From the NCBI GenBank assembly GCA_003962985.1, contig RXKA01000058.1, positions 11,051 to 75,050 of the forward strand: a stretch of 64,000 nucleotides of DNA, read 5' to 3'. This document shows, one piece after another, positions 1-64,000 of this stretch. The stretch comes from Pseudomonadota bacterium. Lineage in GTDB: Bacteria; Pseudomonadota; Gammaproteobacteria; Burkholderiales; UBA11063. The translations under genes and the position numbers were made by a program. The notes under the pieces were generated by a model. That model made no database searches and was not told the DNA's origin. It saw nothing but the letters and a program-made list of their open reading frames with translations. Position 1 is the first letter of the stretch; each line of letters begins with the position of its first letter.

Positions 1-223
1 CAGTAAGTTACTTCAATCAATGGTACTCAATAGAGCTTATCTTAACTATAGTTATATATTTTTGAGTAGATCTACATTATTGAGCTCTTATTATCTGAAT
101 TAGCTGCTATAACTCAGAATATTAAACTATATACAATGAGTGAACTCACTCAGTATTGGCTATATTTCACAAGAACATTTATATAAATAACAAAAGCTAA
201 CATTGAAATGTTAGCTTTGATGA

Positions 224-1918
224 TTATTTTTTCCACGTATCTTTTAAACCTACTGTTTTATTAAATACTAATTCGCCATCAGGACCATGATAATCATAGC
301 GATCTGCTACAAAATATCCCACACGTTCGAATTGGAAACGATCTTCTGGCTTAGCATTTAATATTGCAGGCTCAATGTATGCAGTTATAGTCTCTAATGA
401 ATGTGGATTAATGAACTCTTTGAAATCTCGTCCTTCCACACTATCTGGTGCTTGCTCAGTAAATAAACGCTCATATAAACGAACCGTTGCTTTAACTGAC
501 TTTGTGCAACTTACCCAATGAATCACACCTTTTACTTTACGACCTTCAGGATTTTTACCTAATGTATTCGAGTCAATTGAACAACGTAACTCTATAATTT
601 TACCATCAGCATCTTTGATAATCTCATCGCATTTGATTACATAGCTATGGCGTAGACGGACTTCTCCACCTAGAGTTAGACGTTGGAAACCTTTTTCGGG
701 AATTTCTTGAAAATCATCACTATCAATATAAATTTCTTTCGTTAATTCACATAAACGACTGCCAAATTCAGGATGATTCGGATGGAATCCAGCTTCACGT
801 GAACCAGTTTCACCATCTATATAATTAGTTAAGGTAACTTTAATTGGTTTTAACACCGCCATCACACGAGGTACATTATTTTCTAAATCCTCGCGGATTG
901 CGGTTTCTAAAAATGGCACATCAACATGATTTGGTGATTTGGAAATGCCACAACGTTTGGCAAATAAACGAATACCATCTGGGGTATAACCACGGCGACG
1001 CATACCCGCTATCGTTGGCATACGTGGATCATCCCAACCAGATACAATACCTTCTGTTACCAATTGATTTAATTTGCGTTTGCTAGTAACTGTATAACCT
1101 AATTCCAAACGAGAAAACTCAATTTGACGGGGGCGCGCAGGTAATAAACCCGCAGTAAATAACTTGTCAACCACCCAATCATATAACGGACGGTGATCTT
1201 CAAACTCCAATGAGCAGCACGAATGTGTGATGCCTTCCAGTGCATCAGAAATACAATGTGTATAATCATACATTGGATAAATTACCCATTTATCACCAGT
1301 GCGAATATGATGTGCACGTTTAATTCGATAGATGGCAGGATCACGCAAATTCATATTTGGCGAAGCCATATCAATTTTCAAACGCAAAACTTTAGCACCA
1401 TCAGCAAATTCACCAGCTTTCATCCGACGGAATAAATCTAGATTTTCTTCAATACTACGCTCACGGTATGGGCTATTCGTACCAGCTTTAGTTAAGGTTC
1501 CACGATATTCACGCATTTGTTCTGGTGTTAAATCATCCACATATGCTAGGTCATGGCTAATAAACCATTCAGCGAATTCATATAATTTCTCAAAATAATC
1601 AGAAGCATATTTAGGTTCGCCATTCCATTTGAAACCTAGCCAGCTAATGTTTTCTTTAATTGCTTGTACGTATTCATCATTCTCTTTTTCTGGGTTGGTA
1701 TCATCAAAGCGAAGGTTACATAGACCAGCATAATCTTCTGCTACCCCAAAATTATGACAAATTGCCTTGGCATGTCCCACATGTAAATAACCATTGGGTT
1801 CTGGTGGAAATCGGGTAATAATTTGGCTGTGTTTGCCTGTTTTCAAATCATCTTCAATGATTGCACGGATAAAATTACCTGCAACTGTCGTTTCATTAGT
1901 TTCTATTTTTTCTGTCAT
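224..1918 (-). CDS. glnS: Glutamine--tRNA ligase
   Basis: [15 protein letters not shown] (HIGH motif), [14 protein letters not shown] (KMSKS-like) and C-terminal FQFERVGYF; 564 aa. Confidence 0.98.
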
Positions 1919-1923
1919 ATTTT

Positions 1924-2496
1924 TTATTCCTCTATAAATCTTTCACTTGGTAAACCTAACCACTTTAACGGTATTTCATCAAATACATAGTGACAATTCA
2001 TTGAATTGATGTAATCTAATACATCCTTATATTCGTCTTTACCAAACCACTCTTTGTTTAGCACATAAATAAATTCAACCTTATAGTTTAATGGCTTAAC
2101 TAATTTTTGATACTGTTTACGTTTGAAATCACAAGTTTGCAGTTTTTCATCCACAGAACCTGACACCTCTTGATACTTTACTTCAATAATAAATAACGTA
2201 TCTCTTATCACTATCAGTAATGCGGTATCTGGCAATAATCTTTTACTTAAATAATCACGCCAGTTAATGCCACACTCAAGTTCAATAAAATTATAAAAAT
2301 TATGTTTTTCAAATATTCGTGCAACAATATTCCCATCAAACTTTAATAATAAACCAACTTTTTTATTCTGGATTAACGGTGCAGGCTCAACACTATAACC
2401 ATCAATTTTTAAAAATATATTTGCTATGCTAACTTTACGTTCAAATGCTAAACCTGTTTTATTTGTATTTGCACCACCAACACCATCTTTTATCAT
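1924..2496 (-). CDS. Putative restriction endonuclease, PD-(D/E)XK fold
   Basis: N-terminal helix GLAFE, then LLPD...FIIEVKYQ (PD-Xn-EXK); lies directly downstream of two adenine methyltransferases. Confidence 0.7.
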
Positions 2497-2728
2497 TTTA
2501 CTAACCTCATTATTAATTTATCTATAACTAGCCTTACTAACCACATCCCAAATTGTTGGATTATCTCGTAATTTTTCTAATAAACCTTGAAATAAAAATA
2601 ATTTACCATCTGGATAATTAGTTTTCTCTTGCATCATTAATACTATTATGTCACAATCTCTCTTAGTGTCGTGTAAATTAGCAATTTATATTTACCGTTT
2701 ACCAACAGTTCTTTTAATGCAATGCTTA

Positions 2729-3517
2729 TCATATTACATGTTCCAATCTATTTATAGACAGATCCAAATATTCTTGCATAATATCAATACCAACAAATTT
2801 TCTTCCTAATTTTTTAGCAGCTACACCTGTAGTTGAACTTCCTGTAAATGGGTCTAAAATCAAGCTCCCTTCATTGGTACAAGACATGATAATTCGCTGT
2901 AACAATTCTAGAGGTTTCTGCGTAGGATGTTTCCCAAATTGTTTTTCTTCTTTCTTTGGTGGATTTATTGCCCAGACAGATCGCATTTGTGTATTTGGCT
3001 TTTTGATAAAATCACTACCCCAATCACCATTTTTCATCAAATCATAATTAAATATGTGCTTTGTTTTCTGTCCTTTACGAGCCCAAATCAAACTTTCATG
3101 ACTTGCCGTAAAAAATCTACAACTTAAATTCGGTGATGCATTTGGTTTGAACCATATAATATCATTTAATACCTTAAAATCAAATTCAGCTAATGCCATA
3201 GCACACTGATAAATAGAATGATATGTGCCGCTAATCCAAATTGTCCCACCAGGTTTTAAAACTCGATAACATTCTGATATCCATGATAAATGGAATCTAT
3301 AATTATCAAGTTGTGATCCTCCAATATCCCATTTGCCCTTGACAACACTAACCGCTATTCCATTTTGACATGTAAATGAGCCATTAGATAGAAAATAAGG
3401 TGGATCCGCAAATATCATATCAAACTTGTTACTTGGGATTTCTTTCATTACTTCCACGCAATCACCAAGATAGAGCCAACAATTTTTACAGGTGTAAAAT
3501 GGATTACTTATATTCAT
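2729..3517 (-). CDS. DNA adenine methyltransferase, beta class (DpnA/M2.MboI-like)
   Basis: Catalytic MIFADPPYFLSNG near the N-terminus, HPTQKP, and SAM-binding LDPFTGSSTTG near the C-terminus (beta order). Confidence 0.92.
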   Translation of the reverse strand: MNISNPFYTCKNCWLYLGDCVEVMKEIPSNKFDMIFADPPYFLSNGSFTCQNGIAVSVVKGKWDIGGSQLDNYRFHLSWISECYRVLKPGGTIWISGTYHSIYQCAMALAEFDFKVLNDIIWFKPNASPNLSCRFFTASHESLIWARKGQKTKHIFNYDLMKNGDWGSDFIKKPNTQMRSVWAINPPKKEEKQFGKHPTQKPLELLQRIIMSCTNEGSLILDPFTGSSTTGVAAKKLGRKFVGIDIMQEYLDLSINRLEHVI

Positions 3518-3519
3518 TA

Positions 3520-4434
3520 TTAAAAAACTAGTGATACATTTTTTATAATTAACTCTGTTACAGCTTTTCTACTACTTGCCGCAGCACTTACCGTACGAGT
3601 TACACTTACTCGCAGTATATCAAATCTATGATATAAATTATCAAAGAATCTATTCTCAATATCCACACTACTAGGATCTGAGTTAGATAAAATAATTTTT
3701 GCACCATATGAATCTATTTCTTCATAATAATGTGCCAATCTTATTTGATCTCCATCATCAAAATCAGCACCATGATATTTAGTAAAGCTTGATGTTTTAC
3801 TAATTGGTTTATACGGCGGATCTAGATATACCAGTGTATCTTTTGTTATAAATTTTCTTGTTAATTCAAAGTCACCACAAATAATTTGTACATCTTGTAA
3901 TAAATCAGAACAATTCAATAGATTATGTGTATCACAAATCACTGGCTTCTTATATTTACCAAACGGTACATTAAATTTGCCTGAACTATTTTGTCTGTAT
4001 AAACCATTAAAGCAAGTTTTATTTAAGAAAATAAATTGCGCGGCTCTGGTAATAGACTTAGTACAAAAGTAACTATTATAATCCACAATAGACTGTTGGT
4101 CATTATATTGATTCCTTATGTCATAAAACATCAACTCTCGATCTTCAAATTCCATAGATGAATACTGAATTTGTAAGCTAGATAAAGTATCAATCAAGTC
4201 TAATACACTATATTTTATTATGTTATATGTTAGAATCAGATCGGTATTTATATCAGAAATTACAGCATTTTGTATTCTATTATGAGATTTTAACCAAAAA
4301 AATAATGCACCACCACCAATAAAAGGCTCTACATAGTTTACAACTGGCTCTGGGCATATTTCTAGAATAATTTGAGATAACTGTGGAATTAATTGAGTTT
4401 TACCACCAACCCACTTAATAAATGGTTTTGCCAT
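3520..4434 (-). CDS. DNA adenine methyltransferase, alpha class (Dam/DpnM-like)
   Basis: KPFIKWVGGK, YVEPFIGGGALFF, LNKTCFNGLYRQNSSGKFNVPFG and YLDPPY are Dam-family motifs. Confidence 0.94.
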   Translation of the reverse strand: MAKPFIKWVGGKTQLIPQLSQIILEICPEPVVNYVEPFIGGGALFFWLKSHNRIQNAVISDINTDLILTYNIIKYSVLDLIDTLSSLQIQYSSMEFEDRELMFYDIRNQYNDQQSIVDYNSYFCTKSITRAAQFIFLNKTCFNGLYRQNSSGKFNVPFGKYKKPVICDTHNLLNCSDLLQDVQIICGDFELTRKFITKDTLVYLDPPYKPISKTSSFTKYHGADFDDGDQIRLAHYYEEIDSYGAKIILSNSDPSSVDIENRFFDNLYHRFDILRVSVTRTVSAAASSRKAVTELIIKNVSLVF

Positions 4435-4623
4435 ACTTTCCTTAGCTCTTTCAACTTATAATAAGTTGCTAAAATTAATTACACTTGATGACTTAATATC
4501 GCATTGTTGCATACTAAAACCTTATAAATACTATAAAGTCTCTACATTGTCATCTAAAATATTATACACTTCGTCTAAATTAATATAAAAATTTTTCATG
4601 ATAAAAATTTCCTATACACAAAA

Positions 4624-5274
4624 TTAATCATTCCCATCTGTATCTTTATCAGCAATATGATCTCGCTCGATAACTTCATCCAAGAGCTTATCCCACAATG
4701 AACCAGATAACTCGGTAACAGTTTGTGATAGCTTATTACTAATAAATTTTAACCGTGCCAATTCAAGGCGTTGCAAGTGATCAGAATCAATTGATGATAC
4801 CTCGCTAGTAATATCTCTGACTTGGTTAGTTATCTGGGTAATTTGATCATTAAATAACTTCACATGTTGGTTATGGTTATACTTCAGTTCACGCAATACT
4901 TCTTTCAACTTACGACGATCATTTTTAAACGTTTGTGGCGTAGATGACACCATAATAGTGATTATTTTTGATTCACTAACATTATCATACGTAAGTTGCT
5001 TAACTGTAGTAATAAAACTATCCTTTTGCTCCAACAAATTATCTTTATTTATCTCGTTAAACCGATTAATAATTTGCGTGTTGATATCTTGCTCATGATG
5101 TAATTCAAGTGCCGATTCTTTCAAGGCATCAAGATGTTTATCTATTTGCACCATTTGTGCATATACATCTTTGGCTACATACTGGTCATGTTCACGTTCG
5201 TAGAATTTATAACCAACTACACCAAGAATTAACACAATTATAATCAATATTGAAAGTATTTTATGATTTCTCAT
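4624..5274 (-). CDS. Hypothetical membrane-anchored helical (coiled-coil-like) protein
   Basis: One N-terminal hydrophobic segment followed by amphipathic helical sequence; overlaps the acyltransferase stop by 4 nt. Confidence 0.6.
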   Translation of the reverse strand: MRNHKILSILIIIVLILGVVGYKFYEREHDQYVAKDVYAQMVQIDKHLDALKESALELHHEQDINTQIINRFNEINKDNLLEQKDSFITTVKQLTYDNVSESKIITIMVSSTPQTFKNDRRKLKEVLRELKYNHNQHVKLFNDQITQITNQVRDITSEVSSIDSDHLQRLELARLKFISNKLSQTVTELSGSLWDKLLDEVIERDHIADKDTDGND

Positions 5275-6362
5275 GATGCCTTACCAAACAATTGTTTACC
5301 ATATTTTATACCACCCATTTCAACGTATCGATAACTAATCCATGATACTAGTGTAGCAAGCATAATTGTCAATACTTTTACTAATACAAGATTATCGCCA
5401 TTACGTAATAAGCAATAGCTTAAACCATATAATACTGGCAAATGAAATAAATATAACGAGTACGAAATTTTGCCATAAAACTGCAAAATAGTATTATGTA
5501 AAAATGCTTGCAATACTTTATTATAAATCCCATTAAGCAGAATTATAAAACATCCTCCTGCAATGATTACTTCATGCAATAACCGATTGGTAATCATACC
5601 ATAAGTCAGATAATTACTGAAGTATAATCCACATCCGATAACCAGAACCCACCACTGAGCAAGAAGTCTTAGCCGATGATGAATCGTATACAATAAAGCG
5701 CCCAAGAGAAAATACCAGAGGTAATAAACAATCCCTTGCCACGGATCATTCAAAAATTGCCCCGTCTGCCATAATCTAATGCTGATGAAACCAAGGCAAG
5801 CCACAATTACTATTCGTAATAGCCAACCACCGCGACCAAGAGCATAAATGAAAAACGGAAATAATACTGATATCCACATTTCATAAAATAATGACCACAC
5901 CGCAACATTGAGACTACTACCTTCATGGCTAATTAAACTAATTGACCCTAACCATAATGGTGTATCAAAATTAGTTTTAGACCAGATATAAAACCAATCG
6001 GTTAGATTATTACCACTTAATGCACTGGGGAAATAATCTCTAATTATGAATAACAATGCCCCTGAAAATATTAATGCGACATAGTAAGCAGGATAAATTC
6101 GCAAAATACGCCGACCAATAAATTTGCCATAATCACTTAGTTGGTAATCACGCAATTGATGCATTAATACAAAACCGCTGAGAACAAAAAATAAAATCAC
6201 GGCTTCATGACCAGCACAAAAAAATAGCCATGGTTTAAAGCGTGCATCCGATGGATGATTCATTTCCCAAAAATGTTGAAATATAACCATCAATGCGGCG
6301 ATTCCGCGTAGAGCATCAAGCGCTACATATTTATGTCTAACTGGAGTTAAATTATTAGTCAT
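5271..6362 (-). CDS. Acyltransferase family 3 (OafA-like) membrane protein
   Basis: LDALRGIAA, AVILFFVLSGFV, RRILRIYPAY, WSLFYEM and GKISYSLYLFH motifs; about 10 TM segments. Confidence 0.92.
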   Translation of the reverse strand: MTNNLTPVRHKYVALDALRGIAALMVIFQHFWEMNHPSDARFKPWLFFCAGHEAVILFFVLSGFVLMHQLRDYQLSDYGKFIGRRILRIYPAYYVALIFSGALLFIIRDYFPSALSGNNLTDWFYIWSKTNFDTPLWLGSISLISHEGSSLNVAVWSLFYEMWISVLFPFFIYALGRGGWLLRIVIVACLGFISIRLWQTGQFLNDPWQGIVYYLWYFLLGALLYTIHHRLRLLAQWWVLVIGCGLYFSNYLTYGMITNRLLHEVIIAGGCFIILLNGIYNKVLQAFLHNTILQFYGKISYSLYLFHLPVLYGLSYCLLRNGDNLVLVKVLTIMLATLVSWISYRYVEMGGIKYGKQLFGKAS

Positions 6363-6880
6363 TAACTAATCGCATCCACAGCTTCAAGAGTTTGTCCAGC
6401 GCTCAATCGCATTGGATATAAAACCCCTTCCAGATGATCATATTCATGTTGTAACACTCGTGCAAAAAAACCACTGTCACATCCTTGTTGTAAGACACCA
6501 AATTCATCATAATATTTGTAACCAATGCTCTTTGGACGTGTTACCCGACCACGAAAACCACGAACGGATAAGCATCCTTCATTAAATACAGATACTTCAT
6601 CACCAATTATAGTTAGTTCAGGATTGATAATCACCGTAAAATCACAATCACCAGTATCACTGTAACGAGCAATTTCATGTTGGTAATACTCAATCACGAT
6701 TACACGTTTATTCACACCGATTTGCGGTGCAGCAATACCCACACCACCAGCAGCTTTTTGAGTATCACGCAAATTTTGGATTAATTGCAATAATTCAGCC
6801 GAACCAAATTCGCTCTCTGTAATTGGAACAGATTTTTCTAGAAGACATGGATCGCCAATCTGTTTTATTTGAACTTGCAT
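6362..6880 (-). CDS. def: Peptide deformylase
   Basis: GVGIAAPQIG, EGCLS and QHEYDHLEG metal-binding motifs. Confidence 0.96.
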   Translation of the reverse strand: MQVQIKQIGDPCLLEKSVPITESEFGSAELLQLIQNLRDTQKAAGGVGIAAPQIGVNKRVIVIEYYQHEIARYSDTGDCDFTVIINPELTIIGDEVSVFNEGCLSVRGFRGRVTRPKSIGYKYYDEFGVLQQGCDSGFFARVLQHEYDHLEGVLYPMRLSAGQTLEAVDAIS

Positions 6881-7015
6881 AATTATCCTATCTCAGTGCG
6901 TCAGGAAATATCTGTTAATTAAATCGATAAATTGTGTATAATTATACCATATAACCCGAGTCTTCTACCGAACAGGGTTGCTAGTTTAATGATGTCTGCA
7001 CTGTATTGATTATTT

Positions 7016-7738
7016 ATGAAATTAATTTTTATTTCCGATTTGCATTTAGCACACGATACTCCCGAAAAAAATCAGCTTTTCTATGCGTTACTAAAAAACT
7101 GGCGCGGTAAAGTTGACGCGCTATATATTTTAGGAGATTTTTTTGATTATTGGTTGGGGGATGATGATGATAACCAATTCATCCGCGAGATAAAATCAGC
7201 ATTGTGTGAATTTAGTCAAATTACGCCAATTTATTTTCGTGGTGGCAATCATGATTTTGCCGTTGGTAAGCGATTTGCACAAGAAACAAGAATTACGCTT
7301 ATCCCTGATATGACTACTCTTTATACTGGTAAACATAAGCTACTACTCAGTCACGGTGATACCTTCTGTACTTTGGATATTGGTTACCAAAAAATGAAAC
7401 GCGTTTTTCAAAATCCAATCGTGATGTTTATTCTGCGACGTATCCCGATCCGTCTACGCTATAAAATCAAAGAACATATGGAACAAGGATCACAAAAAAG
7501 TAACTACATTCCTAAACCTGATTATGTATATAATGTAGTGGATGAAACTATGGTTAATTATGCAAAACAATATGGTGCTGATACCATCATCCATGGGCAT
7601 ACCCATCACCCAGGTTGCTATACTATTGCGAATAGTCACGTGGTTCGTTATGAAACACCAGATTGGGAAGATAATCCCGCAGGAGCATTATTATTCTATG
7701 ATGACGGTGAATTTAGCTTTCTCACTCAAGATAACTAA
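7016..7738 (+). CDS. lpxH: UDP-2,3-diacylglucosamine diphosphatase
   Basis: FISDLHL, LGDFFDYWLGDD, GNHDF, HGD and IHGHTH metallophosphoesterase motifs. Confidence 0.93.
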   Translation: MKLIFISDLHLAHDTPEKNQLFYALLKNWRGKVDALYILGDFFDYWLGDDDDNQFIREIKSALCEFSQITPIYFRGGNHDFAVGKRFAQETRITLIPDMTTLYTGKHKLLLSHGDTFCTLDIGYQKMKRVFQNPIVMFILRRIPIRLRYKIKEHMEQGSQKSNYIPKPDYVYNVVDETMVNYAKQYGADTIIHGHTHHPGCYTIANSHVVRYETPDWEDNPAGALLFYDDGEFSFLTQDN

Positions 7739-7765
7739 AAACACGCATTAAACTGCGTGTTTTTA
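7736..7765. terminator. Bidirectional intrinsic terminator between lpxH and cdd
   Basis: taaaaacacgca-ttaaac-tgcgtgttttta, perfect 12-bp inverted repeat between convergent genes. Confidence 0.85.
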
Positions 7766-7787
7766 AGTTGAATATCCTCAAAAGGAA

Positions 7788-8291
7788 TTAATCTTGTTGC
7801 AACATTGCCTTACTATACGCCAATGGCAGCATACTATAAACACCTGTTGCTACATACACTTTACCGCTTTGTCCTGCCATTATTACACGGATAGGCTTAC
7901 CACCATCATCTTCAGCTTCTAATAATAACTGACGACATTTACCACAAGGTGTAATAGGCATATCACTATTTGTACCAGGATTCATATTTTGAAAAGAAAC
8001 CGCAATACTCTCCATTGTGAATTTATCAAAAATAGAGTGTAGATATAATAGTAGATTTTGTTCTGCACAGGTAATGATTGAGGTATTTTCTTTATTTGAA
8101 CTACGATAAATCTTACCATCGCTTAAACGTGCGGCTGCACCAACATTAAAATGAGAAAATTGTGGTGATGCAGTTGTAACTGCAACATGCGCTTGCTCCA
8201 AAAGTTCACGATCAGCCTCATTCAAATCTTCTTTAGATGAGTATTCTTCGTAAGTAAAATTAATAATTTTCTTTTCCATATCTCGATTCAC
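7788..8291 (-). CDS. cdd: Cytidine deaminase (single-domain type)
   Basis: FNVGAA, N.EN, CAE and PCGKCRQ zinc-site motifs. Confidence 0.85.
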   Translation of the reverse strand: MNRDMEKKIINFTYEEYSSKEDLNEADRELLEQAHVAVTTASPQFSHFNVGAAARLSDGKIYRSSNKENTSIITCAEQNLLLYLHSIFDKFTMESIAVSFQNMNPGTNSDMPITPCGKCRQLLLEAEDDGGKPIRVIMAGQSGKVYVATGVYSMLPLAYSKAMLQQD

Positions 8292-8310
8292 CTCTAAAAA
8301 TTATTCAAAA

Positions 8311-8332
8311 GGCTTAATCCTAAGATTAAGCC
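8311..8332 (-). terminator. Intrinsic terminator after gyrB
   Basis: ggcttaatc-ctaa-gattaagcc hairpin followed by a T run on the minus strand. Confidence 0.7.
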
Positions 8333-8349
8333 CAACACTAAACACAAAA

Positions 8350-10764
<2,415 letters not shown>

Positions 10765-10878
10765 TTAAAAATCCACTTATGAATATTGTTGCGCATTTAG
10801 TATTTAAACCGTTGTACGCATAATTTTTTTAGCTGTTTTAATCAAAAACAAGCTTATTGGTAGACGACCTATCCTTTA

Positions 10879-11982
10879 TTAGGCACGTAATGGCATAATT
10901 ACATATTTGAAATTAACTTCATTTGGCACTGTTACCAACACACTGCGTTGATTATCAAAAAACGCCCATTGTAAGTTATCTTCATGGCTACTATTTAGTA
11001 CATCCATGATATATGTAATATTGAAGTTCAAACGTAATTCTGCAGAACCCTCATATTGCACAACTAATTCATCGCGTGAATCTTCTTGTTCTTCATTGCG
11101 ACAACTAATCGTTAATAAGTTCTGTTTTAATTCCAAAGTTAATGTTTTAAGCTTGTCGATACCGATTACTGCCACACGCTGTACTGACCGCAAAAATTCC
11201 TCACGATTAATTAATGCTAATTTATCATTAGTCAATGGAATTACTCGCTCATAATCAGGATATTTACCATCGATTACTTTAGAAATTAATTGTTTATTTG
11301 GCGTCTCAAAAATCACTTGGTGCGGATATAATTTGATAGTGATACTATCATCACTATCTTCTAGCAAGCGATACATTTCCAAAACCGTCTTACGTGGCAA
11401 AATCACGCTAATGTCGGGTAGTGCCTCAGTTAATGTAAACTTAACAAACCCTAAACGATGAGCATCTGTTGCTACCAAGCGTAATTCATTATTTTTAACT
11501 TCTAATAGCATCCCATTTAAAAATACTCGCGTATCATTAACTGCCATTGAGTATTGAACCTTGCTAATCAAACTACGTAACACATTCTGAGGAATAGTGA
11601 ATTTTGCAACACAATCATCATTAATGCGCAATAATGGATAATGATCGGCAGGTAGACTTTGCAAAGTAAATTTAGCTCGTCCAGCTTTGACAATAGTCTT
11701 ACTATCATTGATATCTAATGATACTTCCCCATCTGGTACCGCTTTTAAAATATCTTGGAACTTTTTCCCTGGCAATGTAATGGTAAAATCATCCCCAACC
11801 ATACCATCTTCAACAGAGAGAGTTGCTTGAATATCCATATCACTTGCAACTAGTGTAATGGTATTTCCAGATTTTTTGATGTACACATTCGACAAAATTG
11901 GCATAGTTTGTTTTTTCTCGACAAACCCAATTGCCTGTGTTAATGGCTTTAAAATAGTATCTCGCTGAAAGGTTAATAACAT
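10879..11982 (-). CDS. dnaN: DNA polymerase III beta clamp
   Basis: 367 aa; MPILSNV, VATDAHRL, GKYPDYERVIP, YVIMPLR; lies between dnaA and gyrB. Confidence 0.98.
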   Translation of the reverse strand: MLLTFQRDTILKPLTQAIGFVEKKQTMPILSNVYIKKSGNTITLVASDMDIQATLSVEDGMVGDDFTITLPGKKFQDILKAVPDGEVSLDINDSKTIVKAGRAKFTLQSLPADHYPLLRINDDCVAKFTIPQNVLRSLISKVQYSMAVNDTRVFLNGMLLEVKNNELRLVATDAHRLGFVKFTLTEALPDISVILPRKTVLEMYRLLEDSDDSITIKLYPHQVIFETPNKQLISKVIDGKYPDYERVIPLTNDKLALINREEFLRSVQRVAVIGIDKLKTLTLELKQNLLTISCRNEEQEDSRDELVVQYEGSAELRLNFNITYIMDVLNSSHEDNLQWAFFDNQRSVLVTVPNEVNFKYVIMPLRA

Positions 11983-11995
11983 AACTTACTCCACA

Positions 11996-13453
11996 TTAAT
12001 TCTGCAACATTTGCAATAATAACTTATAGTCGCGATCGATTTTCTCATCCGTATCACGTAATCCCGCAATTGTTTTTTGTGCATGTAGCACGGTTGTATG
12101 ATCTCGTCCACCAAAAGCATCCCCAATTGCAGGTAGGCTATGTTGCGTAAGTTCTTTACATAAACTCATAGCAACTTGCCGCGGACGAGTAATAATTTGC
12201 GTGCGTTTTTTTGATAATAAATCTGAAATCTTTAGTTTATAAAAATCACACACGGTCTTTTGAATATCATCAATTGAGATTATACGTGACTCACCAGCGA
12301 TAATATCAATGAGCGCTTCTTTCGCCACGCCAACAGTCAATCCAACTCGTGAAAATTTAGCATGATAAATAACTTTATTTAATGCTCCTTCTAATTCACG
12401 TACATTGGATTTAATATTTTGGGCAATAAAAAATGCAATATCATCTTCCAAATCAATTTTACTACGCAGTGCTTTATTTTTTAAGATTGCTACGCGCATT
12501 TCTAATTCTGGTGGTTGAATCTCAACCGTTAAACCAGAGGAAAAACGTGAAATCAAGCGATCATTTAAATTATCAATATTTTTAGGATAAGTATCACAAG
12601 TCATAATAACCTGTTTACCTTTTTCTAATAAATTATTGAAGGTATAAAAAAACTCTTCTTGGGTTTTTGTTCTATCCCCTGCTATGAATTGAATATCATC
12701 CATCAATAATAAATCTAGTCCGTTATAATATTTTTTGAATGCATCAAAACCATTACTCATTGAAGCCTTCACGACATCCTGAATATAATCATTAGCATGT
12801 AAATAACGAATTTTGGCATTTGGGTTCTTCCGATGAATTTCATTACCAATTGCTTGCATCAAATGCGTTTTACCCAAACCTACCCCACCATAAATAAAGA
12901 GTGGATTATGATTACGATTACCAGGTTCTTGAGTTACATGCATCCCAATTGCAACCGCTAATTGATTTGAATTACCACGGACAAATGTATCAAAGTTATA
13001 ATCTTTATTGAGCTTAGTTGACTCATGCAACTGAGCCAAAACCTGCTTATCTTGTCGCGCTTTGCTGATAATAACAGGCTTAGATTTTGCTGGAGTATCA
13101 CTTGCTTCAAGTTTGTTATCAAAACCCGCCGTAGTTTTTTTCATTGCTACAGGTTGTGATTCACTAATTTGCTCAGTATTTTGCTTGAGGTTTAAAGTTG
13201 AACGCGTTGCCGACACTACCAACTTAACGGGTACATCGCCCGTTAGCTCTAATAGTACTGGGGTAATTTTATGCCAATATTTTTTGGTCACAAAATCATA
13301 AATCAAGCGATTGGACGCAACAATCTCCAAAACACCATCTTTAACCTGCGGTTGCAATGTTTTAAGCCATGTATTAAATTCAGTTTCACTGACAATATCT
13401 TGGTCTTTCACAAGCATTAGGCACTGCTGCCATATAATTTCTAATTCTGTCAT
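11996..13453 (-). CDS. dnaA: Chromosomal replication initiator DnaA
   Basis: YNFDTFVRG, NPLFIYGGVGLGKTHL, DDIQF, NVRELEGAL and GGRDHTTVLHA; long domain II linker. Confidence 0.99.
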   Translation of the reverse strand: MTELEIIWQQCLMLVKDQDIVSETEFNTWLKTLQPQVKDGVLEIVASNRLIYDFVTKKYWHKITPVLLELTGDVPVKLVVSATRSTLNLKQNTEQISESQPVAMKKTTAGFDNKLEASDTPAKSKPVIISKARQDKQVLAQLHESTKLNKDYNFDTFVRGNSNQLAVAIGMHVTQEPGNRNHNPLFIYGGVGLGKTHLMQAIGNEIHRKNPNAKIRYLHANDYIQDVVKASMSNGFDAFKKYYNGLDLLLMDDIQFIAGDRTKTQEEFFYTFNNLLEKGKQVIMTCDTYPKNIDNLNDRLISRFSSGLTVEIQPPELEMRVAILKNKALRSKIDLEDDIAFFIAQNIKSNVRELEGALNKVIYHAKFSRVGLTVGVAKEALIDIIAGESRIISIDDIQKTVCDFYKLKISDLLSKKRTQIITRPRQVAMSLCKELTQHSLPAIGDAFGGRDHTTVLHAQKTIAGLRDTDEKIDRDYKLLLQMLQN

Positions 13454-13568
13454 ATTATGATTTATTTTCTATAGTAATAGTACGACTATGATATCATTAT
13501 TTTACCAGAATTACTGTATAAATATTACACTATATTTAAAGAGAACACTTTTATACCTGATAGGATTT

Positions 13569-14180
13569 TTAACGCATCTGTAGAATCAGATTAATCATAT
13601 TTTCTGCAATATTTGCATTGTCAAATGCTTTTCTTGCTTCATCAGGAGCGTTACTGTGTAAAGATAAATTTTGTGTAATACTAATTAACAATATCCAGAC
13701 AAAAACAGGATTCACATGTGCTCGATTGGTTCGCTCATAATACAATGTGAATAGATTTATAAAATATGGTGTAATGAAATTTACAGCCCGTTCAAAATGT
13801 ACTTTAACTTCAGGAAATCGTTGCGACACCGTCTCATAAAAGAAAATCTGCGTGCCATTTATACCATTATCAGAGCTAAACCAAGCATAAAACCGATTCA
13901 CCGTTTCTTTAATCGTTGCTTCTAATTCAGAAACAGACTGCCGCTGTAATTCACTCTCATCAAATCTCGTAAAATGTTCCAATAAAATATCAGTAACATA
14001 CCCAACTACCGCGATGTAGTACTGTTTTTTACCACCAAAATAATAAGATATTAATGAGCTATTTAATCCCGTATATTCACTAATCTGACGGATAGTCACG
14101 CTATCATAGCCATTCCTACCAAATAACTCCAGACCGCTTTCCAATAATGTTTGTAATGTTTTTACTTTATTTTGATTCAT
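13569..14180 (-). CDS. TetR/AcrR-family transcriptional regulator
   Basis: N-terminal HTH GLELFGRNGYDSVTIRQISEYTGLNSSLISYYFGGK. Confidence 0.92.
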   Translation of the reverse strand: MNQNKVKTLQTLLESGLELFGRNGYDSVTIRQISEYTGLNSSLISYYFGGKKQYYIAVVGYVTDILLEHFTRFDESELQRQSVSELEATIKETVNRFYAWFSSDNGINGTQIFFYETVSQRFPEVKVHFERAVNFITPYFINLFTLYYERTNRAHVNPVFVWILLISITQNLSLHSNAPDEARKAFDNANIAENMINLILQMR

Positions 14181-14310
14181 TTTATTTTATTACCCTAGAT
14201 GGTTAAGGTTTATTCTTCAGTCCACTTAATTTTAAATTGTAAGTTAACTATTATAGCCACATAGTTTTAGTTTTGCAAGAATATACATCCCAAGCACATA
14301 AATAATACAG

Positions 14311-14384
14311 ATTTAATCAATTAAACATTTGATTAAATATTGATAGTTTAAAGATGGTTACCACTTTATTAATCAAATGTTTAA
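14311..14384. promoter_or_regulatory. Nested inverted repeats, candidate TetR operators
   Basis: atttaatcaa-N8-ttgattaaat (14311-14338) and a perfect 16-bp pair ttaaacatttgattaa (14321-14336) / ttaatcaaatgtttaa (14369-14384) in the divergent promoter region. Confidence 0.55.
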
Positions 14385-14454
14385 AATATTATGCTAAAAA
14401 GGTTATTTTAAAGATACTAAATTAAGGGTACAATCGTTATAAGGGTCTATTTTA

Positions 14455-17400
14455 ATGAAAAACATAAACAATTTAACCATCTGGAAATATTTGGTTTTAT
14501 GCATAACATCCATCGCATTCATTGGTTGCAGTAGTGGTAAATGTAACACTGCCTCAGCAAATCAAACGAGTAATTTATCAATAAGTGTGCCAACTAGCTA
14601 CCCCGCAGGTATGGCAGTCGATGTGCCAGTTGTTGTTAATAACAACGGGGCTACCTCAGTCAGTGGTTTACATTATGCGGTTATTAATGACACAACCGCT
14701 GGAAATGTTACTATCACACCCGACAGTGCTAAAACATGCCTAACTATCCCCGCTGGACAACACTGTACATTAATGGCACACGTAGCAAGTACATCTCATG
14801 CGGGTAGTTTTACCATTGCAGTAAATGATTCTTCTGCGAATAAAACAACCCTCTCGACAACATATAAATTAACTTCAAATGTAATTGGTCTAGTACAAAA
14901 ACCAGTAGCTACTACAGAGTCAGGTGGTAATGGTATTGTTACTTTCTACCCTAATCAAGTTGTAGCAAATGAATCGGGTGTTACCCAAGTTATAATTACT
15001 GCATTCGTCAATTCAACCAGTATTGGTAATTACACTAATATAATTTTGACTGATTCAGCTGGTAATCCATTACCGAGTAGTAGTTATAGTATCGTGAGCA
15101 GTAACGTTAATAATAATCTTACAACAAATAGTATTGTTTCATTTTTGGTGAATATTCCAGCAGGAAGTAGTCAATTTCAATTTAATGTTGCAACAACTCA
15201 AAATGGTAATAACATCGCAGTTGCTAATAACTCTCAAACTATAGTTATAACGAATAGTCAACAACAAGTTGGGATTTTGGCAGTTGCACCAAATTATTTC
15301 ACCTTAAATTCTAGTTATGAAAGTCAAATCATAACACTATCAAATACAGGAAATAGCTCGTTAACCACCCTAAATATTACACCTAATTCACCATTAGAAA
15401 AAGTAACTAGTGATTGCGGCAGTCAATTAGCAGCAGGTGCAAGTTGCAGATATATTGTGACGTTTAATAAAAATAGTGAGATTTCTGGTACAACTACAAT
15501 TTTATTTGATTATAATGATGGTCAACAAGCCAGAAATTCTACCGCGACAGTTAATTATCAAGGCATTATCCCACTAGCTGGTTTGGAAATTACCAGTAGC
15601 AATAGTAACTTTGACTTTACAACTCGCACTAACACGCCGACGCAAACGAATATTGTTACCCTAAAAAACACCGGTTCAGTAGCTGAAAGTAATTTTCAAT
15701 TTACTAATTTACCAAATTATTTTAGTATCAATACAACCAATATCGCGAATCCATGTACCCATGCATTAGCACCGCAAGAAAGTTGTAGCGTTAATTTAGT
15801 TTATACCAATAATCTAATTACTCCTGAAACTACTGCGACTATTGTATTAAACTACACTTATGGCAAAGCTAATATTTCAGCAAGTAGCAATATTGCGTTG
15901 ACTTATCAAACCTTACAATCGCAAGCAATATTAGCTCTACAACAAACCACGCAACTTAATTCAATTTATAATAACAATAGTGAATCAAGTAGTGCACGTA
16001 TAGTTGTGACCAATACAGGTGATGAATCAGCTACTAATTTAGCACCATTATTTGCTGGTACAGATGCAGGATTATTTAATATTCTTGCCAATGGTTGTAG
16101 TAGTAATCTAGCACCAAATAGCTCAGAATCATGCATTATGCAATTTGGACCAGCATCAAGTTCAGTCAGTGCTGGCACAAAAAATGCGACATTTAATCTC
16201 TCATACATCGCTTATCCAAGTGCACAAACAACCATTGCTACATTGGATGTAGCAGGAATTGTTAATACAGCCCAATCAGCAGTAATCAGTGAAAGTGCAT
16301 CAGGTAACTCTGGTTTTAGTAGTGGCAATGGCACTTCGGCAACTCCATATACAGTTGATCAAAATGCAGCAGCACCAACCGTGACCTATACCATTACAAA
16401 TACAGGTAGTGTCGATGCAACTAGCTTTTATATTTCAGGCACGCCAAGCGCAGGATGGACTATTGCTACCAATAACTGCGGAACTAACCTTAGTAAGGTC
16501 ACTCTAGCAGCCAATACTGGTTCATGTACCATAACTCTAAGCCTGAGTACTTCCACGGCAACTACCCGTAATTTAGACATTAGTTCATTAACTGCGAACT
16601 GGATTGATCAAGATAGTCCGTCTGGACAAACTCAGGCACTATCAGGAACAATTTATGCGACAGTAAACTCTACCGCGCTACCAGCCAATATTGTGGTTAA
16701 TAATGTTAGCACTACTGGATTTATTTCTAATAGTGAGAGCGATGGAACTAGCGCTGCCCCTCTTGCACTAAAATACAATGCTAATCAAGAAAGCATGGCA
16801 ACACTGAGTATTCAATACCAAAATAGTGGTGGCTCTGATGCAACTGGTTTTACTAGTAATTTAGCCATATTCCCAAGTGGTTGGTCACTAGATACTCATG
16901 GATGTAATAATATTACTCTCACGAAAGAATCAGGGAATAGCTGTACGGATGTATATAAATTTAGTTCCAATGCAGAAAGCGCGGCATTACAAAAAGTAAA
17001 CGGTGCATATCCGACTAATTTTAATAGTAGTAACATCAAGTTTAGTTGGAATGACGGAACAAGTCATAGTAATCAATCCGTGGATCTCCCAGCAGGCACA
17101 CATAATACAAATAATATAGTTTATACCAACTACTTTCTAACTATATTTGTATCTAATACTACCCATAATGCTAATTTTGCAACAGCAATAGATATCACGG
17201 GTGCTCAATCTGGAAAACCTATTTATAATGCAGACATGCTTTGTGCCAATGACAGCAATAAACCCAATGATGGCTATATTTACAAAGCACTGATTGCCTA
17301 TGGCAATGATCTAAACAACGTGGCTCTAGGTGAGAAACGCTTTGCCTGTGGGGGTAATTTTAATACAGGAATATGTAGTGGTCCAGATGTAACGAGTGGA

Positions 17401-17814
17401 TATGACTGGGTATTACAGCCTAGTTATGTGCAATATCGCAGTGATAATAGCAATAATCTAAATATTGTTGGAACCACTGATGCTACCTACGGCTATATCT
17501 ATAGCTATAAAAATAATTTTGGCACGGCCGCCAGTACCATTGTCTGGACTGGATTAAGCAATACAGGTTATAACCCATCAGCTACACCACCGTCATATAA
17601 TTATAATTGGATGTCACCAGAAAGTCAAGCGACAGGAAATTTAAGTTGTACTGGTTGGATCGATAGTGATTCTGATAACAGAGGGAGAGTTGCGGACGCT
17701 GGAGGACTTCCATCATATAACCGCATTTATTCATTGAATGTTAGAGCTTGCAATAGTACATATGCGTTATATTGTGTACAACAATTGGCAGTACAACCGC
17801 AACCGCCGCAATAA
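14455..17814 (+). CDS. Large surface lipoprotein with Ig-like repeats and a C-terminal DUF1554/endostatin-like domain
   Basis: Lipobox AFIGC; repeated Asn/Ser/Thr-rich beta modules (TLxNxG...C...L...xSC); C-terminus ADMLCAND..YKALI..RFAC..DWVLQP..VWTGL..LYCVQQ resembles DUF1554. Confidence 0.75.
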   Translation: MKNINNLTIWKYLVLCITSIAFIGCSSGKCNTASANQTSNLSISVPTSYPAGMAVDVPVVVNNNGATSVSGLHYAVINDTTAGNVTITPDSAKTCLTIPAGQHCTLMAHVASTSHAGSFTIAVNDSSANKTTLSTTYKLTSNVIGLVQKPVATTESGGNGIVTFYPNQVVANESGVTQVIITAFVNSTSIGNYTNIILTDSAGNPLPSSSYSIVSSNVNNNLTTNSIVSFLVNIPAGSSQFQFNVATTQNGNNIAVANNSQTIVITNSQQQVGILAVAPNYFTLNSSYESQIITLSNTGNSSLTTLNITPNSPLEKVTSDCGSQLAAGASCRYIVTFNKNSEISGTTTILFDYNDGQQARNSTATVNYQGIIPLAGLEITSSNSNFDFTTRTNTPTQTNIVTLKNTGSVAESNFQFTNLPNYFSINTTNIANPCTHALAPQESCSVNLVYTNNLITPETTATIVLNYTYGKANISASSNIALTYQTLQSQAILALQQTTQLNSIYNNNSESSSARIVVTNTGDESATNLAPLFAGTDAGLFNILANGCSSNLAPNSSESCIMQFGPASSSVSAGTKNATFNLSYIAYPSAQTTIATLDVAGIVNTAQSAVISESASGNSGFSSGNGTSATPYTVDQNAAAPTVTYTITNTGSVDATSFYISGTPSAGWTIATNNCGTNLSKVTLAANTGSCTITLSLSTSTATTRNLDISSLTANWIDQDSPSGQTQALSGTIYATVNSTALPANIVVNNVSTTGFISNSESDGTSAAPLALKYNANQESMATLSIQYQNSGGSDATGFTSNLAIFPSGWSLDTHGCNNITLTKESGNSCTDVYKFSSNAESAALQKVNGAYPTNFNSSNIKFSWNDGTSHSNQSVDLPAGTHNTNNIVYTNYFLTIFVSNTTHNANFATAIDITGAQSGKPIYNADMLCANDSNKPNDGYIYKALIAYGNDLNNVALGEKRFACGGNFNTGICSGPDVTSGYDWVLQPSYVQYRSDNSNNLNIVGTTDATYGYIYSYKNNFGTAASTIVWTGLSNTGYNPSATPPSYNYNWMSPESQATGNLSCTGWIDSDSDNRGRVADAGGLPSYNRIYSLNVRACNSTYALYCVQQLAVQPQPPQ

Positions 17815-17827
17815 TACAATAGGTAAC

Positions 17828-17860
17828 AAAAACCCCAACGAAGAATTCGTTGGGATTTTT
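17828..17860. terminator. Bidirectional terminator
   Basis: cccaacgaa-gaa-ttcgttggg flanked by A and T runs, between convergent genes. Confidence 0.8.
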
Positions 17861-17880
17861 CTATTTCAAGTTAAAAATAG

Positions 17881-18423
17881 TTATTTTTTAACTGCATTTT
17901 TAACTGCATTAACTGTTGCACTAGTAGCAGCGTTAATGTTGTTATTCGCAAACTCACTAACTTGTGATGCAACTTTGCTCATCGCCGCTAATGCTTGGTT
18001 AGCACTATCAATCCATGTTTTAACAGAATCTGATGCAGCTTGCGAACCAGAAGGATTATATTTAGATAAACCTTCTACTGAATTTAACGCCGCTTGTTGA
18101 GCATTCGCTAAATTCTCTTCAGCAACTTTACCAATTTTAGCGCGCACTTCACTTACTACATCATAAATATCACGTGCTGATGCAATATTTTTCTCAACTG
18201 CTTGAGTAGCCATTTCAGTTACACGACCTAAAACTTCTTTAGTATCACTTACGTTAGCTAAATCTTTTAATGTCTTAGTTGTTTCTTCCAAAATTTGGCG
18301 TGAAGTTTCTAATTGAATGTGTGTCAATTTCTCTACGCTGTGAATCGAAGCAGTAACTAAATCCATAGCTGTATCAATTGCTTTTTGAGCTTCTAATTTT
18401 ACTTGTTCATTTTGCTTAAACAT
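17881..18423 (-). CDS. phaP: Phasin (PHA granule protein)
   Basis: 180-aa Ala-rich amphipathic helical protein (VEKLTHIQLETSRQILEE), divergent from phaR. Confidence 0.85.
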   Translation of the reverse strand: MFKQNEQVKLEAQKAIDTAMDLVTASIHSVEKLTHIQLETSRQILEETTKTLKDLANVSDTKEVLGRVTEMATQAVEKNIASARDIYDVVSEVRAKIGKVAEENLANAQQAALNSVEGLSKYNPSGSQAASDSVKTWIDSANQALAAMSKVASQVSEFANNNINAATSATVNAVKNAVKK

Positions 18424-18542
18424 AATTTAATCTCCTAGATGTTATGTTAAAATACTTGACTATATGGAGTGCATATAAACACTTAATGTGCTATAATAAC
18501 GAAGCAAATAGCTAAGTTTTATTAATTCTACAGACAATATTA

Positions 18543-18560
18543 TTGTGCAGTGCAGCATAA
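18543..18560. promoter_or_regulatory. Candidate PhaR operator
   Basis: ttgtgcagtgcagcataa, a TGC-repeat motif of the kind PhaR is known to bind, between divergent phaP and phaR. Confidence 0.6.
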
Positions 18561-18605
18561 TTTGTCAAATTTATTTTTGCACTCGATTTATTTTTTTGGA
18601 GCAAC

Positions 18606-19181
18606 ATGAAGAGAACAGGTGAACTTAGAATCATAAAAAAATATCAAAACAGGAGGTTATATGATACAGCAACTAGTACGTATATCATCCTAGAAGATAT
18701 AAAACAAATGATTATAGATGGTGATAAAGTCAAGGTCATGGATGCAAAAACCGAGCGTGATGTAACTCGTACCGTCCTGTTACAAATTATTTTGGAAGAA
18801 GAAGCGAATGCGACGCCAATTTTTTCGGATGAGTTCCTCTTGCAAATTATTCGGTTTTATGGCAAGGCATTCCAACCTGCTATCAGTCCATTTTTGGAGC
18901 AAGGCATTGATATGCTCAGACAAACGCAAAAGCGCTTTTATGCACAATTGCGCGCAACTAATCCAAAGGAATCGATGTCATCAGGAATGGAACGCTGGAA
19001 AGAATTTTGGAACATGAATGGTCCAGATGTTCAACAAAATATATTTGAGTATCTAACTTCAAGCACCAGTCAATTTATTCAGATGCAAGAAAATGTTCAG
19101 GAGCAATTACAAACTCAAACTGAAAATATCCTGAATATGATTAATATGACATTTAATACTAACAAAGGAAAAAAATCTTAA
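18606..19181 (+). CDS. phaR: Polyhydroxyalkanoate synthesis repressor
   Basis: [42 protein letters not shown]-terminal signature. Confidence 0.95.
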
Positions 19182-20494
19182 TGGCTAACATCGGGTTTGT
19201 TTCACTAGGTTGTCCCAAAGCACTAGTAGATTCAGAGAATATTTTAACTGCATTAAAAGCAGAAGGCTACAATATTGTAAATTCGTATAGTGATGCAGAA
19301 TTGGTAGTGGTGAATACCTGCGGTTTTATTGATTCGGCGGTTGAAGAATCAATGAATGCAATTGGTGAAGCATTAAAAGAAAACGGTAAAGTTATCGTAA
19401 CAGGTTGTCTTGGTGCCAAAGAAGGAGTAATTGAAACTAAATATCCTAATGTGCTTGGCGTTACAGGACCACATGCTACTCAGGAAATTTTGACCTTAAT
19501 TCACAAATATGTACCTAAACCACATGATCCATTTACTGATTTAGTTCCACCACAGGGTGTAAAGCTCACCCCGCAACACTATGCATATTTAAAAATTTCT
19601 GAGGGATGTAACAATACTTGCTCTTTCTGTATTATTCCAAGTATGCGTGGTAAATTAGATTCATATCCGATTGGTGATGTTTTAGGTCAGGCACAAAAAT
19701 TAGTTGCCGCAGGGGTTAAAGAAATTCTTGTAGTCTCACAAGATACGGGGGCGTATGGTGTTGATAAGAAATATGTAACTGGTTTTCATAATGGACGCCC
19801 TGTCAAAACTAAATTTATTGACTTATGTAATGAATTAGCGAAATTAGATGTATGGGTAAGGTTACACTATGTATATCCGTATCCGCATATTGATGAAATT
19901 ATCCCATTGATGGCAGCAGGCAAAATTCTACCGTATTTGGATATTCCATTCCAACATGCTAGTCCACGAATACTTAAAGCAATGAAACGTCCAGGTAATG
20001 TGGATGGTTTATTAGAGCGGATTAAGTCTTGGCGTGAAATTTGTCCAGATTTAGCTATTCGTAGTACATTTATCGTTGGTTTTCCTGGTGAAACTGAAGA
20101 AGACTTTCAAATGTTACTTGATTTTCTGACTGTTGCTCAATTAGAAAAGGTTGGTTGCTTCAAATATTCACCTGTCGATGGTGCGCCAGCAAATGAATTA
20201 GCAGAGCATATTCCTGACGAAATTCAAGAAGAGCGTTATCACCGTTTCATGCAGCACCAACAGGCAATTAGTTTAGCCAAATTACAAGCTAAAGTTGGTA
20301 CTCACATGGACATTATTATTGATGAAGTTAGTCGTAAATTTATTATTGGACGCAGTAAATATGATGCTCCAGAGATTGATGGTTTAGTCTATATCAAGAA
20401 TATGGGACAATACGAAACTATCCAAGTTGGCGATATCATTAAGGTTGAAATTATTGATAGTAAAGATTACGATCTATACGCTCGTCCAGTATAA
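19181..20494 (+). CDS. rimO: Ribosomal protein S12 methylthiotransferase
   Basis: [13 protein letters not shown], radical-SAM [20 protein letters not shown]; TAATG overlap with phaR. Confidence 0.97.
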
Positions 20495-20524
20495 AAAAAG
20501 CATCCATAAGGATGCTTTTTTTAT
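20491..20524. terminator. Bidirectional terminator
   Basis: Perfect 15-bp inverted repeat ataaaaaaagcatcc-ataa-ggatgctttttttat. Confidence 0.9.
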
Positions 20525-20542
20525 ACATAGCAATGTACTCAA

Positions 20543-20905
20543 TTATTCGCCAGTTTCAGGCTTATCTTCACTATTGATATCTGGTTCTGTACCAGAAAAT
20601 AAATCAAAAATTGTCTTATGATTAGTTATTATATCGATGCATGAGCCAACATAGCTTAATAAGTTACCAAACGTACCAGCGCTTAACAAAATTGCGAGAA
20701 TTTTAAAACTCCAATGATGATTACCAAGTGCTGTTCCAAGTACGGCTATGCTTGAGAAGTGTTCAGAAATAATTCCATAAGTAGCAACAATCCCGCCCAA
20801 AAACACTCCAAATAAAATCGCTAAGTCACGATTATTAAGATGACGAACTCTTTTATGTAATTTTTTATGTGGAAATTTAGTATAAATAGACATGATGTAC
20901 TCCAT
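20543..20905 (-). CDS. Small hypothetical membrane protein (2 TM)
   Basis: Two hydrophobic segments, basic N-terminus, acidic tail; no family recognised. Confidence 0.55.
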   Translation of the reverse strand: MEYIMSIYTKFPHKKLHKRVRHLNNRDLAILFGVFLGGIVATYGIISEHFSSIAVLGTALGNHHWSFKILAILLSAGTFGNLLSYVGSCIDIITNHKTIFDLFSGTEPDINSEDKPETGE

Positions 20906-20997
20906 CCAAAATAATTTATTTTAGTATACAGGAGTCATTAGCAATCGAATGCGGTTAAAGGCGAACCCCATCGCCTATAACCGATATTATAACAAAT

Positions 20998-22557
20998 TTA
21001 TTTGTCGTTTGCAGCTAATTCGCGCAATTCGCGTTTTAAAATTTTACCTGTCGCATTACGAGGTAGTTTCTCCATAAAATATACTTTACGAGGCTGCTTA
21101 AATGGAGCAAGCAATGGTTTCAAAAAGTCTTTAAACTCTTTCTCGGTTGCCGTTACACCCTCTTTTAATTCGACATATGCAACGGGTGTCTCGTTAGCTT
21201 CGATATCTTTTACACCAACTACAGCACACGCTTGCACTTTTTCATGTGTATAGAAAAATTCTTCAATTTCACGCGGATAGATATTCATACCTTTATTAAT
21301 AATCAAATCCTTGATACGATCAATAATAAATACATAACCATCGCTATCAATATAGCCGATATCGCCAGTTTTAAACCAACCATTCACAATAGTATCAGCA
21401 GTATCATTGGGACGATTATAATACCCAAGCATAACGCAATCACCTTGTACGCAGATTTCACCAATCTCACCACGTGGTAGCTGCTGCATATTTTCATCAA
21501 ATGTTTCTAAAACGAATGTTGGAAGTGCACGCCCCACTGAACCAAATTTATTTGCCCACGGTTGATTTAATGCCACACCAGATGCGCACTCACTAAGTCC
21601 GTATCCCTGCACTAATTTACCACGTTTGAAACTCGCACTAAACCGTTTAATTACATCGTCTGATAATGGGGCTGCCCCAGAAACCCAGCCTTTGACATTA
21701 TGAAACCAATGAAAATACCATGGTAATTTTGCGCGTGCCATGGCGCTAAATATATCAGGTACCCCCGCAAAATAGCGGCAACGATGAACTAAAAGTAATT
21801 TTAATAGATTAGCAAAATCTTTTTTAGTCGCAATACTTCTTACTATTACAACACTACTCCGACAAGCAATCGGTAACAAAATCGTTACCGCCAATGTAAA
21901 CGCATGGAACATTGGCAAATAACAAATCATTTTGGCTTGCCCATCTTTCATCCTGAAATGTTTAATTCCATTATATGCTACCGCTAATAAATTCTTAAAG
22001 CTTAACATCGCGCCCTTCGGTTTACCAGTTGTACCACTGGTATAAATAATCACCGCTAACTCATTAATATTATCGGTAACTAATTCAGAAGCACCATCGA
22101 CGGCAATAAATTTATCATAATCAAGGTTAATTTCATTCTCTAGTGGTGCACCATCTACCCAAATAATTTTTTCTGGATAAGATACCAAAGTCAGCCCAGC
22201 TACCTCTTTTGAATATTTTGCTGAAGCAAATAATAGTTTAGATTGCGAATCAGTCAATATATACGCTAATTCATCACGTTTTAAGAAATTATTTACCGGT
22301 ACTGCCACCGCACCTATTTTGGTAATCGCAAATAAATTGACGATAAATTCTGGCGAATTAGCAATTACTAACGCCACCTTATCACCACGCGTAATACCCA
22401 AATTAGCTAAAGCATTCGCAACAGTATCAACCTTACGCAAAAACTCAAGATTAGTTATTTTATTCTCACCATCGATTAATGCTGGATAACTTGGATCTTT
22501 GGATACATTTTGCAATAAAATTTCATAAAAATTATTAACTGGATAACCGCTTGACAT
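20998..22557 (-). CDS. Long-chain fatty acid--CoA ligase (paralog 1)
   Basis: YTSGTTGKPKG, QGYGLSE, GWFKTGDIG and LPRNATGKILK adenylate-forming motifs. Confidence 0.93.
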   Translation of the reverse strand: MSSGYPVNNFYEILLQNVSKDPSYPALIDGENKITNLEFLRKVDTVANALANLGITRGDKVALVIANSPEFIVNLFAITKIGAVAVPVNNFLKRDELAYILTDSQSKLLFASAKYSKEVAGLTLVSYPEKIIWVDGAPLENEINLDYDKFIAVDGASELVTDNINELAVIIYTSGTTGKPKGAMLSFKNLLAVAYNGIKHFRMKDGQAKMICYLPMFHAFTLAVTILLPIACRSSVVIVRSIATKKDFANLLKLLLVHRCRYFAGVPDIFSAMARAKLPWYFHWFHNVKGWVSGAAPLSDDVIKRFSASFKRGKLVQGYGLSECASGVALNQPWANKFGSVGRALPTFVLETFDENMQQLPRGEIGEICVQGDCVMLGYYNRPNDTADTIVNGWFKTGDIGYIDSDGYVFIIDRIKDLIINKGMNIYPREIEEFFYTHEKVQACAVVGVKDIEANETPVAYVELKEGVTATEKEFKDFLKPLLAPFKQPRKVYFMEKLPRNATGKILKRELRELAANDK

Positions 22558-22892
22558 TCTACACCCTCATATATGAATAATTACAGCTAAATATAATTAT
22601 AATCAATATGATAGTTAATCGCTAACTTTTATCATAAGCTAGACTAGCAAACTACAGTAACCAACTATTACCGAAGTATCAATTCCTCACTCACTACATT
22701 AGATTGGGGTATAAATAATTAAAATAGCAAGTGGGTATAACACTTTCATCTGCAAAATTTAATCAATTTTTCTGCCACTAATTAACTGTAATTAATAATT
22801 ATTTTTTATATAAATTAACTTAAGCAATTTAAACCTAAGGTCTATGCATTATAACTATACAATCATGGAGTTATCTAACTTATGAGGCTTAT

Positions 22893-23687
22893 ATGAAAAA
22901 AATTATCGTATCTCTTTTAGTACTAAATTCAATTGCAGCATATGCAAATGAACCAATTTGTGCACCAACGTCTGAAAGTATGGAGTTAAAACAAGCAGTA
23001 AAATGGTATCGTAATTCTGCTGAAAGAAATGCACTCTATCACCAAGCATATAACCTAGGAACACTATATGTTGAACAATGGGTGAATAAGAACAAACCTC
23101 AGCCCAAAACATGGGGTGTGGTACTGGATATTGATGAGACTACCTTGGATAATTCATGGTACTTTAGAGCATGTAATGATATTGCTCATGATGAATCAAT
23201 ATTTAGTCACTATGTAGCAAATCCACAAAAATCAACAGCATTACCGGGTGTAAAAGAGTTTCTGGATAAAGTGCATAGTTTAGGTGGTTATGTGACGCTG
23301 GTATCTAATCGTGATGGTGCATTTAAAGATAGTAGCGGTAGTGTCATGGATAGTACGATTGCCAACTTGAAACAAGAAAAAATCTATTTTGATCAGGTAC
23401 TCCTTGCCAATCATCGAGATTCTAAAACACCAAGCAATAAAAATCCACGTTTCAATGCAGTAATTACGGGTAATTATGATGCTTCGCAAATGGTATGGTC
23501 AAATAAACTTCCTGCCCATAAAGTAATCGCATTCTTTGGTGATAATATCCAAGATTTCCCGACCTTCAAGCAACAACAAATGGATAAATTAGACATTAAT
23601 GATAAAACCTACAACATTTTTGGTAATGGCTATTTTATTCTTCCTAATCCAATCTATGGCAGCTGGGTTGCTAATCAATATAACTAA
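22893..23687 (+). CDS. Class C acid phosphatase / 5'-nucleotidase, e(P4)-like HAD family
   Basis: Signal peptide; VVLDIDETTLDNS, VSNR, FGDNIQDF and LPNPIYGSW. Confidence 0.9.
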   Translation: MKKIIVSLLVLNSIAAYANEPICAPTSESMELKQAVKWYRNSAERNALYHQAYNLGTLYVEQWVNKNKPQPKTWGVVLDIDETTLDNSWYFRACNDIAHDESIFSHYVANPQKSTALPGVKEFLDKVHSLGGYVTLVSNRDGAFKDSSGSVMDSTIANLKQEKIYFDQVLLANHRDSKTPSNKNPRFNAVITGNYDASQMVWSNKLPAHKVIAFFGDNIQDFPTFKQQQMDKLDINDKTYNIFGNGYFILPNPIYGSWVANQYN

Positions 23688-23714
23688 AAATAACGGCAGT
23701 TTGCCGTTATTTTT
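23686..23714. terminator. Bidirectional terminator
   Basis: aaaaataacggca-gtt-tgccgttattttt, perfect 13-bp inverted repeat. Confidence 0.88.
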
Positions 23715-24045
23715 TTGTTCGTTTAGCTTTGGGCTTCGCTGAGTATTGTAGCTCATGATAAGTAACTCTAATTAATTCGCTTATCAACTGGTGATGTTCC
23801 AACTCTTCTCCCCCAATTAATAAATGTGGCTTGGCATTAGGATAAGGTATCCCATATTCGCATTCACCAATCAATTCTTGCCCCGCAGTAGTTGGCTTAA
23901 CAAAGAATAAGTCATCACAGATTAAAGCAACAAAGACATTATTACAATAGATTCCATATTCACCAAACTTCTTTTTGGCAGTTATGTCACCAGCACTGCT
24001 AATCTGGTCGAGAATATATTCAAGCGTAGTTTTATTTGTTGCCAT
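23707..24045 (-). CDS. TfoX/Sxy N-terminal domain protein
   Basis: ITAKKKFGEYGIYCNNVFVALICDDLFFVKPT...PYPNAKP. Confidence 0.88.
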   Translation of the reverse strand: MATNKTTLEYILDQISSAGDITAKKKFGEYGIYCNNVFVALICDDLFFVKPTTAGQELIGECEYGIPYPNAKPHLLIGGEELEHHQLISELIRVTYHELQYSAKPKAKRTKK

Positions 24046-24126
24046 AGTTATTCTTTATTCCGTAAGATTAAGTTGTAATCCAATAATATTGAAATTTATG
24101 ATTGTTACTACTCCATTTGAGAATAT

Positions 24127-25239
24127 TTAATCAACTAATTTAGTATGATCACCATTTTTCACAGTCAAAACATTACCACCCAAAATTAACGCTGATGGCG
24201 TAACTCCTGTTACTGCACATTTCCCTAACTCTTGATTGGTTAGAACTAAATTAATTTTTTCTTTCGTCACCACCTGATTTTTAATTGCTAGCACATAGTA
24301 ATCAGCTTGACTTTCACCGCGAATTGCACTACATGGAATCACGTATTGGCTTGCTAAAGTTTGTACCAAAATTTCACCTCTGACAAATTGCCCTGCTTTT
24401 AATTTTGAATTAGCATTCGCTACATCAATATACACCATATATGAACGCGTTCCTGGTTCAGAAACCTGATTCACACGGCGTACTTGACCGTGATATTCAT
24501 GAGTATCTTTTTCAACATAGAAAGTAACTTGTTGATTCACAGAGACTTGACTAATTTTATCACTTGGAATCGCGGTCTTAATCTCTAACTTATCTAAATT
24601 GGCAAGCGCAAATAACTTAGTATTTTTTAAAGCTAACTGCCCCGTATCAATACTACGTTGATAAATAACACCATCAAATGGCGCGACAATATGGGTATTT
24701 GATAATTGTTTTTGACTACGTTTTAGCATTGCCTCTTGCGCTTTATAATTTTCAAGTGATGATTGATAGTTATTTACCAATTCATCATATGCTATTTGTG
24801 ATACAAATCCTTCTTTCAATAGTTCAGATTGTTTTTCCATTTTTTGTTTATCAAGATCTAAGCGAGATTTAGCCGCGGCAACCTGTGATTGCTGTTGGCT
24901 AACTGCCTGAGCTAGATCTAAAGTATCTAATTCTGCTAGTGCTTGACCTGCTTTGACCAATTGACCTTCATCAACCCAAATTTTGGTAATCCGTGCATCT
25001 ACCTCGGCAGAAATAACCGTTTGCTCTTTCGCCGTCAAGTCACCAGTAAAATTCACGACATCATTAATAGATTCTTGCACCACTGGAGTTACATCAGATT
25101 TATTTAATAATACCTCAGAAGACTTTGGAGTCGATGTAGTTGTTGATTTATTGCTTGCTTTTACGGCAATAATACCAATGATCGATACAATAATAACTAA
25201 TCCTACTATTAATTTTCGCTTGAATTTTACTCTTATCAT
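24127..25239 (-). CDS. RND efflux periplasmic adaptor (membrane fusion protein)
   Basis: N-terminal TM, lipoyl halves (VDEGQLVKAGQALAELD; IVAPFDGVI), coiled-coil hairpin, LKAGQFVRGEI. Confidence 0.9.
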   Translation of the reverse strand: MIRVKFKRKLIVGLVIIVSIIGIIAVKASNKSTTTSTPKSSEVLLNKSDVTPVVQESINDVVNFTGDLTAKEQTVISAEVDARITKIWVDEGQLVKAGQALAELDTLDLAQAVSQQQSQVAAAKSRLDLDKQKMEKQSELLKEGFVSQIAYDELVNNYQSSLENYKAQEAMLKRSQKQLSNTHIVAPFDGVIYQRSIDTGQLALKNTKLFALANLDKLEIKTAIPSDKISQVSVNQQVTFYVEKDTHEYHGQVRRVNQVSEPGTRSYMVYIDVANANSKLKAGQFVRGEILVQTLASQYVIPCSAIRGESQADYYVLAIKNQVVTKEKINLVLTNQELGKCAVTGVTPSALILGGNVLTVKNGDHTKLVD

Positions 25240-25364
25240 ACTGCTATTTTACCACCTAGAAATTATATCTTGCCATCTACATAATCAATATACGACCGTA
25301 GCCTATGATTATACCAAATATGCTATAATTCCAACTAGATAAACGACAAGCAAAGGATGATATA

Positions 25365-25874
25365 ATGGCAAGAAAAGCGCCAACTAAGACCACCAAACCA
25401 ACTAAAATCGATCAGAAATTTGAAATTTTAAGCATACACCAGTTTAGTAATATTGCCATGACCTTTTGGGTGGGAGGAACACTAACTATTGGTAGTATAA
25501 TTGTACCACTACTTTTTAAAAATCTCGACGAAGTTAGTGCCGCAACTTTGGCAGGACAAATTTTTAATATAAATGCCTACGTTGGGATGTTTGCTTTATT
25601 TTTTGCCCTATTAGAAGTATGTATTGATTATAAATGGCAGATCTTCCATTTAAGACGCTTTTGGTACATAATCGTTATGGAGTTAATTTTGTTTATAAAT
25701 TATTTTGCTGTCTTTCCGATCATTGTTAAATTACGTGCTGGGTTGGTAGATATGACCACTCGCGTATTTCGACATAGCCAAGAATTTAGTTTGTGGCATT
25801 CAGTATCATCAATTTTATTTTTAATTAGTTGCTTGTTAGGGGTGTTGTATTTACTAGAACGTAAACGTAAATAA
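25365..25874 (+). CDS. DUF4149-like membrane protein
   Basis: FWVGG..IVPLLFKNL..AATLAGQIF and F..WHSVSSILFL; four TM segments. Confidence 0.8.
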   Translation: MARKAPTKTTKPTKIDQKFEILSIHQFSNIAMTFWVGGTLTIGSIIVPLLFKNLDEVSAATLAGQIFNINAYVGMFALFFALLEVCIDYKWQIFHLRRFWYIIVMELILFINYFAVFPIIVKLRAGLVDMTTRVFRHSQEFSLWHSVSSILFLISCLLGVLYLLERKRK

Positions 25875-26140
25875 CTGAGGCATATTAGAACTGCGTATTT
25901 ACCCATCATAGTTTTAATAAAAGTCAGTTAAAATAACTCCAAATAAATAGAAACCATAAAATGTTAGACCAACCGAATAATATCACCGAGAACAATTTTA
26001 GCTAATCAGGGAAGATTTAGAATCAGCAAGAAAAAGAAATTAACTATATTAATTTGTTGTACTACCAAAGAGTTGGATAGTTGAGCGCTCCTTTGGTTGA
26101 GTATAGAAGTGTTGGCGGTTATGGAATAATTGCGCGAGAT

Positions 26141-26182
26141 TAATAAATACCAGTATGCATATAGAGATACTGGCATTTATTA
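26141..26182 (-). terminator. Hairpin downstream of the peroxiredoxin
   Basis: taataaataccagtat-N10-atactggcatttatta, 16 bp with one mismatch. Confidence 0.6.
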
Positions 26183-26219
26183 GTTTGATGTTAAAAAGAT
26201 TTTGAACAGACTTTTAGAA

Positions 26220-26927
26220 CTATGATTTTAACTTTTCAGTTATTTCTTCAATTGATATTTTTTTTGTGCAAAAAAACCAATCATGACAAGTAATCCCTTC
26301 TTCTGCTCCATCCATTCTTTCTTTAGCTATCCCACATGAACCTGCTGGTGGTACTATTACATCATCACCTGGTTGCCAATCTGCTGGAGTAGCTACAGAA
26401 AAATTATCAGCAGTTTGTAAGGCTATCAATACCCTTATTAATTCCGCAAAATTTCTTCCTGTGCTGAGTGGGTAATAAATTATAGTTCTGATAACTCCTT
26501 TAGGATCTATGATGAATACTGCACGTACTGCTTTGGTTGAACTTTCACCTGGTTGAATCATTCCATATTTTTGAGCAACTTCCATTGTTATATCTTCAAT
26601 TAATGGAAATTTAACTTCGATATTTTTCATACCATTATATTCTATTTTTTCTTTAATAGTACGTAACCATGCGATATGACTGTATAGACCATCTACAGAT
26701 AATCCTATTAGTTTACAATTTAGACGAGTAAATTCATCTTCTAATTTTGCAAATGTCATGAATTCAGATGTACATACTGGAGTGAAATCTGCTGGATGAC
26801 TGAATAATATAACCCAATTTCCAATATATTGTTCTGGGAAATTTATTTCACCTTGGGTTGAAACAGCTTTGAATTCTGGTGCTTTTTCTCCGATTCTTGG
26901 CATATTATAATTTGATAATTGTTCCAT
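26220..26927 (-). CDS. Peroxiredoxin, Prx6 subfamily
   Basis: FSHPADFTPVCTSE peroxidatic motif, VRAVFIIDP, TPADWQPGDDVIVP; extra C-terminal cysteines. Confidence 0.93.
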   Translation of the reverse strand: MEQLSNYNMPRIGEKAPEFKAVSTQGEINFPEQYIGNWVILFSHPADFTPVCTSEFMTFAKLEDEFTRLNCKLIGLSVDGLYSHIAWLRTIKEKIEYNGMKNIEVKFPLIEDITMEVAQKYGMIQPGESSTKAVRAVFIIDPKGVIRTIIYYPLSTGRNFAELIRVLIALQTADNFSVATPADWQPGDDVIVPPAGSCGIAKERMDGAEEGITCHDWFFCTKKISIEEITEKLKS

Positions 26928-27427
26928 GATAAATTCCTTTTTTATGTATTATAGAATAATTATGTTTATTCCTAGATGGATAGTATAGCATTTATTTTAG
27001 TTTTATCTAATATTTGATTGATTAATTTTTGCTATAAAATTCATTAAAAATTTTTATTACTTTAAACTTGAATCCTCACTTTTTTATTGTTGCTGAAAGT
27101 GAGTAATATAATTAGCTCAATATGAAGTAAGCAATGAGAGTTTTATAATAGACTGTAATTATTCAATTGTTATTAACTGAAAGAGCTCAATTGGCAATAA
27201 GTTAACTATATAGTTAACACAATGTGAAATTTCCTATTTAAATTTAGTAATAGATAGATATTATATTTATGTTATTTAATACTTAATTTACCTACATGTT
27301 AGCTACATGATCAAATTGAGAAGCACATATGATATTGAGTGGGATATAACTGAATTAGTTACAAACAGTAAATTTTATATATTAGTAATAACAAAATCTG
27401 GAGAATAAATAGAACTAGGGAAACAAA

Positions 27428-27503
27428 TGGTGGCCTGGGGCAGAATCGAACTGCCGACACAAGGATTTTCAATCCTCTGCTCTACCGACTGAGCTACCTG
27501 GCC
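27428..27503 (-). tRNA. tRNA-Phe (GAA)
   Basis: GGCCAGGTAGCTCAG...TTGAAAA...TTCGATT...CCACCA, 76 nt with encoded CCA; A5:A68 mismatch in the acceptor stem. Confidence 0.95.
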
Positions 27504-27515
27504 ACAGGTAGGAAA

Positions 27516-27591
27516 TGGTGCCGGAAAAAGGAATCGAACCCTCGACCTTCTGATTACAAGTCAGCTGCTCTACCTGCTGAGCTATTCCGGC
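27516..27591 (-). tRNA. tRNA-Thr (TGT)
   Basis: GCCGGAATAGCTCAG...CTTGTAA...TTCGATT...TTCCGGCACCA, 76 nt. Confidence 0.96.
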
Positions 27592-27611
27592 ACTATTGAT
27601 ATCAACATTTT

Positions 27612-27688
<77 letters not shown>

Positions 27689-27773
27689 CTAACGTTGAGG
27701 TAGTTATTCTACCCCAACCCAATTACAAAAGTCAATCTTTTTTACAAAAAATCATAACTTTTTTTGCTACAAA

Positions 27774-29141
27774 TTATTGCAAACGCGATAACACATTGTC
27801 TTTACCTAGAATATTCAAGACTGCATCAAATGAAGGAGTTTGCGTAGTTCCGCATAATTTCAAGCGTAACGGCATACCTAACTGAGGCATTTTAATTCCT
27901 TCGGTTGCACAAAACTCTTTAATTAACGCTTTAATATTATCCAGCGACCATTCTGACAGTGCATCTAGCGCTGTAGCAAATTTACCTAACACTCCCAATG
28001 CATCAGCTGTGAGGTGTTTAGTGGCATCTTCATCGCTTACCACTTGTGGTTGATAGAAATATGCAACTTCGTTGGTGATTGTATTCAAATTATCACCACG
28101 GGTCTTAACTAAATCAAGAATCGCATTAATATCTAATTGTGCCACATTAATCCCACGCCTAGCTAGTTCTGGGGCAATCAGCGCTAATAATTTATCATTC
28201 GCCAATGCTTTGATGTGTTGTGCATTCACCCAGAATAATTTTTTCATATCAAAACGTGCTGGTGATGGCGAAATATTATTAAGTTTAAACCACTCAACAA
28301 ATTGCTCAATTGTAAATACTTCATCATCGCCATGTCCCCAACACAAACGTGATAAATAATTCAAAAGAGCTTCTGGCAGTATGCCCATATCCTTATATTG
28401 CATAACGCTTACCGGATCACGACGTTTTGACATTTTTTGCCCATCATCACGCAAAATCATCGGTAGATGTGCATACAATGGCACAGGCGCACCTAGCGCT
28501 TTAAGAATATTAATTTGTCGCGGTGTATTATTGACATGATCATCGCCACGTGTCACATGGGTAATACCCATATCCCAATCATCAACCACCACACAGAAAT
28601 TATAAGTCGGAGTACCATCTGAACGCGCAATAATTAAATCATCTAATTCACTATTAGCGATCTCAATACGCCCTTTTACCAAATCATCCCAAACTACGCT
28701 ACCATCAGTTGGATTTTTAAAGCGCACTACAGGCTTTACACCCTCACGTGGCTGTGAATTATGCAAGCAACGACGATCATAACGTGGCTTATCTCCACGT
28801 GCTTTTTGTTCTTCGCGCATAATGTCTAATTCTTCTTTTGAACAATAGCAATAATATGCAGTACCTGCGTCTAACATTTGTTGAATTACTTGTTTATAGC
28901 GCTCCATTCGCTGCATTTGGAAGAATGGACCTTCATCGTAACCTAGACCAAGCCATTCCATAGCATGAATAATACTATCAACAGACTCTTGCGTTGAACG
29001 TTCAACATCAGTATCTTCAACCCGTAACACAAATTTACCATTATTATGTCGTGCATATGCCCATGAGAATAATGCAGTACGTGCACCACCGATATGTAAA
29101 AACCCTGTTGGGCTTGGTGCAAACCTAGTTCTAATTGTCAT
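27774..29141 (-). CDS. gltX: Glutamate--tRNA ligase
   Basis: RTRFAPSPTGFLHIGG, RGDDHVNNT and KMSKR. Confidence 0.98.
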   Translation of the reverse strand: MTIRTRFAPSPTGFLHIGGARTALFSWAYARHNNGKFVLRVEDTDVERSTQESVDSIIHAMEWLGLGYDEGPFFQMQRMERYKQVIQQMLDAGTAYYCYCSKEELDIMREEQKARGDKPRYDRRCLHNSQPREGVKPVVRFKNPTDGSVVWDDLVKGRIEIANSELDDLIIARSDGTPTYNFCVVVDDWDMGITHVTRGDDHVNNTPRQINILKALGAPVPLYAHLPMILRDDGQKMSKRRDPVSVMQYKDMGILPEALLNYLSRLCWGHGDDEVFTIEQFVEWFKLNNISPSPARFDMKKLFWVNAQHIKALANDKLLALIAPELARRGINVAQLDINAILDLVKTRGDNLNTITNEVAYFYQPQVVSDEDATKHLTADALGVLGKFATALDALSEWSLDNIKALIKEFCATEGIKMPQLGMPLRLKLCGTTQTPSFDAVLNILGKDNVLSRLQ

Positions 29142-29326
29142 AATATTTATTCCAGTAATTAATATATTTTAGCTCATTATTATACTATTGATAAATTAAC
29201 TCCTAAAGACTATCGTATGTAGTAAACAAATTTAATTGCTCTAATTAAGCATTATTCTAAAAATTCTGGCTTAGTCAATAGTTTATAGAGTCAATCATTA
29301 ACGACTAGCTTATAATTTATTAACAA

Positions 29327-29352
29327 AAAACCCATGTTAATACATGGGTTTT
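29327..29352 (-). terminator. Intrinsic terminator after ligase paralog 2
   Basis: aaaacccatgt-taat-acatgggtttt, perfect 11-bp inverted repeat. Confidence 0.82.
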
Positions 29353-29379
29353 ACAAAATAATTAATTACAACAATGTAG

Positions 29380-30939
29380 TTAAGCTTTATTAATCAACTC
29401 ACGCAGCTCTCGTTTTAAAATTTTACCTGTAGCATTACGTGGTAAATGATCAATAAAAATCACTTTCCGCGGTTGTTTAAACGGTGCTAAATTAGCACGT
29501 AGAAAGTCTTTAATTTCTGCTTCTGTTGCGGTCACATCTTCTTTAAGTTCGATGTATGCAACAGGTGTTTCGTTTGCTTCCACGTCTTTTAACCCAACTA
29601 CAGCACAAGCATTGACCTTTTCATTGGTATAAATTAATTCTTCAATTTCTCGTGGATAAATATTCATACCTTTACTAATAATCAAATCTTTTTTGCGATC
29701 TAAGATAAAAATATAGCCATCCTTGTCTACTTTACCAATATCGCCAGTTTTAAACCATCCATTAACAATAGCTTCTTTCGTATCTTCAGGGCGGTTATAA
29801 TACCCCATCATCACACAACCACCTTTAACACAAATCTCACCAATCTCACCACGAGCAACTTGATTCATATCTTCATCAAAACACTCAACTTCATAAGTTG
29901 GTAATGCTTGACCAACTGAACCGATACGATTAGCCCATGGTACATTTACCGATACAACTGGTGAGCATTCACTGATACCATATCCTTGAAGTAAGGTACC
30001 ACGTTTAAAACTTGCTGAAAATTTACGAATAGTCTCTTCTGCCAATGGTGCCGCACCAGATATAAAGCCTTTAACCGAGTGAAACCAATGGAAAAACCAT
30101 GGAAGTTTAGCCTTAGCTAGTGCACTATAAACATCAGGAACTCCCACAAAATATGGAATCCGTTTAACTAACACTTGTTTAATTAATTTAGCAAAATCAC
30201 CTTTGGTTGCAATTGAACGAATAATTGTTAATCCACTATTACTCATAATTGGCAGCGTAATCGTGACAGTAAACGTAAATGCATGGAACATTGGTAGATA
30301 ACACACCATCGGAATCTTACCATGCTTAACGCGTAAATGAGCTACACAACTATTCACATTTGATAAAATATTACTAAATGAAAGCATTGCCCCTTTAGGC
30401 TTACCTGTTGTGCCAGAGGTATAGACAATCACTGCCAATTCACTAGGTGGCAAATCTGCAAATGGTGCTTGATTTGCTGGATGATTAATCAATTTATTAT
30501 ATGATATATGATTCTCATTTTCTAACGGACTACCATCTACCCAAACTATTTTCATGAGTTCTGTTTTAATGAGTTGATCGCGGACTTCTTTTTCAAATTT
30601 AGCACTGGCAAATAGCATCTTACTTTGTGAGTCATTCAGTATATATGCGATCTCATCTTCTTTAAGGAAGTTATTAATCAAAACAATTACTGCACCGACT
30701 TTATTAATAGCAAAGATATTCACCACATATTGCCAAGAATTACTCATCAGAATCGCAACCTTATCACCGACCCCAATACCTTGTGAATGTAAGTAACTCG
30801 CAACAGTATCAACTTGAGCTAGGAAACTACTATTTGAGATTTTTAGATCTTCTTCATAGATAATCGTCTTGCTTGGTGATTGTATAGCATTTAATGATGC
30901 TATGCTATAGAAATTACGGAATGAATAATTAGCTGTCAT
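29380..30939 (-). CDS. Long-chain fatty acid--CoA ligase (paralog 2)
   Basis: YTSGTTGKPKG, QGYGISE, GWFKTGDIG and LPRNATGKILK; same length (519 aa) as 20998..22557. Confidence 0.93.
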   Translation of the reverse strand: MTANYSFRNFYSIASLNAIQSPSKTIIYEEDLKISNSSFLAQVDTVASYLHSQGIGVGDKVAILMSNSWQYVVNIFAINKVGAVIVLINNFLKEDEIAYILNDSQSKMLFASAKFEKEVRDQLIKTELMKIVWVDGSPLENENHISYNKLINHPANQAPFADLPPSELAVIVYTSGTTGKPKGAMLSFSNILSNVNSCVAHLRVKHGKIPMVCYLPMFHAFTFTVTITLPIMSNSGLTIIRSIATKGDFAKLIKQVLVKRIPYFVGVPDVYSALAKAKLPWFFHWFHSVKGFISGAAPLAEETIRKFSASFKRGTLLQGYGISECSPVVSVNVPWANRIGSVGQALPTYEVECFDEDMNQVARGEIGEICVKGGCVMMGYYNRPEDTKEAIVNGWFKTGDIGKVDKDGYIFILDRKKDLIISKGMNIYPREIEELIYTNEKVNACAVVGLKDVEANETPVAYIELKEDVTATEAEIKDFLRANLAPFKQPRKVIFIDHLPRNATGKILKRELRELINKA

Positions 30940-31219
30940 AATAATCCCACAAGAATAAATTTAGTCGTTAAAATATTATCCTGAATTTTATCATGAACAA
31001 TGACCATAATCACGTTTATATATGGTACAGTGCAATATCATTGGATTTTCTATGCTTTATTGTTACAACAGGTTGTTGGAATTTTGGAACTATGAATAAG
31101 AAAAGACTAATTAATGTACATAAAAACCAGCGCACTAACAATACAATAGCCAAGACGAAAAATTGGCTAACTATTTTAGATATATAGATTTTATCACACC
31201 TACACATAAATAATAATTT

Positions 31220-31984
31220 CTATATCACCCAATTCATAACACTATCAAACACCATATAACATCCTAATATGAGCGCAACTGCTGCAAATATACGCTGTGA
31301 AATACGATTGCTAATTTTTTGTGAAATAAAGCTTCCGCTAACCATCCCAAGAACACTACCTATCATGAAAATAGATACCAAATTAAAATCCATTTCAATA
31401 GTGTTAATTTTATTTAATATCGAAGAAAAAGAAATGAGTGTAATAATTAATAATGATGTTGCAGCAGCGGTCTTGTTTTCCATACCATTGAGAATAACCA
31501 ACGCTGGAACAATCATGAATCCACCACCAACACCAAAAAATCCTGTTAGAATACCAGTTAATGCCGCGATCGGTAAAATTTGCCAAAAACTTCGTATAGT
31601 AGATAACTTTTGTAAATTATTGTTTACGACCTTATCTTTAAGTAAACTCTTTCTAAACATTAAATAAGCAACAACTAGCATTAATATCGCAAAGCCCAGA
31701 ATTAATAATCGCTCACTGATTTGATGGGAAAAATATACACCAACTGGTGTCATCAAGCCACCTACAGCCGCAAAAATAAATCCTTTTCCCCACTCAACAT
31801 TCTTACGTTTGAGAAATGCTCCCAAAAGAGCACTTACACCAACTACAAATAATGATATAGTTGTAGCAACCTGCATAGGTATATGTAATCCATAGACCAA
31901 TGCAGGTACAGAAACAATTGCGCCACCGCCACCAGTGATTCCCAGTAATAAACCAGAAAACATACCTAATATTATAATTAACAT
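31220..31984 (-). CDS. TauE/SafE-family sulfite exporter
   Basis: GLLLGITGGGGAIVSVP and GFFGVGGGFMIVPAL repeated halves. Confidence 0.92.
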   Translation of the reverse strand: MLIIILGMFSGLLLGITGGGGAIVSVPALVYGLHIPMQVATTISLFVVGVSALLGAFLKRKNVEWGKGFIFAAVGGLMTPVGVYFSHQISERLLILGFAILMLVVAYLMFRKSLLKDKVVNNNLQKLSTIRSFWQILPIAALTGILTGFFGVGGGFMIVPALVILNGMENKTAAATSLLIITLISFSSILNKINTIEMDFNLVSIFMIGSVLGMVSGSFISQKISNRISQRIFAAVALILGCYMVFDSVMNWVI

Positions 31985-32016
31985 GAAAAACCTTAATTAA
32001 ACCATATCAATTATAA

Positions 32017-32700
32017 CTAGATTAGACCGCACGCCAAATTAGCGGGTACAGCAATATCCATCATTTTCGGATTGGGTAACTTCAGATTATCCATGATATG
32101 TTTAAATTCTTCTACTGTTTTACCCGCTAAGCGCGGATTAAAATTTTTTTCTTCCCAAATAGTTGAAGTAGTATTACCATTATAATCATGACCAGGATAC
32201 ACGATAGTCTCATCAGGTAGCGTAAATAATTTATTGACAATACTATGATACTGATCAACAGGGTTACCTGCTTGAAAATCCGTACGACCTGTACCACGGA
32301 TGAACAATGTATCTCCAGTAAACACCATACCAGCAGTATATAGACAAAATGAATCTTGTGTATGCCCAGGAGTTTCTAATACGGTAAAGGCGAGATTACC
32401 AACTTGGATAATGTCGCCATCACTAACGGTTTTGCTCACACAAGCCGCATTAGTAGCGTCACCAAGCAAGGTAATACAATTGGTTAATTCACGTAATTTA
32501 CCTGCAGCGGTAATATGGTCAGCATGAACGTGAGTATCAAAGACATACTTTAAAGTTAAATTTAATTCTTTCAGCAATTTCATATACTGCTCTATTTTGC
32601 TATCAACAGGATCGATGATAATTGCATCACTATTGATACCATCAGCCACAATATAAGTAAACGTAAAAGTTTGCGCATCAAATAATTGGCGAACTAACAT
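32017..32700 (-). CDS. Persulfide dioxygenase (ETHE1-like MBL-fold)
   Basis: TFTY, IIDPV, THVHADHIT, TPGHT, RGTGRTDFQ, YPGHDY, EK.FNPRL and AVPANLACG. Confidence 0.9.
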   Translation of the reverse strand: MLVRQLFDAQTFTFTYIVADGINSDAIIIDPVDSKIEQYMKLLKELNLTLKYVFDTHVHADHITAAGKLRELTNCITLLGDATNAACVSKTVSDGDIIQVGNLAFTVLETPGHTQDSFCLYTAGMVFTGDTLFIRGTGRTDFQAGNPVDQYHSIVNKLFTLPDETIVYPGHDYNGNTTSTIWEEKNFNPRLAGKTVEEFKHIMDNLKLPNPKMMDIAVPANLACGLI

Positions 32701-32836
32701 GGTATTATCCTTAAAAATAAACTTGGTTGCTCATTATTTTAGTTTATTCTAATATAAATGTCAAGAATTATTTTAGATTTTACTAAAATAATGATTAACC
32801 GTTTTATTTCTAACTACCCATGAAGTAATATCAATA

Positions 32837-32867
32837 AAAAATGGCGCGAATAATTTCGCACCATTTT
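32837..32867 (-). terminator. Terminator after the J-SPOR gene
   Basis: aaaatggcgcgaa / ttcgcaccatttt hairpin with one mismatch. Confidence 0.7.
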
Positions 32868-32896
32868 AAGTATTAGTATTAAAATTAGTTAATAAC

Positions 32897-33637
32897 TTAC
32901 TGACCATCAACCATCTGCACTGTTGCATCAATATTTTGAGACTCTAATTGATTTTGCATCGCATATGCCTTAGATTGATTAGTATATGGACCCACAAATA
33001 CATTGTAGCTAGTTAATCCTTCACTATTGGCATTAATTTTTTGAATCGAGGCATGAACACCTTGGTTAAGTAATGACTGCTGTTTTGCCTCAGCACTATC
33101 AGCTGTAGTATAACTTCCCACATTCACTAAATAATAAATACCACTTAAATTAGATAAAGTATTTCCCGAACTAACCCCACTAGCAGTACTTTTATTTCGC
33201 TTACGTTTTGCTTTTGCTGGAGTTGGCGGTTGAGTTGTTACCACTTTAGATTCTACTGGTAGAGCCTTGTTATTGGCATTAATAATCGCTTGGGCAAGTT
33301 TGTTACTTTGCCGTTGCTGCCAGAACATATAACCTGCAAAGCTAATCCCAATAATCGCAAAAATAATCACTGCCCACAGCCACAAATTATGACTATCGCT
33401 AAGTGGAGTCACTTCAATCGGTGGTTGATATTCTAAATGAGCAAATAAATCGCGGTCATATGGACGTTTAGTTAACGGATTACTTAAAATATCATATGCT
33501 TCTTGAATTATTCTAAATTCAGCTGGATCACCACCTTTGTCAGGATGAAACCGCTGTGCCAAAATTCGATATGCTGCTTTAATCTCTTCATTTTCAGCAT
33601 CAAAATCAAGCCCTAGAATTCGATAATAATTCTTCAT
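32897..33637 (-). CDS. J-domain / TM / SPOR-domain fusion protein
   Basis: N-terminal NYYRILG..IKAAYRILAQRFHPDK (HPD motif), one TM (LWLWAVIIFAIIGISFAGYMFW), C-terminal VNVGSY..A....L...G....YNVFVGPY SPOR pattern. Confidence 0.85.
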   Translation of the reverse strand: MKNYYRILGLDFDAENEEIKAAYRILAQRFHPDKGGDPAEFRIIQEAYDILSNPLTKRPYDRDLFAHLEYQPPIEVTPLSDSHNLWLWAVIIFAIIGISFAGYMFWQQRQSNKLAQAIINANNKALPVESKVVTTQPPTPAKAKRKRNKSTASGVSSGNTLSNLSGIYYLVNVGSYTTADSAEAKQQSLLNQGVHASIQKINANSEGLTSYNVFVGPYTNQSKAYAMQNQLESQNIDATVQMVDGQ

Positions 33638-33641
33638 ACCT

Positions 33642-34835
33642 CTATAATTCTTTCCGATAAGTTTTATCTACAATAGTAGCACATACGCCACCGCCTGTGA
33701 CATTGGTCATAGTCCGCATCATATCCACGATTTTATCAATTCCAATTACCAATGCCAACCCCTCCAATGGTAAACCAACGCTAGTTAATACTACGGTTGC
33801 CATAATTGAGGCAGTACCTGGTACTCCAGCAGTACCAATAGTCGCAATTGCAGCAGTAATAACAATCATTACATACTGTTGCAAACTCAAATCAATACCA
33901 AATACCGTCGCAGTCATGATACAAACGATAGCTGGAAAAATTGCACCACACCCATCCATTTTCATAGTAGCACTTAATGGTGCCACAAACCCAGCAACAC
34001 GCTCACTAACACCAACCCTGTCAACCAATGTTTCCATTGTAACAGGTAACGTACCTAAACTCGATGAGGTAGTAAATGCAGTAATCATAGCAGGCCAAAA
34101 ACGACCAAAAAAGCGAAATGGATTTTGTTTAGCCACTAGCGTAATTAAAATACCATAAATAATAATTTGTAGCGCGCAGGCTAAATAGATGGCAACAATA
34201 AATTTACCTAATGGAATCAAAGTAGCAATCCCATAATGATTACCAACGCCAACTAATAAAGCAAAAATTCCATATGGCGATAAACGAATAATTTTGCGGG
34301 TTATGATAAACATCACTTTAGAAAATTCATCAAAGAAAGTACGAACGGTTTTGCCATTTTCTCCTAATGCAGTTAATCCCAAACCAAACATTACCGCAAA
34401 AACAATTACAGGTATAACCTTACCACTAGAAATCTGACCAATTAAATTACCTGGAATCATATCCAAAAAGGTTTGACTAAGACTTGGTATTTCCCGTGCT
34501 TTAAAATCATCCGCAGCACTCAACATCGATAATCCTGCACCTGGATTGATTAATTTACCAACAGTAATCCCAACAATAGCTGCAATCACAGCGGTGATGA
34601 CAAACCAAAGTAACGTACGACTACCTAAACGTTTAACCAAAGTTATATCATCTAATTTCGCAAAACTCGCAATAATGGTTGAAAATGTCAAAGGAATTAC
34701 AATTAATTGCAATAATTTCAAAAACACATCACCAAATGGAACGATGAAATCCACTGCAACTTGGGGCAATAGCTTACCTGCTACCAATCCTAAAATTAGC
34801 CCTAATAAACACTTATTACCAGACCCTAATTTCAC
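33642..34835 (-). CDS. Dicarboxylate/amino acid:cation symporter (DAACS)
   Basis: AFTTSSSLGTLP, MKMDG and IDKIVDMMRTMTNVTG signature. Confidence 0.93.
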   Translation of the reverse strand: MKLGSGNKCLLGLILGLVAGKLLPQVAVDFIVPFGDVFLKLLQLIVIPLTFSTIIASFAKLDDITLVKRLGSRTLLWFVITAVIAAIVGITVGKLINPGAGLSMLSAADDFKAREIPSLSQTFLDMIPGNLIGQISSGKVIPVIVFAVMFGLGLTALGENGKTVRTFFDEFSKVMFIITRKIIRLSPYGIFALLVGVGNHYGIATLIPLGKFIVAIYLACALQIIIYGILITLVAKQNPFRFFGRFWPAMITAFTTSSSLGTLPVTMETLVDRVGVSERVAGFVAPLSATMKMDGCGAIFPAIVCIMTATVFGIDLSLQQYVMIVITAAIATIGTAGVPGTASIMATVVLTSVGLPLEGLALVIGIDKIVDMMRTMTNVTGGGVCATIVDKTYRKEL

Positions 34836-35009
34836 TGATAACTCCTAACTATGAAATTTAATTTTAAATTAGCACGTATTATAGTATACATAAGAGTTTT
34901 AATCATATCTATCTGTTATCATAAATAATAACTTTCTTCCTTAAAAGAGATGAAATAGTTAAGCAAAGTAATTATGATTATTTATTAGACACAGACAAAC
35001 TACAACTAT

Positions 35010-35948
35010 ATGATAAAATTCGGCTTTAATTATCTGTGTTACTATGTTCCTAATATGAAAAAATTCCTCATTACGACAACCCTCAAGTTATTATCACTGT
35101 TACCTCTGTCTGCAATTCGTGCTATTGGTGCTGCAGTTGGTATCTTGGTACTTAAATTATCCAAAAACAGTTCGCGCCGATTACGTAAAAACTTACTTAT
35201 TACTGGACTTGCGACCGAAGAAAATATTGACCTCATGGTACGTAAGACCGCAGAGGCAATGGGTATGACACTTGCTGAAGCAGCACTAATTGCATGGCAA
35301 AAAAACTATTCACGAATCAATAAGTTATTTGAAGTTGATGAAAGTTTTACAAAAGTCAAACAACTACTAGCATCTGGGCAAAATATTGTTTTCTTAACAC
35401 CCCACATTGGTAATTTTGAGCTAGCAATTAAATACTTTGCCCTCAACCTTCCAATGAATATTAATATTCTCTATAAACCCGAGAAAGATCCAATATTAAA
35501 TGCGATCATGTTAGAAGGTCGTACCGAGCCAAACGTTACCCCTGTTCCAACCAATCGTAAAGGTGTGCTTAGCTTGATGAAACACTTCAAGTCTGGTGGT
35601 ACCATTGGAATTCTTCCTGACAATGTCGCATCGGGTGGCGATGGTGAATGGGTGAAATTTTTCGGACATTATGTATATGCAACTTCATTAGCCGCTAAAA
35701 TCTGTCAAACACCCAATTCTTGTGTAATGTTCGTGCAAAATTTGCGTACTCCGAATGGATTCAAATCACGTTGTATACCATTTAATCCAAGTTCATCAGA
35801 TACCCATAACATTATTCAAGAAATGTATGGTGAAATTGAAAAAATGGTACTTGAGGCACCAGAACAATATTATTGGTCATACGATCGTTTCAGAGACGTA
35901 ACGGGTGCTAAACCAAAACCTAACGATTATCAGGAAATAAACAATTGA
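35010..35948 (+). CDS. Lipid A late acyltransferase-family protein (probable start 35055)
   Basis: LTPHIGNFE catalytic HxxxD/E, ILPDN, VKFFG and PEQYYWSYDRF. Confidence 0.85.
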   Translation: MIKFGFNYLCYYVPNMKKFLITTTLKLLSLLPLSAIRAIGAAVGILVLKLSKNSSRRLRKNLLITGLATEENIDLMVRKTAEAMGMTLAEAALIAWQKNYSRINKLFEVDESFTKVKQLLASGQNIVFLTPHIGNFELAIKYFALNLPMNINILYKPEKDPILNAIMLEGRTEPNVTPVPTNRKGVLSLMKHFKSGGTIGILPDNVASGGDGEWVKFFGHYVYATSLAAKICQTPNSCVMFVQNLRTPNGFKSRCIPFNPSSSDTHNIIQEMYGEIEKMVLEAPEQYYWSYDRFRDVTGAKPKPNDYQEINN

Positions 35949-36844
35949 AAGACATACCTATCAAATTAGGGCTGGGAATTCTGCGCATCTTATCGTGGAT
36001 TCCATTGCCAATTTTAAATAAAATCGGTAGCGGATTAGGCATTGCTTGCTATCATATCTTACGTAGCCGTCGCAACGTGGGTTTAATTAATCTACGTTTA
36101 TGCTTTCCTGATTGGAGTGAAGAACAGCGCCATGAACTTATTAAACAACATTTTAAAGAGTTGTTTATTTCTGGTTTAGCATATGGATTAATTTTTTATG
36201 CAAGTGCCGACAAATTGCGTCGTCTCATTGATATCCGCGGCTTAGAAAACTATAACAATATTCGCGGTAAAGAACCAGTTATCTTACTTGCTCCACATTT
36301 CTTAGCACTTGATATTGGTGCAAATCGTCTCACACTAGAAACCCCTGGGTATAGCGTGTATTCAGCTCAACGTAGCCAATACCTAACAGAACGCATTAAA
36401 GAAGCACGGTTAAGATTTATCAAAGACGGTGGAGGAGAAATTTTCTCACGACAAGAGGGATTACGTACGATCGTACGTAAAATGAAGCAGACAATGATTC
36501 CATTTTATTATCTACCCGACCAAGACATGGACGAAAAAAACTCAGTTTATGTACCATTTTTTGCCCATCCAACCTGCGCAACCTTGGAGACCTTGCCAAA
36601 ACTAGTTCAATTAACCAATGCCAAAATTATCCCAATGGCAACCTACCGCGAAGGTAATAAATATGTAGTAGAATTATCACCAGCATGGGAAAACTATCCA
36701 ACTGGAGATGTTATCAACGATGTTACGATCATGAATCGTTATATTGAAACTATGATTATGAAACAACCAACCCAGTATCTATGGTTACATAAGCGCTTTA
36801 AAACACAACCAAACAAACCACGTGGCGCACTATACAAAAATTAA
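35945..36844 (+). CDS. lpxL: Lipid A lauroyl/acyltransferase
   Basis: LAPHFLALD, YLPDQD, VPFFA and PTQYLWLHKRFKTQP; TTG start overlapping the upstream stop. Confidence 0.85.
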   Translation: MKDIPIKLGLGILRILSWIPLPILNKIGSGLGIACYHILRSRRNVGLINLRLCFPDWSEEQRHELIKQHFKELFISGLAYGLIFYASADKLRRLIDIRGLENYNNIRGKEPVILLAPHFLALDIGANRLTLETPGYSVYSAQRSQYLTERIKEARLRFIKDGGGEIFSRQEGLRTIVRKMKQTMIPFYYLPDQDMDEKNSVYVPFFAHPTCATLETLPKLVQLTNAKIIPMATYREGNKYVVELSPAWENYPTGDVINDVTIMNRYIETMIMKQPTQYLWLHKRFKTQPNKPRGALYKN

Positions 36845-36870
36845 AATTATATTATGGAGGAGGACAAATT

Positions 36871-37548
36871 ATGGCAAAAATACCTTTAGCACCTGAACTA
36901 CGCAAAATACTATTCCCGTACAGTTTAGGAGAAGATATTGGCAATGCCGTATCGCATTGTGTTGGGGCATTTATTGCACTTGGATTAATGATTAGCTTGG
37001 CGTGGATCGCTGGTCGTTATGGCAATGCGATTGACGGACTGGCATTTATCTTTTATGGGATTACAATATTATTTATGTTTGTAATGAGTACGGTATATCA
37101 TTCAATGGTGAATACTACTGCCCGTAAAGTAATGAAGCGGCTCGACCATGTGTCGATATTTGTATTGATTCTTGGTTCTTATACCCCATACGTGTTTAGC
37201 CTATTAAAAACTACCTTAGCGTATTGGATATATGCATTTTTATTTTGTCTAACCGTTCTTGGTATCGTCTTTAAATCATTATACGCTGGGAAATTTAAAA
37301 AAACTAGTACCTTAATCTTTGTATTAATGGGCTGGATGTCAGTATTTTTATTGCCGCAAATTTTAGCTAAATTGCCAACCATGGGGGTAATATTCTTCAT
37401 TTCTAGTGGCATAATTTATACCATCGGCGCGATATTTTATGCCTTGAGTAAATTCAAATACTCGCATATGGTATGGCATATTTTTGTAATCTTTGCCGTG
37501 ATTGCAATGTACTTATCAATAGCATTTTATATCTTACAATATCGCTAA
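36871..37548 (+). CDS. Hemolysin III / PAQR-family membrane protein
   Basis: EDIGNAVSH, STVYHS, RLDHVSIFVLILGSYTP, GWM and HMVWHIFV. Confidence 0.93.
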   Translation: MAKIPLAPELRKILFPYSLGEDIGNAVSHCVGAFIALGLMISLAWIAGRYGNAIDGLAFIFYGITILFMFVMSTVYHSMVNTTARKVMKRLDHVSIFVLILGSYTPYVFSLLKTTLAYWIYAFLFCLTVLGIVFKSLYAGKFKKTSTLIFVLMGWMSVFLLPQILAKLPTMGVIFFISSGIIYTIGAIFYALSKFKYSHMVWHIFVIFAVIAMYLSIAFYILQYR

Positions 37549-37602
37549 TCAAACTAGAAGAATATTGTTAACCACCGCATTCTTAATAGAAAGCCATATA
37601 CT

Positions 37603-39327
37603 ATGAAAAAACTACTTACCTTGTTTATTATATTCTTTTGCCTACTGATTACCAGTTGTAGTACTGGAACTACAGGACAATCGGGTGAAACACTAAACAG
37701 TATAACCAAAAATGAGTCTGGTATCTTAGTTACTGTGGGTAATCATGGCATGATTCAAACCTCCAGTGATAATGGCATTCAGTGGCACACTCAAATTTCA
37801 AATACTAGCAATAACTTAAATGGTGTCGCCTATGGTAATAAACAATTTATTGCCGTTGGGAATAATACAATCTTATCATCAGCAGATGGTACTACATGGA
37901 ATGTCATTAATCAGACATTAAATACCAATTTAGCTGGTATTATCTATAGCCAAGGTAAGTTCATCGCGGTTGGTAATGATAAAACATCTGGCAATGGTGT
38001 AATCTTATCCTCACTAGATGGTAGCACATGGAAAATCGATTATTCCGCAGCAGATATTGGCGCGCTAAAAAGCGTAACATATGGTAATGGTAAATTTATT
38101 GTCGTGGGAATAAGTTCATTATTAACTTCCATCGACAACGGGATTACTTGGACGAAAGCCCAAGTATCAATTTATCCATTATATGGCGTGACATATGGTA
38201 ACAATAAATTTGTTGCGGTTGGCGCACAAGCTGCACATAAAGGTGTTGTGGTTACTTCAGCTGAAGATAATCAATGGACCAATATTAATACCAATTTTGT
38301 ATATGAATTTGAGGCAATTACATACAACGGTACCTTTGTCGCGGTTGGTCAACATGGTGCAGTATATAGTTCAACTGATGGAATAACGTGGAATAAAATT
38401 ATCTCAGGAACAAATGGCTATTTGTATGGTGTCACATCAACAATTGATGGTAAGTTTATTGCAGTGGGTAGTAATAGTACCATAATCAGCTTAAACGTAT
38501 CTGGCAATAACTCATATCATGGCGTGACATATGGCAATGGTAAATTTATTGCAGTTGGTGATAAAGGTCTCCTCAAAACTTCTAATGATGGTATATCGTG
38601 GATAACACAAAATTCCTCAACTCAAAAATCACTCATGGCAGTAGTATCAGGAACCAATTTACCTTATATAGCAGTTGGTACTGCTGGTACGATAGTTATG
38701 TCTCCAGATGGCGTTAATTGGGCGACCCAGTCATCAGGAGTTAGTGAATCCAACCTATTTGCAATTACATATGGGAACAATCAATATGTTGTCGTAGGAC
38801 AAAATGGCGTTATTCTCACATCACCAAATGGTATAACGTGGAATAAGCAGCAAGCAGTAAATAATTCATTATACGGTATAACTTATGCCAATAACCTATT
38901 TGTTGCAGTTGGATTATTTGGCTCCATTTATACTTCGCCAGATGGTTCAATCTGGACACAACAATCGTCGGGAACTGATGCATGGTTGACGGGGATTAGT
39001 GTCAATTCTGATGGTGAATTTGTAGTTGTTGGCATTGATAATAATGGAAACAGCATTTCATTGACTTCACCAGATTGCAGCACGTGGACAACACAAGCCA
39101 ATAATTTAGCGCAATTATACGGTACTACTTACAATGCACCATTAAACTACTATCTAGCGTTTGGTTATGATGGAACGCTGTTAAGTTCTACAAATGGTGC
39201 TGATTGGACGGCATTGTCATCAGGAACCAATGAAGATTTATTTGCTGCAGCAGTCAATGAAAGTGGTAATTCAGTAATAGTTGGCGCTAATCAAACTATC
39301 ATTTATTTTAAGAAACAATATAAATAA
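37603..39327 (+). CDS. BNR/beta-propeller repeat lipoprotein
   Basis: Lipobox LITSC; about 13-14 repeats of V/ITYGNGKF.AVG..G.I..S.DG..W. Confidence 0.85.
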   Translation: MKKLLTLFIIFFCLLITSCSTGTTGQSGETLNSITKNESGILVTVGNHGMIQTSSDNGIQWHTQISNTSNNLNGVAYGNKQFIAVGNNTILSSADGTTWNVINQTLNTNLAGIIYSQGKFIAVGNDKTSGNGVILSSLDGSTWKIDYSAADIGALKSVTYGNGKFIVVGISSLLTSIDNGITWTKAQVSIYPLYGVTYGNNKFVAVGAQAAHKGVVVTSAEDNQWTNINTNFVYEFEAITYNGTFVAVGQHGAVYSSTDGITWNKIISGTNGYLYGVTSTIDGKFIAVGSNSTIISLNVSGNNSYHGVTYGNGKFIAVGDKGLLKTSNDGISWITQNSSTQKSLMAVVSGTNLPYIAVGTAGTIVMSPDGVNWATQSSGVSESNLFAITYGNNQYVVVGQNGVILTSPNGITWNKQQAVNNSLYGITYANNLFVAVGLFGSIYTSPDGSIWTQQSSGTDAWLTGISVNSDGEFVVVGIDNNGNSISLTSPDCSTWTTQANNLAQLYGTTYNAPLNYYLAFGYDGTLLSSTNGADWTALSSGTNEDLFAAAVNESGNSVIVGANQTIIYFKKQYK

Positions 39328-39336
39328 AACCACCTA

Positions 39337-39373
39337 CCCTAGATTAGTGATAGCGCATATTGTTAATCTAGGG
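39337..39373. terminator. Hairpin between convergent genes
   Basis: ccctagatta-N17-taatctaggg, 10-bp inverted repeat. Confidence 0.6.
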
Positions 39374-39384
39374 CTAATTTATAT

Positions 39385-41454
39385 TTATATAAAAAATATA
39401 GCAGTTATCACAAGTACTACCAGCAGCAATGATGGAATTGCTGCAATTTTCACAAATAGATTATCACCATACATAATAAATTTATTTGTTCTACGTGCAA
39501 AATAAAATGCATTAGCAATGAGTAACAGTATCGCTAAATAAAATACTAAATAAATATACTCAATATACATTAAATCTGCTAATACCTTATTTCTCAATGT
39601 TGCATGTGCAAATATTAGAGTAAAAAACATCCCTGTTGTCGCTGATATTAATCGTGGTACATCAAATCTAATATGATCATTTGGTTTTCTTGAAATTGTA
39701 AGTAATGTAATGAATAAAATAACCAAGATGACAATAAATGGCACCATTGTAGTAATTATGCCATTTGCTAAATTAGAATTTACCAGTATATTAAATCTTA
39801 GAGCAGGTAGTTCTAATGCACGATAATTATTTACCGCATCAGACATCTCGATAACGTCACTCATAAAACTAAAATAAGTTCCAGAGATATTCCAATTAGG
39901 AATCACTACTTGCGGATTGATACCATTTGCTTTATTGATATCATGTAATCCACTATAAAACGTAAAATCAGGAACCAATACTATATTTTCTTTATTACTA
40001 GATGGAGCTATTGAAAGCCAAATATTACCGTGTGTAAATGGATATCGACTATAATCAATACTATGTCGAATGTTAATATCAAATGCCCAAGTTGCTATGT
40101 CATAAGTTGGAGTGTGTTTAATATTAATTAATTTCACATTCCCATTTGATGAATCATTTAATCGTACACCAACTAATTCTGATTCACCAATACTATAGCG
40201 CTGCATGATATTACCATGTAAATTTACTTCATAAGAGTCTAAAAATTTGGCACTATTAATCACAATTGAAGTTGGAATTTGGACAAGTGGAGAAATTTTC
40301 TTTAAACTTGCCTCTGATTCAACATTTTTTAGATTGACATTTAATGTTTGTACGTCAGTGATTGCATCACTGGTATTCACATAATATAGATTACTAGAAA
40401 CTAACCAAATAGAAGATATACACAACACAAGTAGCACAGAAGTGATAATTGAGCCAGTCCACAAAAACTTTTTGGTTGATTTCCTAAAGGATATTTTGGT
40501 AATAAAAATCCATGTCAAACTAATAAATAACAAATATGAAAAAATTACTAGTGTTATGTATGGGGCATGGTTAACTGGTCTATCTAAAGATTTTAGATAA
40601 TCAGGTGTATATTCGGCTAGAATAATCCAAGGAACATTACTAAGCTTGTAAATAAGAAAAGTTAAGTCTGTACCATTATTATCAACATGTCGAACACATT
40701 GCTGTGAACAATTTTGACCAAGACTTAAAAAAAGTTTGTTTTCTAGAGATGACTGATTGTTTTGAACATTTAAGCCAAGTAGAGAATATTTCTTTTCATA
40801 TTTATAGATATAATCTCCATTTGAATTTATAATAGTAACATACTGACTACCTAAATTGCTTGCGACAAATTCATCGATAGCAGTCAAATCAATATCTAAA
40901 GCAACAACCCCTATTTTCTGATGTTGCTCATCAAAAAATGGTACGGAATAACTAACCATAAACTCTTTTGATGCACCATCATAATATGGTCTACTCCAGT
41001 TTTTATTGTCTCTAATAACATTATTATACCACTGATTTTGTTCAATATTTATAGAATAATCATAATCATACAGAGAAGACTCCATTAAGCTACCATTATT
41101 TTGCCAGTATATATTTTGGTGTGGCATTGGATAATCTGGTACATAAACTATTCCAATACCCAAGATAGACTTATCTTTATATAACTGTAATCTCTCTATA
41201 TCAGATACAACAAATTTATGATTAGTTATATCTGATGCTATTTTATTAACTATATTTTGTATATTTTGAGATTTTTGAGAAATCAAATTAGCACTAGAAC
41301 TTATCAACGAATCTTGATTATTGAGAATGTTATTCTGCCTGATTTGTCGATCATTAATAATAGTATATATGCTTAATATTACAAACATGATACTTATAAA
41401 TGATAATATGTATAAAAATAACAATGACTTTCTTCTAACTTTCTCAGAGAACAT
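39385..41454 (-). CDS. dCache sensor fused to a prokaryotic pentameric ligand-gated ion channel-like domain
   Basis: TM-dCache (QWY..WSRPYYD..MVSYSVPF..IGVVALDI)-2TM, then a beta-rich domain with Pro-loop-like IDYSRYPF, PNWNI, LRFNILV, and four C-terminal TM helices. Confidence 0.72.
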   Translation of the reverse strand: MFSEKVRRKSLLFLYILSFISIMFVILSIYTIINDRQIRQNNILNNQDSLISSSANLISQKSQNIQNIVNKIASDITNHKFVVSDIERLQLYKDKSILGIGIVYVPDYPMPHQNIYWQNNGSLMESSLYDYDYSINIEQNQWYNNVIRDNKNWSRPYYDGASKEFMVSYSVPFFDEQHQKIGVVALDIDLTAIDEFVASNLGSQYVTIINSNGDYIYKYEKKYSLLGLNVQNNQSSLENKLFLSLGQNCSQQCVRHVDNNGTDLTFLIYKLSNVPWIILAEYTPDYLKSLDRPVNHAPYITLVIFSYLLFISLTWIFITKISFRKSTKKFLWTGSIITSVLLVLCISSIWLVSSNLYYVNTSDAITDVQTLNVNLKNVESEASLKKISPLVQIPTSIVINSAKFLDSYEVNLHGNIMQRYSIGESELVGVRLNDSSNGNVKLINIKHTPTYDIATWAFDINIRHSIDYSRYPFTHGNIWLSIAPSSNKENIVLVPDFTFYSGLHDINKANGINPQVVIPNWNISGTYFSFMSDVIEMSDAVNNYRALELPALRFNILVNSNLANGIITTMVPFIVILVILFITLLTISRKPNDHIRFDVPRLISATTGMFFTLIFAHATLRNKVLADLMYIEYIYLVFYLAILLLIANAFYFARRTNKFIMYGDNLFVKIAAIPSLLLVVLVITAIFFI

Positions 41455-41729
41455 TGATTCATAACCTATAAATATTTATATATTTTTTATTTTCAGCACA
41501 AGATACACTAGATATGTTTCATTTTTAATAAGCTTGGACAATCTCGAAAACCTCCACTTACATACTTAGGAAATAGTCAAATTTGGTATCTCAACTTCGT
41601 CCTATGTCTAGCTGTATTGTCTTCAATGATATCCTATTCAGCAATATATAAGATAGCTAGACACAACATTTATATATAACTAATGCTATTTAACAGATAT
41701 CTACAACAAAATTACAGTAAAATACAAAT

Positions 41730-42590
41730 TTACCTAGCAGAGTTCGCATTCACTAAAATATAGCCGCGGAAAGATTCTCCATCAGTGGTATTCATACTTT
41801 TATAAAGATCATATACTTTTACCCATGTCCAAGGCGCAAAAGCATTCCAAGTATCTAATATTAATACTGAGTCACTGTTTTCATCATAAGCGGCCAATGG
41901 AGAAAAATGACCGCCATTTAGAGCAGACATAACATTTAAGTTATAATTAACAATAATATATTTACTTGGGGTTTCTAGTAATTGTTTCAACAAAACCCGA
42001 AATGCAGCGATATCTGTATCTGTTGAAGTTTTTACATTAATCTTATCCGCTGTCAACCCTTGTAAATTTAGAGCAGTTGTTAATTGATCAAGAGTTACAC
42101 CCACCATATACTCGCCATTCACTTTTTCTCGACCATAGATCACTTCTTTATTTAAATAACCCTTAACATTGTTATTAAAAAAATTGTCTTCTGTCCACGT
42201 AAAATTACCATCAATTACGTTATCTTCTAGAATGTACCATGAACCTGTTTTTGATAGTGGAGGAGTTTTTCCAGTATTTGCATAAACTGTATTTAACATA
42301 ATTACAGCAGACGCTATTCCACAACTTAGAATATTACTTTGTGGACTATAGTGTGTTGATAATGAGTAAAACGCAGTTTTATATTGTGCACTATTAAAAA
42401 TAGCGATTCCTGACTCACTATTGTATGCGGTAACCGCCATCGTATTTGAGTAAGGACTAACTGTAAATTTTGCATAACCATAATCATAAATGGTCGGATT
42501 TGCTTTAGTGCCAGTAGTTGCTGCTTCACCAGACGAACAGCTAGACACTAATATACTACCTAAGAGAGATAAAAATAGTAATTTTTTCAT
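41730..42590 (-). CDS. Phytochelatin synthase-like papain-fold lipoprotein
   Basis: Lipobox LVSSC; QSNILSCGIAS (Cys), GGHFSPLAAYD (His), ILDTW (Asp), MNTTDG..RGYI. Confidence 0.88.
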   Translation of the reverse strand: MKKLLFLSLLGSILVSSCSSGEAATTGTKANPTIYDYGYAKFTVSPYSNTMAVTAYNSESGIAIFNSAQYKTAFYSLSTHYSPQSNILSCGIASAVIMLNTVYANTGKTPPLSKTGSWYILEDNVIDGNFTWTEDNFFNNNVKGYLNKEVIYGREKVNGEYMVGVTLDQLTTALNLQGLTADKINVKTSTDTDIAAFRVLLKQLLETPSKYIIVNYNLNVMSALNGGHFSPLAAYDENSDSVLILDTWNAFAPWTWVKVYDLYKSMNTTDGESFRGYILVNANSAR

Positions 42591-43068
42591 TTGGGAGTCT
42601 TCCTGTGGTTTTGTTAATAATAGATTTAGACATAACTAAATATCAGTGTATCGCGATAGCGTTGTACAAGATATTAAATTCAATTGCTAATTATAACAGA
42701 GTGTTTTAATAGTGTAATATTGATAAAAATATATAGAGACTATTCATATTAATAAAATTCACTAACTTTTATCAATACAATTTAATATCAATATGTTACA
42801 ATGAAAATATACCCAAATAATTATGTTTTTTTGTGCAACAAACTACTATTTAAAAAAATAATAAATTTAATTACTATACCCTAATCAGAGAATCAAATAC
42901 CTCAACTTAATAAATAAGATAGCTATAGTAAATGCACTGTAGAAAAAATAGAATTTACCCTGCCACCTTATTCATATAAATCAAATAATATCAATTCCAA
43001 AATAGAACTATATTTCATCAATACGTGCTGTACCGTTAATCAGATGGTTTACCATACAATCACGGTAT

Positions 43069-43407
43069 ATGAATTACCAATTGTTTTTACCCCAATGTAG
43101 ATACTACAAAGTACGCAACTATTGCGACTACATAATAGTTATTACAAAGCTAACTGAATATTCGCGCCTAATAAAACAGATACAAAAAGTTACTGCTAAA
43201 CAAGGAGTGGTCGCGATAATTAACTACGGTGCTACAGACTATGTAATTATAAAAACTAAAAGGCGTTATCAAGTAGTAAGAATTATCGATAAGATTATTA
43301 ATCACTATCGTTTTTCTGCTAATACTACCCTAATAAAATTTGGTGATGTAGTATTGGTAAATTATTTAATAAAACAATCACTCAATATCAGCAGAAGATT
43401 TAAATAA
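43069..43407 (+). CDS. Hypothetical basic protein
   Basis: 112-aa ORF ending convergently on the XRE gene; no family recognised. Confidence 0.4.
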   Translation: MNYQLFLPQCRYYKVRNYCDYIIVITKLTEYSRLIKQIQKVTAKQGVVAIINYGATDYVIIKTKRRYQVVRIIDKIINHYRFSANTTLIKFGDVVLVNYLIKQSLNISRRFK

Positions 43408-43624
43408 CCGTAGGTTTAAGTAACTCATAAGGTTCACAGTGTAATACTTGTGCTAGTTTTTCAAGAAGTTCAAGACTAATACCACGTTTACCTGCTTCAA
43501 GTAAAGCAACGGTATTACGATGCACATCAAGCAGCTCACTAAGCTTTTCTTGACTGATACCTAGGCGTTGGCGATAACTACGTAAATTAGTCGCAAGAGT
43601 TTGATTGAGTAAATTTGTTTTCAT
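43400..43624 (-). CDS. XRE-family HTH regulator (start probably 43624; ORF track gives 43660)
   Basis: LATNLRSYRQRLGISQEKLSELLDVHRNTVALLEAGKRGISLELLEKLAQVL. Confidence 0.9.
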   Translation of the reverse strand: MKTNLLNQTLATNLRSYRQRLGISQEKLSELLDVHRNTVALLEAGKRGISLELLEKLAQVLHCEPYELLKPTVI

Positions 43625-43657
43625 GTTGTGATTGTATGTTACTAAATTCAAAGATTC

Positions 43658-43692
43658 CATACACTCAAATTGTTACACACTGTAAGTGTATG
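43658..43692. promoter_or_regulatory. Candidate XRE operator
   Basis: catacact-N19-agtgtatg inverted repeat with an inner ttaca-cac-tgtaa, in the divergent region upstream of the XRE gene. Confidence 0.5.
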
Positions 43693-43854
43693 AATAGTAT
43701 AATTATGCCACGCGATAATCGCTATCTCTAGCAAGAGCAGCAATAGTACAATAAATAAAATAAGCGTAACCAAATAGTAATATTATTAATCAAGATTATT
43801 TTAAACCGTCAGATTTAATAAATTAAATTTGACACATTAACAAGAGGAAATAAA

Positions 43855-45939
43855 ATGAAAAAATTAGTCTATATATTATTGTGTCTGTCTCTAGCAAGCT
43901 GTGGTGGGGGTAGTAGTAATGAAGGTAGCGGTGGTGGTGGCGGTGGCGATAACCCTCCCAATCCGCCAGGTCCAAGTGATATAACACTTAATGGAAAATA
44001 TGTCTTGTCAGGAGATTTTGGAGCAATAACTAACTCGACAATCAGAACAAGTAAAAATAGTATTTTGGCACTAAATGCAGATAACTCATGGAAGCAAATG
44101 CCATTAGGATCACCGTCAGTATATAGTTATGTATTTGCTAAAGATCGGTTTGTTGCAATGGGTGATAAAGGACCAACAGGATTATTTGGTGAAAAGAAAC
44201 CATTATTCTCTGATGATGGTATTAATTGGTATCCTGCATCATCAACGAAGTCGAATTATACTTATATGAATTATACGGCAGATACTTTTTTTGATACTCA
44301 CGACAATATGTTCATTACAGGAAATGCAAAATCAACTGATGGTCTAACTTGGGAGTACTTTGATAATAATGCGAAGACACCCATAATATATGGTAATAAT
44401 CGTTATCTAACAATCATTAATTATAATGGGTATTACTCATTTAATGCACAAGAATGGTTACCAATGTCCACAAAGAATCTAGAAAATTACAAGAATCTAT
44501 TTTTTAATGGTCAATACTTCATAGCAGCAAATGCTGATTCTGTTTATTCTGACAACCCCCCAATGTATAATTATTCTAAAGATGGCAGCAATTGGTCACA
44601 AACAAACTACCCTATTATATACGATTCATACTACTATTACTATAGAACATCTTGCGATATCAAACAACTCAATGGTAGTTTCTTTTGCTACTTAAACATA
44701 AATGAATCATCACAAGTTGCAACCTCAACTGATGGTATCAATTGGAGTACTCCACAAGTACTAAACTTAAATGGTGAAAGCAAGTTTGCTTCAAATACGC
44801 CTATTTTTGTGAATAATAAATACTACGCATATTGTGGTAGTGGTGATAACACAAGTGGTTCATATCGTACATGTACTAGTAATGATGGCATCACATGGAA
44901 TTATTTTGGTGATCTACCTGCATTAATAACTTCTGGCAATAATATACAAAAAGATGGTTATACACAACAAAATGGTAAAGTCATAGGAGAAACTCTCACC
45001 TATCACTATGGTAAATATTTTTTATTCGGTCCTTATGGAAAAATCTGGTACTCTACTGACATGCAAACATGGACGCAAACAGTATCTGGGATAACCGTAT
45101 CAAACTACAACACATTCCATAATACTACTGGATTAGCATTTGTCTTAGGTTATACTCGCTTTGATTCTAACAAAACACAAGCTGCAATAGCCTACTCTAA
45201 CGACAACGCAGCATCTTTCAAAATGGCAAACTTACCAGAGATAGCAAAAACTCCGCGGGCAATAGCTAGCAGCGGTCACGATTATGTGGTAGTTGGTGAT
45301 GCGGGAACGGTATTACATTCTAGTGATGGCATTAATTGGTCGCAAGTAGATGTAAGCAATATCACAACGAGCGACTTAACCAATGTTGAATATCTCAATG
45401 GTAAATACTATGCTACTGGTGATTTAGGTTATGTACTTACTTCAAGTGATGGTATTAGCTGGACACATTCTCAAGCTGCTGGAAATCCTCGGTTAATGGA
45501 TATTATCTACAACAATGGTAAATACTTTATAGTCGGTTACGGCGGGTATATTGGTTATAGTCTAAATGGAACTAACTGGATAAAAGCAACTACACCAACC
45601 AGAGAACAGATCAATTCAGTAACATTCGGTAATAATGTTTACGTTGCAGTTGGTAACAATGGGACTTTAATTAGCTCAACCGATGGTGTAACTTGGACTC
45701 AGATACCAGCAAGTAATATTAACTATTCATCGTCGTCAGGTGATTATCCAATTCCAATTGGGAACATGGGTACTCTAAACTCAATTATCTATGACAGTGA
45801 AGATGGTTTTGTAGCTGTAGGTGATAATGGGTTAGTTATCAAATCCAGTGATGGTGTTAATTGGTTGAGGAACTATAACTATTCATCATCATATAATTCA
45901 TCATTATACAACTATACCAATATTACACCTCTTAACTAA
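43855..45939 (+). CDS. BNR/beta-propeller repeat lipoprotein with Gly/Pro linker
   Basis: Lipobox SLASC, GGGGGG-NPPNPP tether, many S.DG..W and YNNGKY..VG repeats. Confidence 0.85.
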   Translation: MKKLVYILLCLSLASCGGGSSNEGSGGGGGGDNPPNPPGPSDITLNGKYVLSGDFGAITNSTIRTSKNSILALNADNSWKQMPLGSPSVYSYVFAKDRFVAMGDKGPTGLFGEKKPLFSDDGINWYPASSTKSNYTYMNYTADTFFDTHDNMFITGNAKSTDGLTWEYFDNNAKTPIIYGNNRYLTIINYNGYYSFNAQEWLPMSTKNLENYKNLFFNGQYFIAANADSVYSDNPPMYNYSKDGSNWSQTNYPIIYDSYYYYYRTSCDIKQLNGSFFCYLNINESSQVATSTDGINWSTPQVLNLNGESKFASNTPIFVNNKYYAYCGSGDNTSGSYRTCTSNDGITWNYFGDLPALITSGNNIQKDGYTQQNGKVIGETLTYHYGKYFLFGPYGKIWYSTDMQTWTQTVSGITVSNYNTFHNTTGLAFVLGYTRFDSNKTQAAIAYSNDNAASFKMANLPEIAKTPRAIASSGHDYVVVGDAGTVLHSSDGINWSQVDVSNITTSDLTNVEYLNGKYYATGDLGYVLTSSDGISWTHSQAAGNPRLMDIIYNNGKYFIVGYGGYIGYSLNGTNWIKATTPTREQINSVTFGNNVYVAVGNNGTLISSTDGVTWTQIPASNINYSSSSGDYPIPIGNMGTLNSIIYDSEDGFVAVGDNGLVIKSSDGVNWLRNYNYSSSYNSSLYNYTNITPLN

Positions 45940-45950
45940 ATAATAACTTG

Positions 45951-45978
45951 GATGGTTATCTAACCATAGATAGCCATC
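45951..45978 (+). terminator. Intrinsic terminator
   Basis: gatggttatct-aaccat-agatagccatc followed by ttatttt. Confidence 0.75.
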
Positions 45979-46264
45979 TTATTTTGCCTGTTTAATCTAC
46001 ATGTGTTTCTAGTTCTAATGGTGATATTGGCAAAATAACTTATCAATAATAGCACGTAGGTAAATAGCACTGTATCAGTTTTATAGAAAAACATTTATTA
46101 TCAGTTGGTTAACCCAATCAAAATATCATCATGATAAACAATGATTGGATTTGTTTGTATTATAATAACGCAATAATTAAAAAAAGTGACATTAAAAATC
46201 ACATCTTCTAATTATTATAAATTTACTGATTTGATTAATTACAAATGATTTACTGGGATAAAAA

Positions 46265-47365
46265 ATGGATTTAAAAATGTTGTTACGCTATCAAATATCT
46301 GGTAGCGTGTTTATTGCTTGGTTTTTACTGTTTCATTATAGTGTGCACTCCGCTGATTTCGCAGATATGGCAACTAAAATAATGGATATTAGCAGTTTAG
46401 CAGCTCTCGTTATGGCAATTCCACTCGGTGCAATCATTCATCAATTTTCAGTTACGATAAAAAATCAAATCTTTGGGCTATGTGAAGAAAGCTATCTTAG
46501 TGATTCGCCGCTGAAAAAACCAACCAGTGCAATACTTAATTATTATGCAAATAATTTAATTGGAGATGACTCTAAAGAAATAAATCTTGAATACTTAAAA
46601 TACATTCAAGACAAAATAACTAATCTAAACTCATTTTACTATATGCGTTTTGATAATGGTTTTTTAGCACCATTGTTGGCAAGTGCTCTATTTTATTACA
46701 TTGATAGTGAGTCGCTTACGTTGTGGTGGGTTTTTTCCCTTGTTTCGTTATGTGCGATAATGTTATTATGTAATTGTACTAAAATATGTGGATGGATTAG
46801 AAAAAATAAACCATGTTATATAATAGTTGGTTTATTGTCGTTAGTAATAATTGCTTTTGGTTGTTTAGCGTATTACTCAGCTAGCCATGAAAATAAATCC
46901 AGTGTAGTACTAACTACATCGACGACACATACAGAATCCAATATTCACTATATAACGACACAAGACTATTCTTTTGAATCAGTTAGTGATACAAAGAAAG
47001 AGTCACGAATAATAGCTGATAACCTAGTAAACCCTTCCAATATTTCGGATATAAAAGATGATAACATACAAAAAGTTACCATTATTGAAAGTGAAGATAC
47101 CGCACTAAATAGCCAAACCTTTACCTGTACTACTAAATGTGCTAAATGTTCCCTTGAACTAACTTGTACAATTAGTAATGTTCGGCAACAGCAAGATAAA
47201 CTACCTCATATTGCTAAAGCTGAAATCACTAAAATTGATACAACATTATTAAACAAAATATTAATAGCTTGTTTAATTATATCAACTCTGTTATTGTCAT
47301 ATACTCCTAGGATAATTCAAGAAATAAAGGAGTACACTAAAATAATACAGCAGACTTCACCATAA
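46265..47365 (+). CDS. Hypothetical multi-pass membrane protein
   Basis: About six hydrophobic segments and one large polar loop containing CTTKCAKC; no family recognised. Confidence 0.6.
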   Translation: MDLKMLLRYQISGSVFIAWFLLFHYSVHSADFADMATKIMDISSLAALVMAIPLGAIIHQFSVTIKNQIFGLCEESYLSDSPLKKPTSAILNYYANNLIGDDSKEINLEYLKYIQDKITNLNSFYYMRFDNGFLAPLLASALFYYIDSESLTLWWVFSLVSLCAIMLLCNCTKICGWIRKNKPCYIIVGLLSLVIIAFGCLAYYSASHENKSSVVLTTSTTHTESNIHYITTQDYSFESVSDTKKESRIIADNLVNPSNISDIKDDNIQKVTIIESEDTALNSQTFTCTTKCAKCSLELTCTISNVRQQQDKLPHIAKAEITKIDTTLLNKILIACLIISTLLLSYTPRIIQEIKEYTKIIQQTSP

Positions 47366-47593
47366 AATTTGTTTTATTCGAATTTATATAGCTAACATTT
47401 AGGAGATTGAATAACTGAGCCAAAATCAACTATATTAATGTCAGTAAGTTATTTTAGTCAATAGCGCTCAATAGAATTTATGTTAACTATATTAGATACC
47501 ATAATTTGTATACTTCACGCTTGGACTTTAGTCTGTGAACATTATAAAATATAAATAAAATCGTCGTAAAATTAACCAATTGAAAGAGTAAAA

Positions 47594-48679
47594 ATGTATA
47601 TAGTAAAAAAAGCAATTAAATTTGATTTACCTATTGACGGGGTAAAAGTAAAAACAGTAGATGATTTAATGGAACATTTAACTGTAGAGTTAATAGAACA
47701 TATAAAATCAGGATTATTAGTAAAATGGTTGTTAGCGAGAGAGCCCGAACTAGCAGGAAAAATGCAAAAAATTGATATTATGGATAAGTCAGACCGTGAA
47801 ATATTAATTGCGGTTTTTGATGAGCTAGGATTCGAGACCGATGATCAAATAATTGATGCTATGTATCTAGCACATGAACAATCGCAAAATCATAGTAAAG
47901 CAGTGATCAGTCAAGAAATTTCACTTGCTAAATTAGAAAATGAACCAACTTTTGCACAGTCGCTAAATAATACTGAAGTTTTACCCGGCGATGATGTAAG
48001 TGGGCAAAATTTCTCTAACATGAATTTTTCAAATCAAAACCTTTCTGGAGTAAATTTCTCTAATTGTAATCTAAATGTATGTAATTTCGATAAAACAATC
48101 TTAAAAGGTGCTAATTTTTGTAATGCTAATATTAAAAACTCAACTTTTGAGGAAGCAGATTTACATAAAGTCCAAATGGATGCCGCAACAATAGAAAATT
48201 GTAATTTTACTAAAGTTGAATTATCAGAGGCTTCATTGTATGGCTGTATTATATCATCGTCAAACTTTCAATTAGGATGTATTCAGGGAGCTTCTCTATA
48301 TGGATCTCAAATTAGTAAATGTAATTTTAGTCAGTCTGATATGCACTCGGTCAATTTAACTGACACTGAGATTAGGCAATGTAACTTTACGTTATCTCAA
48401 TTATTATACGTTGAAATGACGCATCATGATTTTTTTTCGGGCTCACTAGAATGTGCCAAAATTTTAGTGTCAAATTTTACTGATGCGGTTATTAGCGGTA
48501 TGTTAGATTTTGGTGGTAATCATGATGATCAGGCTGAAATACTATTTGTGGCGTGTGATTTTACTAGAACAGAGATTAGCTTACGCTATACTCATTCTTG
48601 GAGCAGTCAATACTACGACGTTATTTCATCGTCGCAAATATTTGAAAAATGTGATACTCGCTCTACTATATTTTCATGA
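47594..48679 (+). CDS. Pentapeptide-repeat protein 1 with conserved N-terminal IKFxLxIDG domain
   Basis: Residues about 130-330 are (x)(N/D)(F/L)xx pentapeptides; N-terminus KKAIKFDLPIDGVKVKTVDDL..SGLLVKWL. Confidence 0.9.
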   Translation: MYIVKKAIKFDLPIDGVKVKTVDDLMEHLTVELIEHIKSGLLVKWLLAREPELAGKMQKIDIMDKSDREILIAVFDELGFETDDQIIDAMYLAHEQSQNHSKAVISQEISLAKLENEPTFAQSLNNTEVLPGDDVSGQNFSNMNFSNQNLSGVNFSNCNLNVCNFDKTILKGANFCNANIKNSTFEEADLHKVQMDAATIENCNFTKVELSEASLYGCIISSSNFQLGCIQGASLYGSQISKCNFSQSDMHSVNLTDTEIRQCNFTLSQLLYVEMTHHDFFSGSLECAKILVSNFTDAVISGMLDFGGNHDDQAEILFVACDFTRTEISLRYTHSWSSQYYDVISSSQIFEKCDTRSTIFS

Positions 48680-48835
48680 TTTTAAGAAAAATTCTGCAAT
48701 ATCTCATTTTATTATGATGGAAATAATAAAATTTAAGTTGTTGAATTTTTGTAGAAATATACAGATAAATTAAATACGATGGTAATTCATATATTATGAA
48801 TAGTGCAATTATATGAGGTCATGATAAGGAATAAA

Positions 48836-50155
48836 ATGAAAATACCTAAGAAATTAATAAAATTTAATCTTACAATAGATGGTAATATCATCAAAAATGT
48901 ACAAGATTTACAGCAACACGTATCAATTGAATTATTAGAACGTTTTAAGCAAGGCATTTTGACTAAATGGTTAAAATCTCAACCTAATACAGCGCAAATA
49001 ATCGATCAACTAGAGTGTATAAATCCAAATAATGACGAGTATGAAATTTTTATGGATGTACTACATGCGCTGAATATAAAGGGTATTGACACAAATAAAA
49101 TTCAGGGCTTATTTAACAACAAGCAATCAGATGATAAAACACAAAATGTATCACCTACAATAGCGCCAGTAACAAAACTTGGTAGCCAAAATATTGCTCC
49201 AGCAGATACTGTCAGTGGACAAAAATTTATAAATCTTGATTTTCAGAATAAAAACTTGGCAGCAGTTGATTTTTCGAATTGTATCTTTGAGAATATTGAT
49301 TTTCAAAAGGCAAACCTAACCGCCGCAAAGTTTACTAATAGCACTTTTAAACAAGTCAAGTTTAATGCTTCACAACTAACTGGAACAGATTTCACTGCTT
49401 GTAAAATTGAAGACTCGGAATTTTATAATATTAATGCAGAGAACACAAATTTCAGTAACGCTAGTATTAGCAATTCATTTTTTAATGAAGCTAAGATAAT
49501 ACAGGCTATTTTTACCAATTGCCATATTGAAGAAACATCTTTTCAACAAGCAAATATAGAGAAGAGTAATTTTACTAATAGCACTATTCAAAATGCTAAT
49601 TTCAGCCGAATTAACGCAAGAAGCACCGTATTTGAACAAAGTACAATTACACATTCTAATTTTGAGCACGCAATGCTGAATACAGCAGATTTCGCAGATG
49701 CTATTATTCAAAATTCTAATTTTTCATTAATTAGTGCAAACTATGGAATTTTCTATAATACACAAATCACTAATTCACAATTTGATACCTCCAAACTAAC
49801 AAAAGCAAACTTTGGGTCTTCAGTAATCACTAATAGTACATTCACGAATAGTGACTTAGAAAACTCAGACATGGAAAATGCTTGTTTAACCGCAGTAGAT
49901 TTTACCAAGTCCAAATTTATCGGTATAACATTAGGCTCACCAGTACAATTTGAATCAACTGGTTGTAATTATTCTGATGTAAGATTTACCACCATTGCAG
50001 AAATATTAGGACGCATCAATCGATTATACTTTGAACAAGAAATACAAAAACATCCGTTTGAGAGTATCTATAAAAAATTAAAACAAAACAATATATTTTC
50101 TGAGGATAACTTTTTTGAGCGCCCCAGAAAAAAATCACTAAAAATGGGCTGGTGA
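48836..50155 (+). CDS. Pentapeptide-repeat protein 2 with the same N-terminal domain (start ATG 48836 behind AAGGA; ORF track gives 48803)
   Basis: Long A(N/D)F pentapeptide tract; N-terminus KKLIKFNLTIDGNIIKNVQDL..QGILTKWL. Confidence 0.9.
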   Translation: MKIPKKLIKFNLTIDGNIIKNVQDLQQHVSIELLERFKQGILTKWLKSQPNTAQIIDQLECINPNNDEYEIFMDVLHALNIKGIDTNKIQGLFNNKQSDDKTQNVSPTIAPVTKLGSQNIAPADTVSGQKFINLDFQNKNLAAVDFSNCIFENIDFQKANLTAAKFTNSTFKQVKFNASQLTGTDFTACKIEDSEFYNINAENTNFSNASISNSFFNEAKIIQAIFTNCHIEETSFQQANIEKSNFTNSTIQNANFSRINARSTVFEQSTITHSNFEHAMLNTADFADAIIQNSNFSLISANYGIFYNTQITNSQFDTSKLTKANFGSSVITNSTFTNSDLENSDMENACLTAVDFTKSKFIGITLGSPVQFESTGCNYSDVRFTTIAEILGRINRLYFEQEIQKHPFESIYKKLKQNNIFSEDNFFERPRKKSLKMGW

Positions 50156-50198
50156 TAATAATTTAATCGCACAATATATTTAAGAGGTACAATTTAAC

Positions 50199-51689
50199 AT
50201 GAATACATTAGCACAAGAAATTCAAGCACATATAAATTCTCATTATCCAATTATCTATTTGATTACACAAGAAGAAGATCAAGCCAATTTATTAATTGAT
50301 CAAGTGTTAGCAGGTGATGAGCGCAAAAAAATAGAATGGAATCTAGGGTGTGGATTTGTGAATTACAAATCAGTTAATACTATTAATAGTTGGTGTAGTT
50401 TCACAGATGCCCTAGAAAATTTACTCTTACAAGATTTAGAACAACACGTAATCATTATACGAGATGCTCATGTGGCACTAACAGAACCATTAGCAGTCGC
50501 ACGCCTAAAAATGCTGGTGAATAAATTCTTTGCAAATGAGGATGCACATGTAACAATTATCATGATTGGTGCACAGGCATATATACCCCATGAACTAGAG
50601 AAATTGATTACCTTATTTGATTTACCCTTACCTAATCGAGACAAAATTAATGATATCCTGACTAAATTTGCTCATGTTTACGAAATAGAAATAGAGCAGG
50701 AAATTAAACAACGGTTAAATTATGCCCTACAAGGACTCAGTTATCAAGAAATTCTTCACCTACTAATGCAAAGTTATCAAAATGATGGCGCAATCGATGA
50801 AAATGATATCCCACTTATTCAACAACAAAAATCCCAAATTATTAAAAAAAGTGGAATCTTGGAAATGATTGAAGTACAGGATAAGTTTAGTGATATTGGA
50901 GGATTATATACATTAAAACCATGGCTAGAAAAGAAAGCCAAAATTATCAAAAACTTTACTAAAGCACAGCAATTTGGTGTTGAAGCCCCCAAAGGAGTAT
51001 TAATTGCTGGTATGCCTGGGTGTGGTAAGTCATTGACTGCCAAGGCAACGGCTGCATTATTTGAAATGCCATTATTAAAACTTGATATCGGTAGTATTAT
51101 GGGAAAATATGTTGGTGAAAGCGAAGCCAATATGCGTAAAGCGATCAAAGTTGCTGAAGCTGTTAGCCCTAGCGTGTTATGGGTCGATGAATTAGAAAAG
51201 GCATTTGTCGGAATAGGTCAAGGTAATGCAAGCTCTGAGGTAGCCACTCGTTTATTTGGTTTCTTTTTGACATGGATGCAAGAGAAAACCAGCCAAGTTT
51301 TTGTAATTGCTACTGCCAATGATATTTCTAATTTACCACCAGAATTGATGCGCAAAGGACGCTTTGATGAAGTATTTTATGTTGATTTTCCAGCACTACA
51401 AGAAAGACATGAGATATTTAAGGTTCACTTAAATAAACGCAATAAAATGAATCATAATATTTCAATTAATGAATTAGCTGAAGCAACAGAGAATTATTCA
51501 GGCGCTGATATTGAATCAATAATCAAAGAGGCAATTGAAGAATCATTCATTGATAACCAAGCGCCATTAGATACAAGGCGATTAAGGAAAGTCATCAAAG
51601 AGACCCACCCACTTGGTGAAATCATGAGCCATAAGGTTAAAGAATACAAAAAACGATTTGAAGATATGAAAATTAAATCAGCATCATAA
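50199..51689 (+). CDS. Ycf46-like AAA+ ATPase
   Basis: Degenerate N-terminal AAA ([15 protein letters not shown]) plus active AAA: Walker A GMPGCGKS, Walker B LWVDE, sensor 1 ATAN, Arg finger [15 protein letters not shown]. Confidence 0.92.
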
Positions 51690-51711
51690 TTAGTAAAAAG
51701 AGGGTTTAAAA

Positions 51712-53316
51712 ATGAACGAACAAAAATCAGTAGAAGAAAAAAATCAGATTAATGAAATTGAAATTATTGACGTAGAAGTACTAACTAATGAAGAATATCA
51801 GGAACGTCAAGCTGATATGCTAATGCAGCAAACATTTGGCAATGAAGAAAATATGCGGAAGACTTCTTCAGTTATTGCCTCATTTGTTGATTCATATGAA
51901 AAACATAAGCGAGAGTTGCCATTACAAGAATGGTTAGTTCGTGAATTCAAGAAATACCCCGATATCTGGAAAGATGAACAGGATATTACCAATACCGCAA
52001 TCGAAATAATTACTACGGTTCAAGAAGCTAAAGAGAAAAAAGAATCTCTATATGCTCATATGGATAAAGGTAAATCCAAAGAAAGTTGGTTAGCCAATGA
52101 AATTGAGAAATCAGCAAAAATTGCAGGAGCTACAAACGTTGGCGCTTATGCCGCAGAAATTGATAACGCAATAAATCAATCCAATCAAGCAATGATTGAT
52201 ACGATTGTAAACAAAGATGGCATTAGTATCAATATGGGCAGAAATCTGGATGGATTTATCGCTGAACAACACCATGTAGATACTTTTAATCTAGAAGCTG
52301 CGGCACAAGGTAGTGGTGTCAGAGCCAAAGTACTAACTCCAGATGGTGCTTATGGCAAAAACTCAATGGATATAGGTATCTATGATGAAAATGGTAAACT
52401 TGTCAGAAGATATCAAGCAAAATATGGGCAAGATGCTGATGCAACAAAAGTACTTTTTGAAAAAGGCGATTATAAAGGTCAACGTAAATTAGTACCTAGT
52501 GAACAGGTTAATAATGTTGAAGGTAGCGTTGGAGAAATTGAGTACAATGGTATAAAATCTAAACCACTATCAAAAGCAGATGCTAAAGCATTACAAGAAA
52601 AAGCTCAAATAGAGTATGAGGCTAAAAAGTATGAATGGAATGATGTTAATAGAATTAACATCGCTAAAGAAATAGGAAAAGGTGCGTTACTCGCAGCTGG
52701 TGCGACTTGTGCATTTCAAGGTGCGAGAATACTTGGGCGTAGAGTATGGAATGCTTTAACTGGTAAAGAAAATCAATCTGCTAGTGAAGATTTAAAAGAA
52801 TTTTTTGAAAGTAGCATCAAAACAGGTGCCAATGTCGGTGCAACTACAGCAGTTGCTGGTGGCGTAGTTGTTGCGGCTCGCAATGGATGGCTTGGTACGA
52901 TAGCTAAAGGTATGAAAGCAAATGTAATTACTAATGCCGTTGTTGGCGGTATAGAAAACGCTAAGATATTGTATAAATTTGCCAAAGGTGAATTAACTGG
53001 GCTTGAAGCTGCTGATGCCATGGGAACAACTACTACTAGCTTAATTGGTGGTGTATATGGATTTGAGTCTGGAGTAGCTATTGGAGCGGCAATCTGCGCT
53101 ATTGGTGGTCCTATCGGTGCAGCAATAGGAAGTATCGCAGGTGGAATAGTTGGCGGTATAGCGGGGTCTAAAATTGGCGAAAAAGTTTATCAAGCTGGTA
53201 AAGAGAGTGTAAAAACTGGTGTTACGATAGTTAAAGCAGCGGTTAAAGCTGCTGTAGAGGTTGGTAAATCTGTTGTGAATGGCATAAAAAATGTTTTTAA
53301 ATCATTGTTTAGTTGA
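51712..53316 (+). CDS. Putative PD-(D/E)XK-fold effector with C-terminal glycine-zipper membrane helices
   Basis: GFIAEQHH...MDIGI...RYQAKY fits E-D-QxK; C-terminal GxxxGxxxG helices (GAAICAIGGPIGAAIGSIAGGIVGGIAG). Confidence 0.65.
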   Translation: MNEQKSVEEKNQINEIEIIDVEVLTNEEYQERQADMLMQQTFGNEENMRKTSSVIASFVDSYEKHKRELPLQEWLVREFKKYPDIWKDEQDITNTAIEIITTVQEAKEKKESLYAHMDKGKSKESWLANEIEKSAKIAGATNVGAYAAEIDNAINQSNQAMIDTIVNKDGISINMGRNLDGFIAEQHHVDTFNLEAAAQGSGVRAKVLTPDGAYGKNSMDIGIYDENGKLVRRYQAKYGQDADATKVLFEKGDYKGQRKLVPSEQVNNVEGSVGEIEYNGIKSKPLSKADAKALQEKAQIEYEAKKYEWNDVNRINIAKEIGKGALLAAGATCAFQGARILGRRVWNALTGKENQSASEDLKEFFESSIKTGANVGATTAVAGGVVVAARNGWLGTIAKGMKANVITNAVVGGIENAKILYKFAKGELTGLEAADAMGTTTTSLIGGVYGFESGVAIGAAICAIGGPIGAAIGSIAGGIVGGIAGSKIGEKVYQAGKESVKTGVTIVKAAVKAAVEVGKSVVNGIKNVFKSLFS

Positions 53317-53323
53317 TAGAGCT

Positions 53324-53761
53324 ATGAAACCAGAATACATTGGCGAGTATGGTGAAATTGCTGTTTATAAAGAATTACTTAAACAAAATTATGAAGTATA
53401 TCGTGCAGCTAGTAAAATTCAAGAAGGCTGGGATATTGTTGTTATTAATAATGACCAAGTTATTAGAATTCAAGTAAAGACAACTATATTAGAAAATAAA
53501 AGTACTAATAATTCATTTAAGATTCATGACAACTATAATATTCTAGTGTTAGTTGTTTTATCATTGCGCGACGAAGAGCTTTCTAAACAAGATAACTTCT
53601 ATATTATGACAAAAAATGAGGTTATGAAAATACAGGGTAATAATAAACTATTAAGCACAACTAGCAGTAAAGGCGGTAAGTGTACGGTTATAAAAGAGAT
53701 ATCAGAAAATGTTAATAAATGGAATAAAATAAAGGAATTTAAAAATGGCAAAAACAATTAA
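53324..53761 (+). CDS. Small PD-(D/E)XK nuclease (start probably ATG 53324; ORF track gives 53291)
   Basis: GEYGEIAV..L...Y.V...GWDIVV....IRIQVKT. Confidence 0.78.
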   Translation: MKPEYIGEYGEIAVYKELLKQNYEVYRAASKIQEGWDIVVINNDQVIRIQVKTTILENKSTNNSFKIHDNYNILVLVVLSLRDEELSKQDNFYIMTKNEVMKIQGNNKLLSTTSSKGGKCTVIKEISENVNKWNKIKEFKNGKNN

Positions 53762-53961
53762 ATCTAATCATTAATGGTACTACTGAATGGCTACAGAATA
53801 ACTTCTGCATTGATGATGCATTAAAATTGTATGAAAATGAAATCTTATATAGATGGTTAAAGTCACGTGGATTCAATGGTTGCTTAGATAAAATCATTGA
53901 TATCAAATAACATGAAAATGGCATTAAAAATTTAATAGAGGTATTTAATGGCAATTATTAA
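53745..53961 (+). pseudogene. Frameshifted and nonsense-disrupted copy of the IKFxLxIDG domain
   Basis: ATG 53745 reads MAKTIK; another frame continues LIING..LQNNFCIDDALKLYENEILYRWLKSRGF..DKIIDIK, stop 53908-53910, then HENGIKNLIEVFN. Confidence 0.7.
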
Positions 53962-55171
53962 AACCATCGATGATATTAGGGCAAATGCAAATGAAGGTTT
54001 GATTGGACTATATTTGGATAAAAGGTTAGTAAAATGGTTAAAAAATTATAATTATTTAGATTATGCAGCACAAGTAGAGCAAATTGATTGCAACCTGAGT
54101 AGAAAAGATATTTTCTCTGAGTTAGCAAAGATTTTTGAGCTAAATATTGATGTAAACTCATTGGCTACAAGTTCAGAAGAGCAGCTTTGCAAAGCTCAAG
54201 AGTATTATGATGCATCGGATTATGAAAATGCTATGATTTGGTATACCAAAGCAGCCGAACAATACTCCGCACATGCACAGTGCTTTTTAGGATTTATGTA
54301 CTACTGTGGTGAAGGTGTAACAAAAGATCTGCAACAAGCAATTTATTGGTATACTAAAGCAGCTGAACAAGGTTATGCATATGCGCAGTATACCTTAGGA
54401 TTTATGTACTACTGTGGCGAAGGTGTAACGAAAGATCTGCAGCAAGCCTTGTATTGGTATACCCAAGCAGTTGAACAAGGTGCAGATCGTTTAAATATAG
54501 ATGAAGAGACAAAAAATAGTTGTATTAAAAATATTACTGTTATTAAGCTACAGCAAGCAAAATTAAATATGCTAATTGTCGGTGCAACAGGTTCAGGAAA
54601 AAGCACAACAATTAATGCTATATTTAATTTAGATGTTGCAACTGTCGGTGATGGAATAGATCCAGAAACAATGGATATTCAGAAGTATCAATTACACGAT
54701 AATTTAGTTCTGTGGGATACTCCAGGACTAGGAGATAGTATAGAAAAAGATAAGCAACATATCGCAAAAATAGTATCAATGTTACAAAAAAAAGATACCG
54801 ATGGAAATGCGTTAATTGATTTAGTGCTAGTTATAATTGATGCTTCTAGCAGATATATGGAAACATCTTATAGTTTAATCAATGATACCATCATCCCCAA
54901 CATGAAAGAAAAAGACAGAATTATCATAGCTCTTAATCAATGTGAAATCGCAATGAGAGGAAAAGGATTTGATTACGATAAAAATAAACCCAATCCAGAA
55001 CTATTAAATTTTTTGGAGGATAAACTAATATCGGTAAAACGTAGAATATATGAGTCATCTAATTATGATTGTAATGTTGCATATTACTCAGCTGAAACAG
55101 GATATAATGTTACTGAATTCTTTGATTTAATTATTGATAACATTCCTACTAGTAAAAGATACTTGGGATAA
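53948..55171 (+). CDS. Conserved N-domain + Sel1 repeats + small GTPase (YfjP/YeeP-like)
   Basis: N-terminal IKTIDDI..LVKWLK; Sel1 repeats LGFMYYCGEGVTKDLQQA..WYTKAAEQG; G1 GATGSGKS, G3 DTPG, G4-like NQCE. Confidence 0.85.
   Translation: MAIIKTIDDIRANANEGLIGLYLDKRLVKWLKNYNYLDYAAQVEQIDCNLSRKDIFSELAKIFELNIDVNSLATSSEEQLCKAQEYYDASDYENAMIWYTKAAEQYSAHAQCFLGFMYYCGEGVTKDLQQAIYWYTKAAEQGYAYAQYTLGFMYYCGEGVTKDLQQALYWYTQAVEQGADRLNIDEETKNSCIKNITVIKLQQAKLNMLIVGATGSGKSTTINAIFNLDVATVGDGIDPETMDIQKYQLHDNLVLWDTPGLGDSIEKDKQHIAKIVSMLQKKDTDGNALIDLVLVIIDASSRYMETSYSLINDTIIPNMKEKDRIIIALNQCEIAMRGKGFDYDKNKPNPELLNFLEDKLISVKRRIYESSNYDCNVAYYSAETGYNVTEFFDLIIDNIPTSKRYLG
54239..54478 (+). repeat. 108-bp tandem repeat encoding Sel1 units
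   Basis: tggtatac..agcag..gaacaa at 54239, 54347 and 54455; ttaggatttatgtactactgtgg at 54287 and 54395. Confidence 0.9.
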
Positions 55172-55226
55172 CTATTATAATTTAACCTAAAATATAATAC
55201 ACGTTTTTGATATAAGCTCACTAATT

Positions 55227-55877
55227 ATGAAACTAACCTATTCAACATTAAAAACCCGTCAACGCAAAGAGCGCGATGATCAACCAGAAGGACTAAAAGT
55301 TCGGGTGCATCGTGCCTTAAGTTGGCTAAATTCTGCCGAACATACAACAGATGACGATATGCGCTTTATCGCGTTATGGATATCTTTCAATGCTGCCTAT
55401 GGAGTAAATGGCGAGATTACACAAGGTAGTACAGGTGAACAATATAGCCAATTCATTGGTAAAATTATTACATTAGATAATGAGCAATTGATTTACCCGT
55501 TATTATGGCAACAATTTACCAATTCGATTCGTGTACTCCTAGATAATAAATACATCTATCAACCGTATTGGAATAATCTAAATTCAACTAAGCGTACAGA
55601 TGATTGGGAATTATCATTCCGTAATGCAAAAATTGCGGCACAAAAGATGTTATTAAATAAGGACTCGGCTGGTGTTTTAACATTAGTCTTTTCACGCTTG
55701 TATACCTTACGTAATCAGATTATTCATGGTGGAGCAAGTTGGAATAGCCGACTAAATCGCGCTCAAATTCAAGATGCCAATAACCTACTAATGAAGTTAA
55801 TCCCCGTGATTATTAAGATCATGATTGATAGCCCCCAAGAGTATTGGTCGCCAGTCAGTTACCCTGTCCAAAAATAA
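55227..55877 (+). CDS. HEPN-domain protein (putative RNase)
   Basis: RVHRALSWL, FIALWISFNAAYG and LYTLRNQIIHGG (RxxxxH). Confidence 0.85.
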   Translation: MKLTYSTLKTRQRKERDDQPEGLKVRVHRALSWLNSAEHTTDDDMRFIALWISFNAAYGVNGEITQGSTGEQYSQFIGKIITLDNEQLIYPLLWQQFTNSIRVLLDNKYIYQPYWNNLNSTKRTDDWELSFRNAKIAAQKMLLNKDSAGVLTLVFSRLYTLRNQIIHGGASWNSRLNRAQIQDANNLLMKLIPVIIKIMIDSPQEYWSPVSYPVQK

Positions 55878-55964
55878 TTTGGTAAATCTTAAAAATGTAA
55901 ACCTCAGTTCAGAAAACGGATAATAAAATCGGCAAAGCAATAAGCATATTACAATTTATTAGTG

Positions 55965-56144
55965 TGGCACGTTTTTATTGTGCAAATAAGCCTGATAAAA
56001 AAGCCACAGCGCAATTTACAAAAAAGAGATGCCAATACGATAACAATTTCATCGTAGCAATTGCATCTTTTTGCACACCATCGCAGTAGTTGGTTGCTGA
56101 AAGTTACTAGCCGTTTCTGCTCCAGAGGTACCGCTTTCACGGTA
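55965..56144 (-). ncRNA. Candidate structured RNA downstream of the 218-aa gene
   Basis: About 41% G+C (66/160 counted over 55981-56140) versus about 18% in a nearby intergenic line; UACCGU-GAAA-GCGGUA hairpin right after the stop; long stem 56017-56075. Confidence 0.45.
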
Positions 56145-56801
56145 TTAGATAATACCCGCTTGGAGTAATGTATTTATCTGTTCTGTAGTTAATTTTACTT
56201 TTGTCATAACATTTAATTCAAGCAATTTATCACTTAATTGGCGTAATTGCTGCTTATATTGGTTGGTAGTTTCATAGCTCCGATTACGGTCTGTCGCCGT
56301 TATTAGCGAAGTCGTAACCTCTTTGTCACTATAAATGCTTTGCGTGTCGCTATTACGAATTTTATTCAAGCGCAAATTAATCACTTCCACGCTCATTGCC
56401 GTAGTTGACTCATTTAATAGTATACTTTCTTGTGCAATAAGTTTTTTGGTTAGCTCAATATTTGCCAGTAATTCATTAATTCCCACTTGTTGATTCAGTG
56501 AAGCCACCGCAATTCTTAGGCTATAATACGCTTTTAGTAAATCATTCGCCAACTTTTGTTGTTTGATGAATTGATCGTATTCGGCAGTAAACATTTGCTC
56601 AATATTTTTATCAAATTCATTGAATGTGATAGTCTTTTTTGCACTATTGAGTGTTTTTATGACAACCAATATTTCTTGCTGAATTGCTGCTGCCTTTCTT
56701 AAGCTTATGTGCTCATTTTCATTTACTCTTGCGTTACGGTCTTGTAAAGTTGACAATATTTTTTGATGGATAATCTCTGTATTGTTTGAATTTGTATTCA
56801 A
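56145..56801 (-). CDS. Hypothetical all-helical coiled-coil protein (tentatively DIP1984/DUF6847-like)
   Basis: TTG start behind AAGGGA; ISLRKAAAIQQEI..YYSLRIAVASLNQQVGINELLANI..LSDKLLELNVMTKV helical heptads. Confidence 0.65.
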   Translation of the reverse strand: MNTNSNNTEIIHQKILSTLQDRNARVNENEHISLRKAAAIQQEILVVIKTLNSAKKTITFNEFDKNIEQMFTAEYDQFIKQQKLANDLLKAYYSLRIAVASLNQQVGINELLANIELTKKLIAQESILLNESTTAMSVEVINLRLNKIRNSDTQSIYSDKEVTTSLITATDRNRSYETTNQYKQQLRQLSDKLLELNVMTKVKLTTEQINTLLQAGII

Positions 56802-57331
56802 TTTATTTTCCCTTAATCTATCGGTAATTAATGTGATTATTAAAGCTGAAAACTATTATTTTAGTTTAATTTAATTAGCATAATTTGGTATTGCATTTTA
56901 ATTACGTAGTTTATGAATTAAGCTTTAACCTTTGTATTGTGCTAATCCACAAGGCATTATTTTATAACGTTGTCATTTAAAGCACATACACCACAATTTA
57001 TAAATATTTGGTTCTATTTTATATCTGATATGATTCTATAATTATTAAAAACCTAAGGTTAAATAGTTATAAAATTTATAATCTAAATGATAAAACTATC
57101 CAACTAATTCCAATAAGTAATTTTGTTAGTACATTCTCAAAGGTAGAATCATTAACGACTAAAAATAATGTTAATTCATAATTGAATCAATCATTATTTA
57201 CATCATAAAATATATTAGTAGTGTTGTTATTAGTACTTGAAATTTTTTGTTATAATCATCTCTTAACAATCAAGCAAATATCATGCTGTATTTGTTGTGA
57301 TTAATATAAATACATTCTAAAGTGGTTTAAT

Positions 57332-57619
57332 ATGAAAAAATTAATTTTAATTCTAACCATCGGCACTGCCTTGAGTACACCGAGTTATGCGCTAACTGTG
57401 GTTCCGATTACCGAGACAGTTTGTCCATCACTAATTTTTACCAATATCGATAGTGCGGATACGCAAAACGAACTAAACAAGAAGCTTCAGAAAAAAATTA
57501 ATAGCTTACCTAATGCAACTAGGTTGGCATCAGTCAATTACACCAATACCACTACATTACTACGAGATAAAGACAAAGCATGTAAGACGGTCACCGCATG
57601 GGTAGAAGTAAGTAATTAA
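57332..57619 (+). CDS. Small secreted protein with two cysteines
   Basis: Signal peptide MKKLILILTIGTALSTPSYA; 95 aa. Confidence 0.7.
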   Translation: MKKLILILTIGTALSTPSYALTVVPITETVCPSLIFTNIDSADTQNELNKKLQKKINSLPNATRLASVNYTNTTTLLRDKDKACKTVTAWVEVSN

Positions 57620-57636
57620 TCTTTGTAGGATACGTA

Positions 57637-58503
57637 ATGAACGAGTTCCAATTTGAACCCAAAATAAGAGTTAAGCTACCATCACTAATTAGTGAGATAC
57701 TAAAACAGGACAGTATTAATTTTGCGATGAATGCCAATAAGCTATGTAATACTATTTTTGCCTATTATGCAATCAATCACACCTTGCTAGAAGATGTTTC
57801 AGTCGAGGGCTGTAATAATCAGACATTGCAATTTACACTCAATAATGACAATCAAGATTTGTTTATGGCACTTTGTGACACTATCAATATCAGCACCAAA
57901 GCATTATTTTTTAGAAATCTATTTTTTCAATATTGCAATCAACCGATCTATGTACGTGAGCAAATTATCTATAATTCATCGTATCAGATGTTATTAAATG
58001 CAATCAAGGCACGTCGGAAGCTAAAAATTCGTTATAAAAATAGCTATCGTATAATCGAGCCATATTTCATTATCAAATCAGATGGTGAAACCCGTAATTA
58101 TGTTTTTGCTTATTGCGATAGCCAACAACGCTATTGCAATTATCGGCTAAGTAATATCCATGCCGTAGGAATCATAACCAAAGTACCTTTTGAGCATTAT
58201 GATGAGGAATACATTAAAACAATGCACCGTAATTTTGATGCATTTTTGTCTTATGGACAAACAATCCAAGTGCGTCTGGATGAGATTGGTCAGCAGATGT
58301 TCCAACGTAATCTGACTCATCGCCCCAAATTACTCAATCATCAAAATGATATTTTTGAACTTGAATGTTCACAGCTCAAAGCGCAATTGTATTTCCCTCA
58401 ATTTATGCATCATGCTGAAATATTATCACCGCCAGAATTACGCACATGGTTCCATGACCAATTTACCGCAGTCTATACTATGTATACAAAAGACGCAGGT
58501 TAG
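57637..58503 (+). CDS. WYL-domain regulator with tandem N-terminal RHH-like units
   Basis: LKIRY....RIIEPYFI...RNYVFAYC....RYCNYRLSNI (WYL) and C-terminal WCX (AEILSPPELR); N-terminal beta-alpha-alpha x2. Confidence 0.88.
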   Translation: MNEFQFEPKIRVKLPSLISEILKQDSINFAMNANKLCNTIFAYYAINHTLLEDVSVEGCNNQTLQFTLNNDNQDLFMALCDTINISTKALFFRNLFFQYCNQPIYVREQIIYNSSYQMLLNAIKARRKLKIRYKNSYRIIEPYFIIKSDGETRNYVFAYCDSQQRYCNYRLSNIHAVGIITKVPFEHYDEEYIKTMHRNFDAFLSYGQTIQVRLDEIGQQMFQRNLTHRPKLLNHQNDIFELECSQLKAQLYFPQFMHHAEILSPPELRTWFHDQFTAVYTMYTKDAG

Positions 58504-58530
58504 CTTAGACCTTATTTGAAACTAATTGTA

Positions 58531-58968
58531 CTAGCTAGGTAAAAAATTGTCAGTTAATATTTCAGTAATAGACCACTCACATTCTTTAGGAAATAATGAA
58601 TCATCTAACCCCGTTTCACTGATTGCTTGCCGTACTGCTTTTTTATAAGATTTAACAAAATATTCATCGACTTTAGATTTTAAGCTAGGATTGTCAGATA
58701 ATAAGTCTTGTAACTCTTCACGTTGGTCATCAATGCTATTCTGCCAACTTCTAGATTGTCTTGATGGTTGGTATTTCCATTTTAATAAATGCATCATTAA
58801 TTGAGCTAGGCGGTTTTTAAGTTCACTTCTTTCTTTTGCCCCCATACTTTCAACCTCTTCAAATAAGTGTTGTAAATCTAGCTTGTCTAATGCACGTTCT
58901 TTGATAAACTTAGCTTGCTCTTGTGTCCAAGCATAAAAATCTTTTTCGTATAGATTAAGTGTACCCAT
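58531..58968 (-). CDS. DUF29-family protein (start probably ATG 58968; ORF track gives 59010)
   Basis: LYEKDFYAWTQEQA...LDLQHLFEEVESMG...LMMHLLKWKYQP..SRSW..SI..QR..NPSLK. Confidence 0.92.
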   Translation of the reverse strand: MGTLNLYEKDFYAWTQEQAKFIKERALDKLDLQHLFEEVESMGAKERSELKNRLAQLMMHLLKWKYQPSRQSRSWQNSIDDQREELQDLLSDNPSLKSKVDEYFVKSYKKAVRQAISETGLDDSLFPKECEWSITEILTDNFLPS

Positions 58969-59583
58969 TTGTATATTCCTAAAATACCAATATATTCTAC
59001 ACCGCGACAATCAAACTAGGCGATCTAGCTCAACTCCAGAGAGCAAGACACCTCAATAAATGAGTAATAGTCTTCTGGTGTATCAGATACATTATATAAA
59101 ACTAAATATCTTTTGTCAAATAAAAAAGTTTATCCGCATATTCATACTTTGATTAAATACTATCAAGCTTTCTAATTATGTGTGTATCTCTTACACAACA
59201 CTAAAACCATAGCAAGTAAAAATGTAGCAAAATATAACATAAATATTAGTACGAGTTAATTATGCAAAAATTATGCCCGCATATAATCAATTAATATATT
59301 TAGATAATTCTATGAAATATAAACTACCCCGATTAGCAACAACTGCAAATAAACCTCAAAATAATATATTATAAGATATAAATACTGTAAAATACCCACA
59401 AGAAGCCTTAATTTCTACCATTGTACACTATACCACTAACCTATTAACTTCCAAAGTAGCTTAAATGTCAGTGCGTGTCCTAAATATAACAGTCTTGGAA
59501 TCCACCAAGATATCTCATCACTTGTATTATTGTCGAAATTAAACATGATCACAATAAATAATAATTTTAAATTAGGAAAAGAA

Positions 59584-60321
59584 ATGAAACAACCACATAT
59601 CAACTGTTCTAAAGAAGATATACATCCGCGAGTAATTATTTGTGGCGATCCTGCACGAGTAGAACGAATTGCTGAATTTGGTACAGACTATAAGTTTATC
59701 TCCTCAAATCGTGAATTCACCGTTTATGAAACGATCTATAATAATTTACCATATACCATTTGTTCTACAGGCATCGGTGGACCCTCTACAGCTATCGCAA
59801 TTGAGGAGTTAGTTCGTTGCGGAGCACAAGCGATTATTCGAGTAGGGAGCGCTGGTTCATTACAAAATAATATTAATAATGGTAGTCTAGTAATTGCTGA
59901 AGGAGCGGTAAGACAAGAAGGAACTTCTAAAATGTACGTAGAGCCCCAATATCCAGCTATATCTGACACTGATCTAATTGTAAATCTAAAATCATTCCTA
60001 AATAAAGTAGATATAAATTACCATTCTGGCATCATCTTTACCCATGATTCATTTTATACCGATCACGAAGAAGAAATTTGTAAAAAATGGTCAAATCTGG
60101 GAATTTTAGCTAAAGAAATGGAAGCTGCTACCTTATTAACGTTAGCACGTTTAAGAAAAATTAAAGCTGCTGCAATACTAACCGTTGTTGTCGAATTTTC
60201 TGCAAATAAAGAGGATGGTATAAATAATTACAAAGACCTCAACGACAAATTATTACGCAGTGAACATGCCGCAACAGAAGCCGCATTTTACGCTTTATCA
60301 CAAATAAATTTTACTAACTAG
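59584..60321 (+). CDS. Nucleoside (uridine-type) phosphorylase (start probably ATG 59584)
   Basis: HI..IICGDPARV, NREF, STGIGGPS..IAIEEL, IRVGSAGSL, HDSFY and EMEAA. Confidence 0.92.
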   Translation: MKQPHINCSKEDIHPRVIICGDPARVERIAEFGTDYKFISSNREFTVYETIYNNLPYTICSTGIGGPSTAIAIEELVRCGAQAIIRVGSAGSLQNNINNGSLVIAEGAVRQEGTSKMYVEPQYPAISDTDLIVNLKSFLNKVDINYHSGIIFTHDSFYTDHEEEICKKWSNLGILAKEMEAATLLTLARLRKIKAAAILTVVVEFSANKEDGINNYKDLNDKLLRSEHAATEAAFYALSQINFTN

Positions 60322-60329
60322 GTGCAACC

Positions 60330-61538
60330 ATGGATATTATCATTTCTACCGTACGCGGAATAATTGCTATTTTTGCAATCATATCAGCAGGATATTTATT
60401 ATCTACCAACCGTAAGCATATCCAATGGCGAATTCCACTTATCGCATTAGTTACCGCCATAATCCTAATTAATCTGATTTTACACTCACAAACGGGGCAT
60501 TTATTTTTTGAATATGCAGGTAAAGCGATTAGCAAATTTATTAGTTTCTCATTTGAGGGCGCTGATTTTGTCTTTGGGACAATCTACTCAGGTAACAAGT
60601 TCTCTTTCTTGTTCGTTGCTCTCATCCCATTAATATTTTTTGGCTCGTTTATGTCATTGCTCTACCATTATGGAATAGTCCAAAAATTTATCAATTTTAT
60701 TTCCATTTTCTTGGTTAAAGTCCTAAAATTATCTGGTGTTGAAGCAACTGGGATTTGTAGTACCATTTTTCTTGGGCAATCTGAGGGTATCATGGTAATT
60801 GGTCCTTATGTTCGTAGAATGAGTGATTCAGAATTATTCATGATGATGACTTGTGGAATGTCATGTGTGGCAGGTACGTTATTATTTGCCTATGCATCAA
60901 TGGGTGCAAATTTAGTTTATGTGATTGCTGCCAGTGTGGTATCAGCACCCTGTGCAATTGTGATGGCAAAAATTATTTTTCCAGAAAATGCTAGTGAAAA
61001 AGAAATCATAAAAATGGAGCATCAAGAATTATCCATTGAAACACATAACGCAATTGATGCATTGGGTCATGGTGCTACTAATGGTGCTAAAGTAGCGATT
61101 GCTGTTGCAATCATGTTATTAGCATTTATTGCGTTTATTGGCTTATTAAATGCTGCTATTGGATTTGTGTCATTTCATTATCTGACACTAGATAAAATAT
61201 TTGCGTATATCTTCACTCCGATAGCTTATGTAATTGGTGTCCCGACGCAAGATGTAAATTCTTTTTCAACCTTATTTGGAATGAAAACCTGTTTTAATGA
61301 ATTTGTTGCATATGCTGATTTGAAAAAATATGTATTCACCGACAAAGGATTTATAATGGTGTGTTTTGCATTGACTGGTTTTGCTAATATCTCCTCAGTA
61401 GCTATGCAAATTGGTGTTTATGGTGCACAATGGGAAGGTGCCAAAGCAAAAGTAGCTAAATTTGGTCTTCGTGCTTTAGCTGCCGCAGCAATGGCAAATT
61501 TATTAGCTGCCGCCCTAGCTGGGATGTTTTTTTATTAG
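60330..61538 (+). CDS. Concentrative nucleoside transporter (NupC/CNT family)
   Basis: EGADFVFG, FLGQSEG, VAGTLL, NEFVAY and FALTGFANISS. Confidence 0.94.
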   Translation: MDIIISTVRGIIAIFAIISAGYLLSTNRKHIQWRIPLIALVTAIILINLILHSQTGHLFFEYAGKAISKFISFSFEGADFVFGTIYSGNKFSFLFVALIPLIFFGSFMSLLYHYGIVQKFINFISIFLVKVLKLSGVEATGICSTIFLGQSEGIMVIGPYVRRMSDSELFMMMTCGMSCVAGTLLFAYASMGANLVYVIAASVVSAPCAIVMAKIIFPENASEKEIIKMEHQELSIETHNAIDALGHGATNGAKVAIAVAIMLLAFIAFIGLLNAAIGFVSFHYLTLDKIFAYIFTPIAYVIGVPTQDVNSFSTLFGMKTCFNEFVAYADLKKYVFTDKGFIMVCFALTGFANISSVAMQIGVYGAQWEGAKAKVAKFGLRALAAAAMANLLAAALAGMFFY

Positions 61539-61777
61539 AGCTACTTAGATAGCCAACAGAAATTGGCAATACCAACTTGTTGTATTATATTGATTAATCA
61601 ACAATTTACACATAAGATATAGAACAATGATTATTAAAGTAACTGAAGTTTATTCAGGTTGTTGACATTAATTGAATTGCGCTATCCATTAGGTACTAGC
61701 TGATTGATTAGTTTAATAATACGTTGGTATGTTATTTATTAAGCACGCACTATCTAGTTATTTAGCCTTACTAAAAC

Positions 61778-61805
61778 AAAAGATGTAAGCGTGCTTACAT
61801 CTTTT
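61778..61805 (-). terminator. Terminator after rluB
   Basis: aaaagatgtaagc-gt-gcttacatctttt inverted repeat. Confidence 0.85.
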
Positions 61806-61825
61806 TCTCTTTATTTCACTACTGA

Positions 61826-63289
61826 TTAATGCTCAGTACCTGCGACCGTCAAACCAAAGCTTTGCATAATTTGCGCTACTTCGATTTCATTTAGCTCATA
61901 AAAACTACCACGTTTTAAACGCCCAGGTAATGAAACAGGACCAAAACGTACACGCATCAAACGACTTACCGTCAAACCAAAATGTTCAAACATCCGACGT
62001 ACTTCGCGATTACGCCCTTCCAATAGCACCACTTTATACCAATGGTTTTTAGCATCACTATCTTGACGATCTAAACGAACAATTTCTTTAAAAGTCGCTT
62101 TACCGTCTTCGAGCATAATACCAGTTCTAAACTCACGTAATTGGTCATTAGTTAATGCCTCACCATACGTACGTACAGCATATTCACGTTCTACTTCATA
62201 ACGCGGGTGCATAAAGCGATTAGCCAACTCACCAGAAGTAGTAAAAATTAATAAACCACTGGTGTTATAATCTAAACGTCCAATTGCTAAAAAACGCTTG
62301 TTTTTTAATACAGGAATACGTTCATAAACCGTCGTACGACCTTCTGGATCCTCACGCGATACCAGCTCACCATCTGGCTTATGATACACAATTACTCGTG
62401 CTAACCTATCTTGCCACTTAATTCTTATTGCGCGCCCAAGCACTTCAACACGATCTTTTTGTGTAATTTGTTGACCCAATTCAGCACGACGACCATTTAC
62501 CAAAACTTTACCTTCCGATACCATACGATCACAATCGCGACGTGAACCAACTCCCGACATTGATAATGCTTTAGAAATCCGCTCACTAAAATCATCTTTT
62601 AATTCAACCCGCTCTTGACGAATCCGTTGCGAAGTAATTTTTTCTTGCTGATTTTGGCGATGTAATTTAACTCGTTTAGCATTATTATTTGTAAACATAT
62701 TGTTTGTATCACGCTTTTCAGTTGTTGGTGTTTGTCGATCAAAAGAGCGATAAGAATCACCATATCTATTAGTGTTATCCGCACCATCTTCTGGTTGGTA
62801 ACGTCCTTGACCACGATAAGCATTATTGCCTGATTTATTATTAAATCCACGCTTCTCAGATTGTTGACCTTGATAAGAAGAATTACGACGCGAATCACCG
62901 TATCTATTAGTGTTTTCTGCACCATCTTCTGATTGGTAACGTCCTTGACCACGATAAGCATTATTGCCTGATTTATTATTAAATCCGCGTTTCTCTGGCT
63001 GTTGACCTTGATAAGAAGAACTACGACGCGAATCACCATATCTACTAGTGTTTTCTGCACCATCTTCTGATTGGTAACGTCCTTGACCACGATAAGCATT
63101 ATTTCCTGATTTATTATTAAATCCACGTTTCTCTGGCTGTTGACCTTGATAAGAAGAGGTACGACGCGAATCGCCAGACTTAGCTGATTTAGCTTTATTA
63201 GCTTCCGATTGAGAACTTGACTGACCACGTTTACTTCTTGGTTTATCAGTCATCATTTCCTGTAATTTCTTTTGTAAATTAAATTTCAC
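61826..63289 (-). CDS. rluB: 23S rRNA pseudouridine synthase RluB with a long repetitive N-terminal extension
   Basis: S4 domain [52 protein letters not shown]. Confidence 0.93.
62754..63175 (-). repeat. 3 x 138-bp (46-aa) tandem repeat in the rluB 5' part
   Basis: gaatc(a/g)cc recurs at 62754, 62892, 63030 and 63168; unit [46 protein letters not shown]. Confidence 0.97.
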
Positions 63290-63320
63290 TCTTTTCTTTC
63301 TATTCTAAAAAATAATTCTA

Positions 63321-64000
63321 TTAGTACCAGCCAGTTGCGTAAAATACGGCAATGGCAAAAAATACGGCTAAAGTTTTAATAATTGTGATTACAAAAATAT
63401 TTTTATATGCTTCTTTATGCGTTAACCCAGTAACCGCCAACAATGTAATCACCGCACCATTATGAGGTAATGTATCCATACCACCTGAAGCCATCGATGC
63501 AATTCGATGTAAAACATCTAATGAAATTCCTGCCGCGTTAGCCGCTTCAATAAAATGCCCAGACATCGCCGCTAAAGCAATACTCATTCCACCAGATGCA
63601 GATCCTGTAATACCCGCTAATACACTAACCGTAATAGCTTCATTAATCAAAGGGTTTGGAATATGTTTTAATGCATCCGTTACCACCATAAAACCAGGCA
63701 TTGCAGCAATCACCGCACCAAATCCATATTCAGAAGCGGTATTTAGTGAGGCTAGTAATGCACCAGATATCGCTGATTTACTTGCGGTGGCAAAATGATG
63801 AATCACTGGTTTAGCAGCAAAAATAAATACCGTTAGGATACCCAAAATCAAGGCAGCTTGTACCGACCAAATCGCGGTTAGCTTAGTAATATCAACCGTA
63901 ACAGGCATACCAGTTAAGTGGATAATATATTCTTTTCCGTAATATTGTGGAATCACTTTTGTAAATATTAAATTAGCAACTCCAACTACTACCAATGGTA
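63321..64000 (-). CDS. GntP-family permease, 5' part beyond the window edge
   Basis: ASEYGFGAVIA, LAGITGSASGGMSIAL, ASGGMDTLPHNGAVITLL. Confidence 0.88.
   Translation of the reverse strand, partial: PLVVVGVANLIFTKVIPQYYGKEYIIHLTGMPVTVDITKLTAIWSVQAALILGILTVFIFAAKPVIHHFATASKSAISGALLASLNTASEYGFGAVIAAMPGFMVVTDALKHIPNPLINEAITVSVLAGITGSASGGMSIALAAMSGHFIEAANAAGISLDVLHRIASMASGGMDTLPHNGAVITLLAVTGLTHKEAYKNIFVITIIKTLAVFFAIAVFYATGWY

Follow-up and report, generated by a model that had tools for sequence, protein, structure and literature searches.

Pentameric ligand-gated channels (pLGICs) are major drug targets, and the bacterial channels GLIC and ELIC supplied the first pLGIC structures. The locus described here raises the question of whether a bacterium has joined such a channel directly to a small-molecule sensor, and of how a fusion of this kind would work. 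An earlier reading, made from the letters of the window alone (by window we mean the whole 64,000-nucleotide stretch of DNA that was analyzed), had proposed that one open reading frame encodes a Cache domain fused to a bacterial homolog of the Cys/Pro-loop channels. The frame lies exactly where that reading had placed it (Table 1), and every motif that had been quoted from it can be located in its product, which we call the Cache-pLGIC protein. Between this gene and a convergent one (37603-39327) sits a 16-bp inverted repeat that resembles a terminator and could be used by both strands.

The protein consists, in order, of TM1, a dCache_1 sensor, TM2, TM3, a pLGIC extracellular domain (ECD), and the channel helices M1 to M4, giving seven transmembrane (TM) helices in total. 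Together these elements fill all 689 residues, which agrees with the proposal that the protein carries no kinase or MCP output. TM1 follows a basic cytoplasmic N terminus (MFSEKVRRKS) and runs on into a long Cache stalk helix (residues 4 to 77 in the full-length model), and the TM2-TM3 hairpin turns on a short basic cytoplasmic loop (FRKSTKK) that leads the chain back to the periplasm. In this 7-TM topology, the dCache sensor and the beta-sandwich domain of the channel are both periplasmic. The helices at 297-322 and 327-354, between the Cache domain and the channel ECD, had gone unremarked in the earlier reading.

TABLE 1 Coordinates in the window of the Cache-pLGIC gene, the features of its product, and the adjacent repeat
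Feature	Position	Strand	Basis or remark
Whole ORF, Cache-pLGIC fusion protein	39385..41454, stop codon included	minus	689 aa, ATG start
TM1, residues 8-35	41350..41433	minus	hydropathy and positive-inside count
Periplasmic dCache_1 sensor, residues 41-279, two PDC modules	40618..41334	minus	Pfam, PDB, Foldseek
C249-x3-C253 pair, membrane-proximal Cache module	40696..40710	minus	alignments
TM2 (297-322) and TM3 (327-354) hairpin	40393..40566	minus	model and hydropathy
pLGIC extracellular domain, residues ~365-561, alpha1 helix then beta-sandwich	39772..40362	minus	AF2, Foldseek, profile
Pro-loop DYSRYPFT, residues 467-474	40033..40056	minus	profile and family alignments
beta10 and pre-M1 LRFNILVNSN, residues 552-561	39772..39801	minus	profile and family alignments
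Channel TMD: M1 562-585, M2 599-623, M3 630-654, M4 658-688	39388..39771	minus	profile, AF2
M2 VPRLISATTGMFFTLIFAHATLRNK, presumed pore-lining helix, residues 599-623	39586..39660	minus	alignment to GLIC, hydropathy
16-bp inverted repeat	39337..39373	no strand	consensus scan only

As a single sequence, the C-terminal half matched nothing in Pfam, NCBIfam, or the PDB, and the Pfam models Neur_chan_LBD and Neur_chan_memb found no match in the Cache-pLGIC protein or in the sets of 27 and 69 family members. We attribute the missing Pfam matches to limited model sensitivity and do not count them against homology. Kinship with the pLGICs surfaced only through a family profile and a fold search. When the profile (27 members) was compared with the PDB, GLIC was matched at an E value of 2e-5, and all 60 of the matches listed were GLIC or GLIC chimeras. 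The HMMER alignment covers GLIC 102-192 in the ECD and is in register at YPF(D), GW, the pre-M1 Arg, the M1 Pro, and M2 to M4. An AF2 model of residues 340-689 (pLDDT 86.5, pTM 0.81) was aligned by Foldseek with the whole GLIC subunit over ~333 columns (E 2.5e-13; TM score of 0.74 by target length); 968 PDB chains matched it at E<=1e-3, GABA-A receptors among them, glycine-receptor and ELIC chains were matched as well, and the full-length model matched GLIC along with the dCache sensor 3LIC. Because pLGIC structures were in the AF2 training set, the channel model has some dependence on them. The sequence-only reading had staked itself beforehand on the C-terminal domain modeling as a pLGIC fold and had proposed a Foldseek comparison with GLIC and ELIC; both came out in its favor. 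We conclude that the C-terminal 330 residues form a complete pLGIC subunit fold homologous to GLIC, one of an N-terminal helix, a 10-strand beta-sandwich ECD, and a four-helix M1-M4 bundle, with the sequence similarity (through the profile), M1 proline, and amphipathic M2 of the superfamily, and that the channel half is a very divergent relative of the nicotinic and GABA-receptor channels.

A word-index homolog search returned only 3 proteins, and an exhaustive HMMER search was needed to recover the family, which comprises 1,248 representatives at 50% clustering. The dCache_1 domain was found in 60 of the 69 long family members scanned, and the Cache-channel architecture is dominant in what is a large and widespread family. 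Across these 69 members, the stretch separating the Cache domain from the ECD is 117-120 residues long (interquartile range), and the lengths of linker, ECD, and TMD are tightly conserved. Roughly one in six of the best family matches is a stand-alone protein of ~370 aa without a Cache domain; the channel module can therefore work without the sensor. Because Pfam and NCBIfam miss the channel half, public records name the family "hypothetical" or "Cache domain."

DeCLIC (Desulfofustis-related), likewise a prokaryotic channel of this superfamily, also carries a large accessory domain in the periplasm ahead of its canonical ECD. This N-terminal domain (NTD) consists of two beta-rich lobes that run straight into the ECD without additional TM helices, whereas here the dCache domain lies between TM helices and is thus anchored in the membrane at both ends. 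A DeCLIC-type NTD-pLGIC was ruled out, as the N-terminal domain is dCache_1 and is followed by two TM helices; DeCLIC is absent from the best 50 fold matches listed by Foldseek. It is the sole pLGIC with an NTD that has been partially characterized (Fan et al. 2025, PMC12664993). An architecture of MCP-N, Cache, and ART-LGIC was predicted from genomes by Tasneem, Iyer, Jakobsson, and Aravind in 2004 (PMC549065), whose examples, in the passages that describe it, come from Methanosarcina, Cytophaga, and Microbulbifer. As set out in those passages, a Cache-type sensor (MCP-N plus Cache, today's dCache_1) stands N-terminal to a Cys-less LBD and a 4-TM channel, and the 689-aa protein has this architecture in the same order; both are known only from sequence. 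Compared by description, those passages mention no TM2-TM3 hairpin or 7-TM topology, and the window's clade differs from the proteins described there in lacking the Pro-loop Asp and the pre-M1 Arg. In the literature searched, we found no experimental study of any Cache-fused pLGIC, which fits the earlier remark that such fusions had been noted bioinformatically and not characterized. The Cache-pLGIC protein is a real but ordinary addition to a type that sequence had already revealed.

In the sensor half, dCache_1 (PF02743) was matched at 52.7 bits against a gathering cutoff of 45, PF22673 (MCP-like_PDC_1) at an E value of 4.5e-16, and the PDB entries 9hvj and 3lic at 1e-7 and 3e-6; Foldseek aligned the full-length model with 3LIC at a TM score of 0.73 and 20% identity. 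The double-PDC fold, flanked by TM1 and TM2 as dCache_1 membership implies, is shared with soHK1S-Z6 (3LIC) and with PctA-type dCache_1AA sensors, which also lie between two TM helices, but kinase and chemoreceptor sensors of this class feed a kinase or MCP output and here the output is an ion channel. The amino-acid-binding members of the class, dCache_1AA, carry the AA_motif Y121-x4-R126-x-W128-Y129 ... Y144 ... D173 (Gumerov et al. 2022). The earlier reading had seen the WY, Y, and D of this motif with Q in place of R, a hint of an amino-acid-type pocket. W142, Y143, Y158, and D187 are indeed kept, but the Arg position, two residues before the Trp, is occupied by N140 (flanked by Q139 and Q141), and I135 stands at the first Tyr. 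The WY is not conserved among congeners. In the 69 family members, the motif Arg position never holds an Arg, and 65 of the sequences have a gap where the first Tyr would stand. Judged by these residues, with the motif Tyr and Arg both absent, the sensor does not have an amino-acid-type (dCache_1AA) pocket. Residues W153, P156, Y157, Y158, D159, D187, and D189 are invariant in the genus alignment. So are C249 and C253 (eight of eight genus-level sequences), which are missing in the wider family and are possibly joined in a periplasmic disulfide.

Several landmarks in the channel half had been picked out beforehand. DYSRYPF (467-473), described as Pro-loop-like, falls on GLIC F116-D122 in the HMMER alignment; its Y471-P472-F473 aligns with the GLIC Pro-loop, the Pro being invariant in 96 of 96 sequences, but the hallmark Asp is missing (YPFT). 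The others hold up: W521 of PNWNI (519-523) aligns with the loop-B Trp of GLIC, W160, and is kept by 65 of 69 members; LRFNILV (552-558) falls on the beta10/pre-M1 region, L184-R192; and P572 of TTMVPFIV (568-575), in M1, corresponds to P204. The segment ATTGMFFTLIFAH (605-617) falls on GLIC M2, and M2, which had been called amphipathic, is the only helix under a hydropathy threshold that the other six pass. M3 and M4 were likewise found, at 630-654 and 658-688, the family profile staying in register with GLIC through M4. GLIC, the proton-gated channel of Gloeobacter violaceus (e.g., PDB entries 3EAM and 4HFI), is the best match by profile and by fold. Neither protein has the Cys-loop cysteines, and both have the YPF of the Pro-loop, the Trp of loop B, the Pro in M1, and an M2-M4 layout in which the M3-M4 loop is short. 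The two differ, however, in that identity is ~14% and GLIC has neither an N-terminal sensor nor extra TM helices. At the column of the loop-2 acidic residue GLIC D32, the family varies among N, D, and E.

By the GLIC alignment, the pore positions of M2 are R-2', P2', S6', T9', F13', I16', and A20', and H617 (H19') and R621 (R23') are near-invariant family signatures. The -2' residue is Glu in GLIC, Gly in the family, and Arg in the Cache-pLGIC protein; at 13', Phe here contrasts with Ala in GLIC. Since the charges of the M1-M2 loop are mixed (R-2', D0', R3'), ion selectivity cannot be read from them.

We consider it likely that the protein as a whole converts binding of a Cache ligand directly into ion flux through an M2-lined pentameric pore. 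Five subunits would assemble around a central pore, predicted to be lined by small polar residues in its lower half (S6', T9') and girdled by hydrophobic ones in its upper half (F13', I16'). Binding of a small molecule in the membrane-distal Cache pocket would shift the open probability, the signal passing through the length-conserved TM2-TM3 hairpin and alpha1, through direct contact between Cache and ECD, or through both. The flux would then alter membrane potential or ion balance without a kinase, an MCP, or a second messenger. Purifying selection acts on the entire gene and is strongest in M1 to M4: relative to a 65%-identical ortholog, dN/dS is ~0.16 overall and falls from 0.23 in the Cache domain to 0.12 in the ECD and 0.065 in the TMD. 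Intact frames of ~700 aa are present in 9 of 24 congeners.

It is possible, although we think it rather doubtful, that the channel is gated instead at its own orthosteric site, at the beta-sandwich interfaces, with the Cache domain only tuning the gating or gathering and concentrating ligand. This model is the one put forward in the passages of Tasneem et al. 2004 on these proteins (PMC549065), and the conserved loop-B Trp, the tighter constraint on the ECD than on the Cache domain, and the stand-alone family members all speak for it, as does the NTD of DeCLIC, which modulates gating and does not drive it (PMC12664993). Loop C (536-543), however, is weakly conserved and modeled with low confidence; the constant Cache-ECD linker suits mechanical coupling better than a loose accessory, and the Cache fusion prevails in the family.

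The direct Cache-to-pore reading must also accommodate a loss at the interface between ECD and pore. Because T474 and S560 replace both partners, the Cache-pLGIC protein has no equivalent of the D122-R192 salt bridge on which GLIC depends. The Asp position holds N or S in congeners, no basic residue was found at or beside the pre-M1 Arg column in this protein and its 7 genus relatives, and all 7 have lost the lock. In the two family sets the Asp is present in 25/27 and 51/69 members and the Arg in 25/27 and 53/69, the two usually being lost together. With the lock missing, coupling between ECD and pore in the window's clade is probably noncanonical and may depend more on the extra helices. In a stronger form of this idea, which strikes us as unlikely, the ligand would move TM2, and the hairpin, packed on the outer helices, would relay the motion sideways across the membrane to M1-M4, this lateral route dominating in the window's clade and the canonical extracellular route being weakened. 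A lateral TM2-TM3 gating route, if true, would be one not known for any pentameric channel, and the clade would be its extreme case, with the Asp-Arg lock lost and a genome almost without other sensors.

The same double loss, shared by all the genus-level relatives, could mean that the pLGIC module is nonconducting in this clade and acts as a pentamerizing membrane scaffold or a conformational transducer. GLIC D122N showed neither function nor expression (PMC5760087), and the Phe residues at 12' and 13' are bulky. We nevertheless judge this improbable: conservation within the protein is strongest in the TMD, M2 retains its amphipathic character along with H19' and R23', F12'F13' is the family consensus and not specific to the clade, and the joint loss of Asp and Arg elsewhere in the family looks like compensated change. 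The triad itself is not universal among working pLGICs, ELIC and GluCl being exceptions (PMC5760087).

The genome of the window, which is 94% complete, encodes a second Cache-channel paralog, and the two are its sole Cache proteins; a third dCache_1 match (contig C22) proved to be a TPR/coiled-coil protein and not Cache. No MCP signaling domain and no flagellin were found in this genome, and one histidine kinase was found; from their N-terminal signatures, inspected by eye, we take three of the four HATPase_c matches to be GyrB, MutL, and HtpG. Against such a gene content, it is very hard to credit that the protein is a chemotaxis receptor and steers motility by its ion flux, as suggested for bacterial pLGICs generally in passages of the 2004 paper (PMC549065) and as Cache domains, typical of chemoreceptor sensors, might imply. 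The window, ortholog, and congener loci were compared for a shared operon partner, a binding protein for example, and none was found. The neighbors in the window are a phytochelatin-synthase-like lipoprotein, DUF6242 lipoproteins, and HlyIII; the 65%-identical ortholog sits between rho and dapD, and in one congeneric subclade the gene is flanked by hisS-bamB-der and, on the opposite side, by trpEGDC.

Because no chemotaxis machinery and a single histidine kinase were found in the genome, the role of the protein in this organism is very probably not flagellar chemotaxis. In this family a rigid two-helix hairpin links two well-understood modules, a Cache small-molecule sensor and a pLGIC pore, which makes the family a natural system for studying the coupling of an external sensor to a pentameric pore. 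dCache domains usually act as dimers, for which fivefold symmetry offers no obvious fit; how dimer-prone Cache domains would be accommodated in a pentamer is a further question that the family poses. To this the window's copy adds a natural variant without the Asp-Arg interface lock that GLIC needs.

Searched alone, the channel half of the window protein gave no match to Pfam or NCBIfam models or to PDB sequences. When residues 340-689 were searched exhaustively with HMMER against 1.84 billion cluster representatives, 1,248 proteins were recovered at E ≤ 1e-3, 136 of them at E ≤ 1e-30. Most are proteins of ~700 aa whose C-terminal end carries the match; some stand alone at ~370 aa. A profile built from the channel module of the window protein and 26 stand-alone members matched GLIC, the proton-gated channel of Gloeobacter violaceus, in the PDB at an E value of 2e-5, and the 60 matches listed were all GLIC or GLIC chimeras. 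The alignment spans GLIC residues 102 to 314 and stays in register at the Pro-loop (family YskYPfD, GLIC FRRYPFD), the loop-B Gly-Trp (GLIC G159-W160), beta10 and the pre-M1 Arg (R192), the M1 Pro (P204), M2, M3, and M4. The motifs quoted in the sequence-only reading are all present (residues 467-473, 519-523, 552-558, 568-575, and 605-617).

An AlphaFold2 model of residues 340-689 based on this alignment (mean pLDDT, 86.5; pTM, 0.81) consists of one transmembrane helix, an alpha1 helix, about ten strands, and four helices. When the model was compared with the PDB using Foldseek, GLIC chains came first (E, 2.5e-13; TM score, 0.74 by target length; ~333 aligned columns), followed by chains of GABA-A receptors and by GLIC-receptor chimeras; the total at E ≤ 1e-3 was 968 matches. 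The Foldseek result for a full-length model built on 69 sequences (pLDDT, 86.6; pTM, 0.82) agreed, with glycine-receptor and ELIC chains also among the matches listed. The C-terminal domain thus models as a pLGIC fold, as had been claimed from the sequence. AlphaFold was trained with pLGIC structures already in view, but the independent match of the sequence profile to GLIC argues against the fold assignment being an artefact.

Hydropathy analysis revealed six strongly hydrophobic segments (TM1, TM2, TM3, M1, M3, and M4) and an amphipathic M2. Because the basic loops (the N terminus, the TM2-TM3 loop FRKSTKK, and the M1-M2 and M3-M4 loops) all lie on one side, the Cache domain, the channel beta-sandwich, and the C terminus are placed in the periplasm. 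By this prediction, the protein is a seven-transmembrane chain in the order TM1, dCache, TM2, TM3, extracellular domain (ECD), and M1-M4. Among 69 long family members, which share only 20 to 35% identity, the Cache domain ends (W276) at a nearly constant distance from where the ECD strands begin (P394; median, 118; interquartile range, 117 to 120), and the ECD and M1-M4 are just as constant in length. We infer that this spacing may reflect a rigid coupling element.

The sensor half matched the Pfam models dCache_1 over residues 41-279 (52.7 bits; cut-off, 45) and MCP-like_PDC_1 over residues 93-194 (E, 4.5e-16). By sequence, the closest solved structure was the Cache domain protein 9hvj (E, 1e-7), and 3lic, the sensor domain of the Shewanella kinase soHK1S-Z6, was also close (E, 3e-6); the full-length model gave a TM score of 0.73 against the latter. 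The dCache_1AA amino-acid-binding motif is Y121-x4-R126-x-W128-Y129...Y144...D173 (Gumerov et al. 2022, PMC8915833), and the window protein has I135, N140, W142, Y143, Y158, and D187 at these positions, lacking both carboxylate-binding residues (Y121 and R126). The earlier description of this motif was right about W142-Y143, Y158, and D187, but the Arg is replaced by Asn rather than Gln. None of the 69 family members has Arg at this position. Trp occupies the W142 position in 62 of them, W142-Y143 being a general trait of this Cache subtype, and the D187 position varies; in the genus alignment (the window protein and seven relatives), WY is not kept even among congeners. Given the two missing binding residues, the consistent absence of Arg, and the loss of WY in congeners, we rejected an amino-acid-type pocket. 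The membrane-proximal Cache module also contains a cysteine pair, C249-x3-C253, that is absent from the wider family of 69 and could form a disulfide or a site that responds to redox state or metals.

In GLIC, D122 and D32 form salt bridges with R192, and the D122N mutant shows neither current nor expression; the authors call this triad "often conserved" and name ELIC and GluCl among those that depart from it (Nemecz et al. 2017, PMC5760087). In the window protein, T474 replaces the Pro-loop Asp (D122) and S560 the pre-M1 Arg (R192). Its seven genus-level relatives have N/S, N/A, or S/S at these two positions, and none carries a basic residue at or beside the Arg column. Family-wide, the D/R pair occurs in 25 of the 27 profile sequences and 49 of the 69 long members; Asp is lost in 18 of the 69 and Arg retained in only 4 of those 18. 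Some "K" cases carry Arg one column earlier, and in those the alignment may be off by one. That both residues disappear together suggests a compensated change at a genuine contact and would predict noncanonical coupling between ECD and pore. The M2 pore positions, aligned to GLIC, are R-2', P2', S6', T9', F13', I16', and A20'; the family consensus is G-2', F-1', G/A 6', A/S 9', F12', F13', I/L16', H19', L22', and R23'.

Compared with its 65%-identical ortholog, the window protein has a dN/dS of 0.16 overall, 0.065 in M1-M4, 0.12 in the ECD, and 0.23 in the Cache domain, values that are approximate because dS is near saturation. Beyond the observed fold, homology, topology, selection, and family architecture, we consider it likely that binding of a small molecule to the Cache domain alters the gating of a five-subunit pore lined by M2, with ion flux itself as the output. 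The signal would be relayed by the TM2-TM3 hairpin and alpha1 element, by contacts to the ECD, or by both routes. A less probable arrangement is that gating occurs at the inter-subunit site of the ECD itself, with the Cache domain in a purely modulatory role. We regard it as distinctly improbable that the pLGIC module has become a nonconducting scaffold in this clade.

Fusions of pLGICs to MCP-N and Cache domains were described in Methanosarcina, Cytophaga, and Microbulbifer, in bacterial and archaeal proteins, with suggestions of multiple ligand sites, allosteric interplay, and a role in chemotaxis, by Tasneem, Iyer, Jakobsson and Aravind (2004, PMC549065). The literature searched held no functional study of any Cache-fused pLGIC, which accords with the earlier statement that such fusions had been noted bioinformatically without characterisation; DeCLIC is the only pLGIC with an N-terminal domain to be even partially characterised (Fan et al. 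2025, PMC12664993). As judged from its sequence, the window protein is a correctly interpreted member of this architecture, described in silico twenty years ago. Among the 69 long members, 60 match dCache_1 at E ≤ 1e-3 and others match Cache_3-Cache_2 or dCache_2, none matches a Pfam pLGIC model, and public names, where given, are "hypothetical protein."

The host genome encodes a second paralog (707 aa; 41% identity over the channel half, 34% over the full length). A Cache-channel gene occurs in 9 of 24 congeneric genomes, which are metagenome-assembled and labelled "uncultured Neisseria sp.," "Neisseriaceae bacterium," or "Burkholderiales bacterium." A third copy in one congener, G017 (L012/L023, start of contig C3), is broken by two stops (one TAG, one TAA), implying that paralogs have been gained and lost within the genus. 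Sixteen genomes from other families of the order yielded no copy of the gene. In a phylum-wide sample, 28 of 301 genomes had a match at E ≤ 1e-5, with strong matches in only five besides the host. In about 20 genomes from other families of the phylum, only the ECD part of the profile matched, and weakly (E, 1e-7 to 1e-15); the frames concerned are 710 to 830 aa long and probably represent another, more distantly related group of fused pLGIC-like proteins.

The host lineage is betaproteobacterial, with low GC (~34%) and a 2.5-Mb genome that is 94% complete. That this protein is a chemotaxis receptor, as the 2004 proposal would have it, is very hard to credit in this organism, because the 94%-complete genome contains no MCP signalling domain and no flagellin. 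The domain matches fall on contigs C97, C84, C93, C198, and C22. dCache_1 is confined to the two Cache-channel paralogs, a third match being a TPR protein rather than a Cache domain, and the four HATPase_c matches are one NtrY-like histidine kinase plus GyrB, MutL, and HtpG. The two predicted Cache-channels are a large share of the genome's recognisable membrane sensors. The signal-transduction repertoire is very small for a genome of this size and completeness, which suggests a host-associated or otherwise reduced lifestyle.

No conserved neighbour gene was found across the compared loci of the window protein and its relatives, and the Cache-channel protein most likely works alone. The flanking lipoproteins carry many "GNGKFIAVG"-like repeats and look like paralogous secreted propellers. 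The PF05023 lipoprotein gene, which shares the strand of the channel gene and is 275 bp upstream of it, is not conserved beside the orthologs. At the loci of two congeners only (L013, 3-2216; L024, 2366-4750), a 740- to 790-aa protein with no Pfam match precedes the channel gene on the same strand.

Features in and around the Cache-channel gene
Feature	Position	Strand	Observation
Cache-channel ORF	39385-41454	-	689 codons, ATG start
C249-x3-C253 pair, membrane-proximal Cache module	40696-40710	-	Invariant in 8/8 genus-level sequences
Large lipoproteins (574 and 694 aa) flanking the locus	37603-39327 and 43855-45939	+	Weak DUF6242/beta-propeller matches
Lipoprotein with phytochelatin-synthase (papain-like) domain	41730-42590	-	PF05023, E 1e-33
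Two tandem lipid A biosynthesis acyltransferase genes, then haemolysin-III/PAQR-family membrane protein	35010-36844, 36871-37548	+	

The family, at more than 1,000 clusters, escapes both Pfam and NCBIfam and so represents an annotation gap. Also of note are the putative coupling through the hairpin of the seven-transmembrane chain, the natural loss of the Asp-Arg lock, and the sensor-poor genome of the host.

Follow-up and report, generated by a model that had tools for sequence, protein, structure and literature searches.

Four open reading frames in the 64-kb stretch of DNA analysed here (the window) have in common an N-terminal domain of about 90-95 amino acids, called the head below, which is joined to differing tails and is encoded beside an AAA+ ATPase and a 534-aa glycine-zipper protein. 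Judged by sequence comparison, the four heads are copies of a single homologous domain, and we lean slightly towards the reading that the head serves as coupling module in a conserved system of three parts, namely the head-plus-tail proteins, the AAA+ ATPase and the 534-aa glycine-zipper protein. The genes concerned are as follows.

46265..47365, + strand: multi-pass membrane protein of 366 aa, heading the gene row, a possible accessory
47594..48679, + strand: gene A, 361 aa; head at aa 1-98 (nt 47594-47887), then pentapeptide repeats
48836..50155, + strand: gene B, 439 aa from ATG; head at aa 1-97 (nt 48836-49126), then a long pentapeptide-repeat region
50199..51689, + strand: AAA+ ATPase of 496 aa, assigned to the classical clade; N-domain of ~220 aa, single ATPase module, invariant C-terminal ...KxAS
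51712..53316, + strand: 534-aa core partner; helical N-domain, central alpha-beta-beta-beta-alpha-beta domain, C-terminal glycine-zipper helices
53291..53761, + strand: PD-(D/E)XK-family protein of 156 aa, overlapping the 3' end of the 534-aa gene; variable accessory (PF11645 PDDEXK_5, 1.1e-7)
53745..53910, + strand: C, relic of a head-domain gene, frameshifted past MAKTIK and with the last two helices gone
53948..55171, + strand: gene D, 407 aa; head without its first strand at aa 1-78 (nt 53948-54181), two Sel1 repeats and a GTPase
55227..55877, + strand: 216-aa protein of no known family, 56 nt past D; membership of the unit uncertain
57637..58503, + strand: WYL-domain protein of 288 aa, candidate regulator (PF13280 4e-9; PADLOC WYL 8e-20)

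The head HMM was composed of 152 outside domain segments, the window's own protein being excluded. Searched against the six-frame translation of the window, this external-only profile, the segments of which had originally been recruited with a profile that had included window segments, matched four segments and no others: the intact heads of A (E = 7e-25, HMM positions 2-92) and B (5e-20, positions 2-91), D (1.9e-12, positions 16-89) and C (5.4e-9, positions 7-58), with the next-best match scoring 0.58. In pairwise Smith-Waterman comparisons against 2,000 shuffles, z was 22 for A-B, 8.8 for B-D, 6.8 for B-C, 4.9 for A-D and 3.5 for A-C, and the C-D pair (z = 1.9) was not significant alone. The original prediction, that one N-terminal domain is reused on four open reading frames, with pentapeptide repeats as the partner twice and Sel1 plus GTPase once, is thus borne out by the HMM search; the strings it quoted for the four segments are all found in the sequence at their positions, the tail types on A, B and D are as claimed, and the length of the head, put at ~80 aa, was too short.

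The tails of A and B match Pentapeptide (1.4e-22) and Pentapeptide_4 (3e-33), respectively, and with 79.3 and 93.2 bits for PF00805 (cut-off 20.2) and 67.5 and 114.1 bits for PF13599 (cut-off 38) both exceed the Pfam gathering scores, which by sequence places them in the pentapeptide-repeat family. The tail of D matches Sel1 (1.9e-24) and MMR_HSR1 (2.2e-12), its GTPase being of the MMR_HSR1/AIG1 type. Gene B most likely starts at ATG 48836 (MKIPKK), as had been assumed, rather than at GTG 48803 as in the list of open reading frames, and its 91% identical orthologue in the sister strain L029 also begins MKIPKK.

Both C and D have lesions in the head. The frameshift in C is a single additional A within the GCAAAAACA run, and taking one A out of this A5 run restores MAKQLNLIING; C is decayed in L029 too, where its ATG is now AAG. 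Compared with its orthologue P0283 (422 aa, 94% identical, head intact), gene D has lost 15 codons (IKKIIKFDLIINEQM) in frame, which are the most conserved strand of the head, and the 45-nt deletion is placed at about 53956/53957. This loss relative to so close an orthologue rules out that the head of D is just divergent. Assembly error as the source of either lesion was also rejected, as contigs of four independent runs have zero indels over 53300-54085; run X16 carries a D allele without the deletion.

Beyond the window, head homologues form 2,303 clusters (50% identity) at E<=1e-3 and 724 at E<=1e-10. Among the 150 best-scoring proteins, the head begins no more than 5 residues from the N-terminus in 148, 25 have two or three tandem copies, of which the second and third are internal, 13 are head-only proteins, and 124 have tails of at least 80 aa, which fall into at least 48 unrelated clusters. 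A constant head on unrelated tails, as predicted for the window, is a property of a large family as well. Pfam matches on the tails include Lcl_C, FGE-sulfatase, pentapeptide, Dynamin_N/MMR_HSR1/AIG1, Sel1, LRV and Biotin_lipoyl, and the majority of tails are without any Pfam match. The signature motifs of the head are IKFDLPIDG, an N-terminal strand which is its best-conserved part, and SGLLxKWL, and an AF2 model of moderate confidence (pLDDT 76) predicts a beta-hairpin of two short strands followed by six helices. Searches of Pfam, NCBIfam and PADLOC, of PDB sequences, of PDB entries by Foldseek at E<=0.001, and of GenBank phages and IMG/VR found no match to the head (with zero Pfam-A matches at E<=0.01 over residues 1-100 of A, B and D), and a literature search found no paper on it; the fold, matching nothing, offers no functional hint.

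The ATPase matches Pfam AAA (PF00004, 1.2e-29, 103.8 bits) and AAA_lid_3, and among PDB entries it is most closely related to the D2 modules of VAT, CDC48 and p97. Walker A (GMPGCGKS), the pore loop (KYVG), Walker B (DELE) and RKGRFD do not vary among 14 orthologues and the arginine fingers are retained; by Walker A and B, aromatic pore loop 1, sensor 1, arginine fingers and the lid, it is assigned to the classical clade of AAA+ proteins. Only one family, phrog_8638 of unknown function, matches it over its full length.

The 534-aa protein is probably a membrane protein. Its homologues form at least 772 clusters, every one named hypothetical or glycine-zipper protein, and certain of them weakly match Gly-zipper_Omp and C19orf12. 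The central domain has invariant E185, H188, D220, Q235 and K237, and the AF2 model (pLDDT 66) gives it the topology H179-198, E204-208, E219-224, E230-236, H242-250 and E258-260. This predicted topology together with E185, D220 and Q235-x-K237 fits the PD-(D/E)XK pattern, and the protein has no Pfam, PDB-sequence or Foldseek match.

The head genes are linked to this core well outside the window. In 20 of 25 head-seeded loci, mainly of one subfamily (IKFDLPID motif) from Beta- and Gammaproteobacteria and with four loci representing divergent members, a full-length homologue of the ATPase and/or the 534-aa protein adjoins the head gene, the ATPase homologues being 43-59% identical. This agrees with the predicted link to the ATPase, which had been labelled Ycf46-like, and speaks against the head occurring mainly without one, which would have told against the prediction. 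Most often the head gene or genes come first, then the AAA+ gene and the 534-aa gene, with two to five head genes per locus (five in L018). In Chromatium okenii the three-gene cassette is present as tandem repeats, and neighbouring locus tags (IVG45_19020 and IVG45_19025) belong to the head protein and 534-aa homologue of Methylomonas sp. LL1. A minimal cassette consists of a 168-aa head protein, the AAA+ ATPase and a 536-aa protein, and lies between mnmE and a MaoC-dehydratase-domain gene. Head genes without the core within 8-10 kb of flank on either side were found in L003, L007 and L008, the latter two belonging to C. okenii assemblies with cassettes on other contigs. The head HMM found no head copy in the AAA+ and 534-aa proteins, and when the head profile was aligned to the two core profiles by hhalign, the probabilities were below 1%; any coupling would consequently be heterotypic.

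The window and L029, whose cores are 93-95% identical in DNA, differ in the head-plus-tail genes that accompany this shared core: L029 is without gene A and has an additional head plus Sel1 gene between B and the AAA+ gene, the head of which is 48.5% identical to that of A.

In the reading that we prefer, the constant core would receive each variable protein by docking of its head, most likely to the ~220-aa N-domain of the ATPase hexamer, and tails could thereby be gained, lost and exchanged while the machine stays unchanged. The tails, being either GTPases or ligand-binding repeats (pentapeptide, Sel1, FGE-sulfatase/lectin-like, Lcl_C, LRV), would most likely be sensors or effectors in a conflict or stress system; remodelling of the complex would fall to the single-ring CDC48-like ATPase with its intact pore loop, and the glycine-zipper protein with its C-terminal membrane region would be the membrane-directed output. 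Physical binding by the head, its being an adaptor and not an unfolding tag, the partner bound, the direction of signalling and a role in defence are what we infer. A wider proposal, that head, CDC48-like ATPase and glycine-zipper protein constitute a modular immune or stress system with heterotypic docking which is widespread among Proteobacteria and so far undescribed, is offered tentatively and is in our opinion doubtful.

Three other readings of the head have to be weighed, particularly as a strictly N-terminal head would suit a threading or export tag equally well as an adaptor. It might be a recognition or unfolding tag, the head proteins being not stable adaptors but substrates which the AAA+ unfoldase unfolds, disassembles or inactivates from the N-terminus. 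This we consider rather unlikely: the almost invariable position at the extreme N-terminus, the conservation of the IKFDLPIDG strand and the KYVG pore loop, which is typical of translocating unfoldases, are in its favour, but tandem copies two and three are internal, head-only proteins would be substrates without cargo, and the head is modelled as a folded 90-aa domain rather than a short peptide. Moreover, no recognizable peptidase was found in the conserved cassette, which disfavours the classical proteolytic degron that had been suggested, though the family-less 534-aa partner might be an unrecognized hydrolase.

Improbable, in our estimation, is an export or trafficking signal, by which the ATPase would unfold the variable proteins and feed them to a glycine-zipper membrane conduit, like polymorphic-effector delivery. 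The cargo genes are not followed by anything immunity-like, the cassette has no conserved outer-membrane or other secretion component, the tails are mostly binding repeats and not toxins, the hosts are free-living and oxidise sulfur, iron or methane, and a conduit for proteins would be a large structure for a glycine-zipper hairpin to form. On the other side are the constant N-terminal module with highly variable C-terminal cargo and strain-to-strain turnover, the probable membrane protein in the core, and the nature of the cargo, since Sel1, pentapeptide, GTPase and Lcl_C domains resemble those which secreted effectors carry. Very improbable is a homotypic oligomerization hub through which the variable proteins multimerize together, the AAA+ linkage being merely regulatory. 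Multiple head genes per locus, tandem copies inside single proteins and the precedent of effector-associated and Death-like domains (PMC7159879) would agree with such a hub; the core is without a head, however, so that homotypic contacts would be unable to recruit it, which disfavours the hub as originally suggested, and the minimal cassette has just one head protein while the tight conserved order of head gene and AAA+ gene argues for a direct functional link.

The effector-associated domains EAD1-11 and bDLD of NTP-dependent conflict systems (Kaur, Burroughs, Iyer & Aravind 2020, PMC7159879) resemble the head in organization: both are small non-enzymatic terminal domains on several proteins with differing tails, with many paralogues, tails such as FGS, pentapeptide, Sel1/TPR and AIG-type GTPases, an NTPase-centred core beside them, further genomic copies elsewhere and rapid variation among close relatives. 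The repertoire of head tails (FGS, pentapeptide, Sel1, AIG-type GTPases) overlaps that of effectors of NTPase-centred conflict systems, and the coupling of EADs is homotypic, a core component carrying the same domain (PMC7159879). In contrast, neither core protein here has a head, and the cores of EADs are MoxR-vWA, STAND or GTPase instead of a classical-clade AAA+ ATPase and a glycine-zipper protein. The hosts differ as well, those sampled for the head being mostly unicellular Beta- and Gammaproteobacteria, and the head is without a Pfam match; Pfam contains EAD models.

A second analogy is given by UBX, a module of ~80-90 aa on unrelated proteins, which docks them to the N-domain of the CDC48-type p97 hexamer. 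The head would be comparable as a constant module on varied proteins, with an ATPase nearest to the D2 modules of CDC48 and VAT; nevertheless, UBX is a beta-grasp fold and usually C-terminal, whereas the head is strictly N-terminal, has no sequence or fold similarity to it and, with its two short strands, six helices and no Foldseek PDB match, is not predicted to be of the beta-grasp type, and the ATPase, unlike p97/CDC48, is single-ring with an unrelated N-domain. Polymorphic toxin/effector loci share with the head genes a constant head, hypervariable tails, tandem paralogue arrays and strain-to-strain turnover, but no toxin domains, immunity genes or known secretion apparatus were recognized in head cassettes, the conserved partners of which are a cytoplasmic AAA+ ATPase and a glycine-zipper protein.

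Should the head dock to the CDC48-like unfoldase, a large domain family (>2,000 clusters at 50% identity) would be missing from the searched libraries, a three-gene system would exist whose named members here are all annotated hypothetical, and the adaptor principle of effector-associated/Death-like domains and p97 cofactors would also hold for a new bacterial core that couples heterotypically. Should the doubtful immune or stress proposal also be true, it would be a bacterial counterpart of p97-cofactor logic for defence, in which interchangeable sensors or effectors are plugged into an unfoldase-driven membrane effector. The head is a simple handle for locating the variable components of the system in genomes, D with its 15-codon deletion and the intact orthologue are natural test alleles, and the ligands of many uncharacterized tails could reveal new sensors or effectors.

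A defence context of the cassette is anecdotal. The AAA+ ATPase is of the same broad clade as the defence core of IetAS/IteA, and PADLOC IetA models match its ATPase module at 9e-28; the match is weak and confined to that module, as is that of the NCBIfam IteA model NF042959 (80.9 bits against a cut-off of 510), the cassette has no IetS-type protease and fits no PADLOC model, and IetAS in turn has no family of head-bearing proteins, so the ATPase was not assigned to IetA/IteA. The minimal cassette is surrounded by housekeeping genes, which speaks against such a context, as do the searches of GenBank phages and IMG/VR, in which the head did not turn up. The 366-aa membrane protein has no Pfam match and weakly matches BA5345_fam and the PADLOC '1TM effector'; in L029 its orthologue (69% aa identity) reaches 488 aa through fusion with a tail of pentapeptide repeats. 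The 156-aa PD-(D/E)XK gene is missing from most other loci, and the L029 gene at its position is just 32% identical. The 216-aa protein has no Pfam, NCBIfam or PHROG match, and LRNQIIHG in it is an Rx4H motif, HEPN-like as read from the letters alone. Finally, a Type ISP restriction enzyme adjoins the cassette in L006, and WYL genes recur beside it, in L017 and also in L030, with a 4-nt overlap between the L030 WYL gene and the start of the AAA+ gene.

Between 46.2 and 55.9 kb of the window, every long ORF lies on the + strand with short gaps between neighbours, and a domain of about 90 aa, the head, is common to the N-termini of genes A, B and D and to a relic, C. A 496-aa AAA+ ATPase and a 534-aa glycine-zipper protein encoded in the same row form the core, and one or more head genes together with the core constitute a cassette. 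The features are as follows.

Features of the gene row and of the gene downstream of it (window positions)
46265-47365, + strand: 366-aa membrane protein, first in the gene row
47594-48679, + strand: gene A, 361 aa, head and pentapeptide repeats (Pfam)
48836 (ATG) to 50155, + strand: gene B, head and pentapeptide repeats (Pfam)
50199-51689, + strand: AAA+ ATPase, 496 aa, AAA and AAA_lid_3 (Pfam)
51712-53316, + strand: 534-aa protein
overlapping the 534-aa gene, + strand: PD-(D/E)XK-family protein, 156 aa
53745-53910, + strand: C, small broken ORF
53948-55171, + strand: gene D, 407 aa, two Sel1 repeats and an MMR_HSR1/AIG1-type GTPase (Pfam)
55227-55877, + strand: 216-aa protein, last of the gene row
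57637-58503: WYL-domain gene, downstream of the gene row

The window is chromosomal (dnaA and gyrB within 8-13.5 kb); gyrB, probably dnaN, and dnaA at 8350-13453 place it beside the chromosomal replication origin, with about 35 kb between the cassette and dnaA. The DNA comes from a freshwater metagenome and the host is an uncultured betaproteobacterium of low GC content (~34%), the closest named relative of its GyrB being that of a Burkholderiales MAG (76% identity). Two paralogous long-chain-fatty-acid--CoA ligase genes, each of 519 codons' length in aa (519 aa), are encoded on the - strand at 20998-22557 and 29380-30939, separated by 7 kb. The 216-aa protein, which has no family match, carries the sequence LRNQIIHG with a HEPN-like Rx4H motif and is a possible additional accessory effector.

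The original prediction held that one N-terminal domain is reused on four ORFs with different C-termini, and this was borne out. In pairwise local alignment against 2,000 shuffles, the z-scores were 22 for A-B, 8.8 for B-D, 6.8 for B-C, 4.9 for A-D and 3.5 for A-C; the C-D pair alone was not significant. An external HMM was made from 152 domain segments of outside proteins recruited by the HMMER search described below, the window's own protein being excluded, and was run with all filters off on a six-frame translation of the window cut at every stop codon. Its matches were A (7e-25), B (5e-20), D (1.9e-12) and C (5.4e-9), all significant, and the next match stood at 0.58; all four segments thus belong to a single family, and a fifth head copy was not found in the 64 kb. 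For the four segments, a word-indexed search gave five proteins only. Among 1.84 billion representative proteins searched exhaustively by HMMER with a profile of the window segments and the first four homologues, 2,303 matched at E<=1e-3, of which 724 reached E<=1e-10.

The domain starts at most 5 residues from the N-terminus in 148 of the top 150 family members, and two or three tandem copies are present in 25 of these 150. Near-invariant residues in the strand-turn-strand IKFDLPIDG are K, I, K, F, L and G; the following helix has one such residue, an L, and SGLLxKWL has four (G, L, W and L). An AlphaFold2 model from a 60-sequence alignment (pLDDT 76, moderate confidence) has a short β-hairpin followed by six helices; it gave no Foldseek relative in PDB or BFVD (best E-values 3.4 and 0.9), nor was there a match in a profile search of PDB sequences. 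Pfam assigns tails of the top 150 proteins to Lcl_C (6), FGE-sulfatase (5), pentapeptide (4), Sel1 (3), LRV (2), Biotin_lipoyl (1) and dynamin/MMR_HSR1/AIG1-type GTPases, the majority having no match. In an all-against-all BLAST, the 124 tails of at least 80 aa fell into 48 unrelated clusters, and 13 proteins are essentially head-only. Therefore, the constant head on interchangeable tails, proposed from the window, is a property of the entire family.

Residues 1-100 of A, B and D have no Pfam match, and no model in NCBIfam, PADLOC or PHROGs covers the head region. Furthermore, the head has no relative in GenBank phages by tblastn, none was seen in IMG/VR by a pattern scan confined to the IKFDLPID subfamily, and full-text literature searches found no paper on the domain or the cassette. 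All named members of the head and 534-aa families are annotated as hypothetical, except for some 534-aa homologues named "glycine zipper domain-containing" and one "predicted GTPase". These results point to a widespread domain not covered by the libraries searched and, in the three-gene cassette, to a module of which no description was found.

Loci gathered by means of the head alone comprised 13 species-representative regions, 8 mostly short metagenome contigs and 4 contigs of divergent members, and the narrower search alignment biased this collection to one subfamily. Ten of the 13 regions encode, within 10 kb, a full-length ATPase homologue (44-59% identity) and a 534-aa homologue (41-55%); one or both core genes adjoin the head gene in 6 of the 8 metagenome contigs, and the ATPase is present in all 4 divergent-member contigs. 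The core gene or genes thus stand beside the head in 20 of the 25 head-seeded loci. The commonest order is head gene(s), ATPase gene and 534-aa gene, with the 534-aa gene first in some loci. In Chromatium okenii the three-gene cassette is repeated in tandem, and two of the three orphan head genes come from assemblies of this species with cassettes on other contigs. A minimal cassette, flanked by mnmE and a gene for a MaoC-dehydratase-domain protein, consists of a 168-aa head protein, the ATPase and a 536-aa protein. Five consecutive head genes follow the ATPase gene in one divergent locus, and the locus tags of the head protein and of the 534-aa homologue in Methylomonas sp. LL1 are consecutive.

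Further genes accompany some of these cassettes. WYL genes adjoin the cassette in three otherwise different loci, that is, the window (57637-58503) and the collected loci L017 (2058-2906) and L030 (368-1318), and the 4-nt overlap of the L030 WYL gene with the start of the ATPase gene suggests a dedicated regulator. Occasional neighbours are a Type ISP restriction enzyme and a faint Zeta-toxin-like match. Three collected loci, L005 (6116-8139), L011 (7914-9982) and L009 (8256-10001), have an ORF of 548-582 aa without Pfam match between the 534-aa gene and the head gene, preceded by a 125-aa ORF in L005 and L011 (the L005 copy without Pfam match) and by a 234-aa ORF in L009; these ORFs may be a subtype-specific extra component. 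In the C. okenii locus L002 (16798-19845), the AAA+ and 534-aa genes of one tandem cassette are each frameshifted into several ORFs and the 534-aa gene of the neighbouring cassette is intact; the splits could reflect decay of the cassette or errors in the assembly.

The ATPase is of the classical AAA clade, and its closest solved relatives are the D2 modules of VAT, CDC48 and p97. Across 14 orthologues there is no variation in the Walker A and B motifs, sensor 1, the pore loop (KYVG) or the arginine pair (RKGRFD). All 14 also have K-x-A-S at or near the C-terminus (window 51675-51689), 6 of them extending 1-10 residues beyond AS; this end has a position like that of the HbYX motif in proteasomal ATPases and may be a docking tail. 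The N-terminal 220 residues gave no match. The ATPase matches the phage family phrog_8638 over its full length (2.5e-116), and the best tblastn matches in GenBank phages have 33-34% identity over at most 76% of the query, with the first 80-105 residues unmatched. At least 772 clusters make up the family of the 534-aa protein. Its AF2 model (pLDDT 66) contains a helical N-domain, a central α-β-β-β-α-β unit (aa 179-260) with invariant E185, H188, D220 and Q235-x-K237, and C-terminal glycine-rich helices, which in some homologues match glycine-zipper and C19orf12 models weakly. From the modelled topology and the residue pattern, we infer that the central unit may be a PD-(D/E)XK-like nuclease core. 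Database searches gave no match backing this fold, and the full-length model had no Foldseek match. A head copy in either core protein was considered and rejected, as none was found in the AAA+ ATPase or in the 534-aa protein.

The original prediction further suggested that the head is an adaptor or degron for the AAA+ ATPase or an oligomerisation hub; this is partly supported, in that the link to the ATPase holds, and the mechanism has several possible readings. The head is best read as a coupling module, a reading that fits the linkage, the co-duplication of whole cassettes, the varying number of heads per core and the turnover between strains. Through it, exchangeable proteins, with tails that are for the most part binding repeats and GTPases, would be attached to a fixed machine. 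As neither core protein contains the head, any contact between head and core must be heterotypic, which, together with the single head of the minimal cassette, makes a homotypic hub very unlikely even though a locus may carry several heads. CDC48 cofactors offer an analogy by which the N-domain of the ATPase would be the favoured partner, with the 534-aa protein as an alternative one. That the head is instead a tag by which the ATPase unfolds the attached protein is rather unlikely: its strictly N-terminal position and the intact pore loop suit such a tag, but the head is a folded domain, tandem copies lie internally, head-only proteins exist and there is no recognisable protease. An export signal, which the membrane partner and the polymorphic tails might suggest, is distinctly improbable, since immunity genes and secretion components are missing and the tails are non-toxin.

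In logic, the coupling module comes closest to the effector-associated-domain principle and to the UBX-type p97 cofactors. However, the defining homotypic feature of the former is missing and the fold of the latter is not that of the head, so the head was filed under neither. Nor is the cassette IetAS, since the ATPase scores far below the cut-off and a protease is lacking. NTPase-centred conflict systems carry FGS, pentapeptide, Sel1 and AIG-type GTPase tails (Kaur et al. 2020, PMC7159879), and the tails of the head overlap this repertoire. The recurrence of WYL genes and the restriction-enzyme and Zeta-toxin-like neighbours make a defence or stress role plausible; against it, the minimal cassette sits amid housekeeping genes and no PADLOC model fits the cassette.

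The sister strain L029 has counterparts of the window's membrane protein, of B, of both core proteins, of the C relic and of D, and nucleotide identity across the shared genes is 93-95%. It has no gene A, and an additional head and Sel1 gene (403 aa), whose head is 48.5% identical to that of A, lies between B and the ATPase gene. Its membrane-protein orthologue (L029 119-1585, 488 aa) has a fused pentapeptide tail, absent from the window copy (46265-47365), so pentapeptide tails occur on two different heads at this locus. The positional counterpart of the small PD-(D/E)XK-like gene is only 32% identical. Thus the core is constant, and the head-bearing and accessory genes vary between close strains.

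The four head copies of the window differ in their state. A and B are intact over HMM positions 2-92, and C spans positions 7-58 only, stops short of the last two helices and is readable from its own ATG only after removal of one A from a run of five; in L029 it is also decayed (ATG to AAG). D begins at HMM position 16. Its L029 orthologue has 422 aa and starts MTIIKKIIKFDLIINEQMIKTIDD, and in the window exactly 45 nt (15 codons) have been lost between two short direct repeats (ATTATTAAAA / ATGATTAAAA) with the frame kept (window 53948-53960 versus L029 8146-8210). Over 53300-54085, contigs of four independent sequencing runs have no indels, and the undeleted D allele was found in one public run, so the C and D lesions are real alleles and not assembly errors. 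Homopolymer sequencing errors were likewise rejected as the cause of the breaks, the four runs matching the window. An upstream origin of the first strand of D in another frame ("FNGNY") was rejected because the same nucleotides encode MAIIKT, and is further ruled out by the clean in-frame deletion seen against L029. The deletion takes out the first strand with the KFDL motif, the most conserved strand of the head, and would provide a ready-made natural loss-of-coupling allele.
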